Below are positions 1 to 64,000 of a stretch of 64,000 nucleotides of DNA, one piece after another. Made by a program: the position numbers and the translations under genes. The notes under the pieces were generated by a model. The model had not been told where the DNA came from and did no database searches. It saw only the letters and a list, made by a program, of their open reading frames with translations. Each line of letters begins with the position of its first letter. Positions within the stretch are counted from its first letter, which is position 1. This stretch comes from Heptranchias perlo (Eukaryota). Location of the stretch: positions 54,002,001 to 54,066,000 of the forward strand of contig NC_090326.1 in NCBI RefSeq assembly GCF_035084215.1, in the 5' to 3' direction.

Positions 1-279
1 CTGCTTCAGCATAAATGTGGCCTAAATCAGTTACACGCAAATGTCCTCAGAAAAATTACAGTGCAGCACCGCTATTACGCCATAGTTACGTCAAAACTTT
101 CCAGGAAATTCTGGGCCTATATATTCTACCACAGGTGGACCATAAAGCACTATAACATTGACAACCAAATATCAGGACATTACAAAGAACAGCTCAGAAT
201 ACAAAGACTATCGTCCCTATGCAAAGGCAGGGGCACAAAAATGGAAGTAGGATTTTAAAAAAAACAAATTCAAAATGTT

Positions 280-413
280 GTTTTGATGTAAGCTCCTCAA
301 CTTGAAACCTTAACTCTGTTTCTCTCTCCACAGATGCTGCCTGAACTGCTGAGGGTTTCCAGCTTTTTCTGTTTTTATTTCAGATTTCCAGCATCTGCAG
401 CATTTTGCTTTTG
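280..413 (+). mobile_element. Penelope-like element pseudo-LTR 3' fragment (hammerhead core decayed)
   Basis: GAAACCTTAACTCTGTTTCTCTCTCCACAGATGCTGCCTGA...CAGATTTCCAGCATCTGCAG matches the terminal segment attached to the RT/GIY-YIG element at 33801-35375 and the copies at 38281 and 43045. Confidence 0.75.
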
Positions 414-1324
414 TAAATAAAAGAAAATAAACTTAGAATAGCAACAATTATGATTTTTTATATAATAAGTCAATATTGCATAAATAGTTAATCCTAAAGC
501 AATCATGCACCATTTAAGTTTTCTCCTATTTCCACTGAAACTTAGTTCTTTTAGAATATCATACTACATGACATCAGTAAATTAACTTCCTAGCTATATA
601 AAGTGCACCTGACATATCTAATTTAACATCCCATGAGATTATCTCATTTATATCATACACTGATGAAAAACACTTACTTAATCAGACAATAATTCTTAAA
701 ATAAAAAGATAGGCTGCTTTAAGCAATATTATCCACATACTTATTGTAATAGAAGTGATCAATATTTGTGAGTCAGTCTGAACTATTACTTTTCCTTCCA
801 ATTTGAGAATGCCATAGATCAAAGAGCCATTTTCATTTATTTTGCATTGAGTCTTGACAGAGCCCTGCATCATTATACCTTTGTTGTAATTTGCAGAGTT
901 AAGCTGTATACTGCATCTTTCTGATCAAACACTCCATCTCTGTATAATTGTAAACCTTGTCATTTCAACAAACTATGTCAGTCCGTGGAGTAATGACTTC
1001 TATTTGTAATGACCAACGAAATATCTTTGCATATTAAAAACTCAATATGCATGTCATGGCATTGTGGCTGAAGTACAAAGACACAGTAACAGATGTAGCT
1101 ATAGCCTGCTACAATTGTAAATGGCTAAATCCAACATTTTTCGTACTGCAGCATTTGGAAGTTGCACTTAGTTCTGCATCACATTTGTTGTCTTCTGTTG
1201 GGTTTAATTTGAGGCTAAACACCCAAATATTTATTAAATATCTTTTTGGAAAATATTTTATTTGCTAATCCCATCTTTATCAGCAGGCACTAATTTGAAA
1301 ATGGTACCTACTGCGTTGTTAAGA

Positions 1325-1572
1325 AAAAAACAAAGACTTGCATTTATATAGCACCTTTTACAACCTCAGGATGTCCCAAAGTGTTTTACAACCAATAGAA
1401 TACTTTTGAAGTGTAGTTGTTGTATAATATAGGAAATGCAGCAGTTAATTTGTACACAGCAAGGTACCACACTCTGTCAGTACTGCACTGGAGTCTAGAT
1501 TATGTGCTGAAGTCTCTGGAGTGGGGCTTGAACCCACAACCTTCATGATTCAGAGACAAGAGTACTAAGCTA
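1325..1572 (-). mobile_element. Deu-family tRNA-derived SINE, internally deleted
   Basis: Reverse complement matches the tail (ATATAAATGCAAGTCTTT) and head (B box GGTTCAAGCCC) of the full copies at 47285 and 63242; middle missing. Confidence 0.8.
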
Positions 1573-2699
1573 TGGTTGATAGCAACAGCCAGTTATGCTG
1601 CCAGCTGCACAGTGCTCTCAGATTTGGGACAAGGATTGCACTACAAAAACTTGAATACATTCATATGCAGTGCTATCCCGCGTTGAAATGCCAGTTAAAT
1701 TTTTAATGATATTGAAGAGCCAACAGTCACACTTTACTGAAAGTTGAAGCTGGCCAAGTAAAATTAAAATGTGAAAAGTTTGGCTTTGTGCCAGTTTTAT
1801 TTTTGCATTGATGTTAGATATGAGACGATCTTTGGAAGGTACATTCTGCTACTAGAAATCTAGTTGTTAGTAATTATTTGAGTGACTATTACTGCATTTA
1901 AGTCAATAATACACACTCTACTTTTGAATTTTAGATTCATAAATGGTATTAATAATGGATCTGCTATGTGAAGGTTTTTGATTCAACATCACTGGAATGC
2001 TGCAGTCAATATAGATGGCACATTTTATATTGTTCCAAGATTATAAGCAGATCTTTTTTTATAATGGTGCATTTGGGTTGACAGATGGTCCTGACTCACC
2101 ACACTGCCAAAAGCAAGCAACAGTACTGTATATAATATTTATTCCTATGACTTCCAACTTGGACTTAATATATGGAGCCAAAGTAGTGTTTGTAACATAC
2201 TCCTTTACATTAAACTTTCTACTTGTTTTTCAACCTAATAGTGCATTGAATGATGTATAATGGTGATGAAATTCCTCACGGTGTTACACGAATGGAAAAA
2301 AGATTTGTGCCCGCCAGTGGTCAGGAGAGGTAATTACACGAGGGTTGTTATGCACTGGGTTAGCTCATTTGTATATCTGTTGGAATAGTCCTTTGAATAA
2401 AATCCGTGTAAAAGAGCTGTAATAAGCTGGAGTGCATGGAAGTTAGAGAGCAGCCTTTAAAAAGACAATTCTGGCTGAACATTTAAGCAGCAGATGGTGG
2501 GGCAACCAGGTAAGGAAGGAGCAATGCTTAGCTCACTCACTTGACTCTCACATATCTTCACCCGTCAATCTTTCTCTCTTACTTTTCTACAGCAGGAACA
2601 GTTGGAACAAGCAGGCAAACAAGACAGCAGGGCATGGCACCCAGACATAGAAGAAGAACCCAGAATTTTACAGACTCCAAACACTCCTGGAAGAAATAG

Positions 2700-2875
2700 A
2701 ACTAATAGGACAGAGACTGTAGGATGTCCATTGCCAGCAAATCTGTCAGAAATCGCACTCGTGCCACCTGGAGGGAGGTGGTGCTGGCATTGAGTGACAA
2801 TTCTTTCATCCCCAGGACTGACGGGCAATGGTTCAAGAAGTTCAATGACATCACCAGAGCAGGCAAGTTAACACA
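2700..2875 (+). pseudogene. PIF/Harbinger Myb/SANT-like DNA-binding ORF remnant
   Basis: Peptide RATWREVVLALSDNSFIPRTDGQWFKKFNDITRAGK fits the W..V....RT..QC.KKFNDL pattern of Harbinger Myb/SANT proteins, also seen at 56510-56790. Confidence 0.65.
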
Positions 2876-3499
2876 CTGCACACTCTCCCTTTTCTTCCTT
2901 GCCCACTATGGGCATCAGTCCACTCTTCACTCTCTCAAAGCAACACTTGTACAATTAACCATTCACATTGCACTCTGGTTAAGGTTGGATCTAACTTTGC
3001 ATCTTGCACTATGGCTACCTTGTTCCCCACACAGGAATTACTTACATGTACAACCCTAAAACCTCTTCCTCCAATTTAATAAACTAATACTCCCACGTCT
3101 GTTACCTCACCTCCATGGAAGCACAGATTGTAAGAGATTGACTGCACAGATTGTGTGTGTAAACCCAGGAAACTGAGAACTGCAGCACCATTGGCCCTCG
3201 TTACCATATCCTCGGCACTCAGGAATTGATGGGTGGATCACAGGAACAGCCATAAAGCTTGAGAGAAGCAATTAAATGGCAGAGAACTGGTGGAAATGGT
3301 GTCCACTCTATTTTCCATCCACAAAAACTTTCTTGCCCCAATTATGCATTGGAAATACACTCCCGATAAATCCATAGCTAAGGGTGGATCGTTCCATATT
3401 TTCCAATTTAAAAATACTAATTCAACAACAAATATGCAATGTTATTTTGTATATTACATGATTGCATCAGTATTTCAGTTTTAAATAATTTTTAAAATT

Positions 3500-3960
3500 T
3501 AGGGCCAATTTTAACCCGACCAGCCCAGCAGGCGGGATGGAAATTAAAATCGCCCAGGTTACTTACCTGCCCTGGAGCCGCCAGGAGCTGAGCAGTTACG
3601 ATTTTAACCTGCTCAACTGAGCAGGCGGCAAGAACATCCTGGGCCAGGAGATGCAAGTGTGCTTCTCTAGGCCCCACAAGGAAAGCCTAGGCTTCCACCG
3701 CCGCAGACTTGCAACCCTCTCCCTGATTGCGAGACCTCCACGGGACAGCATCAGCAGTCAATCCCGCCACTTATCTGGTCTTGGCAGGCGTTCTCTAGGC
3801 CATACGATTTTCCGCCACTTCCCACCCAGAATGGCCAAAATGGGTGGAAAGTCGCCCATGAGACCCAGGAGTTCATTTATCCCGGGCTTCATCTCTGGAG
3901 CAGTGGTTGAGTTTCTAACTAACACTGACCCAAAACTGGTCCGGAGTTAAAACCCGGGCT
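3500..3960. mobile_element. Harbinger-type MITE (GC-rich, imperfect TIRs)
   Basis: GC-rich block in AT-rich flanks; starts GGGCCAATTTTAAC and ends GTTAAAACCCGGGCT. Confidence 0.45.
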
Positions 3961-6139
3961 TTTATCTCAGCATTTTCATGTCACCTGTCCTTTAACATCG
4001 ATAGTAGCATAGTAACAATTTTCAGGCAGATGTAAACCATTAATCCATCGAGCCTACTTATCCAACTTCCTACAAGATTACCTTGAATATTCCTAAATCT
4101 AATAACCCTGAATTTATTGCCCGTCAGCATCTGTATCATAGTTAATTGTGATGTGACTGTTAAGAGCTGCAGTTTGACCACAGACTGGAGGCCTGTATAA
4201 GACTGCAGCTTCTAGAATATATTGCAGAATCTCTAACCAACATGAGAACAATGGTGACTCTTTATGAATAACAATTACAATTGTTTAGGCTTCCCTTGCA
4301 GAAAAAAATATTTTGCTATTGTGTAAGAAAGTGAAATAACTGAAGCAAATGTTTTCAAATTCCAGTATATTATCCTTTAGAACGTTATTCATTTGTGAGA
4401 TAAGCCCCTTTAGAGGATACTCAGTAAGAGATAGCACCAGCATGTAACTCTGCATTTTAAGAGCCATTTAAATAAGATTGCTTCTCTGTGATAATTACTT
4501 GTATTTTTTTGTGTAAAAGGAAATATGAATTTCTAGCTTGTAAAGTTAGGCTATTGCTTCAGTACCATTTCTTCAAAGGGTACGTACAGAGTTCCAAAAC
4601 TAACATCATGTCAATTTATGTGCATAATGTTTAACTATTTCCATGTAATGTAAGTTCAATAGCTACTTAGCCACAGGAAAAATTTGGTTTCTTTGTACAG
4701 TCGGCAGCAAATGTACAGCTGAAACTCAAATACTTATAATTTGAAAAGAGTGTACAACATTTGGGGATCTTATGCTACAACAGTCATAAATTAAGACTGG
4801 CCTAATTTTGGGAATTGCACATCATCCTTGCTATAGAGAAGAAATGCTAATATTTTTAGTACAGATTCTATTCAAATTTATCAAATAGGAGCAACCCATC
4901 GGCTGTTTAAGGCGTTATAAATACATTGTATAAATATATGTAGCCTATGCTATCAAAATAATATATGTAGCACATTCCAAGTCATTGCAAGCAAATCTAA
5001 ATTCAAACAAACATGGATGGTTTCATTCTTGGAGGCTGAACAGAGAATGTTGTAATATTCTTAATTCCATTGTTAACGTCTATATGAATGTTGTACACAT
5101 CATGGTGATGGAACATTTCCCTGTTAATGACAAGCACTTACATGTTGGGAGATTATGGTTAGATGCAGCAAAGCTCCCTCTGTTCTGTCCCAGTACCCCA
5201 TGCCTAAGATTAACACTTTTCTTGTAAACTGTCTGAGTAAAACTATTATATTTTTATCTGTTATTGATGTGATGTTGGTTTGTCCTCTCTAGAAGCTCAG
5301 TTGAGACTGCTCAGACTCATTTCAAAAGGTTTAAAGAAACTTTTCTCTTCATTATTTTGGGCTGGATTTGAACCCAGGTCCAAGAAGTTGAAAGGCTGCT
5401 ACACCAACCAGTTTGCCACTCCTGGATCATTATATTGATGAACATGTCATATATCAATATTTGTGGGTTTTGTTAGCTGCTACCAATGTTTATAAGGTTT
5501 ATTACAGGTTCTATATTATACTGTCATCTCAGCCCAGAGCTGGTGCCTGTAAGGAAGGAAAGTAAAGATATTACTAGAAATTATTCATCATGTGAGGATG
5601 ACCTGGCATCTCATGAATATCATAATTTCAATATTATCAAATGTTCCATTAGTAGAAGGCTACTTCAAGGTTGCATTTTTACAGTGAGGCAACAACATTG
5701 CATCCCTATGAAAATCAGCGATCTGGCTGCTCCCAATGCTCTTATTTTGTCCTGCATAAAATATAACTGAAAGTTTCTACCTAAAGAATTGAAGAGGATG
5801 TCATGCCTTTACTGTGGCTACCGTATGTGTCACATTGCCATGACAATTACTTGAGTGAGACAGTCAACTTTAGCTGATTGTGGTTTCATTTTCCCATCCC
5901 ACAGTATATTTTCCCCAACAATGTTTACCAAGATAATCAATAGGCAAGAATGTTAAAAAAAACCTGCTGATTATATTGCATTGTTCATGATGAGTCAGAC
6001 ATTAAGCTGAGGATGCTGTGGAAGTGAGGAAGGGGAGCGCATCTCCACCAAAAGAATTTGGAAAGAAGTTTGTAAAAAGATCTCCTAAATGACAGTGCAG
6101 TAAGTGTTTTTGATTGATTATGAGGAAACTGAACAAATT

Positions 6140-7420
6140 GGGCCTGTAATTCTGGTGGGCCCATTCTGCGGTGCATGTGCAATGGAGCAGGCTATAAGAC
6201 CGCCTATATCAGACAACCTGGATCCCATCCTAAACTGCAGGGAAGGACTGATTTGCATTGTCAGGGCAAATGACCCGTGCCAGTAGGGAGGCAACAGCAG
6301 ACTTCAATGGAAAATAAAATTGGGCAGGGTAGAAAATGAGCTGCTGATTCACTGTCAGCGATATTGCACTGCCACCCAAGTCGTGTTTCAACCCCAACTC
6401 TCTCTCTCCCCCCCCTTACATATAAGCACATTTTGGGGATGATTTTCAACTGTTGGTCACCCATTTCTCACCTTAAAAATGGGTGGCCTGCTGTTGAATA
6501 TCATGGTGGGGTGCCACCTTGCCCGCCCCATCGACTGCCAAGTCCCGATTGATGCAATTTTCAAACGGGCGTGTAACGGGGGGAGCGGTACACCCACCTA
6601 TTTTCGGCATAAGGCTACTTAAATATGCAAATTGGGGTCCTACGTATGCGCGCTCCGCCTATTTGATCCAGCCGATGTGCAGTGCTTAAAGGGATCGCTG
6701 GTGGCTGTTAATTGTATCTATGTGATTTATTCCAATTAATGTTAACTGTATTCAGGTGGTGGATATCAATTGGGGACTCTCTTGTATCCATTTATAGGAG
6801 GGAGCTTATCTTGGGGGGACACGATGTGTAAGGGGAATCTCTGTAAATAAAGGCTTGGAAGCAACTGAAGACCAGGCTCTAGTATTCTATCCTTCACCAC
6901 ATGGCTATCAATTTACAACAGTGGCCACTCAAGAAAAGGCCCAGAATTTTTTGGGGGACAATTTTTGTGGGACTAGAAGGAGAAAGGGTACTCCTCCTAG
7001 GTCCATAAGAATAATGTGGTCTGCTGCTGGTCCTTGCTGGACTTCCTCTGGGTTTGGGTCCACCACCTCCTCCCCCCACCCCCAGGCCCGAACTGCTGGC
7101 TGGCTCCCTCAGTGAAGGAGCAGGCCAATGTCCCTCCTCCCACAACCGGCGAGCTGCTGCGTGGATTGTGGCCTGTATCTCTGAAGAGGAGCAGGTCTTT
7201 TTTTCCGACCCCTTTAAAAAGAGTGGTCATTGTGGGCAGCTTTCAGATATTTGCGGGGGAATCTGGCATCTGGCACCCCTCCCCCGGGTCTGACATCCTT
7301 TGGCCATAATTTGCACTCTTATTGGTGGGCTGACGCTCTAGATGCACCTTTAGTGGCCTGGGCTCCTGCTAGTCAGATATTAATTGGTGGACCTCTTCTG
7401 ACCCCACAGACTTGGGCCAG
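6140..7420. mobile_element. Cluster of non-autonomous Harbinger-derived sequence
   Basis: Several GGGNNNNATTTT-type termini (6140, 6435, 6947) and GC-rich internal motifs shared with other MITEs here; boundaries uncertain. Confidence 0.35.
6706..6920 (+). mobile_element. Solo LTR (215 bp) of an LTR retrotransposon
   Basis: TGTT...AACA termini, exact 5-bp TSD GTGGC (6701-6705 and 6921-6925), TTTATAG TATA-like motif and AATAAA at about 6846. Confidence 0.75.
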
Positions 7421-7713
7421 CTTATTTAGACTGAAAAATAGAGAGGAAAAAGTAAAATGATTGTCCTAAACATAAATACTAATTTTAGCTGAAGAATTAT
7501 TCGTAGCCAGGTATACATCTCCAGGCAAAATGTGTCATCTCCCAAGAGGAAACGTGAGTGAAAATTAGAGGGGACAAAATACACAAACACCACTGAGCAT
7601 AGTTTCTTTCAAATTGAGAACTACTTTCTCCCACATTTGAAATGTAATTTTAGTCCCTGATCTATCAACATCGATCATTAACAGCATTTTGACAAGTTAT
7701 TAAAACAAGAGTT

Positions 7714-8284
7714 TTGGTTAGGCCACAGCTGGAGTACTGTGTGCAGTTCTGGTCGCCACACTACAGGAAGGATGTGATCGCTTTGCAGAGGGTGCAGAGG
7801 AGATTCACCAGGATGTTACCAGGGCTGGAGCGCTTCAGCTATGAAGAGAGACTGGGAAGATTGGGTTTGTTTTCCTTGGAGCAGAGGAGGCTGAGGGGGG
7901 ACATGATTGAGGTGTACAAAATTATGAGGGGCACAGATAGGATGGATACTAAGGAGCTTTTTCCCTTCGTTGAGGGTTCTATAACAAGGGGACATAGATT
8001 CAAGGTAAAAGGCGGGAGGTTTAGAGGGGATTTGAGAAAGAACTTTTTCACCCAGAGGGTGGCTGGAGTCTGGAACTCACTGCCTGAAAGGGTTGTGGAG
8101 GCAGGAACCCTCACAACATTCAAGAAGCATTTGGATGAGCACTTGAAATGCTCAAGGCTACGGACCAAATGCTGGAATATGGGATTAGAGTAGACAGGGC
8201 TGATGGCCGGCGCGGACACGATGGGTCGAAGGGCCTCTATCCATGCTGTATAACTCTATGACTCTCTTACTCTCTATGACTCTA
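7714..8284 (+). mobile_element. CR1 LINE 3' fragment (ORF2 C-terminus plus 3' UTR)
   Basis: ORF 7714-8193 VRPQLEYCVQFWSP...LEQRRLRGD...FFTQRV..WNSLP; ends in CTCTATGA microsatellite. Confidence 0.95.
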
Positions 8285-8486
8285 AGAGAATAATTAATTA
8301 AACCAAGATGAGTATTTTAAGTTTTTATTTTAAATTTTGTCCCATATTGCTCATGAAGTCTCCCGTTACAAACTTTCCCCGGCCAAAAAAACAAGCCAAA
8401 ATCTTTCCCGTGCCTTCGCCCAGTGCTATTTTACATTTAGGTGCTTGGGCTCAGACTGGAGCATTTACGGGTGATTGTCCGTTTAA

Positions 8487-8645
8487 AGGGTAATTTTCTG
8501 ACTTTGTACTGCCAGTGGGAAGTCTAGTCCAGCAGCAATATATTTTGGAAATTCAGGAGTGCAAACAATTGCCCAGATTTCAAATTCCAGTGCTCCTGAC
8601 AGGCTAGGCTCCCTGATAGCATTGTGAAGTCGGAAAATTACTCCT
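8487..8645. mobile_element. Short MITE
   Basis: Imperfect TIRs AGGGTAATTTTCTGACTT / AAGTCGGAAAATTACTCCT. Confidence 0.55.
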
Positions 8646-9635
8646 TTTATCTGTCTTTGACCTTTGTTTGACACCATTCCAAAATGCTGTAATTGAGAAA
8701 AGAAAATTTACCAGGTGGACATTCATAGCTGTGACCCTCCATCTTAACACTGTGATGCAATGTACTGGAGGCTTAAATACTAAATCGCCATGCTACCCCA
8801 ATCAGGCTATTGTTTTTTCAAAAGATTGTCAGGATATTCACCAAATATAATTTTCTTTCAATGCAATGGATAGGTATCACATACAATTCCAAATATGAAT
8901 GTATTGGTTACTACACTTTTAAATTGTCCCATTATGTCTAGTAAAAAAAATCAAACTAGTCTCAGTGATTGAAAACATTTGCTTTATGACTCTGTATATG
9001 GGAACTACAAAACGTATTTAAGGCAGGCTTTAATAACTCAAATGAAGTAAATGCTTGCCAGAGATCAGCGGGCACAGTGGCATGGAGTCCAGTAGCACTG
9101 GCAGTCATGAAGTGGCAATGAATGATGTTGCTGTCTCTTCCAATGACAACATAGCCACACCATCCCATTCCGCTAAGCCCCCCCCCCCCCTCCAATTACA
9201 TCATATGTGACACAAATGAGTAGGGCAGAAATGCAACAGCCTGCAACTGGGCCACCTCAGGCCTATGCTCTCAGTACCAAGAGACTCCCAAAGACATACA
9301 ATTGCCAGCCAGGCTCCAATCATTGGGGTTGCAGAGAAGAAGCACAAGATTAGGTGGCACAATACAACACACACAGGCTGTTAGGAAGGGCAAGTACCAG
9401 GGTAGCCAGCAGTAGAATGTGAGGCTTGTCACATTTTGAAAAACAAAATAATGTGATAGTTGAGTTGCAGTATGTGCAGAGAGTTTCATTTGTTATGCCT
9501 CTGGGCATGCTATGTGCAGTTGAAAGGAGTGATATAGCTGGCAGATTATTAGGTCTTCTGTGTAATGTAAAGAATTGTGATTTATTCCAGAAAAAGGTGA
9601 AGGAAGTCAGTTGATGCAAAGAGTGAATGGCATGA

Positions 9636-9911
9636 TTAAAAGATGTTGACTAGAAGACTGTCGAATGGCCCATGCAGCTGGCAAACATACTTGTGCAGCT
9701 GGATCCTCATCTTCCTCAGGTTCCTCAGTGACATCTGGTTGCTCCATACGGGTTCCTCATGATGATCAAAGTTAAGGCGCATGCAGTACACCATGATGAT
9801 TTGTGAACAATTAACGCAGCAAAACTGCTGCTTCACCATGTCCATGGTGTGCTCAGTGATGGCTCTGTTAAAAGTACATATCTCACTGTACCCGCTGTTC
9901 ATGGCTGCCAC
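9636..9911 (-). pseudogene. Decayed Harbinger transposase C-terminal fragment
   Basis: RAITEHTMDMVKQQFCCVNCS aligns by eye with RCVIEQTIGVLKMCFRCLDRS at 23687-24061. Confidence 0.45.
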
Positions 9912-10404
9912 AGAGGGATTGTGAGCTTGGCCTCAGTTGGTATCCATGGTTGCCTGAGATCCAAACTAGCACTTTTTGGTTAGGAACAAACAATAGGGGC
10001 ATGGTAGACTGACTTAAAATGAAGCTATCATGAGTGCTGCTGGATAAGAAGGCATTCCCCTATACTACGCTGGCAAGCTAATCACTAATGAGCTGCACAT
10101 TGATTGAATGGTAGCTCTTTCTGTTTACGTATGGTCCAATCCTATAGAGTTACATGCAAACAATTGATTACACCCTGAACAGTAGATCCTGCTATTTAAA
10201 AGAACCTAAAGGCTCTCTCCTGTTGTTGCCTTCTGCCCATGGGCAATGTGACATAATTGCTTGCTTTTGTGTAAAGTGCATCATTTAGCGAATATATCTA
10301 TGGACTGGAGATTGGCTGAAGTTGCTGATATCCCCGTTGCCAGCCTGTAAAGAGCCCCAAGAAAAACTTTCAGGGATGTAGTGACCACTGTCTCAGGCTG
10401 AACC

Positions 10405-10850
10405 AGACTGTTCTCAACTTTGTCAGCCTATTCGTCCCAAGCTGAGCTTCTGACCCCATCACCGCTGTCCTTGAGGACCCACATTGGCTCCCAGTCTCAC
10501 AACGCCTCAAATTTAAAATTCTCATCCCAGTGTTTAAATTCCACCACCCCCCCCACCCCGCCCATGGCCTTGTCCTCCATATCTCTGTCACATCCATCAG
10601 TCCTATAGCACCTTCAACCTCTCCGTTCCTCTGAATCTGGCCTCTTGTGCATCCTTCCTCAGGGAAGATGAGGAGAATAAGGAGAGGTAACATGCCATGG
10701 TTGCCATCACAAAGGATGTCACCAGTGACATTGACTATGATACTTACGGTGCTGTGGGCTTCGTGGAGGCCAGATTGAAGAGGCTCAAAAAGGATTTTAA
10801 CAAAATATAAATCTAAGATTAATTTTTCCAACAGATTGGAATATTGCACA
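10405..10850. mobile_element. L2 LINE fragments (+ 10405-10660; - 10660-10850)
   Basis: CCCATCACCGCTGTCCTT...CACATTGGCTCCCAGTC...TTTAAAATTCTC corresponds to the L2 ORF2 ITPVL..LHWLPV..FKIL region; the adjacent part resembles an inverted RT-region fragment. Confidence 0.55.
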
Positions 10851-11457
10851 TTACTCTAATGAATGGTTAAATAGAATTATAAACCAGCATTACTTGAACA
10901 AAATAGTCCTTTACATAAGAAAGTACAGACTCTTCAGTATAAACAGGAGCCTTTGTATTTGCATTTTGAACTCAGATAGGTGAGTAATTTAAGAAATTCC
11001 TGGTTGCGAGCACACTTAAGCAATAAATGAATCAACAAACAATGCTAGTAATTTAAACTCAATGGATTTGGCAATACGTAAATTGATAAAGGACAGTCTG
11101 CTTTCAAATATTTTAGGCTGGTTTGCAAATACAATACAGTTAGACGGTACTGGAACAATTGAAAGCATAATAACAATGGCTGTAAACATTTCGCACTTGG
11201 AGCTTTCTGTTGCACAATGACTAAATCAAAAGCACCCGAGAATTGAAAAAAAACTTATTACTAGTGGCTTTGAACAAGTTGGCACTGATGTTGATACAAA
11301 GGAAAATGGATGTTGTTATACTGCTACTATTAAATGCTTCTGTATTATCTGCTGCCATTAGAGTACAATAGAGTGCAATAAAGTGCAATAGTTTACAGCA
11401 CCAATAATGTCAGTGACTGTGTATATGATTTAAAAATTGTTGTAGTGCAATAAAATT

Positions 11458-11965
11458 CATAGTATCATAGTATGTTACAGCATAGGAAGAGGCCATTCGG
11501 CCCATTGTGCCTGTGCCGGTTCTTTGAAAGAGATATCCAATTAGTCCTACTCCCCCGCTCATTCCCCATAGCCCTGTGAATTTTTTCCCTTCAATTCCCT
11601 TTTGAAAGTTATTATTGAATCTGCTTCCACCACCCTTTCAAGCAGTGCATTTCAGATCAAAACAACTCGCTGCATAAAAAAATGTTTCCTCACGTTGCCT
11701 CTGGTCCTTTTGCCAATCACCTTAAATCTGTGTCTTCTGGCAACCGACCCTTCTGCTACTGGAAACAGTTTCTCCTTATTTACTCTATCAAAACCGTTCA
11801 TGATTATGACCACCTCTATCAAATCTCCTCTTAATCGTCTCTGCTCTTAGTAGAACAGCCTGCAATGCAGTCTCTCCACATAACTGAAGCACCTCATCTG
11901 TGGTACCATTCTAGTAAATTTCTTCTGCACCCTCTCTAAGGCCTTGACATGATTCCTAAAGTGTG
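11458..11965 (-). mobile_element. CR1 LINE 3' fragment
   Basis: CATAGTATCATAG tail followed by reverse complement of the ORF2 C-terminus, similar to 21200-21687. Confidence 0.9.
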
Positions 11966-12752
11966 CATTCCAGATTATAACAACTTGCTGAGTAAAAAAA
12001 ATTCTCCTCATCTCCCCCTTGGATTAAGCATTTGTATGCAATACTTTAATGAAGACATTGACCCATTTATTTTAATACATCAATGCCTCTTTAAAAATAG
12101 TGGACAAAGGAACTGCATGAAGATACATGAAGTGTTCATGTGCTAATATTAGCATAGCGTAATTTCAAACTTGTTGACACTGGGCATAAACATTTGGGTT
12201 AGGTTAAAATTTGGATTTGGTGTCATCAATTAAAGTTAGTGAAAACATTGTTTCCATGTATCAGGAACTCCCCAGTAGACTACCAGTAACTGGATGACCC
12301 CAATAGATTCTACACATAATTGTTTTGGATTTTCTTTTAAAAATAATTTTTTAAAGGCATCTGAATCTGAGTATTAAAGGTCAGAAATTGAGGGCAGCAC
12401 AAGCCTGAAATTCCAATATGCACTGCTGATGGCAAAGCTCTCGATCGGCAGTACAGATTCATAAAATTATCCATTAAGCATGGTCCCAAAAATGATATGA
12501 AGGATCTCTATAACATATATTTTTTATTTGTTATTTTTATTTTTAGCTTTCTTCCCTATTTCTACTTATGTTTTCCCCACACAATCAAGTCCCAACTATT
12601 GTGCCCCCCTCTGAGTGTGGACACATTCCGAGGTCCAGTCCCGTTCAATCACTATGTCCAAACCATATGCCTCTCTGTCCAACTCTGCCTAACCCTTCCT
12701 CTCTGCCCTCCCCAGATTCCCTTCTTTGTTTTGCCCTCCCTCTCTACTGGAC

Positions 12753-13230
12753 CCAGCACTGACCCAACTAGATCCAGCATTGACCCAACTAGATCTAGCA
12801 CTGACCCAACTAGATCCAGCATTGACCCAACCAGATCTAGCACTGACCCAACTAGATCCAGCACTGACCCAACTAGATCCAGCACTGACCCAACTAGATC
12901 CAGCACTGACCCAACTAGATCCAGCACTGACCCAACTAGATCCAGCATTGACCCAACTAGATCTAGCACTGACCCAACTAGATCCAGCACTGACCCAACT
13001 AGATCCAGCACTGACCCAACTAGATCCAGCACTGACCCAACTAGATCCAGCACTGACCCAACTAGATCCAGCACTGACCCAACTAGATCCAGCACTGACC
13101 CAACTAGATCCAGCACTGACCCAACTAGATCCAGCACTGACCCAACTAGATCCAGCACTGACCCAACTAGATCCAGCACTGACCCAACTAGATCCAGCAC
13201 TGACCCAACTAGATCCAGCACTGACCCAAC
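12753..13230. repeat. 21-bp minisatellite (CCAGCACTGACCCAACTAGAT) x 22 units plus 16 bp
   Basis: Direct tandem array with few C>T variants; explains the overlapping repetitive ORFs at 12497-13271. Confidence 0.98.
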
Positions 13231-13759
13231 CCACTCACCCAATCTCAAATTACATGCACTGTAACAGTTAGCCTTTTATTATAACTCCCCAGGCAACAGG
13301 CTACAACTGCAGCTTATATTTTTCTTGGCAGTGGTGACTAGCATGTGGCCCTGCAGTATGTTAATTACTGCTGCAGGTATTTCTTCACTTCACAGTTAGA
13401 TTCCTGAGTACTCAAAATGCAGAGGAGCATGGAAGATGGGAGATCACTAAAGCCATGGGCTGATCCCTTTTTAAAAGGTTGAATATTTCTTTACAGAAAA
13501 TAATTATGGGTGAGGAAATCAGATGCAGCATTTGGCCAAATTTCCAATGAGGAAGCCTACCTTCCAAGCATGTGAAGTCAGAATATTACCTCTGTGGAGC
13601 TGATAATAAGATCCTTGGCACCCATATTATTGAGTGTTAAAACCATAGGTCTGCTATACAATCATTGTGCATATCCTGATATATTATGGTGGGGATACAC
13701 CTTGTGGTGATTAAGGCCGGTACACCCAGCATGCGCTCAGCCACCACCCCCACAACATT

Positions 13760-14497
13760 GTGAATGCAGATGTAAAAGACCACTGTAGATGGAGACCAAA
13801 GTGTTTAGAGTCTCAGTCATATTATTTGTTACGAAGCTTATGTCCTTGGCCAAGGGAGGGTTTCACTACAAAGAGCCGCGGAGGTACCATGCTCTCCATG
13901 GGTGGTCGGCAGCTCCTTAGGAAATCATGCAGCACTACACAGCTGTGGGTTGCTTGACACACAAATGACTGCAAGAACTGCTGATTCTGAGCTACCAAAC
14001 TGCATTTGTAATGGCAGACCTATCAGACCACCCATGACTGGAATAAGTTTTGTGCAAAGCAGACAAATGCTGTCCAGCACCAGCACAAAGTTGTTCCCAG
14101 AATTCAATTGTGGAATGTAGAAAATAACCAAAAAAGGCCCAGAAGTTGACCAGCAGCCTAAGAGAACAAACCAGCAACTAACCTGTATGGAGGGAATGAG
14201 CTCTTTAAATCGCACTCCCACAGGGTCCTTGCTGATTGTTAGCGCCATGAGTTGCTGTGCAGGTTCATCACATGGCGAGTCAGGCGCTGGGGTGGACCAA
14301 TTTCACAGAAGGATCCTACAACAGCATTGGACTCTTATTTAAATATTATAATCAGCTTTCCGAATTGTTCCAGTGCATGCCCTGGACACCTAGGGAGCAT
14401 CCCAATCCAATATGGCAAGTGGCACATTTCCTGCCATATTGGAGTCTTAGACACCCGTTTTACGCATGAAAAACGGGCGCGCACAAATTTCTAGGCC
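13760..14497. mobile_element. Harbinger-derived non-autonomous element, right end
   Basis: Ends AAATTTCTAGGCC (TIR-like GGCCTAGAAATTT) preceded by the subterminal hairpin CCCGTTT...AAACGGG; left end undefined. Confidence 0.35.
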
Positions 14498-14929
14498 AAC
14501 ATATTCACTAAGACAGAAAGAAGCTGAAAATTAACTGTGATGTTATTGAATGTGAATCTAAACAAAAGAACAAAATGGATAGTCTCAGTAGATTTTTCTT
14601 GTTCCAGTCTTCTTATGTACTTATGCTGTTATGAGTTCATTACGAATTATTTTGAAGAGCTTAGGACAGAGTAAATATCTTTATCCAGTCATCAATCTCA
14701 AACGTCAATGGTGCCCTGAAAACAAATATTTGAAATTAATCTCTCGAAGGTTATTGTTTGCAGAAATGTCCTGTTAGTGAATAACAAATTTAGCAATATA
14801 TTTCTCGGTGTATTTGTGAACTTATTACAAAAAAATTCCTGTGATTGGCCGTTCTGGTTGAAGGTTACAATGCTTAAGTGATCATTAACCAAGAGAAATC
14901 ACAATTATGTTTCATCCTTTGGTTTCCTT

Positions 14930-15333
14930 TATAGAATCATAGAAGTTTACAACATGGAAACAGGCCCTTCGGCCCAACATGTCCATGTCGCCCAGTTTAT
15001 ACCACTACGCTAGTCTCAATTGCCTACACTTGGCCCATATTCCTCTATACCCATCTTATCCATGTAACTGTCCAAATGCTTTTTAAAAGACAAAATTGTA
15101 TCTGCCTCTACTACTGCCTCTGGCAGCTCGTTCCAGACACTCACCACCCTTTGAGTGAAAAAATTGCCCCTCTGGACCCTTTTGTTTCTCTCCCCTCTCA
15201 CCTTAAATCTATGCCCCCTCATTATAGACTCCCCTACCTTTGGGAAAAGATTTTGAATATCTACCTTATCTATGCCCCTCATTATTTTATAGACTTCTAT
15301 AAGATCACCCCTAAACCTCCTACTCTCCAGGGA
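14930..15333 (-). mobile_element. CR1 LINE 3' fragment, young subfamily
   Basis: ORF 15016-15282 is nearly identical to the C-terminus of the 47783-49922 copy; ATAGAATC tail. Confidence 0.95.
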
Positions 15334-15695
15334 AAATTTTTATATCAGAAGGGACTAGATATACTAATCTCTCTTGCTATTTCTGGTTACAATTCATTTC
15401 CACTACAGAGCACTTTGTCAGCTCCTCATGTTACAATGTTTTCAGCATCAATTCTGTCTATCAATTCTGACTCATGTAATAAGAGCTCTTAGTTTCCTAC
15501 TGCACTTCACATACCTGAGCAAACAGCCCCTTGTCAAAAACATTTTCGGCCAAGGAAAGATGCATCCATCTTTGGCATGTGAGATCCTCTCCAGATATAT
15601 GTGAATTTATTAGGGATCCTACTTTTTTTTGTTTCCCCACCTTCCACCGTTATTGCAAGATAATATTCCTCCTTTGATGACCATGCAGAAAGACT

Positions 15696-16520
15696 AGGGT
15701 CGATTTTCAATTGTCAGCTGCCCGTTTTTCATCTGCAAAATGGGCCAGCTGTTGAAAATCGGGGAAGTATTTCAGCTACCCAAGGCCCACCTGATGCAAT
15801 TTTCAATTGGGCCTGTAAATAGGTGAGCAGCAGGCCTGCCTGTTTCCAGCAGGGCCTCAGTTGAATGCTGCCAGTGAGCTGCAGATGCCAAGTGGGCTTC
15901 CACTGCAGCTAGCTAGTTACGTGAGGGCAGGAAAATGGCTATCTACCACGCTGAGCTAACCAGCCTAGGAGTGGGGGAACTGGTTCCAGAGGGGTCAAGC
16001 ACAGGCCGACAGTGGCCCACAGTATTTTGATAAAGCCGGTAGGAGCACTTTTTAAAGCAGCTTCCTGCCAAAATGTGTGGGGTCAGCAGCAGGGTACCTA
16101 ATTTAATGCCCCCTGTGCAAATATGTATTTTTCAAAGCTTCAGGGGCCGCTTGCCTGACCTGCACGCCCCTCGCCCAGTGAGGACCACTGCTGCCCATCT
16201 GGAGGCTGGTACCCCTCATCGCACAAAGTACCAGCCTCTAGTTGTGTGCCAGGTCGTGACTGAGTCAGGGAGGGAGGATCTCCCCACGTAGGGAGGCTTG
16301 CACCATTGATTTTGTATCCCCTGGATGACATTTGCCTTTTAATGGGGAGGCCAGAGGTTCTATCCCTTATTAGGCATGTTGAAAAATCTCGGAAATGGTG
16401 GATATCCAGCACAAATGGGTCTCCGCTGTTTCCCGGTGGGTTCTACTGGTCACTCCAGAGTTATGACAGGAGGCTGCTGGAATCCCCACGGATTTTCAGG
16501 GCTGGTGAGTTATTCTTAAT
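15696..16520. mobile_element. Harbinger-derived GC-rich non-autonomous sequence
   Basis: Starts AGGGTCGATTTTCAATTG, similar to the 6435 terminus, and shares the TGATGCAATTTTCAA motif; right end undefined. Confidence 0.35.
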
Positions 16521-16589
16521 TACGTATGTGCACGACCCTTAGAGGGGAAGCTCTTCCTGAAAATATGCTACATTGTTGAAATCATGGGG

Positions 16590-17470
16590 TGATAGCATTT
16601 TACAGCACAGGAGGCCATTAGATGCATTGAGCTGTGCCAGCTCTCTGAACGAGCTCCACCACTTAATGCCATTTCCTTGCTCTTTCCCAATATAATTTTT
16701 TTTTCCTTTTCAAATATTTATCCACTTCCCTTTTAAAAGCTATCATGGATTCTGCTTCCACTACTGTTCCCTTTATTCCAGATTCCAACAGACCTCTGCA
16801 TAAAAACAATTTTCCTATCTTCTTCCTCTGTTCTTCTGGTAATGAACTTAAATTTAGGTCCTCTGGTTACATAATTCTCAAATAACCATCATATTTTGAC
16901 CACCTCTAGCAGATCTCCTCTTAACCTTTCTGTTCCAATGATGAGATTCAGATGCTCTAGTCTCTCCTCATAGCTAAAGCTTCCCACCCATGACATCCTC
17001 TTAAAACGTCTCTTCTATACCCTTTCTATGACATTGACATACTTCCTAAATCCGGCAGCCCAAAACTGGACACAATTTGATGAATTTCCATGGTGGTTCT
17101 TCCGCTCATCCGTAGTAACTTCGGCAGAAGAGCAATGGAAACCCTGGAAAAGTAATGCAGGTTGTACCTTGAATATTGAGTTCAATTATGGGCCCCTGAG
17201 GCACAAGGGAAACATTCAAGCCCTAAAGGCAGTGCATAGAAAAGCCACTAGGCTGATCCCGAGCATCTGAAGACTGAATTATGATGAAAGACTGGAAAAA
17301 CTTGACCTTTTCACCCTTAAAAGGTTAGTAGGAAGGGACTTCAATGAGGCATATAAGAAAGTAAACATGTTAGAAAAAGTAAATCTGGATCATTACTTCA
17401 AGCTAAATCGTTGCATTTGGGCAAGGGACATAGATTCAAACTGGTGAAAAGAAAATTTTAGGAGGTCAGG
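16590..17470. mobile_element. Old CR1 fragments (- 16590-17075; + 17150-17470)
   Basis: Degenerate matches to the CR1 3' UTR and ORF2 C-terminus (AAACTGGACACAA; GGGACATAGATTCAAACTG). Confidence 0.6.
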
Positions 17471-17514
17471 AGGTTCTTCGTCATGAGTCATCACCACAGT
17501 TACGACAGACGAGT

Positions 17515-17900
17515 GAGAGAGCAACTGCGGAAATTCATCTCCTAAATTCTGGATGAGCTGAAATTTCCTAAAACTTAACATCAACAAAACTGAATCCATA
17601 TTGTTTGACTCCTGCTAACACCCAAGTGCCTCTGGCTCTGACTCCATTAACCTTCCTGGCTGTCCGCTCAGTGATGTGCAACCTTGAAGTTCTGTTTGTT
17701 TGTAAGCCAAGCTTTATAACTCACATCTGGTCTGTTGCCAAAGCTGCTTTTTCCCACTTCTGGAACATTGCCCATTTGTGTTCCACATTCACCTCCATCT
17801 CGCTACTGAAACTTTTATCCAGACATCATCATCTCAAGGATTGATTTTTCAAATGCTTTCTCTCTTAACCCTCCATTCTTCACAAGCTTCAACTAATTGA
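17515..17900 (+). mobile_element. Old L2 LINE RT-region fragment
   Basis: TGGATG...TTCCTAAAACTTAACATCAACAAAACTGAA encodes WM..FLKLN..KTE, typical of L2 ORF2. Confidence 0.6.
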
Positions 17901-18159
17901 GAACTGTTCTCCAGCCCTACATCCTAGCCTATACTTTCCATTCCCCTGACTCTGGATTACTGCTCTGTTGTCTCCACTCCTGTATCAGAGGCCAATCTTT
18001 CAACCATTATGTTCCAATCAAAACCTCTGTGCTTGCTATTTCTCTCTGCCTTCAAAAACCTCCCCAAATGTCTTTGTTCCCTCTTGCTGTCCACTTAACC
18101 CTCTTGTAAAACACTCTAATGCAAGCAGTGTAATATAAATGATTCCCAAGTTTTTCCTC

Positions 18160-19480
18160 CACCATTCTACCTGGAAATGTTGATTGCTCTCTGCGTGAAG
18201 AAGAACCCTTTGACACCAGGCCTTCTATTAGTTTGAACCTGTGTCCCCTTGTCCTACTCCAACAATTTAATTTAAACTAGTATTCAAAATTAACCTTTTC
18301 CACACCATTTATTATCTTACATACCTATATGAGATCACCTCTCAGACACCTCCTTTCTAGGCTGAAAAGCCCAAATCTCTCCTGTTTTTCCTCATAACTT
18401 AGACCTCTGTTACTAGGGATCACCCTCTTGGCTCTTCCCTGCATTGTCTCCAGTGCTTGAATGTCTCCCCTTGTTTCTCAGAGACTAAAACTGGACACAG
18501 TACTCAAGATATGGTCTGACTAGAGCACTACACAGTTTGATCACGACTTTGACTTGGATTCAACTTTTGCCATGTGATTCAATATTCTATTGGCTTTGTT
18601 GTTTGCTACTTTGCATTGGTTGGTCATGTTGAGCGTTGAATCTACTAAGACTCCTGAATCTCTTTCAACTGTATCCTTAACTATTTCAACATCATTTATG
18701 GAGTATGTATGTTTCCCATTTTTACATTATACAATACTTCATACTGGTTTGCATTAAATTTCATCTGCCATGTTCAGCCCACTCACATGTTTTGTTTAGC
18801 TCATTCTCCAGTTTCTGCTAATTTAACCAATTTCCATTGAGTTTCAGAATCCAATTAGAAACAGTAGCAGTCCCAACATTGATCCATGGGGCACCCTACA
18901 CAGTACTTCTTTCTCAGCTGATGTAACCCTCTGTAATCCTAAACAATCTTCTTGCAGTTTGTTTTAAGTTGTGTTTGCTGGAAAACTGCTGAAAAGAGTC
19001 AGCAAGAAACAAAATGGAAGTATGTCCATATATGGGTTAAATGGGCTACAATGTGACTGATTGGCTGAGGGTGGATCATGTCATGGTCCTGTGAATGCCG
19101 CATGGAGTGGGGGGTATATAAAGAACTTAAGGGTAATGGGCAGAACAGGAGTTAAGAACAAAGGGATAGATAGCTTCAAGATATGATTGTTTGTTCTCCA
19201 AAGGATTGGTTAATATTCATCTTTTGTATGCTTACTGTCTTGTTACTGAGTGTAACTAATTGTACATGATCATTAAAATTATTGATGCCACTGTATTGGT
19301 TATCTTCTTGAACTAATCTATATCTCTAAGGCAATAGTTGTTGGTTTCTACCTTTCAGCAAGTTTCTTATCCATGCCCAAGTTTTGTCCAAAGCGCTGAG
19401 CTTACTTAATAATGTTTCATGTGAAACTTTATCAAATTTGGAAGTCTTAGTATGCAACATTGTTAGGTTTATCACAGTTG
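18160..19480 (-). mobile_element. Old CR1 ORF2 fragment interrupted at 18932-19357
   Basis: Reverse strand gives RP.LEYCVQF and W.MKFN motifs and a GVP.GS.LG-like motif near 18890; CR1 sequence resumes after 19358. Confidence 0.75.
18932..19357 (+). mobile_element. Possible solo LTR
   Basis: TGTAA...TTTCA termini, GATTGG, TATATAAAG near 19115, ATTAAA near 19272; interrupts a CR1; no clear TSD. Confidence 0.4.
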
Positions 19481-19744
19481 CTCCTTTAAGCAACTACTAC
19501 CTGCCCAGCTGCATTCCTGAGTCATATTTGAAGCATTACAGACTGTATTTAGAAAGCATGCTCACCTTTGCAAATGTAAGTTGGCAGACCTTGCAATTTA
19601 TGGTGGGATCGGTGGCACAATCTCAAGGGAGGCAAATGACCCAATCCACCTCCGTTTTGGTGACACAACAGCACTGTCAGAATTTGGGGCCTAATTTACT
19701 ATCAAGGACCTGACAAAAGCATAAGGTACAAATCTCAATATGTT

Positions 19745-21687
19745 GTATGACAGATGTTGAGTTGATAATACAAGTGAGACACAGGCTGAATATAAAAAGT
19801 ACAGAGGAGAAGTGAAGAAGAAAATAAGAGGGGCAAAGAAAGAGTATGAGAATAGACTGGCAGCTAACATAAAAGGGAATCCAAAAGTCTTTTTTGGCCA
19901 TGCAAATAGCCATACAAAGAGGAGGGGTGGGGCCGATTAGGAACCAAAAAGATCTACGCGTGGATGCAGAGGGCATAGCTGAGGTACTAAATGAGTACTT
20001 TGCATCTGTCTTTACCAAGGAAGAAGATACTACTAAAGTCACAGTGGAAGGGTGGTAGTTGAGATAGTGGATGGGGTGAAAATTGATGGAGGTACTAGAA
20101 AGGCTGCTTATGCTTAAAGTAATTAAGTCACCTGGTCCAGATAGAATGCATCCTACGTTGCTGAGGGAAGTAAGGGTGGAAATTGCGGAGGTACTGGCCA
20201 TAATCTTCCAATCCTCCATAGATACGGGCGTGGTGCCAGAGGATTGGAAAATTGCAAATGTTGTACCCTTGTTCAAAACAGGCTATAAGGATAAACCCGG
20301 CAACTATAGGCCAGTTAGTTTAACCTCAGTAGTGGGGAAGCTTTCAGAAATGATAACCCAGGGCAAAATTAATAGTCACTTGGACAAGTGTGGATTAATA
20401 AAGGAAAGCCAACATGGATTTGTTAAAGGCAAATTATGTTTAACTAACTTGATTGAGTTTTTTGATGAGGTAAGAGAAAGGGTTGATGAGGGCAATGTGG
20501 TTGATGTTGTGTATATGGACTTTCAAAAGGCATTTGATAAAGTGCTACATAATAGGCTTGTCAGCAAAATTGAAGCCCATGGAATAAAAGGGATAGCGGC
20601 AGCATGGATACGAAATTAGCTAAGTGACAGAAAACAGAGTAGTGGTGAACGGTTGGTTTTCGGACTGGAGGAAGGTACACAGTGATGTTCCCCAGGGGTC
20701 AGTACTAGGTCCGCTGCTTTTTTGATATATATTAATGACTTGGACTTGGGTGTATAGGGCACAATTTCAAAATTTGCAGATGACACAAAACTTGGAAGTG
20801 TAGTGAACAGTGAGGAGGATAGTAAAAGACTTCAAGTGGACATAGACAGGCTGGTGGAATGGGCAGACACGTGGCCAATGAAATTTAATGCAGAGAAGTG
20901 CGAAGTGATACATTTCGGCAGGAAGAACGAGGAGAAGCAATATAAGCTAAATGGTACAATTCTAAAGTGGGTGCAGGAACAGGGACCTGGGGGTATATGT
21001 GCACAAATTTTTGAAGGTGTCAAGACAGGTTGAAAAAGCGGTTAAAAAAGCATACGGGATCCTGGACTTTATAAATAGAGGCACAGAGTATAAAAGCAAG
21101 GGAGTTATGTTGAACCTTTATAAAACACTGGTTTGGCCAAAACTGGAGTATTGTATCCAAATCTGGGCACTTCACTTTAGGAAAGATGTGAAGGCCTTAG
21201 AAAGGATGCAGAAAAGATTTACTAGAATGGTTTGAGGGATGAGGGACTTCAGTTATGTGGATAGATTGGAGAAGCTGGGGCTGTTCTCCTTGGAGCAGAG
21301 AAGGTTAAGAGGAGATTTGATAGAAGTGTTCAAAGTCATGACTGGTTTAGACAATGTAAATAAAGAAAAACTGTTCCCATTGGTGGAAGGGTCGAGAACC
21401 AGAGGACACAAATTTAAGGTGATTGGCAAAAGTACCAAAGGCAACGTGAGGAAAAACTTCTTTAAGCAGTGAGTAGTTATTATCTGGAATGCGCTGCCTG
21501 AAAGGGTGGTGGAAGCAGATTCAAACGTGGCTTTTATAAAGGAATTGGATAAATATTAGAAGGGAAAAAATTTGCAGGGCTACGGGGAAAGAGTGGGGGA
21601 ATGGGACTAACTGGATTGCTCTTACAAAGAGCTATCACAAGCTCGATGGGCCAAATGGCCTCCTTCTGTGCTGTGATTCTATGATTC
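19745..21687 (+). mobile_element. 5'-truncated CR1 LINE with disrupted RT ORF2
   Basis: ORF pieces 20083-20619, 20803-21033, 20999-21235, 21239-21472 with KSPGPD, NYRPVSLTS, DFQKAFD and FADD motifs; ATTCTATG tail. Confidence 0.95.
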
Positions 21688-22869
21688 AATGCTGAAATGA
21701 CAATTCCTCAGGAGATAAAAAAGCAGAAATCAGTTTTGTGATTCACGTAGCTCACTTAATTACTGCGGAAGCTTGCATAGATAATATCAAGTTTAATTCG
21801 CTTGAGCAGTTTTCAAAAATGTTATTTGACACAAATGCTGCCTCTTTGCCTATGGCTGCCATTACACCTCAAATTAAATGTTTTAACGTTTTGAGAGCAT
21901 AAGTGGAAGTGTTCACACTCTTAGAACATTAAATGATTTGTCACTAAGTTTATAAATTATCAGATCACTTATGTAACTCCTGAGATATTCTGCCAATTTT
22001 GTTGATGTGTAGTGGAAATGTCTTTGCATCTTTGCAAAGGTGGTAGTGTAACGACAGCCTTGTTTTTACACCAATTCTGCTTTTTTTAGATGTATCGCTT
22101 GTTGGCACTAAATTGCAATCATAATGCAACTTTGTGAAATTTAGTTGATAGTCTTAACGACAGCAATTCCTAAGAGATAATTAGTATGTGAGAATTCAAA
22201 CTGTTTGGCATGGTGTCGCCTTGTTACTGATGATTGTGTATTCCAGTGTTGTGCAGCTGTGAAAAGCCAAAGATCAAATCCAAATTTATTTTAAAAATCC
22301 AGAATTAAGTGTAGTGATGGAATCATATCAACACTGAACACATTTGTACCAGATTCCTCTCTCCACTATTTTAACTGAGGCGTAACCCTGTGGGTTACAG
22401 TTCAGATTTTTTGTTCCATTAAATGCTATTAACTCCAGGTTAGTAATAAGGAGTAATAAACATGTAAAACTAAACTATTATAGCATATACTTTAGAGGGT
22501 TATTATCATCAGTGGGAATTATTTCTTTTAGTTGTCATGTGTAGCAACATCATAACAAATGCAGGGAGAATTCCTCTGGTCAGTGTTTCCAGATAAAACA
22601 TTCTGAATGCATTTTTAATCTCACTAGGAGAATCTTCCCACACTATCACTATCTGTAACAAGTACAGTAACAATATCACTATCTGTAGCAGGAAGAGTAA
22701 ATCATTCAGCAATAAAGAGTTCCAAGACATCTTGGGGGGAATTTTATTCCCCAAGAATGGGTGGGTTGGGGACGGGCGGAAGAGTTCTTGTGTTCATATA
22801 TTTTCAGAACTTTGCAGGCTTTCAAGCGGACAAGATCGGGGTGGGGGGTGGGGGGTGGGGGGAGGGGCC

Positions 22870-24061
22870 ATGGCTAGGACATCGCAGGAGGAAGACAATG
22901 ACCATCCACGGCAGCAACGTTGTGCTGTGGTGGGATCAGGTGCACAAGAGAGAGATTCACAACACAGATCTGGAGAACAGCAGAGAGGGGAGCAGAGTGG
23001 AGCACAGTAGAGAGGAGAGCAACAGAGGGGCCAAGGTCATGGAAGGCACTACCCACGTGAAAGGGTCTACAGACAGAGGTCCAGCTTCCTTGACCTATCT
23101 GAAGAGCAGTGCTTCTGCAGGCTCAGATTGACCCGGCAGGTGGACGCAGACATCTGCAACCTCCTTCAAGAACAGTTCCTTCCTGCTGGACCTGGTGGCC
23201 ACGCATTGCCCATCACAGTAAAAGTTACCGCAGCCCTCAATTTCTTTGCCTCTGGCTGCTTCCAGTGCGCCACCAGAGACAGATCTCCAGGGTCTCTCTG
23301 TCAGCTGCACATAAATGTATAAGATGGGTTGTTTGCCATGGTGTCCACATGTGAACTTCCCCTGCGATGACAATAGTCAGAATGAGCGGGAGGTCGGTTT
23401 CACCTCTCTGGCTGGCTTCCCACAGGTACAAGGTGCCATCGATTACACTCACATGGTAATCTGAGAGCCATCACATGACCCAGGAGTTTTTACCAACTGC
23501 AAGGGATTTCACTCCATCAATGCAAGTGTGTGCAACCACAAGAAGAGGTGTGCTCCAGATTCCGTGGCAGCCTATATGAGGCTTTTATACTGTGGCAGTG
23601 CAATGTTCCAGATTTCTTCCTACCAGGAGACAGATTTAAGGGCTGGCTTATAGGAGACAAGGGATACCCCCCTTCAAATTTGGCTCATGACACCTGTAAG
23701 GAACCCCACCAATGAGGCACAACAGCGCTACAACCAGAGCCACATGACCACCAGATGTGTCATTGAGCAAACCATCGGCGTGTTGAAGATGTGCTTCAGG
23801 TGCCTAGACAGGTCTGGAGGCGCTCTTCAGTACTCGCCAGTGAGGGTGTCCAGAATCATCGTGGTGTGCTGCTTCCTGCACAACATTGCGCCACAGAGAG
23901 GATTAAAGGTGGAGGAGGACGAAGGCACTCGTCAATCATCTTCTGTTGACGAGAACATTGAAGAGGAGGAGGATGAGCAACATGAATATGGGGCATGCAT
24001 CGCCACTTACATTGCTGCCTGGGATGACTGGAATGCCCTCATATCTCAAAGGTTCACTTAG
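22870..24061 (+). pseudogene. Harbinger DDE transposase (HARBI1-like family), frameshifted
   Basis: ALNFFASG.FQ, GFPQVQGAIDYTH, WLIGDKGYP, YNQSHMTTRCVIEQTIGVLK..FRCLD and IIVVCCFLHN motifs spread over several frames. Confidence 0.9.
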
Positions 24062-24399
24062 TCAGAGTGGGAGAAAGAAACATTGAAATACTCCGACCAG
24101 CTCCCACCACCACCAACCACCACCCCCTCCCCTCCTTTGCACAAAACAGTCCTTCAACCAAGAATACACCCATTGCACATCCGCCCAATGGGTCCCACAA
24201 TCTATTGACATTCATCGTGAAGCAAATGAAAGGGCGAGTTGACACTCGGGCGCAATAATGGGCAAGACGTGGAAGTGGTACTAATCAATAAATTTTATGT
24301 GCTGCTATAAAAAAAGGAAAATTCACAACAAAGCTTTTTTCTTCAAATACCCATGTGCATACCCTTGGTGAATTACAACTACTTGAACTTACGCTTCCT

Positions 24400-25856
24400 A
24401 TCGCTTTTATGTAGTGCATCGCCTGTGGCTTCAGCAGAGGTAAGAGACAGGCTGCTCAGATCCCTGGCCTGACTGCTGAGATGCTTTTGGCCTACTGCCT
24501 CTGGGTTTTGCAGCCCGTGAGGGCCCCGCCAAATACTGCTCCACCTGCACCGGTGCAGGAGCAGACTCAGCTATTGGGAGAGGAGGCAGCATTGTGGGTA
24601 CTGGTTGAGGGGGGCAACGGGGGCGGCCACTCTCTCCATGACAGACATTCTCACAATTACCTATGACACCAGTCCACTACTGTTGGAGTTGGACTCCTCC
24701 ATCCTCTCTGCTATTGTGGTGAGTTTGCACGGCCCGTTTGCCAGTACCTCGCAAAGTTGCAGCTGCATCTCAATCATTCACATTTTCAACGATTGCCCCC
24801 GGGGTTCAGCATTTGTGTCCTGCTGAGCAGAGCTTGGAGAGGAGTGCGCCCTCTGACGCTAACTCTCCACAGCTGTCCCTGCCATTAGTGTCTGCTTGTG
24901 CTCACTTGTGAATTTTGAATCACCAAGTGAAAACTCAACTAACTGTGTGACGTGACCCACTGAACTGCTAGTATTTGTGCTGGTACATGGCTGTACGTCC
25001 TATGACGGTGCACCCTCAGAAGAAATGAGCTCCTCTGAGGAATCATTGTCATGCAAATCTGCAGAATCTTGTTTTACGCATGAAGACCCTTGAAGACAGA
25101 AGAAAGCGATATGAATTAGTCCTGGCAAAGTAACAATCGTGCCAGTCACCATATTCAGGCTTCCCATAGTTCAGTCATTGATGAAATATAGTCAGCATGT
25201 GTGTGAAAGATGTTTTAAATTCTGTCACCAGGCATCTATAAGTTTCCAATCTCTCCATCACCGATTGAGAGAGACGCAAATGTGCCACTTATCTCCGTCG
25301 TGTCCTCCTCTGCATCTGTGAGCTGCATTATTTGTGGCAGGCCACCTCCAGTCCTCTCCCTCTCCCTTGTGTTTTGCACTCTCTTCTTCTATAAGGGACG
25401 AAAGAACAGACCTGTGAGTGACTGAAGCTCATATTTACCCAATGGATGCAGTGCATTGGGTGAGGGTGATTATCAGACAGATGCATTACATTGCATAAGG
25501 ATTGGGGTGAGTGGCAGCAGTGGATGGATAAATGGAGAGATGAAGACGTGCATACAAAGTGAAGGATGGGTACTGGTGAAAGTTAAGTGGGTGTGAGGAA
25601 TGATGTGATGGGGTACACTTGGCAAGTCAGAGTGAGAGGGGGGATGTTGTACACCGCAGGATGTAGGTGAATCAACGACTCTACTCACTTTTACTGACCT
25701 GGTCACCTTCAGCCATACCTTCTTAGTAACAGAAGCAGGTTTCTTCCTCCCTTTGCTGAGGTAAATTATGTTCCTCCTGCTCCTCACTGCACCCATCAAT
25801 ATTCCAAGGAAAGCATTATTGAATCTGAGTGCTGGCCTTCCTCTTTGTGAATCCAT
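24400..25856 (-). pseudogene. Harbinger Myb/SANT-like gene, spliced, decayed
   Basis: Exon 1 MDSQRGRPALRFNNAFLGILMGAVRSRRNIIY...KKVW; exon 2 after acceptor CCCTTATAG near 25390 reads KKRVQNTRERERTGGGLP; later coiled-coil-like EMQLQLCEVLA...ERMEES. Confidence 0.7.
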
Positions 25857-27580
25857 GGTTAAATTCCTTCTGACTCCTCCAAATTACATTTTAGCATTGG
25901 CCTTTTAAATATTGGACTTCAGATCGCATCATGCAGGTGCACATTACGCCTGCTATGCAGCTTGGAGACGCTAAACCCAAAAGAAAAGGTTTGTTCATTC
26001 AATGAAGTTGAGATCACAGCACCTGACTCGCTAACGTCTGGGTTTCGCGTTCGAAAATTTGTTTTTTCCCCCTCTCCCCACCCCCCGCTTGCTGCCCGGC
26101 TCCGAGGAAAGATCGGGGCCCTTGTCCCTGAAACTGCACACCTATTCTGGTAGATTCCCATTGTAAGTTCAGTGGGATTTCACTGGGTATGGTCAAAAAC
26201 TCAGTAGGGACCTGCATATGCTGGGGCCCAGCCTTAAGTGCCAGTTTCCAGAATGTCTTTGTGGGGGCAGAGCCTACATTCATCCCTTCAAGGCCATTGA
26301 TGTAAGGGAGAGTGTGGAGATTCTCTAAGTTGGGATTCCTGCACCCTGGCCCTCAGCCGAGACGTTCGGTGCAGGTGTGCCTGGTCTCACCAATCCTACC
26401 TGCCCAATCCTGGTGGAAGTGGGTCCCACTTGAAGGATCCAGGCCAGGGTCGCCTGAAGATCAGGGGTCCAAAACGTTTGAGGGGGTGGGGGGGACTTGA
26501 AGTGACCCCCCCCTTTCTAAGCAGCTTGGACATCCAGATGTTCTTCCTGGGGGGGGGACGGGGGGGAGTGGAAAGAGACCCAGTACCACCTCCGGGCTGG
26601 CCAGCTGCCATTTGGGGTCTTTGGTGGAGAGGTACCATGAATGCGCACTCACACCAGGAACTTTAGCGGAGTTCTGTTCCCTATGGGTTTTTTACGTCAT
26701 TATGTTCATTTTGCAAAAATGAAAATAGCTGAATATCTTTCACATTGCTTTTTCAGTTTTGTCTGCACTGTAAAATACCAGAAATATTGTTCACAAGTTG
26801 CTCTTGTGGAATTCATCCTGCTTTAATCAACACCCGATGTTAAGCATTGAATTCCAACAGCTCAGTCCAACCATTCACGCTGCTACCATCAGTTCTGATA
26901 GTCTCATTCCACGACACAACTGAAGATCAATGCCATGGATTAGGTTCAGCAAAGGGGAAGCAATATTTAACAAGGACACATTAATAATATTATAGACATT
27001 TTAATAAAGGAATATTAACTGAAGAGCACAATATGTGAAAGAATTGATTTATTGTAAAATGCCATTGCATGTATTGTTACACACAATAAATGCCATTCAC
27101 ACAAGGGGGATAACAAATTCCCTGGAGCAGCCTGTAACTCCTCTGAAGAAGTGGTGAAGTGAATGCCTGCCTGCATGGGAACATAATTGCCATGCACCTC
27201 TTCACATTCATTTACTGCTGACTTAAAAAAAGCAATGCTATTCATTTGTCATGTGTGCCTAACCAGATTACCATTAGCATGTATCTGTGAATGTACCTCG
27301 TGTGTCTTCAGAGATCCTTCCCAACTGCAGATAGTGACTGTCTCAATAATGATGAGTACATCTCTAAGCAATCGAAGACTGCTGTAGGTGTTCTTTATTT
27401 AATAATTGTGGAGTCTAGCAGTGGAGTAAACAATAGATCTAGCAAGGATTCCTGATATGAAATAAATCCAGCCCAATGCCGAACAAGCATTCACCTGTGC
27501 AATATCTCAGTTTTAGATTATGTTTTTTTCAGTAAAATTCTAAATTAAAATGTTTTTAAAAAAGCAAAGCTGGGGGGGGG

Positions 27581-27746
27581 GGGGGTAATTTTAATCTAGC
27601 CCACCTGGCAGGAAACCGATGGAATTGGATTGGCCGCCTGTTTTACACCCTGCCCGATTTTATTTTCCATGAAGTCAATGAAAAATAGGCGGCCGATCCG
27701 GCCACATCAATTTTTTCGCCAGGTGGGTTAGGTTAAGCTGACCCCC
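27581..27746. mobile_element. Short hairpin-forming MITE
   Basis: Long imperfect TIRs GGGGGTAATTTTAATCTAGCCCACCTGGC / GCCAGGTGGGTTAGGTTAAGCTGACCCCC. Confidence 0.65.
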
Positions 27747-27844
27747 AAAATGTTTTGATTCAGAAAAACATAGACTAACATCTGCCCACTGGTAAGGTTG
27801 TAATGTTTTCCCCACAGTTTTTTCCATGTCTCTTGCTGGTGTTA

Positions 27845-28424
27845 GGGTAGAAATTCGTCAGAGGCCCATTTTCAGGCCGAGATTTGGCACTGTGCACACC
27901 AACCGAGAGGCGAGAGGCCGGCCCGAAATTGGGCCTTGGGCCTCATTAACATTTTGTGTGCGAGCTGCCGACACTTGTTGCTCATTCTAAATGCCGAATA
28001 TTGGGCCACTTGCCTCGCCGGCAGCAGCCTGAAGTTAAGTCCTTGGAGGTGTTTGGAACAGGAATACGAGAGCACTCCTGCCCCTCCTACCTCAACAGGA
28101 TGCTTCCTTTTCTTCAATTTCCATTAAAAAAAATAATTACCTTCCATTGACAGCCGCAGGGACCGCTGAAGAATTGTGAGCCCTGCACCTGCTCTGCTCA
28201 CGGACATTATTTTTACAGAGGGCTTCAACAGGCATTAGACCCCCCCAATTAACATATAGTAGGGTCCAAATGCCTGTGTTCAGCGGCCTCCCAGAACGGC
28301 TGAAAACCCGCCTACGCCAATATGCTGGTGCTGATCTGGCGGGGGTCATTACGCTCCAAAATTGGTCCATTTTGCCTCTGTTTCCTGACTGGAAAATGGG
28401 CATAATGAGGACTAATTTCTACCC
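27845..28424. mobile_element. Harbinger-type MITE
   Basis: 11-bp TIR GGGTAGAAATT / AATTTCTACCC plus subterminal GCCCATTTTC inverted motifs. Confidence 0.7.
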
Positions 28425-29635
28425 CATTGAATCCTTCTTGGGTACAGTTCCAAGAAGTGCCCATTATTCATGCGTGAACCTAGGCACTGAGTGTTGGCAG
28501 GCTATTCGACTTGGTGTCATCACAGCTAAATTTCAAATTCATCTGATGTATCTGGGTTTGCAGAGTTGTTAGCTCCAAAACAGATAGATCGATCAATTGA
28601 TTAATACCCAATTTACTGACACTGCTGTATTTTCTCTGACCAATTATTTTTCTCCCTTCCCTCGGATGTGACTCTGTCCTCTTCTTGTTCTTTCCCATTC
28701 CAACCCCTGCACAGCCTCCTTTCCCCATCTAGATCTTGGGTTATGACACGATAGCAAGTGTCCAGTACATTAGTGACTGTCGGTTGCCATTTTTTATGAG
28801 CGCATCAGGCTGAATTATGAAGATCATTTAACAATTGAAAGAATAATTAGAATGCAGCAGCATCATGTGTGATAGAAGGTTACTCCATGTATATTGGTGT
28901 GATACAATTTTCATTTGCATAATAATAATGTTATTCATATAACAATGGAGCCAGTTGCACAAGATATGAATGGCAAAGAATTTTTCCGCAATTCCAATAT
29001 TTGAAAAGCCAAACTGAGCGAAGGAAAAAGTTGCACGTTGAGGAAAAGTATGGCGACTTTTCATTAACAACCTCCATAGAAAGACTTTCCCTAATGGCTT
29101 AATGAGTAAATACACTTTAATGGCGTAACAGTCTGAAAATCATAAATATATCTCAGCTGAGGTGTTATTGTACAACAATGAGCTTCAGCTTCCCTGGGCT
29201 ACAGAGAGGAGCACTTGGCCATGGTTTCCCATCGCTATGGCATTTGGCCATAGCATGTGATTGCTACTCAGTAATGCCTGATGAAAATATGAGCATGCGG
29301 GCATCAGCTTTGAGCTTGTCAACAATCAATAGCTAGGTTCACACAAGAAGGACTGTCAGGGGTAAGTATTGGAGACTCAACACTTATGAAGTTCTCAACC
29401 AACATAGGTTATTTGCCGAGAATTTCCTCAGAGCGGCTCCCTCTCCGTCACCTTGAAGAAAGCCCGTTTACCCCTATGAAAGTGGTTGTGAAGAAATTCC
29501 CAGTCATTGCCTTCAGGAAGATCAAGGTAGGAATAGAAATTAGAAAAATAATCAGCGAAAGTTATTTAATTAGAAAATTAATTCCGGAAATACCCAAGGA
29601 CGGTGATGGAGTAGTCTGCAACATTAGCTGACAGG

Positions 29636-29750
29636 AATAGAAGAACATGCTGATAGGGTGAGATGAAGTCGGGTGGGAGGAGGCTCGTGTGGAGCATAAA
29701 CACCGGCATAGACCAGTTGGGCCATATGGCCTGTTCCTGTGCTGCAGATT
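29636..29750 (+). mobile_element. CR1 3' UTR fragment
   Basis: GTGGAGCATAAACACCGGCATAGACCAGTTGGGCC...GGCCTGTT; same family as 33936-34095. Confidence 0.7.
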
Positions 29751-31724
29751 CGAAGTAACATTAGGCAATGACCTACTTGACCTCGTCCTCAGCAATCTAC
29801 CTGTCACAGATGCATCTGTCCATGATGGTATTGTTAGGCGTGACCACAGCATTGTCCTTGTGAAGACCAACTTCTCCCTTCACACTGAGGACACCCTCGA
29901 TCATGTCATGTGGCACCACCACTGTGCTAAGTGGAATAGATGAGAACAGGTCTAACAGTTCAATACTGAGCATCTATGAGGTGCTATGGGCCATCATCAT
30001 CAGCAGCAGCAGAATTGTATTCCACCACAATTGATAACCTCATGGCAGAGCCCAACATGTGAGTGCAAAAGACAAGGCTGAAGCTTTTGCAACCACCTTC
30101 AGCCAGAAGTGCCGAGTGGATAATCCTTCCCAGCCTCCTCCTGAGCTAAGGCTGCACTACAGCGACTGCCAAACAGACCGTTACTTCTGAGGAAGCAAGA
30201 CAACAAGCTGATGGCCAGAGAATTTAATCGATTGAAATCCCTTCTGAGGTGTCACCGAGTCAAATTCCGAATTGCTTATTTCACGCACATATTTTGTTCC
30301 TAATGCAAGACCGATGTAAAGAATTGTTAAAAACAGAATGATCCTGGAAATCTGAGGTCCCCACCATCACAGATACCAGTCTTCAGCCAATTTGATTCTC
30401 TCCACATAATGTCAAGAAACGGCTGAGTGCACTGGACGCAGCAAAGGCTATGAGTCCTGATAACATCCCGGCTGTAGTGCTGAAGACCTGTGCTCCACAA
30501 CTAGTCGCGCCCCTAGCCAAGCTGTTCCAGTACATCTGCAACACTGGCATCTCCCCAAAAAAGTGAAAAACAGAATTAATACAACCAGCCAATTACCGTC
30601 CCATCAGTCTACTCTCAATCATCAGCAAGGTGATGGAAATAGTCATCAACAATGCTATCAAATGCCACTTATCACCAATAACCTGCTTACCGATGTTCAG
30701 TTTGGGTTCCACCAGGACCACTTGGCTCCAGACCTCATTACAGTCTTGGTCCAAAAATGGACACAAGAGCTGAATTCCAGAGATGAGATGAGAGTGACTG
30801 GCCTATACAGCAAGGCAACGTTTGGCTGAGTGTGGTACAAGGAGCCCGAGTAAAACTGAAGTCAATGGAGATCAGGGGGAAAACTCTCCAGTGGCTGGAG
30901 TCATACCTAGCACAAAGGAAGATGGTTGTGGTCATTGGAGGCCAATCATCTCAGCCCCAGCACATCGCTGCAGGAGTTCCTCAGAGCAGCATCCTAAGCC
31001 CAACTCTCTTCAGCTGCTTCAGTCAATGACCTTCCCTCCATCATAACGTCAGAAGTTCGCTGATGATTGCACAGTGTTCAGCTCCATTCGCAATTCCTCA
31101 AATAATGCCCGCATGCGGCATGACCTGGACAGCATCCAGGCTTGGCCAGATAAGTGGCAAATTACATTTACACAACACAAGTGCCAGGCAATGACCATCT
31201 CCAACATGACTGACCCTAACCACCTTCCCTTGACATTCAACCGAATTCCCCCACTATCAATATCCTGGGGTTCACAATTGACTAGAAACTCAACTGGATC
31301 AGCCGCATAAATGCCATGGCAACTGGACCTGGTCAGAGGCTGGGTATTCTGTGGCAAGTGGCTCACCTCTTGATGATCCAAGGCCTCTCCACTACCTACA
31401 AGACACCAGTCTGGAGTGTGATGGAAAAATCTCCACTTGCCTGGATGGATGCAGCTGCAACAGCACTCAAGATACTCGACATTATCCAAGATGTGGAGAT
31501 GCCGGTGATGGACTGGGGTTGACAATTGTAAACAATTTTACAACACCAAGTTATAGTCCAACAATTTTTATTTGAAATCTACAAGCTTTCGGAGGCTTCC
31601 TCCTTCCTCAGGTAAATGTTCAGGAGCTCCTCGAAGCCTACGCATTTATACATATAGAACAATACATGGTGTTTACAGACTGCCCCTGCAACTGCCCGTT
31701 GCCAAGGCAATCACCGTGTTCAGA

Positions 31725-31933
31725 TGTGGAGATGCCGGTGATGGACTGGGGTTCACAATTGTAAACAATTTTACAACACCAAGTTATAGTCCAACGATTT
31801 TATTTTTAATCCCACAAGCTTTCGGGGGCTTTCCCCTTCCTCAGGCGCCTGAGGAAGGGGAAAGCCCCCGAAAGCTTGTGGGATTAAAAATAAAATCGTT
31901 GGACTATAACTTGGTGTTGTAAAATTGTTTACA
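31725..31933 (-). mobile_element. Palindromic Penelope-type element nested in the outer copy
   Basis: 12-bp TSD ACCGTGTTCAGA (31713-31724, 31934-31945); perfect 176-bp palindrome 31759-31934 with no loop; same tail as the outer copy. Confidence 0.9.
31846..31882 (+). ncRNA. Minimal type I hammerhead ribozyme motif (mirror copy on - strand at about 31811-31847)
   Basis: CTGAGGA 31849-31855, stem II GGGG/CCCC, GAAA 31870-31873, then GC-TT; the 5' strand of stem I is shortened at the palindrome centre. Confidence 0.65.
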
Positions 31934-32137
31934 ACCGTGTTCAGACAGAGAGGTGTCACCTACAGAACCCCCGAATACACATTCAACAAAAAAATGTGTA
32001 TTCGGGGGTTCTGTAGGTGACACCTCTCTGTCTGAACATGGTGATTGCCTTGGCAACGGGCAGCTGCAGGGGCAGTCTGTAAACACCATGTATTGTTCTA
32101 TATGTATAAATGCGTAGGCTTCGAGGAGCTCCTGAAC

Positions 32138-32178
32138 ATTTACCTGAGGAAGGAGGAAGCCTCCGAAAGCTTGTAGAT
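32138..32178 (+). ncRNA. Minimal type I hammerhead ribozyme motif (mirror copy on - strand at about 31577-31617)
   Basis: ATTTAC-CTGAGGA-A-GGAGG aag CCTCC-GAAA-GC-TT-GTAGAT: core CUGANGA/GAAA/UH, stem I ATTTAC:GTAGAT, palindromic AGCT stem III. Confidence 0.8.
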
Positions 32179-33896
32179 TTCAAATAAAAATTGTTGGACT
32201 ATAACTTGGTGTTGTAAAATTGTTTACAATCGACATTATCCAAGACAAAGCAATCCGCTTGATAGGCACCTCACATTGAACCGTGGCTGCAGTGTGTACT
32301 AGCTACAGAATGCATTGCAGCAAGTTGCCAAGGCTTCTCTGACAGCACCTCCCAAATCTGTGACCTTCACCAGCTGCAAGAACAGTGACAGCAGGTGTAT
32401 GGGAATAACACCATCTCCAAGTTCCCCTCCAAGTCACAAACCATCCCGACTTGGACATATATCGCTGTTCCTTCTTCATCACTGGATCAAAATCTCTACC
32501 TAACAGCACTATGGGAGTACCATCACCACACGGACTGCAGCAGTTCAAGAAGCCAGCTCACCACCACCTTCTCAAGGACAATTAGGGATGGGCAATATAT
32601 GTTGGCTTTGCCAAGGATGCCCATATCCTGAGAATGAACATTAAAAACACATAAATGGATAAATTTGTAATTCAAATTAAATGTATAAATATGTTCGCAA
32701 ATTGATTTATAAATGGTAAATTCTAATTTGTTTAATTGTAAAGCATCCAAGTGGGCTGCAAATATATTTACTTTTATGCATAAATTAATCAAATTGGTTT
32801 AATAATTTAAAAAAATATTTATTCATTGACAAATTCATAAACAAATGTAAAACATAAGACCTCTGACTCCCTCTCACTTGGGTAATTTGTAATTACACAT
32901 CTTTCAATTTAACACCAACATAATTGGTAATTAAATTATATACTAACATATCAAAGTTAGGCAATATATTTCTGAATTAATGAGTACATTTAACATCATT
33001 TTAAAATTGATTAACATCTTTCTGAATTAATTCATACTTATATGAAATTAATACAATCAATAACTTGTTTGTGAATTAATTTGCAAATTTATTAATTCAT
33101 TTCAAATGTAATACATTTTGATTCTCCCTTACATCTGCTCTGGTAACTCCACTTTTACACCAGAGCTTCCGAAATCCCCTCCGAAGTGGTTAACAGAGCC
33201 CTTGGCCATTTCCCATGTTTCTCCTCGTCATTTTCCCCTCCTTTGACAACGGTGACAGGGTCTCCTCCTTGTTCTGACTTTCCACCCAGCAGCCTCTGCA
33301 TTTTCTAGATCATCTTCTGGCAATTCTGCCATGTTCGAAGAGGTCCTACCACCAGCCACTTCAGTCCCCTCCCCTCACACCCAGTACCTTACCTTTCAGT
33401 AGGATTGTTCTTTTCACAACATCCTAGTCCACTCTTCCAACATCCCAGCTATCAGCAGCTCTTTCCCTGGTCCCTTCCCGTACAACCACAGGAGATGCAA
33501 TACCTATCCATTCATCTTCTCCCATATCATTGTCCAGGGCCCCAAACACTCCTTCCATATTAGCCAGTAATTTATGAGAGCTTCCTCTAATCTAGTAAAT
33601 TGTATTTGTTGCTTATGGTGTGGTCTCCTCTACATTGGGGAGATCAAAGGCTTTTAGGGGACCGTTTTGCCAAATACCGTTGTTCGTGCCTATGTGTGTT
33701 GCTGATTTTCACGTGGCTCAGCATTTTAATTCCCACCTCCCATTCCTATTCTGACCTCTCCATCATTGACTTTTCATGGCCATTCCAAGGATGCTTAATG
33801 TAAAAGCAAAATAATGCGGTTGCTGGAAATATGAAATAAAACCAGAAAATGCTGGAAACACTCAGCAGGTCAGGCAGCATCTGTGGAGAGAGAAAC

Positions 33897-33935
33897 AGAG
33901 TTAACGTTTCAGGTCAATAACGTTTTCATCAGAAC
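33897..33935 (-). ncRNA. Hammerhead ribozyme motif of Penelope pseudo-LTR (second family)
   Basis: Reverse strand GTT-CTGATGA-AAACGTTATTGACCT-GAAA-CG-TT-AAC; stem II mutated. Confidence 0.55.
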
Positions 33936-34095
33936 GACATAGAATTACATAAAATTTGCAGCACAGAAATAGGCCATTTGGCCCAAGTGGTTCATACCGG
34001 TGTTTATGCTCCACACAAGACTCCTGCTACCCTTCTTCTTCTCACCCTATCCTTCTATTCCTTTCTCCGTCATGTGTTTATCTATCACATCTATC
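33936..34095 (-). mobile_element. CR1 3' tail inserted in the Penelope pseudo-LTR
   Basis: Matches the reverse complement of 29636-29750; flanked by CAGAAC (33930-33935, 34096-34101). Confidence 0.7.
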
Positions 34096-35732
34096 CAGAA
34101 CTGGAAGAAGTTAGAGATTTAACAGTTTTTAAACAAGTGGGATGGGGGAAAGGAAAGAACAAAAAGGAAGGTCTGTGATAGGGTGGCGGGCAGGAGTGAT
34201 TAAAGGCCAAAGGGATAATGGTGCAAGGCAAAAGGATAAGAAAAGAAACAAAAGATGGGTCCAGCGGAGGTGTAAATAGTTACAACGTAACCATTAACAA
34301 CACCTGCTGTCGGAGAAAATGGGAACGGTGGTTATGATTTAAAATTGTTGAACTCAAGGCTGTAAAGTGCCTAATCGAAAGATGAGATTCTGTTCCCCGA
34401 GTTTGTGTTGAGCTTCATTGGAACAGAGTTGAAGGGCGAGGACAGAGATGTCAGAGTGGGAGTGGAATGGAGAATTAAAATGAGAAACGACCGGAAGCTC
34501 AGGACCACGCTTGCAGACTGAATGGAGGTGTTCAGCAAAGCAATCACCCAATCTGCGTTTGTTCTCCCCAATGTAGAGGAGACCGCATCATGAGCAGCGA
34601 ATACAGTATACTAAATTGAAAGAAGAAGCAAGTCGTTTTTCACCTGGAAGGAGTGTTTGGGGCCCAGGACAGTGGGAAGAGAAGAGGTGAAAGGACAGGT
34701 GTTATATCTCTTGCGCTTGCACGGGAAGATGCCGGGGAAGGGGAGCAAGTGTTGGGGGCCATTGAAGAGTGAACCAGGGTGTCATAGAGGGAATGGTCCC
34801 TACAGAATGCTGACAGAGGAGGGGAGGGAAAGATGTGTTTGGTGGTGGCATCGGGCTGGAGGTGGCAGAAATGGCGAAGAATGATCTGGTTGAATGTGAA
34901 GGCTGGTGGAATGGAAAGTGAGGACAAGGGGAACCCTATAGAAGTTCTGGGAGGGAGGGGAAGTGGTGAGAAAAGTGTGGGAAATGGGATGGACACGGTT
35001 GAGGGCTCTGTCAATCACAATGAGGCGAATCCTTGGTTGAGGAAACAAGAAGATATATCAGTAAAGATGACATTTTCCAGTTCAGGGCGAGAACAGGAAG
35101 TGGCACCAACACCAACACAGTCACCAATGTACTGAAAAAAGAGGTGAGGGAGGGGACCTGAATAGGACTGGAACAAAGAATGTTCCACATACCCCATGAA
35201 AAGGCAGACATAGCTAGGACCCATATGGGTTCCCTTAGCAATACCTTTTATTTGGAAGAAGTGAGTGGAGTCAAAGGAGAAGTTGTCCAAAGTGAAAATA
35301 AGTTCAGCCAGGCGGAGGAGGGTGGCGGTCGATGGGGACTGGTTGGGCATGCCTTCAAGGAAGAAGATAGAAAAAGCTTAATGCAAAGCTGCAGGAATGG
35401 CACCAAATCTTTCTCTGGCCTGAACACTGACTTTAGTAACTTCAGTCCTTAGTTATATCCTTCATTTTCTTTGAGTGGACAAAGGGGGATGCAGGTGGGT
35501 GTTTGGCCTTATGACCTTCGTCAGAGCACAGTGCTGGCAGGGAGTCTGCCCCCCTGTTGCTCTGCTTTTTTCTCTTTTTCGAGTTGGCATTGAGCACTCC
35601 GAAGTCAGGTATGTGTTCAGTGAAATGCAGAGTAAAGTTCTCTCTACACTGTGCAAATGCTTTTTAAAACAAATCCAGCATCAGTACAGACCCTCCTATT
35701 AGATCAATACTAGAATTCATACCAAAATATAA

Positions 35733-35967
35733 TTGTAAACAATTTTACAACACCAAGTTATAGTCCAGCAATTTTATTTTAAATTCACAAGCTTTCGGAG
35801 GCTTCCCCCTTCCTCAGGTGAACGATGTGAACATCGTTCACCTGAGGAAGGGGGAAGCCTCCGAAAGCTTGTGAATTTAAAATAAAATTGCTGGACTATA
35901 ACTTGGTGTTGTAAAATTGTTTACAATTGTCAACCCCAGTCCATCACCGGCATCTCCACATCATGAC
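35733..35967 (+). mobile_element. Palindromic Penelope-type element, third copy, opposite orientation
   Basis: 13-bp TSD TACCAAAATATAA (35720-35732, 35968-35980); perfect 98-bp arms (35731-35828, 35831-35928), 2-nt loop, 39-nt tail on the right. Confidence 0.92.
35836..35876 (+). ncRNA. Minimal type I hammerhead ribozyme motif (mirror copy on - strand at about 35783-35823)
   Basis: GTTCAC-CTGAGGA-A-GGGGG aag CCTCC-GAAA-GC-TT-GTGAAT; stem I covaries relative to the 32138 copy. Confidence 0.8.
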
Positions 35968-36849
35968 TACCAAAATATAAGCATTTTCTTACTGTGGATA
36001 TATTCAGTTAGAACTGGTTGGGTGATATCCAAACTGATTTTTCTTGTGATCATTCCAGCCAGCTGAGAGAACGTTTTCATGCCATCTGTTTGAGCTAGCT
36101 TTGAACCGACATCCCAGACCAACAGTACACGTATGAACCCACTATTGCACAGTTCTCATCCTCCTCCCCACATTGTGCCATTGATTTAAGTTTTGCATTG
36201 CCTGTTGAGCAGCAGACTTCAGGATAAATGCAAGGGCATGAAAGAAAAAACAAACCATTTCACTACAGTATCGAGCTTTAGAAAACATTTATTGGCTTCT
36301 GGGTACTTATATTTTTGTTATTTAGTCTGAATTGCATATATTATTAAAGGATATTCAACTTAAATATATAAATAGTTGAATCTTCTATTGTGTTGCTGAG
36401 GGTAAGGGCAAATAAAGAATTATTTATAAGGAAGTGGAGATGGTATGGTGATGGGGGTGGGAAGTACATAGAAATACATAGAAGTTACAACATCGCAATT
36501 GGCCATTTGGCCCAAGCATCCCGTGTCATTCCCAGATGGCTGCAATCACTTGTTTAATTCTTGACTGCTGTACTCTTTCCAAAGCCCACTGGAATGTATT
36601 AATGGCAGATTGATGTATTAGTTTAATATGTGGCTGAAAAACTCCCTCCAAAGCCTGAATATATATGCGGCATACTTATTTATGTAGTTCACACCTGAAG
36701 CTCAACTTGTCCCAAAGCCCAAGTTAATTTATTTAGGCCGTGGTTATTCATTTAATTCCCAGCTGGCCTGCTCCCCACAAAGTGCAATTAAATTTGTCCC
36801 AAAATTAAAAGTTTAATTCTTCCTAAATTTAATTTTTTAAATATTAGAT

Positions 36850-36995
36850 AATAGAAACATAGAAAATAGGAGCAAGAGTAGGCCATTCGGCCTTTCGGGC
36901 CTGCTCCGCCATTCAAAATGATCATGGCTGATCATCTAACTCAGTACCCTGTTCCCCGCTTTTTCCCCATATCCCTTGATCCCTTTAGCATTAAT
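36850..36995 (-). mobile_element. CR1 3' UTR fragment
   Basis: ATAGAAAC tail, then GGAGCAAGAGTAGGCCATTCGG...ATCATGGCTGATC, as in 38915 and 61135. Confidence 0.8.
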
Positions 36996-37534
36996 AGATT
37001 ATTACAAAATACCTTACTGGCAGGAAAGGCAGATGTGGAAACAGCTTGCACACAAAGTTAAAACAAAATGACGGGCCGATTGGGTGGTTCATGCCTAGGT
37101 GCTACCTGGTGTTGAGAAGGAACATGAATAGTAAGTATAATAGCTATAATGTGATATAAGCAGGTGTTACAGTGCCACCCATTAAAAATAATGTTAACAG
37201 GTATTGCTAAGTATCACAAGGTGTGACAAAATCATTATTATGGCCAAATAAACACTCATTGCTAGGGTAATAACTAATTGCTCTTTTATTTCCAGATTCT
37301 CCAGAACATTTCTGAATAACTCAGAATAATAAAATGCAATACAAGAGAGACCTTTGGTGTAATTGGTACAATGTACTTACTCCCCAGGGGGCCAACTAAT
37401 GTCCAGTTAACAATTTGCAAGTACCCCACATAGCAATCGTGACACAGAGAGTAAGAAAGTGATAACAGGAAGTGTACAGAGTTGTAATGTATTACAGATG
37501 ATGCACTTCTTGAAATGGGTTCCAAGACTGTATT

Positions 37535-37750
37535 GGTAGCAGTTTGAGATGGTTGTGGGTTCAGGCCACGCTATGGACTGGAGCACATAATCGAGGCTGA
37601 CACTTCAATTCAGTACTGACAGAGTCCTGCAGTTTCTGGAGTGCTGTTTTTCAGATGAAATGTCAAAATTATGCCCTATCCACCAGCTTGGGTGGATATA
37701 AAATATGCCATAGCCCTATTTGGAGATCAAGGTGCTCTCCGGTGTCATTT
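37535..37750 (+). mobile_element. Deu-family SINE 5' half, degenerate
   Basis: GTTGTGGGTTCAGG B box, GGCTGACACTTCA..CAGTACTG and GGTGGAT..AAAA motifs shared with 47285 and 63242. Confidence 0.65.
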
Positions 37751-38280
37751 GAGAGAGTACATAGGGCCACATGGGTATAATTTATTACCCTCTGGACCTT
37801 TGGGAATCCTGCCATTCTGTAAAATTGTACAGCCCTCTTATATTGCTATTGTTTCCATGGAGAAGGAGAAGAAATTGCTTGCTGGAATAAATAAGGCATT
37901 CATCACCTGCTTTATCTATCAACATATAGCTGTTTGGCTTACATTGCTGCATCTCCAGTGATAGCCTAAAATGAATGTGAAACATAAAAGGTAAGGGTGG
38001 TTGTGACCTTGACAGCCATTGGCAGTGCTGTGCCTGTGGAGGCATTTGTCTGCAGATGAGCGTGGAGTAATGAGGCACAGCTCTGCCATAGTGGTCCTTG
38101 TAAATCAAAACCTCCACCGGCATTGTTCTTCTGACAGCTGGAGTTTTGTGCACTCCTGCCTGTGGCTTTTGATGTGGGGCTGCCAGTGGTTGGGTGAAAA
38201 ATGCCTTTAGTGCAGTGAGACCTGCCTGGCATGCCCCTATCGAGTATGCTCTTCTTCCAAGAAAAAAAGTGAAGTTTGGA

Positions 38281-38378
38281 CTGATGAAGGGTCATCAACC
38301 TGAAACGTTAACTCTGTTTCTCTCTCCAAAGATGCTACCTGATCTGCTGAGTATTTCCAGCATTTTCTGTTTTTATTA
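38281..38378 (+). mobile_element. Penelope pseudo-LTR fragment beginning at hammerhead core
   Basis: CTGATGA-AGGGTCATCAACCT-GAAA-CG-TT-AACTCTGTTTCTCTCTCC... Confidence 0.75.
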
Positions 38379-38560
38379 AAGCACTGTATTGCTGTGGTGG
38401 TAGTTTAAAATGACAGATCTTAAACAATGCCCTCAGAGTCGCCGAACGACTTAAGTGGAAATAAGAAAAAGAAAGGTATTCCAATCTTTTTACAGGTCTC
38501 CTTAAAGCTATTTCCAAAACAGCAATCTCAGGCAAGGCTGGACACCCATTTTACAGGCAA

Positions 38561-51450: not shown

Positions 51451-51916
51451 ATAGATGATCCTGCTCTGAAAAAAAATCTGTTTGTAAGCATACCCTGTGA
51501 AATTTGAATTCCTAGGAACTGAAACAGTAACTATGTTCAGCCACTTGCTTCTCCTCATTCATGTAGTGTGGTTCACCCTGTGTTCCCCCCCTCAAACTCA
51601 CTAGCTACATTTGGTGGGGCGTGGGCAGTAGTGCTTTTGATTGGCAGAAGCAGAGATGGTGATGTAGAGAACGGCGACACGCGGGGTTGCTCAGTGACTC
51701 TGTTCTTCTATTGCTGGGAAATGGAAGAGAACAAAAGGGGCAATTCCATGATCTCACTCTCTCAGCAGGAAACTGTGTTCAAAGGCGATGTGGGCCAGAG
51801 ATAGGCCTATAATGTGGTTGTGCTGATTCTGCAAACCATGCTCCATGTAAGCATGGCTTCCCGCTGGGAGAATGAAATGGCAGATTAATCCCTAAAATGT
51901 CAAAAACATGTCTTAA

Positions 51917-52530
51917 ATCATAGAATCGTTGAATCATAGAAAGTTATGGCACAGAAGGAGGCCATTCGAGCCCATCATGTCCGTTCCAGCCGATAAAGAG
52001 CTATCCAGCTTAATCCCACTTTCCAGCACTTGGTCCGTAGCCCTGTAGGTTACAGCACTTCAAGTGCACATCCAAGTACTTTTTAAAAGAGTTGAGGGTT
52101 TCTGCCGATACCACCCTTTCAGGCAGTGAGTTCCAGACCCCCACCACCCTCTGGGTGAAAAAAATTCTCCTTAGCTCCTCTCTAACCCTTCTACCAATTA
52201 CTTTAAATCTATGCCCCCTGTCACTGACCCCTCTGCTAAGGGAAATAGGTCCTCCCTATCCACTCTATCTAGTTCCGTCATAATTTTATATGCCTCAATT
52301 AAATCTCCCCTCAGCCTCCTTTGTTCCAAAGAAAACAACCCCAGCCTATCCAATCTTTTCTCATAGTAAAATTCTCCAGTCCTGGCAACATCCTTGTAAA
52401 TCTCCTCTGTACCCTCTCTAGTGCAATCACATCTTTCCTGTAAAGTGGTGACCAGAATTGTATGCAGTACTCAAGCTGTGGCCTAACCAATGTTTTATAC
52501 AGTTCGAGCATAACCTCCCTGCTCTTGTAT
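51917..52530 (-). mobile_element. CR1 3' fragment
   Basis: ORF 52311-52511 LYKTLVRPQLEYCIQFWSP; ATCATAGA tail. Confidence 0.92.
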
Positions 52531-52771
52531 ACAGAGATGCTTAAGATGCTTATATATAATAAGCAACTTTAAGTACTATTTGCCTTGTATGACACTTTAA
52601 GTGATTCTCCTCAAGTTCTGTATGTGAGACAGGCACTCAGTAGGACATTACAGGTATAATTTCCCAAATTTGTAAATTCATGTGCGAGTTTAGTCAGAAA
52701 ATGCATGCCCAACATGCACCTGAACATCCAATATGTGCTTCTGGCGGGAGAGGCTTCTGATATTATGGTAC

Positions 52772-52972
52772 TACAACAACAACGTGCATTTATATAGCCT
52801 CTTTCATGTAAGAAAATTTCCAAGGCGCTTCAGAGAAGCGTAATCGACAAAAATTGACACCGGGTCAAAGGAGGAGATGTTTGGAGTGGTCAAATAGATA
52901 AATTTTAAGGATGCTCTTAAAGGAAAAGAGTGAGGGGGAGAGGTTCTGAGAGGGAATTCCAGAGTTTGGGGC
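52772..52972 (-). mobile_element. L2 LINE 3' end
   Basis: (CAA)n tail and reverse complement of the 40235-40475 element. Confidence 0.7.
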
Positions 52973-53305
52973 CTTTTTTTTATTCGTTCATGGGATGTGG
53001 GCATCGCTGGCGAGGCCAGCATTTATTGCCCATCCCTAATTGCACTTGAGAAGGTGGTGGTGAGCCGCCTTTTTGAACCGCTGCAGTCCGTGTGGTGAAG
53101 GTTCTCCCACAATGCTGTTAGGAAGGGAGTTCCAGGATTTTGACCCAGCGACGATGAAGGAACGGTGATATATTTCCAAGTCAGGATGGCGTGTGACTTG
53201 GAGGGAAACGTGCAGGTGGTTTTGTTCCTATGTACCTGCTGCTCTTGTCCTTCTAAGTGGTAGAGATCGCGGGTTTGGGACGTGCTGTCGAAAAAGCCTA
53301 GGCAA
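52973..53305 (-). mobile_element. CR1-Zenon-like LINE 3' end
   Basis: Close match to 45039-45370. Confidence 0.9.
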
Positions 53306-53925
53306 GAGGTGGGTCTCACAGACAACATAAGCTCAGAGAAACTATTCATGAGCTTGGGGGAAGCCTCAGGTTTCACTGTTCCTCTACTCCCTTGATGCTA
53401 TCCTGGATAATGATGTCAAGGGTAGCCTCTGCAAAGGAGTGAACTGTTGCAGACCACCACCTGTACATATCTGTACCCATTATCAAAGGCTACTTTTGTC
53501 AGACATTTGCGGAGTTTCATGGGCATAGTGTATGCTACAAATTGAAGATGTGTATTGCTTGTGTGAAGCCCCTTTAACAATTGTTGTTGTGCATACATGT
53601 TGCCACATACACTTCCTAATTATAACAACATCAACTTTTATTTATGTAGCACCTTAAATGTACAAAAACACCCCAAGGCTGTTCACTATACCGTACGTCA
53701 TAAGTGTCCTCATTCAAACAAAAGTTTCCTTACCCAAGTTCCATTATATTGTTGCTACACTGGATAATCTCCTCCTATTGCTTCACATCTCCCAGCATGA
53801 AAGGATTAAACTGTTGACAGAGATGACTTTCTTGCATGTCAGCTTGTAGAAGGTGCTTCTCATGCATGACAGTATTGTTAGTTTAGCTTAGTTGTTTTTC
53901 TCAAGCCAAATATCTTTTTCCTATA

Positions 53926-55398
53926 GGGCCGGATTTTGCTGAGAGCAGCGAATGAACAGCACCAACCATTAATTAGACTTACACTTGCCCATAGACTTTT
54001 TATAGGGTTTTGCAAGGCAAGTTGCTGTCAATGGGACAGCCAAACAGCGTGGGGCCCTCTACAGAGCATCTGGGACCTGTGTGAATAGGGCAAGCAACTA
54101 TGTATCTCCTTAACCAACCAGATTGAAGCATCGTTAATGAACAGAGCAGAGACTGTACCAGGAAGTGTAAGTTAGAATAGTGAATTCAATGTTAAATCAG
54201 GTACAAGAAGTGAAATAAAGAGAGGGAAAGAAAGGTTGGATTAAGAGAAATAGGAACAGGAGTAGGCCATACGGTCCCTCAAGCCTGACAGAGATAAGAG
54301 AGACAAAAAGAAAAAGTTTTTTAAAAAATTATTATTTTTTTTAAATGTCCAACAATAATTAAAAGCTGAAGGAATGAGACTCCATACTTGTAAAAGTTAA
54401 TTTTCAATGCCAGAGAGGTTGTTTGGCAGTAATTAAGACTTAACACATCGTTCTGGTCACCCTATTATAGAAAGGATATTATTAAACTAGAAAGAGTGCA
54501 GAAAAGATTTACTAGGATGCTACCGGGACTTGATGGTTTGACTTATAGGGAGAGGTTAGAGTCATAGAGTCATAGAGTTATACAGCACGGATAGAGGCCC
54601 TTCGGCCCATCGTGTCCGCACCGGCCATCAAGCCCTGTCTACTCTAATCCCATATTCCAGCATTTGGTCCGTAGCCTTGTATAGGTTGGATAGACTGAGA
54701 CTTTTTTCCCTGGAGAGTAGGAGGTTTAGGGGTGATCTTATAGAGGTCTATAAAATAATGAGGGGCATAGATAAGGTAGATAGTCAAAATCTTTTCCCAA
54801 AGGTAGGGGAGTCTATAACGAGGGGGCATAGATTTAAGGTGAGAGGGGAGAGATACAAAAGGGTCCAGAGGGGCAATTTTTTCACTCAAAGGGTGGTGAG
54901 TGTCTGGAACGAGCTGTCAGAGGCAGTAGTAGAGGCGGGTACAATTTTGTCTTTTAAAAAGCATTTGGACAGTTACATGGGTAAGATGGGTATAGAGGGA
55001 TATGGGCCAAGTGCAGGCAATTGGGACTAGCTTAGTGGTATAAACTGGGCGACATGGACATGTTGGGCCGAAGGGCCTGTTTCCATGTTGTAAACTTCTA
55101 TGATTCTATGATTCTAAATGGGTACTTGCACTGGAATGGACATTTATGGCGAGTTTAGTCTGTATCTATGAGATAAGTACAGGAACTTCACATTGTTCGA
55201 TACATTGGAATGGTGAGTCAGAGGGCGAGGTGCCGATATCGCACAGCTTTTAGAGGAGCAGCACATCTCGGCCAGCAACTTCCCGATTTTCGCATTTAAC
55301 TGAGTATTTACGTTTGCTGGAAGTTGCTGTCTGATCTGCACATCAATGAAGGTGAGCGCTGTTAGCATCACCGTTATGTTTACAGCAAAATCCGGCCC
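53926..55398. mobile_element. Harbinger-type MITE carrying nested CR1 insertions
   Basis: Perfect 16-bp TIR GGGCCGGATTTTGCTG / CAGCAAAATCCGGCCC. Confidence 0.8.
54451..55115 (+). mobile_element. Young CR1 3' fragment with a second CR1 tail inserted (-, 54558-54682)
   Basis: Outer part nearly identical to 49387-49920; inner part is the reverse complement of about 8150-8270, flanked by AGGTT (54553-54557, 54683-54687). Confidence 0.92.
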
Positions 55399-55554
55399 AA
55401 TATCTTTTCAGGCTCTTTGGGTTCCAGACACAGTACTAAGCCTCACTGCAGCCTCCTCCTGTGCCTGCTGCACTAAATGCTTCAAGGGGCGGTGGTCATC
55501 AATCCTTTAAAGTCTATCTTGGATGTTGGAGAGGCCGTGTAGCATCAAAACAAT

Positions 55555-57249
55555 GGGCGCTAAATTGGGCCGTGTAGCGCCCATTGTTTTGGTGCTACAT
55601 GGCCTCTCTGACATCCAAGATGGCGTTTTGGATGTGCACGCACGTTTCCAGCGTGACGTGCGCCGGACGCCATGTTAGTATAGGAGTTTGTGCAGGTGCA
55701 GATAACAAACGCTGGAATCATGTAAAGTAGGGAGAAAATGGCTTCAATCAGTGTGCTATGCTGATTTAAAGTGATAGGCACCATTTTGGGACTTAACGCT
55801 CAACTCAACGCACAGTCTTAACTCCGACCATATGAATGTGTCTTAGAGTGCCTGGAGGACCCCCACCAGTGCTATTTAAAGGGACCATGCAGGATTTATA
55901 GGTTAGTGGCTGGATTATTGCTTCTGTCTGCCGAGACATTTGTAACTGTTTTGGAGGTCTCCTACACTTGAATACTAGGATGTGGGGACATAGCCTAACA
56001 TTTAGAGCCAGGACGTGCAGGAGTGAAGTTAGGAAATGCTACTACACACACAGGGTGGGAGATGTTTGGAATGCTCTTCTGCAGATGGCAGTTGATGCTA
56101 GCTCAATTGTGAATATTAAATCTGAGATTGATAGATTTCTGTGAACCAAGGTTATTAAGGGATATGGGGTTAAGGTGGGTATAGGGAGTTAGGTCAAAGG
56201 TCCACCATGATCTCACTGAATGTCGGAACAGGCTCAAGGGGCTAAATGCCACTGCCACTTGCTGCCTTCTGTTATGCGCCATCTTCTCCTGCAAGAAAGC
56301 GGGACGTGTGCCTGGGTGATGATTGAATAGCTGCCAGTGTGTGGGACCTGTGAGTTGTGGGTGGGCGGCTTGAAACAGTGGTAATGTGTAAGGATGCGAG
56401 GAAGCATCTGGTTGGAAGAGTTGAGTACTGATGGAAAGAGTTTGTTGGTATGTGGGTGATGGGGGGTGTAGTGAGTGGTGCAGTTGGTAGGAGACGCCAC
56501 TTGACAGTTGACCTCACTCACCTTGACCACTCATGTCAAAGCATTGAACTTCTTCCTGCACTGCATCCATGTTCATGATGCTGTGCCCCTGGCATTGACT
56601 TCATCCCCCGTTGCTTCCCACTGCCTTTTTTATATATGTCTGGAGGGCTTCTTGCCCTCACCACCACCGCAACCCCCGCCCCCCCCCCCCCCCCCCGGCG
56701 GATATAGGCTGTCCCTCCTTCTGTCCACCTCTTGCACCAAAGTCTGTAATGCATCAGCAGAGAACCTTGGTGCATGCACTCTTGCAGGCCTGGTACCAAC
56801 TCAGATCAGCAGATTGGTGAGGTCTGGTGTGCAGATTGGAGGATGTGGGATTTAGTAGTGCGCAACCTTTATTCAATGTTTTACTATAACTCATCAGTGT
56901 TTAAACATAGGGATGGGACCTGCATTTGTGTTTTACGTGTGCGATGTCTGATCTCTGTTCAGACTCCATGCAGACAGTAGACTGTTATTTTCAGCGAATA
57001 ACAGGTACCAGCTACCTTTAAGAGATTTCTGAGAGATATCCTCCCTTGAAGAGATTGAGCTCCCCCTCGTGGTGGAAAATGCGAATTGCATTAATTCCAC
57101 GTGCAAGGCCTGGAAAGGAACGCTGATTGCAGGTGAGTCTTCAGGCCAGCCGAAACTTGCATCCTGCCTGTGGAGGGGCCACTGGGCACGGGGTAATGGT
57201 GCATCACGCTACCTGTGCCGAAAAACGGCCCTTATCCAATTTTTCCACC
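55555..57249 (-). mobile_element. Non-autonomous Harbinger with Myb/SANT exon remnants
   Basis: Ends GGGCGCTAAATTGG / CCAATTTTTCCACC; 56510-56790 reverse reads APRFSADALQTLVQEVDRRRD...WEATGDEVNA...QCRKKFNAL with stops; CR1 fragment inside. Confidence 0.75.
55975..56275 (+). mobile_element. CR1 3' fragment
   Basis: ACTAGGATGTGGGGACATAG...TGGAATGCTCTT...AAGGGATATGGG 3' end pattern. Confidence 0.75.
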
Positions 57250-57696
57250 TACCTCTCTGCTTCCTTTTAGCAACTAGCCAATGATCTTCCCTTTCCTCCA
57301 TGTGAAAGACTCCATTATTCAGGTAAATAAGTATCCTGGGCCTCCTTACATTACTTCAGGGCTTTAAATCGCTGCTTAATGCACTTAACAAGGGTTAGTC
57401 ACTAGTATTGATTTTGCCTGCTGTATGGGTGTTAAAGCATTCACTTTACCATACCTCCATAAAACAGAAAAATCAGGGATAAATAAGTGTATTTGTAACA
57501 TTCAAAAAGCTTAATCAATATTCAGTTACCCTTGATTATTGGATATAAGTGTAATTTCCATACTTATGTCTGTGATCCACTTTTACTTCCAAAGCTACTT
57601 TTTGATCATTAATCTACGATTAACATTTGGCCAGAAATTCAGATCCTTGTTTATTGGTTATTTGAGCCAATCGTTAACTTTTGCTTACAGAGGTGT

Positions 57697-58419
57697 GGGC
57701 TCCGATATTTACGGGGAGGTGGGGAGGGAACATGGGAGCGTGTTTCCGGGGGGAAACACAGAAATCCCGGGGATACGGAGGACCTGCCAAATTTAACGGC
57801 AGGACCTCATTATCATTTTTTAATCCACTTCCCGCCTGGCAGCAGGTCAGATTGAGCAGTAGAAGGCCGCAGCCGGGGACTCTTGTGGACAGAACCCAAC
57901 AATCGGCAAAGATCGAGGGTTGAAGGCGGTGGGGGAGGGGAGGGGAGGGGGTCGTCCTGGCAATCGGGAGGGAGGGAAAGATCACAGGTTGAGTGGGGGG
58001 GGGGGGTCAGCCGATCGCGGCAGCGAGAAGAGGCTGCGATCAGCAGACGGTTTACTTGAGGGGCCGGGGGGAGCACTCCTGCTCCTCCTGGCTCACAAGG
58101 AGTGCTCTAAAAAGTACTCACCTGCTCGATCAGGCTGCTCCTGTCTCCATTTTGCTCCTGGGTTTCCCGAGCCCTGGGAAACCCGGCCGGCAACCATTAA
58201 ATTTAAATCAGGCTCCAACTGCAAAGTGTGAGCCTGATTAAAATATTATAATGAAGTGTCCCGCCTCTCGAGAGCAGGACACTGACACGCCACACAACCC
58301 ACCGACATAAAAATGGCGGCAGGGGCGTACGCGGAGGGTTGGGGTCGTGTTACACAATTTTACATTTTTAAACCCCATCCCGACCCTCCCCCACCCGCCG
58401 TGGGGGGTTAATATGAACC
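57697..58419. mobile_element. GC-rich Harbinger-type MITE
   Basis: GGGCTCCGATATTTA / TTAATATGAACC ends; interior shares motifs with 40794-41337. Confidence 0.5.
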
Positions 58420-58536
58420 TCATGATGTCCCAAGGTGTGATGCCCTGAAATGTGACACTTCTGAGGTGTGACATCTTTGAAAGCTGTGATGTGACAGACA
58501 CACATCAGGTACAAGACTGTTAATTATTTTCATAAA

Positions 58537-58735
58537 GGGCCTAGATTTTCCTCTTCAGGATAATAAGAGCTTAGCACTACTTACATCCTTTACCGCAAAA
58601 TTGAACACAAACTGCTCCTGATTTCCTTCCCATTAAAATAAAAGAAAACCTGAGCAGCCTGTGTCTAATTTTGCGACAAGGGCTTTTTCCTCACCAAGCT
58701 CTTAAACCTGAGTGCTGAAGAGGAAGATCTACCTC
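58537..58735. mobile_element. Short MITE
   Basis: TAGATTTTCCTCTTCAG / CTGAAGAGGAAGATCTA inverted ends and further internal inverted matches (AAGAGCTT, GCAAAATT). Confidence 0.6.
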
Positions 58736-59644
58736 ACAATAAATACTTACAACAGAATAGATGGATATGGACAAAACATTTTAATTTAACATGCTTGCCT
58801 TTAACAGCATTGATTCTACCTGTATTGACAATGAATACATTCAGACTTGTGCCCTCTTTGTATTGTCAACTCCACATGATTGTATTTGTTTTGGGTCAAG
58901 ATGGTTCGAGCTGAATGTGATCTCTTAGGATTTATACTGACAGATGCCCCCGACTCAGATTATGCGTTGAAAGGTATTCAATTACCGACTCAATGTTTGT
59001 TTTGACAGCTTTTTCCTAGGTTACACTTGTATAGAGATTCACATCAGGCTCTTTATACCAGTCTGATGTGAATCTGACTTTTAGTGCAGGGTGAGGCATT
59101 GTGAGAGTTTTTAATCTGTTCTGTGGAGTAGATAACTGAGCACCATTTATGTTGGATTTACTGAAGTGCATTAGCTACCAATTTGCAGCTGCAGTTTAAA
59201 TGGGGCTCAGGGAAGGTTTTCACAGATCATGGTATTTGCTTTTGCTTAGATCGAGTTTGTAAATGTTTAGATTTGCTTGTATTTTCATGCTGGACTTTTC
59301 AAAGAAAAGAAGCAATTAACAAAGTGTTTGACAAGAGGCACACACCACGTTTAACACATACAAACAAAGGTGGACATCAAGGGGGTAAAATTACTGAAAA
59401 GTTAATCTGTTTTTTTTTCTTTTTTATTGCATTACCAGCAAATGCACAACTTTACTTTCGGCATTTGTTGGAAGCTCAGATATGTTCGGGTAAGCTAAAA
59501 TTACCCCACAACTGAGTGGCCAATCAGAAAGCAGCTGAAATGACACTCCTCAACCAGCTAAACCAATGTAGAAATGGTATAAATCAAGCATTGTCTGTCA
59601 ATCAAGCTGTGAGTTCACATTTCTTGAGTGAAATGGTTAAAAAT

Positions 59645-61137
59645 ATTGGTTGGAAAATTGGGCAGGCTGCATAACAGGTGCACACTTCAAGAAGGGAGGG
59701 AAAGAGAAAACAGGGAACTACAGGCCAGTTAGCCTGACATCGGTCGTCGGGAAAATGCTGGAATCCATTATTAATGAAGTGGTAACAGGGCACTTAAAAA
59801 ATCATAACATGATTAGGCAGAGTCAACATAGTTCTATGAAAGGAAAATCGTGTTCGACAAATTTATTAGAGTTTTTTGAGGATATAACTGGCAGGGTAAA
59901 TAAAGGGGAACCAATGGATGTAATATATTTGGATTTTCAAAAGACATTCAATAAGGTGCCACATAAAAGGTTGTTACACAAGATAAGGGCTCATGGGGTT
60001 GGGGGTAATATATTAGCATGGATAGAAAATTGGTTAAAGGTCAGAAAACAGAGAGTAGGGATAAATGGATCATTCTCAGTGGGGTGCTGTAACTCTCAGT
60101 GAGGTGGGGTAACTAGTGGGGTGCTGCAAGGATCGGTGCTTGGGCCTCAGCTATTTACAATCTATATTAGTGACTTAGATGAAGGGACCAAGTGTAATGT
60201 ATCCAAGTTTGCTGATGATACAAAACTAGGTGGGAAAGTAAGCTGTGAGGAGGACACAAAGAGCCTGCAAAGGGATATAGACAGGTTAAGTGAGTGGGCA
60301 AGAAGGTGGCAGACGGAGTATAATGTGGGGAAATGTGAGGTTATTCAATTTGGTAGGAAGAATAGAAAAACAGAATATTTTCAAAATGGGGAGAAGCTAT
60401 TGAATGTTGGTGTTCAGGGAGACTTTGGTGTCCTCGTACAAGAAACACAAAAAGATAGTATGCAGGTAGAGCAGGCAATTAGGAAAGCAGATGGCATGTT
60501 GGCCTTTATTGCAAGGGGGTTGGAGTACAAGACTAAGGAAGTCTTACTACAGTTGTACAGGGCCTTAGTGAGACCTCACCTGGAGTACTACGTACTGTTT
60601 TGGTCTCCTTATCTAAGGAAGGATATACTTGTCTTGGAGACAGTGCAACAAATCACTGGATTAATTCCTGGGATGAGAGGGTTGTCCTATGAAGAGAGGA
60701 TGAGTAGAATGGGCCTATACTCTCTGGAGTTTAGAAGAATGAGAGGTGATCTCATTGAAACATATAAGATTATGAGGGGACTTGACAGGGTAGATGCTGA
60801 AAGATTATTTCCCCTGGCTATAGAGTCTAGAGGGGGCATAGTCGCAGGATGAGGGGTCAGCCGTTCAAGACTGAGATGTGGAGGAATTTCTTCATGCAGA
60901 GAGTTGTGAATCTTTGGAATTCTCTACCCCAGAGGGCTGTAGATGCTAAGACATTGAATATATTCAAGGCTGAGAGAGATAGATTTTTGTACTCCAGGGG
61001 AATCAAGGGATATGGGGATCGGGCGGGAAAGTGGAGTTGAGGTCGAAGATCAGCCATGATCTTATTGAATGACGGAGCAGTCTCGAGGGGACGATGGCCT
61101 ACTCCTGCTCCTATTTCTTATGTTCTTATGTTCTATG
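59645..61137 (+). mobile_element. 5'-truncated CR1 LINE with disrupted RT
   Basis: ORFs 59650-60102, 60121-60852 (QGSVLGP, FADDTKL) and 60849-61040; TTCTTATG tail. Confidence 0.95.
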
Positions 61138-63241
61138 CTCCTTTGTTCTGCTATGTGGCTCCTACTTGAGATGCTGTACACCAGGAGTGCAAACACAGAT
61201 AGTTGCCACTTTGGCCCTGAAATTCTGACTGGGGGCAAGACAGAAACCATGGATGGGGGCCAAAAAATGGGGAGAAACCTAGTTCCACCAGGAATTTGTC
61301 CGTTATTTTCAGGTGAACCAATTTTGAAGGGGGATGGGGAAGGTAAATCTTCTTCTGGGTCCCCCTACATGAATGTGACATGCCTGGTGGAATTCCTGAG
61401 CTACCCTTATGTCCTTACAAGCCCTCAACAAGCATGTCCTTACAAGCCCTCAACAGTACTGTCGCCAGCTGAAAGCTTGTGAGAGTTCCACTGACGCCTT
61501 TGGAAAGGCCTCAGACCTCACCATAGGTGATCAGACTTAGGTGATCTATCCCGAAGGGGAAGAGAGGCCCCCATAATTCCTTTGGGATCTGAAGAGTTGT
61601 CTTGCCATTGTAGGAAGAGTGCCAAGTAAACTGCCTGAAGGGTGCCTTTGAGATTCGTTGAGGAAATGCCCTGAAATGTGTCTAAAATTGAGTTTTAGCT
61701 TGAAAGCTGACTACACCAAATGGGGTTCAGCTGTTGAACTGAATGCTGGGAAATGGTTTTAGCCAGCACATGTTCTCAGCTAGTTCAAGTCATGGAAAAG
61801 CCATAAGTTAATTAATGCCATAAAACCTCTAGGTTAATTGCACCAGGAAGATCTATGCCTATACTACAGAAATTCTTTACTGGTATGAGAAGCCATTATC
61901 ACTAGCCTAGGCCTCGAGTGGAACATCTAATGGGACATGAACATGTCACACCTTCTCATTTGTGTGAAAAAACTTTTGAGAAATGCAAGATTGATAGGGA
62001 ATGGGTCATAAAAATTGTAGACACAAAGTATTCTAAATTTAACATCCTTGCGGCCATTTACGGGTCTAAAATGAGTGCAACGATAGCTAAATTTGTAGGC
62101 AGAAGCCCGTGCCCATACCCATGGGCATTCAGGCCACTTCTATATTGGTCAGGATCTTTTTATGGTGGTCCCCGCCACTTAAAATGAGCACAAGTCTCAT
62201 TTCAATATTGAAATGTGGCTCCTGCGCCCATTTCCGACTTGGATTGGTAAATATGTTGACACTATCGGAGCTTGCAATGGTATTTCCAGGTGGTGAGCAC
62301 CTATCAGGTTAATCAGTAGTAGCAGTCAGTAGTAAACAATCTGTAGTAATCTTTGTAGAGTAGAAAACAATCTGTAGTTATGTCTCTTTTTGCCTTTGTA
62401 GAAGTAGCAGTCTCTGTTGTTCACTTAGGTTTTTTTTGTTCTGTAACAAGCTTTACCTAGCAGATGCAGAAAGGTGCCTTTACAGGTACAGCGTATTAAG
62501 GACAGGGAGTAAAATGCTGAGTCAGCTTATGAGGCTGTAACAGCCAGTTATAGACAGAGAACTCTCTGAGATCAGAGAAAGATGAGAGTAATGTCTGCTC
62601 AGATATTGTCGCTCTTGCGTAAGGTGGGTTTAGCCAGAGCCAAAGATCTAAATGGAACAGATAACCCCACTCCCGAAAGGAGGCTCATTGAATCGATGCT
62701 CCAGAAGCTAACGTCTGCATCCCAGGGAAGGAAAGAGTTTTACTCAACTACTTCGCTCATAAAGACAAGGTCATGTAACCTCCGAAACATTGCTAACTAC
62801 CAGTAGCTAGATGATAATCTATCCAATAGACTGGCTATCAAAGCTGTTAACTTACCAGCAATCGAGGGGTTTAATATATAATTAATATTCAGCATCTATT
62901 AATGCTGATTTATAGTGATGCACTGAATTGCCTGCATAACTTTGGCTATTCATTTTGTTAAATAACTCTGTCTCTTAATGATTTGCTGTCCAGACTGCAA
63001 GATAACTCTGAATACATCTACTCATATCTATTAAGCATTCGTCTACCCAACATTAACCTTAAGTAGTGATTTTGTAACCAATAAACAATCTTATAGTGCG
63101 TACTGTTTATCTGACATCCTCCTTGATGATTCAGCAAGCAAGGGCTCCATTCCTATCCCTACCACAAGTACCTCACTTTGTCGTGGTACAATAGGAAGAT
63201 CACAGTGCACTAGTAAATGTAGCACAATGGTGAAAAATTTA

Positions 63242-63703
63242 GGTAGTAGCCATGGCTCAGAAGTAGTTCTCTCATCTCTGAGTCAGAAGATTGTGTGTAC
63301 AATCCCACTCCAGGCACTAGAGCATATAATCTAGTCTGACACTTCAGTGCAGTACTGAGAAAATGCTGCACTGTCAGAGGTGCAGTCTTTCAGATGAGCT
63401 ATTAAAGAATGGCCCTGTCTGCCCTCTCAGGTGGATGTAAAAGATCCCACAACATTATTCGAAGAAGAGCAGGAGAGTACTCCTGGTGTCCTGACCAACA
63501 TTTATCCCTCAACCAACACCTAAAAACAGATAATCTAGTATTTTATCTCTTTGCAGTTTGTGGGTCTTTGCTGTGCATAATTGATGCCACGTTTCCTATG
63601 TTGCAACAGTTCCCACACTTCAAAAGCACTTCATTGGCTGTAAAGGACTTTGAGACATCCTGCGATCGTGAAAAGCACTACATAAATGCAAGTTCTTTCT
63701 TTC
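63242..63703 (+). mobile_element. Full-length Deu-domain SINE
   Basis: Collinear with 47285-47747: TGGCTCAG head, GGTGGATGTAAAAGATCCCA core, ATAAATGCAAGTTCTTTC tail. Confidence 0.88.
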
Positions 63704-64000
63704 AATGGCAAAGCATTTTGGTGAATTGCATTAAACATGTACTATACAGTCACTGTTTCTCATCAAAGTCTGTTTGTCTTTGTGCTGGCAGCTAGCCTAA
63801 TTGTGGAGGGGTTACAAAATCTGGCTAATAGCTCACATTTAAAGGGATGTGCAGCCTTATAGGTAAATAGCCACATATGGGGACAAATATTGTTACAATC
63901 TTTACAAAACTTCAATCAGATTTAAGTATTTATTAGAAGTAGCTGACACTAAGGGGGTGGGGATTGGGGACAAAAAAAATGCTAGGCAAAAGTACAGTGA

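What the first reader, a model, noticed from the sequence alone, without database searches (positions are those of the whole stretch)
31476..35980. Family of small palindromic, hammerhead-bearing retroelements (three copies in 4.5 kb)
Seen: three non-coding elements, each an almost perfect inverted repeat (arms 238, 88 and 98 bp; loops 9, 0 and 2 nt), all with the same outer end (TTGTAAACAATTTTACAACACCAAGTTATAGTCC), a one-sided ~35-39 nt tail and their own 16, 12 or 13 bp TSD. The two arms of each copy are identical or nearly so, but copies differ from each other, and the fold-back point differs each time. Known: Penelope-like elements make inverted pseudo-LTR arrangements with a short tail and carry minimal hammerheads. 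Inference: the palindrome is made anew at each insertion by fold-back or second priming, so this behaves as a non-autonomous family whose insertions are hairpins with a ribozyme on both strands. Its pseudo-LTR differs from that of the coding Penelope at 33801-35375, so the partner is not in this window.
Basis: partly seen in the sequence, partly recalled or inferred. Interest (0 to 1): 0.8.

Follow-up and report, generated by a model that had tools for sequence, protein, structure and literature searches.

The report
Short palindromic Penelope retrotransposon end insertions
Three short, recent insertions in a shark-like genome are mirror-image pairs of the terminal repeat of a Penelope-type retrotransposon, a known arrangement, here without the gene, whose junctions hint at how these elements copy themselves.

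Summary
There are three head-to-head palindromes (arms 238, 88, 98 bp; loops 9, 0, 2 nt) with perfect 16, 12 and 13 nt target duplications and a one-sided 34-41 nt tail. The second copy is nested inside the first. Copies A and C fit the published minimal hammerhead pattern; B keeps only a 3-pair helix I. The anatomy is the known Penelope-like (PLE) one: inverted pseudo-LTR (pLTR), palindromic junction, one-sided tail, and opposite-strand hammerhead pairs are all in print. A separate non-autonomous family is not shown. The three fold points differ, so the palindromes are not copied as such, and a full transcript would bury the ribozyme in a duplex. Most likely they are ORF-less products of an autonomous Poseidon-like element, primed on both nicked strands at the two known RT start sites. 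One possibly new point: in 2 of 3 copies the fold point lies 28-37 nt downstream of a TATA box seen in the long copy, as if both cDNAs ran to the RNA's 5' end. The neighbouring Penelope remnant is unrelated and broken. Genome-wide counts, Repbase/Dfam and long reads could not be checked.

The parts
31476..31491 (+). TSD of copy A, left (16 nt)
   Evidence: exact repeat at 32230; single copy in paralogous LINE
31492..31525 (-). 34-nt tail of copy A (3' extension, this side only)
31526..31983 (-). Left arm of copy A (pLTR reading leftwards), interrupted by copy B and its TSD
31587..31611 (-). Minimal hammerhead core and helix II, A left arm
31713..31724 (+). TSD of copy B, left (12 nt), inside A's arm
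   Evidence: single copy in A's other arm
31725..31758 (-). 34-nt tail of copy B
31759..31933 (.). Copy B palindrome, arms 88/88 (one TSD base included), loop 0; hammerhead cores 31820-31844 (-) and 31849-31873 (+); helix I reduced to 3 pairs
31934..31945 (+). TSD of copy B, right
31984..31992 (.). 9-nt loop at the centre of copy A
31993..32229 (+). Right arm of copy A (pLTR reading rightwards, no tail)
32044..32057 (+). X-box-like palindrome (RFX consensus recalled), mirrored at 31698-31711; candidate upstream promoter element
   Evidence: only 2 matches in the window, 0.07 expected; function inferred
32105..32111 (+). TATA-like box TATAAAT, 39 nt before the hammerhead core
   Evidence: such a box occurs in 6.8% of random 150-mers; function inferred
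32144..32168 (+). Minimal hammerhead core and helix II, A right arm
32230..32245 (+). TSD of copy A, right
35720..35732 (+). TSD of copy C, left (13 nt)
35733..35926 (.). Copy C palindrome, arms 98/98 (two TSD bases included), loop 35829-35830; hammerhead cores 35793-35817 (-) and 35842-35866 (+)
35927..35967 (+). 41-nt tail of copy C, with ATG at 35963-35965 (possible start of the parent ORF, unverified)
35968..35980 (+). TSD of copy C, right

Best explanation
These are young, ORF-less insertion products of a Penelope/Poseidon-like retrotransposon whose coding copy lies elsewhere in the genome. Shown: each is a pair of pLTR 3' ends joined head to head, with the tail on one side and a 12-16 nt TSD. 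Inferred: the RT/GIY-YIG protein nicks both target strands 12-16 nt apart. One nick primes cDNA at the distal RT start site (end with tail), the other at the proximal site about 34 nt upstream (end without tail), on the same RNA or on RNA from the same locus. The two cDNAs stop at about the same point and are joined through 0-2 nt of complementarity. For B and C that point is probably the 5' end of a transcript from the pLTR's own TATA promoter, so the ORF downstream of the priming sites is never copied. A comes from a longer, read-through RNA. The hammerhead is a passenger, not cleaved in these templates and sequestered in the product.
For: Anatomy and chance controls. All five testable features of the published minimal hammerhead alignment are met in A and C, with pair-preserving changes in helix II (A-U, G-C, G-U) and helix I (U-A to C-G). 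In the anole Poseidon the protein cuts and extends both strands, is predicted to be a dimer, and starts RT at two sites that bound the tail, in a stem-loop 111-118 nt from a start codon that sits just after hammerhead residue G8 (PMC11167929). From the equivalent base the tailed ends here lie at +114, +114 and +120, the short ends at +79 to +80 (counted). Short ends agree within 1 nt in 3 of 3 copies. 5 of 5 testable junctions show 1-2 nt target/template overlap. Loops of 0 and 2 nt are too small for a strand to anneal on itself. Inner ends of B and C map 37 and 28-31 nt downstream of the TATA box in A. No inner end lies at the ribozyme cut site (0 of 3), as expected if unprocessed RNA is the template.
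Against: Only three copies. No partner ORF found. Identical arms and coincident inner ends are explained more simply by fold-back of one cDNA. A's centre lies about 110 nt upstream of the TATA box, so the 5'-end model does not cover it. The junction overlap is weak (P 0.04-0.10), and the in vitro paper reports initiation without homology to the cut DNA. Helix II covariation is not significant (206 of 500 shuffles). The promoter is inferred from motifs and was noticed after the fact; the Drosophila Penelope promoter is internal and TATA-less (PMC2377424).
Confidence: 0.55

Rival explanations
1. Same origin, but by fold-back: one cDNA starts at the tail, snaps back at its 3' end (or an antisense RNA self-primes), copies itself, and the endonuclease trims the second arm at the short end.
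For: Explains identical arms and coincident inner ends directly. A's 9-nt loop with adjoining A/T runs suits a hairpin. Self-priming and EN-mediated resolution are the published proposals (PMC3846280; PMC8557442).
Against: Loops of 0 and 2 nt in B and C, with at most 1-2 bp to hold them. Both tail boundaries are RT start sites in vitro.
Confidence: 0.3
2. A dedicated non-autonomous family: promoter-bearing solo pLTRs such as A's left arm (X-box, TATA, hammerhead, tail) are the masters, and their short RNAs are mobilised in trans. This concerns the source RNA and is compatible with either joining mechanism.
For: 3 of 3 copies lack any ORF; A's left arm keeps the promoter motifs and tail. pLTRs suffice for mobilisation in trans in a rotifer. 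pLTR-derived non-autonomous retrozymes are described in vertebrates, including one chondrichthyan (bioRxiv 10.64898/2026.07.22.740005).
Against: B and C differ from A by 10 and 6 of 87 nt, so A is not their master. C's tail runs 7 nt further into an ATG. Retrozymes are tandem, not inverted. Most PLE insertions are 5'-truncated anyway.
Confidence: 0.25
3. The palindrome is the transposing unit (a MITE-like DNA transposon or a hairpin RNA copied whole).
For: Long terminal inverted repeats with identical outer ends.
Against: Three different centres, TSDs of three lengths, asymmetric tail, hammerhead motif.
Confidence: 0.04
4. Assembly or amplification artefact, or old copies whose arms were homogenised by gene conversion.
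For: Palindromes are a known sequencing artefact (own knowledge); reads were not available.
Against: Perfect TSDs at all three; verified empty sites for A and B; one-sided tails differing at 0-1 of 34 nt between copies; 2 arm mismatches in A.
Confidence: 0.03

Closest known systems
EN+ Penelope-like elements with an inverted 5' pLTR (Penelope of Drosophila virilis, Pen2a_Av of Adineta vaga; PMC3846280, PMC8557442, PMC2377424)
   Same: Head-to-head inverted pLTR, palindrome at the junction, 30-40 nt tail on one end only, flanking TSD.
   Different: No ORF between the repeats; TSDs 12-16 nt against 8-10 nt in the rotifer examples; whole insert 209-517 nt.
Poseidon of Anolis carolinensis, PAc (PMC11167929)
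   Same: Hammerhead in the pLTR; tail bounded by two fixed ends; the distal end at a similar distance from the hammerhead core (+114 to +120 here, 111-118 there).
   Different: Here no ATG follows G8; the first ATG is at the end of the tail. No protein is in hand, so the clade is inferred.
Dispersed minimal hammerheads of truncated PLEs (PMC4209133)
   Same: Motif fits the consensus; pairs of motifs on opposite strands 100-700 bp apart are reported in Schistosoma; most motifs are not linked to an ORF.
   Different: Cores here are 4, 24 and about 310 nt apart; no cartilaginous fish appears among the rows of its Fig. S3.
Non-LTR retrozymes (bioRxiv 10.64898/2026.07.22.740005)
   Same: Non-coding, pLTR-derived, type I hammerhead, present in a chondrichthyan.
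   Different: Defined as tandem direct repeats with at least two motifs on one strand; these copies are inverted and cannot supply a same-strand dimer.

Membership tests
Penelope-like element (EN+) | pLTRs in direct or inverted orientation, inverted copy head to head at the 5' end | tested here: met
   sense hammerheads point outwards in all three copies
Penelope-like element (EN+) | 30-40 nt tail at one end only | tested here: met
   34, 34 and 41 nt
Penelope-like element (EN+) | Target site duplication | tested here: met
   16, 12, 13 nt; empty sites verified for 2 of 3
Penelope-like element (EN+) | Linked ORF with telomerase-like RT and C-terminal GIY-YIG | not testable with these tools
   No ORF in the copies; no eukaryotic DNA collection. 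Searches found nothing relevant.
Penelope/Poseidon clade | RT phylogeny; no Zn-finger linker between RT and EN | not testable with these tools
   No protein; assignment rests on tail and hammerhead spacing only
Minimal type I hammerhead (PMC4209133) | CUGANGA core, unpaired base, G-started helix II, GAAA, 4-nt palindromic helix III, H at the cut site | tested here: met
   all three copies
Minimal type I hammerhead (PMC4209133) | Helix I of 3-5 bp or more | tested here: met
   5 pairs in A, 6 in C, only 3 in B
Minimal type I hammerhead (PMC4209133) | Covariation beyond chance | tested here: inconclusive
   One pair changed on both sides in helix II, 206 of 500 shuffles as high; three independent sequences
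Minimal type I hammerhead (PMC4209133) | Self-cleavage as a dimer or with protein help | not testable with these tools
   Folding predicts the motif is buried in whole-copy transcripts
Rfam hammerhead families | Score at the gathering threshold | tested here: not met
   0 matches in the window
Non-LTR retrozyme | Tandem direct repeats with two or more hammerheads on one strand | tested here: not met
   No tandem array in the region; repeats are inverted
Non-autonomous PLE family | Short copies descend from short masters, distinct from coding copies | not testable with these tools
   Needs the genome; three different centres argue against palindromic masters
MITE / DNA transposon | Fixed TSD length and symmetric ends | tested here: not met
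   TSD 16, 12, 13 nt; asymmetric tail

The most novel reading that the evidence does not exclude
In this family the commonest insertion is a perfect short hairpin made by two primings at the two RT start sites of the 5' pLTR, both cDNAs running to the capped end of the element's own mRNA. Arm length would then report the transcription start, the two outer ends the two priming sites, and the centre the joining chemistry. The genome would hold a large natural record of the unresolved PLE integration step, and a self-made source of double-stranded RNA against the element's promoter region.
Probability: 0.3. Interest if true: 0.6.

Novelty: new member of a known kind. Interest (0 to 1): 0.32.

Why it matters
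How PLEs make their tandem and inverted ends is still open (PMC8557442, PMC11167929). Young ORF-less palindromes isolate that step, and a genome-wide table of arm length, loop and junction overlap could separate two-strand priming from fold-back without new experiments. If transcribed, 88-238 bp perfect duplexes are candidate siRNA sources; in transgenic Drosophila, Penelope siRNAs map to inverted regions (PMC3681739). For annotation, such copies can be mistaken for MITEs or hairpin RNA genes. The architecture itself is not new.

Tried and rejected
Rfam at gathering threshold: 0 matches. Scan of prokaryotic genome contigs for a stray copy: 2 loci, both only the 20-nt pattern with no tail or hammerhead beside it, about the number chance gives. 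Protein search with a 40-residue stop-free frame of A's arm, to catch a fusion to a PLE ORF: 0 of 2 candidates. The 21-residue frame through C's tail was too short to search. Neighbouring Penelope remnant as partner: best DNA match 14 nt, E about 0.04; rejected. One search used a mis-registered structure string and is discarded; one search repeats it for helix II only, since the aligner's gap breaks helix I. Ribozyme cleavage as the cause of the fold point: rejected, 0 of 3 centres at the cut site. Clustering in 4.5 kb as a hotspot: with B nested there are two sites, not notable. Paper searches returned no description of this family, of PLE twin priming, or of ORF-less palindromic PLE families in sharks; subscription papers, Repbase and Dfam were not searchable.
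Full report
Setting. The window is repeat-rich vertebrate-like DNA with LINE RT fragments and a DDE transposase fragment. The best-scoring relatives of its Penelope RT fragment include three whale shark gene models at 58-65% identity (3 of 10 looked up carried a name). A cartilaginous fish is therefore likely; the species was not determined.

Observation. All stated numbers hold. A is 31492-32229 with a 16-nt TSD; B is 31725-31933 with a 12-nt TSD and sits inside A's left arm; C is 35733-35967 with a 13-nt TSD. A's 238-pair arms appear only after B is removed and have 2 mismatches, one a CpG-type transition. B and C have none. No other exact inverted repeat with a loop up to 10 nt exceeds 17 bp in the window, and only 4 of 3000 random window pairs share 12 nt or more. 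A's flanks join into a LINE sequence colinear with a paralogue at 45643-45302 that has the target once, and B's flanks match A's other arm. These are true insertions. C's empty site could not be tested. A profile of the arms finds no further copy in 64 kb.

Age and origin of the symmetry. Copies differ from each other at 10, 6 and 7 of 87 core positions, all in the hammerhead and the A/T stretch after it, while the tails differ at 0-1 of 34 and the TSDs are perfect. So the three are young and come from three different templates, and the symmetry was made at insertion. The centres differ in 3 of 3, which argues against the palindrome being copied as a unit.

Hammerhead. Six motifs lie in the arms, three per strand, each pointing outwards, so the arms are joined head to head. 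They fit the minimal hammerhead consensus in Fig. S3 of PMC4209133: core, unpaired base, helix II, GAAA, a 4-nt palindrome in place of helix III, U at the cut site. One helix II pair reads A-U, G-C and G-U in A, B and C; one helix I pair changes from U-A to C-G between A and C. With three sequences this is not significant (206 of 500 shuffles). Rfam has no match at threshold. B keeps 3 pairs of helix I. Folding shows helix II at 0.77-0.95 in one arm alone and 0.00 in whole-copy transcripts, with a 25-33 kcal/mol penalty to force it. Such motifs need a same-strand dimer and cleave poorly in vitro, or need protein help. The ribozyme in these copies is most likely a passenger.

What is known. Inverted 5'-truncated copies and a 30-40 nt tail on one end are general PLE features (PMC8557442; PMC8969392). 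Rotifer Penelopes show head-to-head inverted pLTRs with junction palindromes, 8-10 nt TSDs and solo pLTRs, and self-priming was proposed (PMC3846280). Hammerhead pairs on opposite strands 100-700 bp apart were reported in Schistosoma, in a set of motifs mostly attributed to truncated PLEs. Drosophila Penelope has inverted terminal repeats of variable size and a 34-bp repeat (PMC2377424). The anole Poseidon protein cuts and extends both strands and starts RT at two internal sites that bound the tail (PMC11167929). The finding is this anatomy with the ORF missing.

Mechanism. The short ends agree within 1 nt in all copies and the tailed ends fall at +114, +114 and +120 from the base after hammerhead G8, close to the 111-118 given for the anole element. 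I infer that each nicked target strand primed one arm. In favour: loops of 0 and 2 nt, too small for a strand to anneal on itself, and 1-2 nt target/template overlap at 5 of 5 testable junctions (weak, P 0.04-0.10). Against: fold-back explains identical arms and coincident inner ends with fewer assumptions, and fits A. Only A reaches far enough upstream to show TATAAAT at 32105 and an X-box-like palindrome at 32044-32057 (2 matches in the window, both in A, 0.07 expected; the RFX label is recalled). Mapped on A, the inner ends of C and B lie 28-31 and 37 nt after the TATA box, where a transcription start would be expected (own knowledge). If so, B and C are cDNAs that began 80-120 nt into an mRNA and ran to its 5' end, leaving the ORF uncopied. 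C's tail ends just after an ATG (35963-35965), which may be that ORF's start. This was noticed after the fact, rests on two copies, does not cover A, and the Drosophila promoter is TATA-less.

Autonomy. Nothing here shows a separate non-autonomous lineage, and nothing excludes it: A's left arm could itself be transcribed. The element at 33801-35375 has an 8-nt TSD, matches RT and GIY-YIG regions of full-length PLE proteins in three frames with stops and a missing middle, and has a Cys-rich linker of the kind described for Neptune and Nematis. Its end shares no more than 14 nt with the palindromes. It is not the partner. None of the 4 pLTR pieces of that older family is itself paired with an inverted pLTR, so the palindromic form is specific to this family or to young copies.

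Papers seen. PMC4209133: abstract and opening, Results, supplement parts 1-2 of 3. PMC11167929: parts 1-2 of 4 of the text; Fig. S1 as text; Fig. S2 and the GenBank file were unreadable and hold the exact tail ends. bioRxiv 10.64898/2026.07.22.740005: parts 1 and 3 of 5 and passages; its closed supplements list chondrichthyan retrozyme families that may include this pLTR. PMC3846280: passages and Discussion. PMC8557442, PMC2377424, PMC8969392, PMC3681739: passages only. Eight searches found no account of this family or of the transcription-start coincidence; Repbase, Dfam and subscription journals were out of reach.

Verdict. Real, well formed and ordinary in kind: a new member of a known class. 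Its value is as clean material for the PLE integration mechanism. Interest 0.32.

Noticed in passing
window 31713-31945: Copy B inserted into a copy of its own family, about 40 nt from A's centre. A 0.5-kb target in 64 kb suggests self-targeting or a liking for cruciform-prone DNA; one event only.
   Followed up: partly
window 33801-35375 (-): Broken Neptune-like PLE remnant with 8-nt TSD GCTTAATG; its pLTR hammerhead is split from the 3' UTR by a 160-nt LINE-like insert flanked by CAGAAC (33930, 34096).
   Followed up: yes
window 33257-33760 (+): Second PLE ORF fragment, about 67% identical to the remnant and tail to tail with it; probably an older independent insertion.
   Followed up: partly
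window 275-412, 38281-38377, 43043-43162: Three more pLTR pieces of the older PLE family, 73-89% identical to 33801-33940, none in an inverted pair.
   Followed up: yes
window 32181-32186 and equivalents in B and C: AATAAA is kept in all three copies just after the hammerhead, followed about 25 nt later by a G/T-rich stretch, like a polyadenylation signal; a 7-bp hairpin ends exactly at the short end.
   Followed up: no
window 55516-55621 and 38562-38736: Two older, unrelated palindromes (85% and 70% self-complementary), no clear TSD; the second has a partial copy at 42215-42283. MITE-like.
   Followed up: partly
window 47743-47782: 40-nt palindrome with 17-bp arms right after a (TTTC)n run, at a junction between LINE fragments.
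   Followed up: no
window 12746-13230: Minisatellite of 23 copies of a 21-nt unit, 96% matches, open in several frames on both strands.
   Followed up: no
window 23657-24058 (+): DDE_Tnp_4 transposase fragment, E 4e-14; Harbinger-like by recall.
   Followed up: partly
window 47710-49836 (+): Long LINE ORF2 fragment with RVT_1 matches, broken by one stop.
   Followed up: partly

Follow-up and report, generated by a model that had tools for sequence, protein, structure and literature searches.

Minimal hammerhead motifs in inverted Penelope-like insertions, with base-pair-preserving stem changes too few to prove selection

In the window, that is, the whole stretch of 64,000 nucleotides analysed here, hammerhead-like motifs recur in copies that share a core and differ in their stems. 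The locus thus raises the question of whether these differences are compensatory changes that preserve a ribozyme fold under selection, what kind of element brought the motifs here, and whether the genomic copies can cut RNA. A reading made from the sequence only had answered the first question in the affirmative and had predicted three cleavage sites.

A pattern scan of both strands of the window yielded four complete minimal hammerheads, at 32144 (+), 35842 (+), 35817 (-) and 31611 (-), and two more arms, at 31849 (+) and its mirror, in which the core is present and a full stem I is absent. When stem I was not required, the combination of the core, a stem II of at least 4 bp and a palindromic loop was found seven times, compared with a mean of 0.003 (maximum 1) in the 300 dinucleotide-matched random sequences that served as the chance baseline. 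The six arms, referred to here as family 1, belong to three insertions, A, B and C. All six carry CTGAGGA followed by one unpaired A, stem II and GAAA-GC-TT, and all six conform to the consensus core CUGANGA ... GAAA ... UH; the unpaired base between positions 9 and 10.1 and the G10.1-C11.1 pair are present in each of the three insertions. Stem III is A-GC-U, palindromic at 15.2-16.2 and unable to close alone, as the sequence-only reading had described it. That reading had also quoted the stems of A and C correctly: A has ATTTAC:GTAGAT as stem I and GGAGG:CCTCC as stem II, and C has GTTCAC:GTGAAT and GGGGG:CCTCC, respectively. Its rendering of stem II in B as GGGG:CCCC, however, hides a mismatch, since the full stem reads GGGGA:CCCCC and the fifth pair is A.C; furthermore, the 5' arm of stem I in B is cut off by the inversion, leaving three pairs. 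The three sites that it had predicted, 31877 (B), 32172 (A) and 35870 (C), all coincide with position 17 of the plus-strand arms. The evidence thus supports assigning the family-1 motifs to the Penelope kind of minimal type I hammerhead, in which stem III is palindromic. None of the 14 matches to Rfam covariance models at E up to 5 was a hammerhead; microRNA-like hairpin matches in the same search were rejected as palindrome artefacts below the gathering score. The complete motifs are the following.

31577..31617, minus strand: minimal hammerhead of A, predicted site after 31583
32138..32178, plus strand: minimal hammerhead of A, with a 6-bp stem I, a 5-bp stem II and a palindromic stem III, predicted site after 32172
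35783-35823, minus strand: hammerhead in the left arm of C, predicted site after 35789
35836..35876, plus strand: minimal hammerhead of C, predicted site after 35870

It should be noted that the six arms represent only three independent insertions: A, spanning 31490-32230, B, which is nested in A, and C, spanning 35731-35967. Every insertion is a head-to-head inverted pair whose arms are nearly identical (differences at 2 of 200, 1 of 89 and 1 of 99 positions). The same 36-nt tail is found on one arm only in all three, and each insertion has a TSD, so that the combination of an inverted pLTR, a one-sided tail of 30-40 nt and a TSD is seen in three out of three cases.

31490..31724, resuming at 31946-31983 after the nested B, minus strand: left arm of A, with the 36-nt tail at 31490-31525
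31993..32230, plus strand: right arm of A, no tail
31476..31491, repeated at 32230-32245, plus strand: TSD of A, 16 bp
31723..31846, minus strand: left arm of B, with the 36-nt tail at 31723-31758; the hammerhead is truncated 2 nt upstream of C3
31847..31933, plus strand: right arm of B, no tail; core from 31849, position 17 at 31877
31713..31724, repeated at 31934-31945, plus strand: TSD of B, 12 bp, inside insertion A
35731..35829, minus strand: left arm of C, no tail
35830..35967, plus strand: right arm of C, with the 36-nt tail at 35927-35962, then five bases starting with ATG
35720..35732, repeated at 35968-35980, plus strand: TSD of C, 13 bp

Insertion A lies in a repeat copy related to one near 45300-45650, and in an uninterrupted copy of this host repeat, near 45460-45643, the duplicated stretch is present once. 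The window contains neither a family-1 ORF nor a longer family-1 copy, and the identification of family 1 as a Penelope-like element (PLE) is therefore a structural one. Relatives of the element were sought in viral, metagenome and prokaryote-genome collections, where seven loci matched the short pattern only (viral, 1; metagenome, 5; prokaryote genomes, 1; another viral scan, 0); these were dropped as chance matches, as the similarity ended with the pattern itself.

The class of motif is well established. In the sections of their article consulted, Cervera and de la Pena (2014; PMC4209133) define the min-HHR in pLTRs of metazoan Penelope-like elements, present within-family covariation and compensatory change as a general feature of these ribozymes and note inverted pairs. 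The turtle row of their alignment carries the same A-GC-U stem III as family 1, whereas family 1 itself is absent from the alignment rows compared; it further differs from the min-HHR as described in those sections in its 6-bp stem I and in that no ORF accompanies it in the window. According to the relevant passages of PMC3846280 and PMC8557442, PLE insertions consist of an inverted 5'-truncated pLTR with an optional tail of 30-40 bp and a short TSD. The family-1 copies resemble them in the head-to-head arms, the one-arm 36-nt tail, the TSD and the insertion into an existing copy, but their TSDs, at 12-16 bp, are longer than the 8-10 bp given there for rotifer PLEs, and only pLTR pieces are present. 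For the Poseidon element of Anolis, the portion of PMC11167929 used here explains the tail by two internal RT start sites, and reports that unprocessed RNA is the main substrate and that cleavage is protein-assisted and dispensable for insertion in vitro. All three family-1 insertions run across the predicted site, and their templates must therefore have been uncut at that position, as expected for an unprocessed RNA template of the Poseidon kind. What the hammerhead does for Penelope-like elements is called unclear in the part of PMC8557442 consulted, and the dimer model, together with insertion into existing copies, is covered in the corresponding part of the review PMC6765202.

To place the three insertions within the family at large, contigs of four of 15 public runs (X4, X5, X9 and X10) were compared over positions 31475-31724 (250 bp). 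Runs X4 and X5 derive from one sample, possibly that from which the window comes, whereas X9 and X10 come from other organisms and contribute 21 contigs each; all these data are contigs, unphased and biased towards the reference. As many as 15369 contigs of X4 map to this stretch, indicating that family 1 is highly repeated. None of the 15 fixed core and stem III positions varies at 3% or more. The sequence-only reading had held the core to be invariant, which is true of the six arms in the window but does not extend beyond it: position 7 (N7), the sole variable core position in all four runs, is C in 31.5% of the X4 depth. Position 7 of the hammerhead is a freely variable one. Four of the six positions of the stem I 3' arm vary, as do 9 of 51 in the downstream spacer (core versus spacer, p 0.08), and much of the non-ribozyme sequence is as invariant as the core in these contigs. 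Among the loose ends listed, the C-type 5' arm of stem I occurs in 82 X4 and 16 X5 contigs, and the C-type stem I thus represents a subfamily; the alternative origin of this arm, as an artefact created at the inversion junction, was rejected on the same grounds. A third type, with G at position 2 of stem I and A at position 5 of stem II, is present among the listed loose ends of X4, X5 and X10.

Several further observations concern the same stretch. The five bases that follow the tail of C (35963-35967), before the TSD, start with ATG, and the loose-end consensus at the tail end 31490, to which 91 X4 contigs contribute, also reads ATG on the sense strand, with an overall agreement of only 0.37; judging from its place directly after the tail, this ATG is a candidate start codon of a family-1 ORF. 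In a single X4 contig (depth 21.7), 31613 is followed, after one intervening base, by 31583, where cleavage is predicted, a joint that microhomology could explain. The antisense of the core and stem I, at 31609-31617 (+) in A and 35816-35824 (+) in C, resembles the consensus of a spliceosomal 5' splice site, a likeness that follows from the ribozyme sequence; no canonical spliced joint at this stretch was found among the run-contig joints over 31475-31724.

We are confident that the family-1 copies are three short 5'-truncated inverted pLTR insertions of one high-copy Penelope-like family, and the following account is offered at that same level as a whole. The pLTR carries a minimal type I hammerhead, and the active source elements, to judge from the literature rather than from the window, would be arranged in partial tandems, in which two motifs would pair via their palindromic stem III, so that cleavage after position 17 could follow, probably with the help of a protein. 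The source subfamilies would have drifted in stems I and II while keeping both the pairing and the catalytic core, which the data bear out in part. Each insertion copied the RNA of one subfamily across the uncut site and inverted it, with the 36-nt tail left on one arm, as the three insertions display, and the resulting genomic copies would be inert, each motif being locked, according to the fold computations, in a long hairpin with its antisense arm in read-through RNA. We favour this explanation because the motif occurs far above chance and fits the consensus of PMC4209133, and because the inverted arms, the TSD and the tail match the structure of PLE insertions.

The strongest competitor, although we regard it as rather unlikely, is that family 1 includes a non-autonomous mini-element of about 125-135 nt, composed of hammerhead plus tail, whose 5' boundary would be fixed immediately before stem I and which would be related to retrozymes, in place of random 5' truncations of a full PLE. 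Two insertions would fit such a unit, as B and C begin 2 and 12 nt upstream of the core, and so would the run contigs: their depth drops upstream of 31610, and the contigs with the C-type loose end share about 10 letters before they diverge (agreement 0.5). Insertion A, however, continues for approximately 150 nt upstream of the core, and the same picture would arise from contigs that end within a repeat graph or from the pooling of subfamilies. As far as the text of a recent preprint on animal non-LTR retrozymes goes (bioRxiv 10.64898/2026.07.22.740005), these are likewise short, non-coding units derived from PLEs that carry a type I hammerhead, but they form head-to-tail tandem units, whereas the family-1 copies are inverted pairs. 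No array of two or more head-to-tail units with a complete hammerhead was found in the window, and none of its six tandem arrays covers a family-1 copy.

Within the preferred explanation, the weight of the paired stem changes has to be judged against drift. According to this second alternative, which we likewise hold to be rather unlikely, the covariation is only apparent: the motif would derive from PLE ancestry, recent subfamilies would differ by transitions that happen to be tolerated through G.U pairing and by an indel upstream of the core, and the fold would be under no current selection. Two-sided changes occur in 2 of 11 pairs among the three sequences (U:A/C:G in stem I; A:U/G:U/G:C in stem II), a count that was reached in 105 of 500 shuffles and is therefore not significant. 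Between A and C, the stems differ at 5 of 22 bases and the core at 0 of 16 (Fisher p 0.052). All five differences are transitions, and five random changes keep all 11 pairs in 10-12% of simulations if all are transitions, and in 1.6-1.9% at 67% transitions. B breaks pair 5 of stem II and three pairs of stem I, and the alignment of A and C has a 3-nt gap upstream, so that something other than a point mutation may underlie the difference in stem I. Against drift, three separate two-sided changes are seen across the window and the runs, N7 alone varies in the core in all four runs, and controls in which the structure was slid along the sequence pair at 29-52%, compared with 88% in the given structure, although this control is biased towards the latter. 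One X10 contig, from another organism, has both halves of G:C changed to A:U at stem II pair 5, as read by eye from the loose-end consensus. In none of the four runs do the stem II variants of B and C appear among those at 3% or more, and a stem I variant at 31578, present at 15.5% in X4, would break a pair unless accompanied by a 1-nt deletion nearby or compensated elsewhere, the contigs being unphased. The two arms of an inverted pair always share their variant, which places the variants in the source RNA before insertion, unless the arms were converted later.

The claim of the sequence-only reading that compensatory changes preserve the fold thus stands in that two pairs do change on both sides, and falls short in that 105 of 500 shuffles reach as much and that one copy breaks a pair. 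The pair-preserving changes do exist, but their number is too small for selection to be proved. That the structure was under selection in the source elements, the further claim of that reading, is likely and has already been reported for the class, although it is not demonstrated statistically by these three insertions.

As for the genomic copies themselves, the 41-mers of A and C, when folded in isolation, form both stem I and stem II (pair probabilities 0.61-1.0), and that of B folds without stem I, so that both stems form in two of the three insertions. In read-through RNA of either strand, by contrast, the pair probability of stems I and II is 0.000 in all four folds, because each motif is preceded by its own antisense arm. 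When folding was started at the centre of A, the probabilities of stems I and II reached 0.06 and 0.15. Two monomers are favoured over a two-molecule double hammerhead with the 4-bp stem by about 1 kcal/mol, and the latter lies about 9 above the cofold minimum; the dimer fold is possible but not favoured, as far as the energy model goes, all fold computations being equilibrium energy models without protein. Thus, the prediction that the plus-strand copies cleave after 31877, 32172 and 35870 is not supported for RNA transcribed through them, the more so for B with its defective stem I, and on these models the genomic copies are most likely inert relics. That nested B and A act instead as active ribozymes, cutting host transcripts as a dimer, which the sites predicted in the sequence-only reading would imply, is highly improbable. 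In its favour, the two motifs share a strand at a spacing of 295 nt (+) and 233 nt (-), and A and C have kept the complete motif. Against it stand the read-through folds, the loss of the stem I 5' arm in B, and a fold begun at the centre of B, in which the B-A stem III pairs still reach only 0.06 and the cross stem I stays at 0.000.

A second Penelope-like family, family 2, is represented in the window by decayed copies, for which the sequence-only reading had proposed the same layout with A-CG-T at 33897 and 38281.

34357..35377, minus strand: decayed Penelope-like ORF, with an RT-like piece (35018-35377), a Cys linker remnant and a GIY-YIG piece (34357-34701)
33897..33932, minus strand: hammerhead downstream of the ORF, retaining the core and A-CG-T, with a decayed stem II and a repeat (about 33935-34096) that interrupts the 5' arm of stem I
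38281..38314, plus strand: solo hammerhead with core, 4-bp stem II and A-CG-T; stem I 5' arm absent

The proposal holds for the core and the A-CG-T, which both copies have kept, yet both are damaged, and the copy at 38281 has a G.U at 10.1-11.1. Of four family-2 hammerhead copies, two retain the core with A-CG-T, the other two have damaged cores and none is complete. The ORF is broken by stops and frameshifts; Pfam scans of its pieces gave no hit, whereas atlas look-alikes pointed to GIY-YIG (0.95; 15-26% of cluster members carry the family) and RVT_1 (0.93; 48%). An RT-like piece with a C-terminal GIY-YIG piece lies upstream of a hammerhead on the same strand, and C-x4-C-x2-C linker remnants are found in two decayed copies. 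These linker cysteines, read by eye, suggest that family 2 is of the Neptune type, which it resembles in the RT-like piece, the linker remnants, the C-terminal GIY-YIG and the downstream hammerhead; it differs in its broken ORF, and the clade was read from motifs by eye rather than from a tree. Two decayed family-2 ORF ends, at 33250-33800 (+) and 34300-35377 (-), face each other with 67% identity, the hammerhead-bearing pLTR lying between them. The short repeat at 33935-34096, which has at least seven relatives in the window, interrupts this pLTR just upstream of the core and is accompanied by a 6-bp duplication.

Other repeats were noted elsewhere in the window. An imperfect inverted repeat at 38562-38736, with 79-nt arms that are 75% complementary and 17 nt apart, is MITE-like. 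A 21-bp tandem repeat at 12746-13230 (23 copies, 96% matches) is open in several frames, and the match of its 290-aa frame to the Pfam herpesvirus gp350 family is probably a low-complexity artefact. Broken reverse-transcriptase ORFs at 20080-20616, 45835-46428, 47710-49833 and 59641-60849, with Pfam RVT_1 in 6 of 22 frames scanned, are probably LINEs.

The family-1 sequence is probably undescribed: no description of it was found in the papers searched on hammerheads, Penelope and sharks, and shark names are absent from two of the three supplementary files. The repeats may resemble those of cartilaginous fishes. The retrozyme preprint (bioRxiv 10.64898/2026.07.22.740005), in the part consulted, includes one chondrichthyan genome and may contain related sequences. 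The locus thus adds one more host and one more sequence family to the known association of hammerheads with Penelope-like elements, and changes no model. A young high-copy family with several stem variants is nevertheless good material for a covariation test, for which three insertions are insufficient. We consider it unlikely, if worth stating, that selection still acts on the fold today in several subfamilies active side by side, despite the uncut templates, and that many copies are mini-elements of hammerhead plus tail that start right at stem I and end at the candidate ATG. If this were true, the young copies would amount to a natural mutational scan for the transposition step that the ribozyme serves, and such a scan could show whether the stem III palindrome, and with it the dimer model, is selected.
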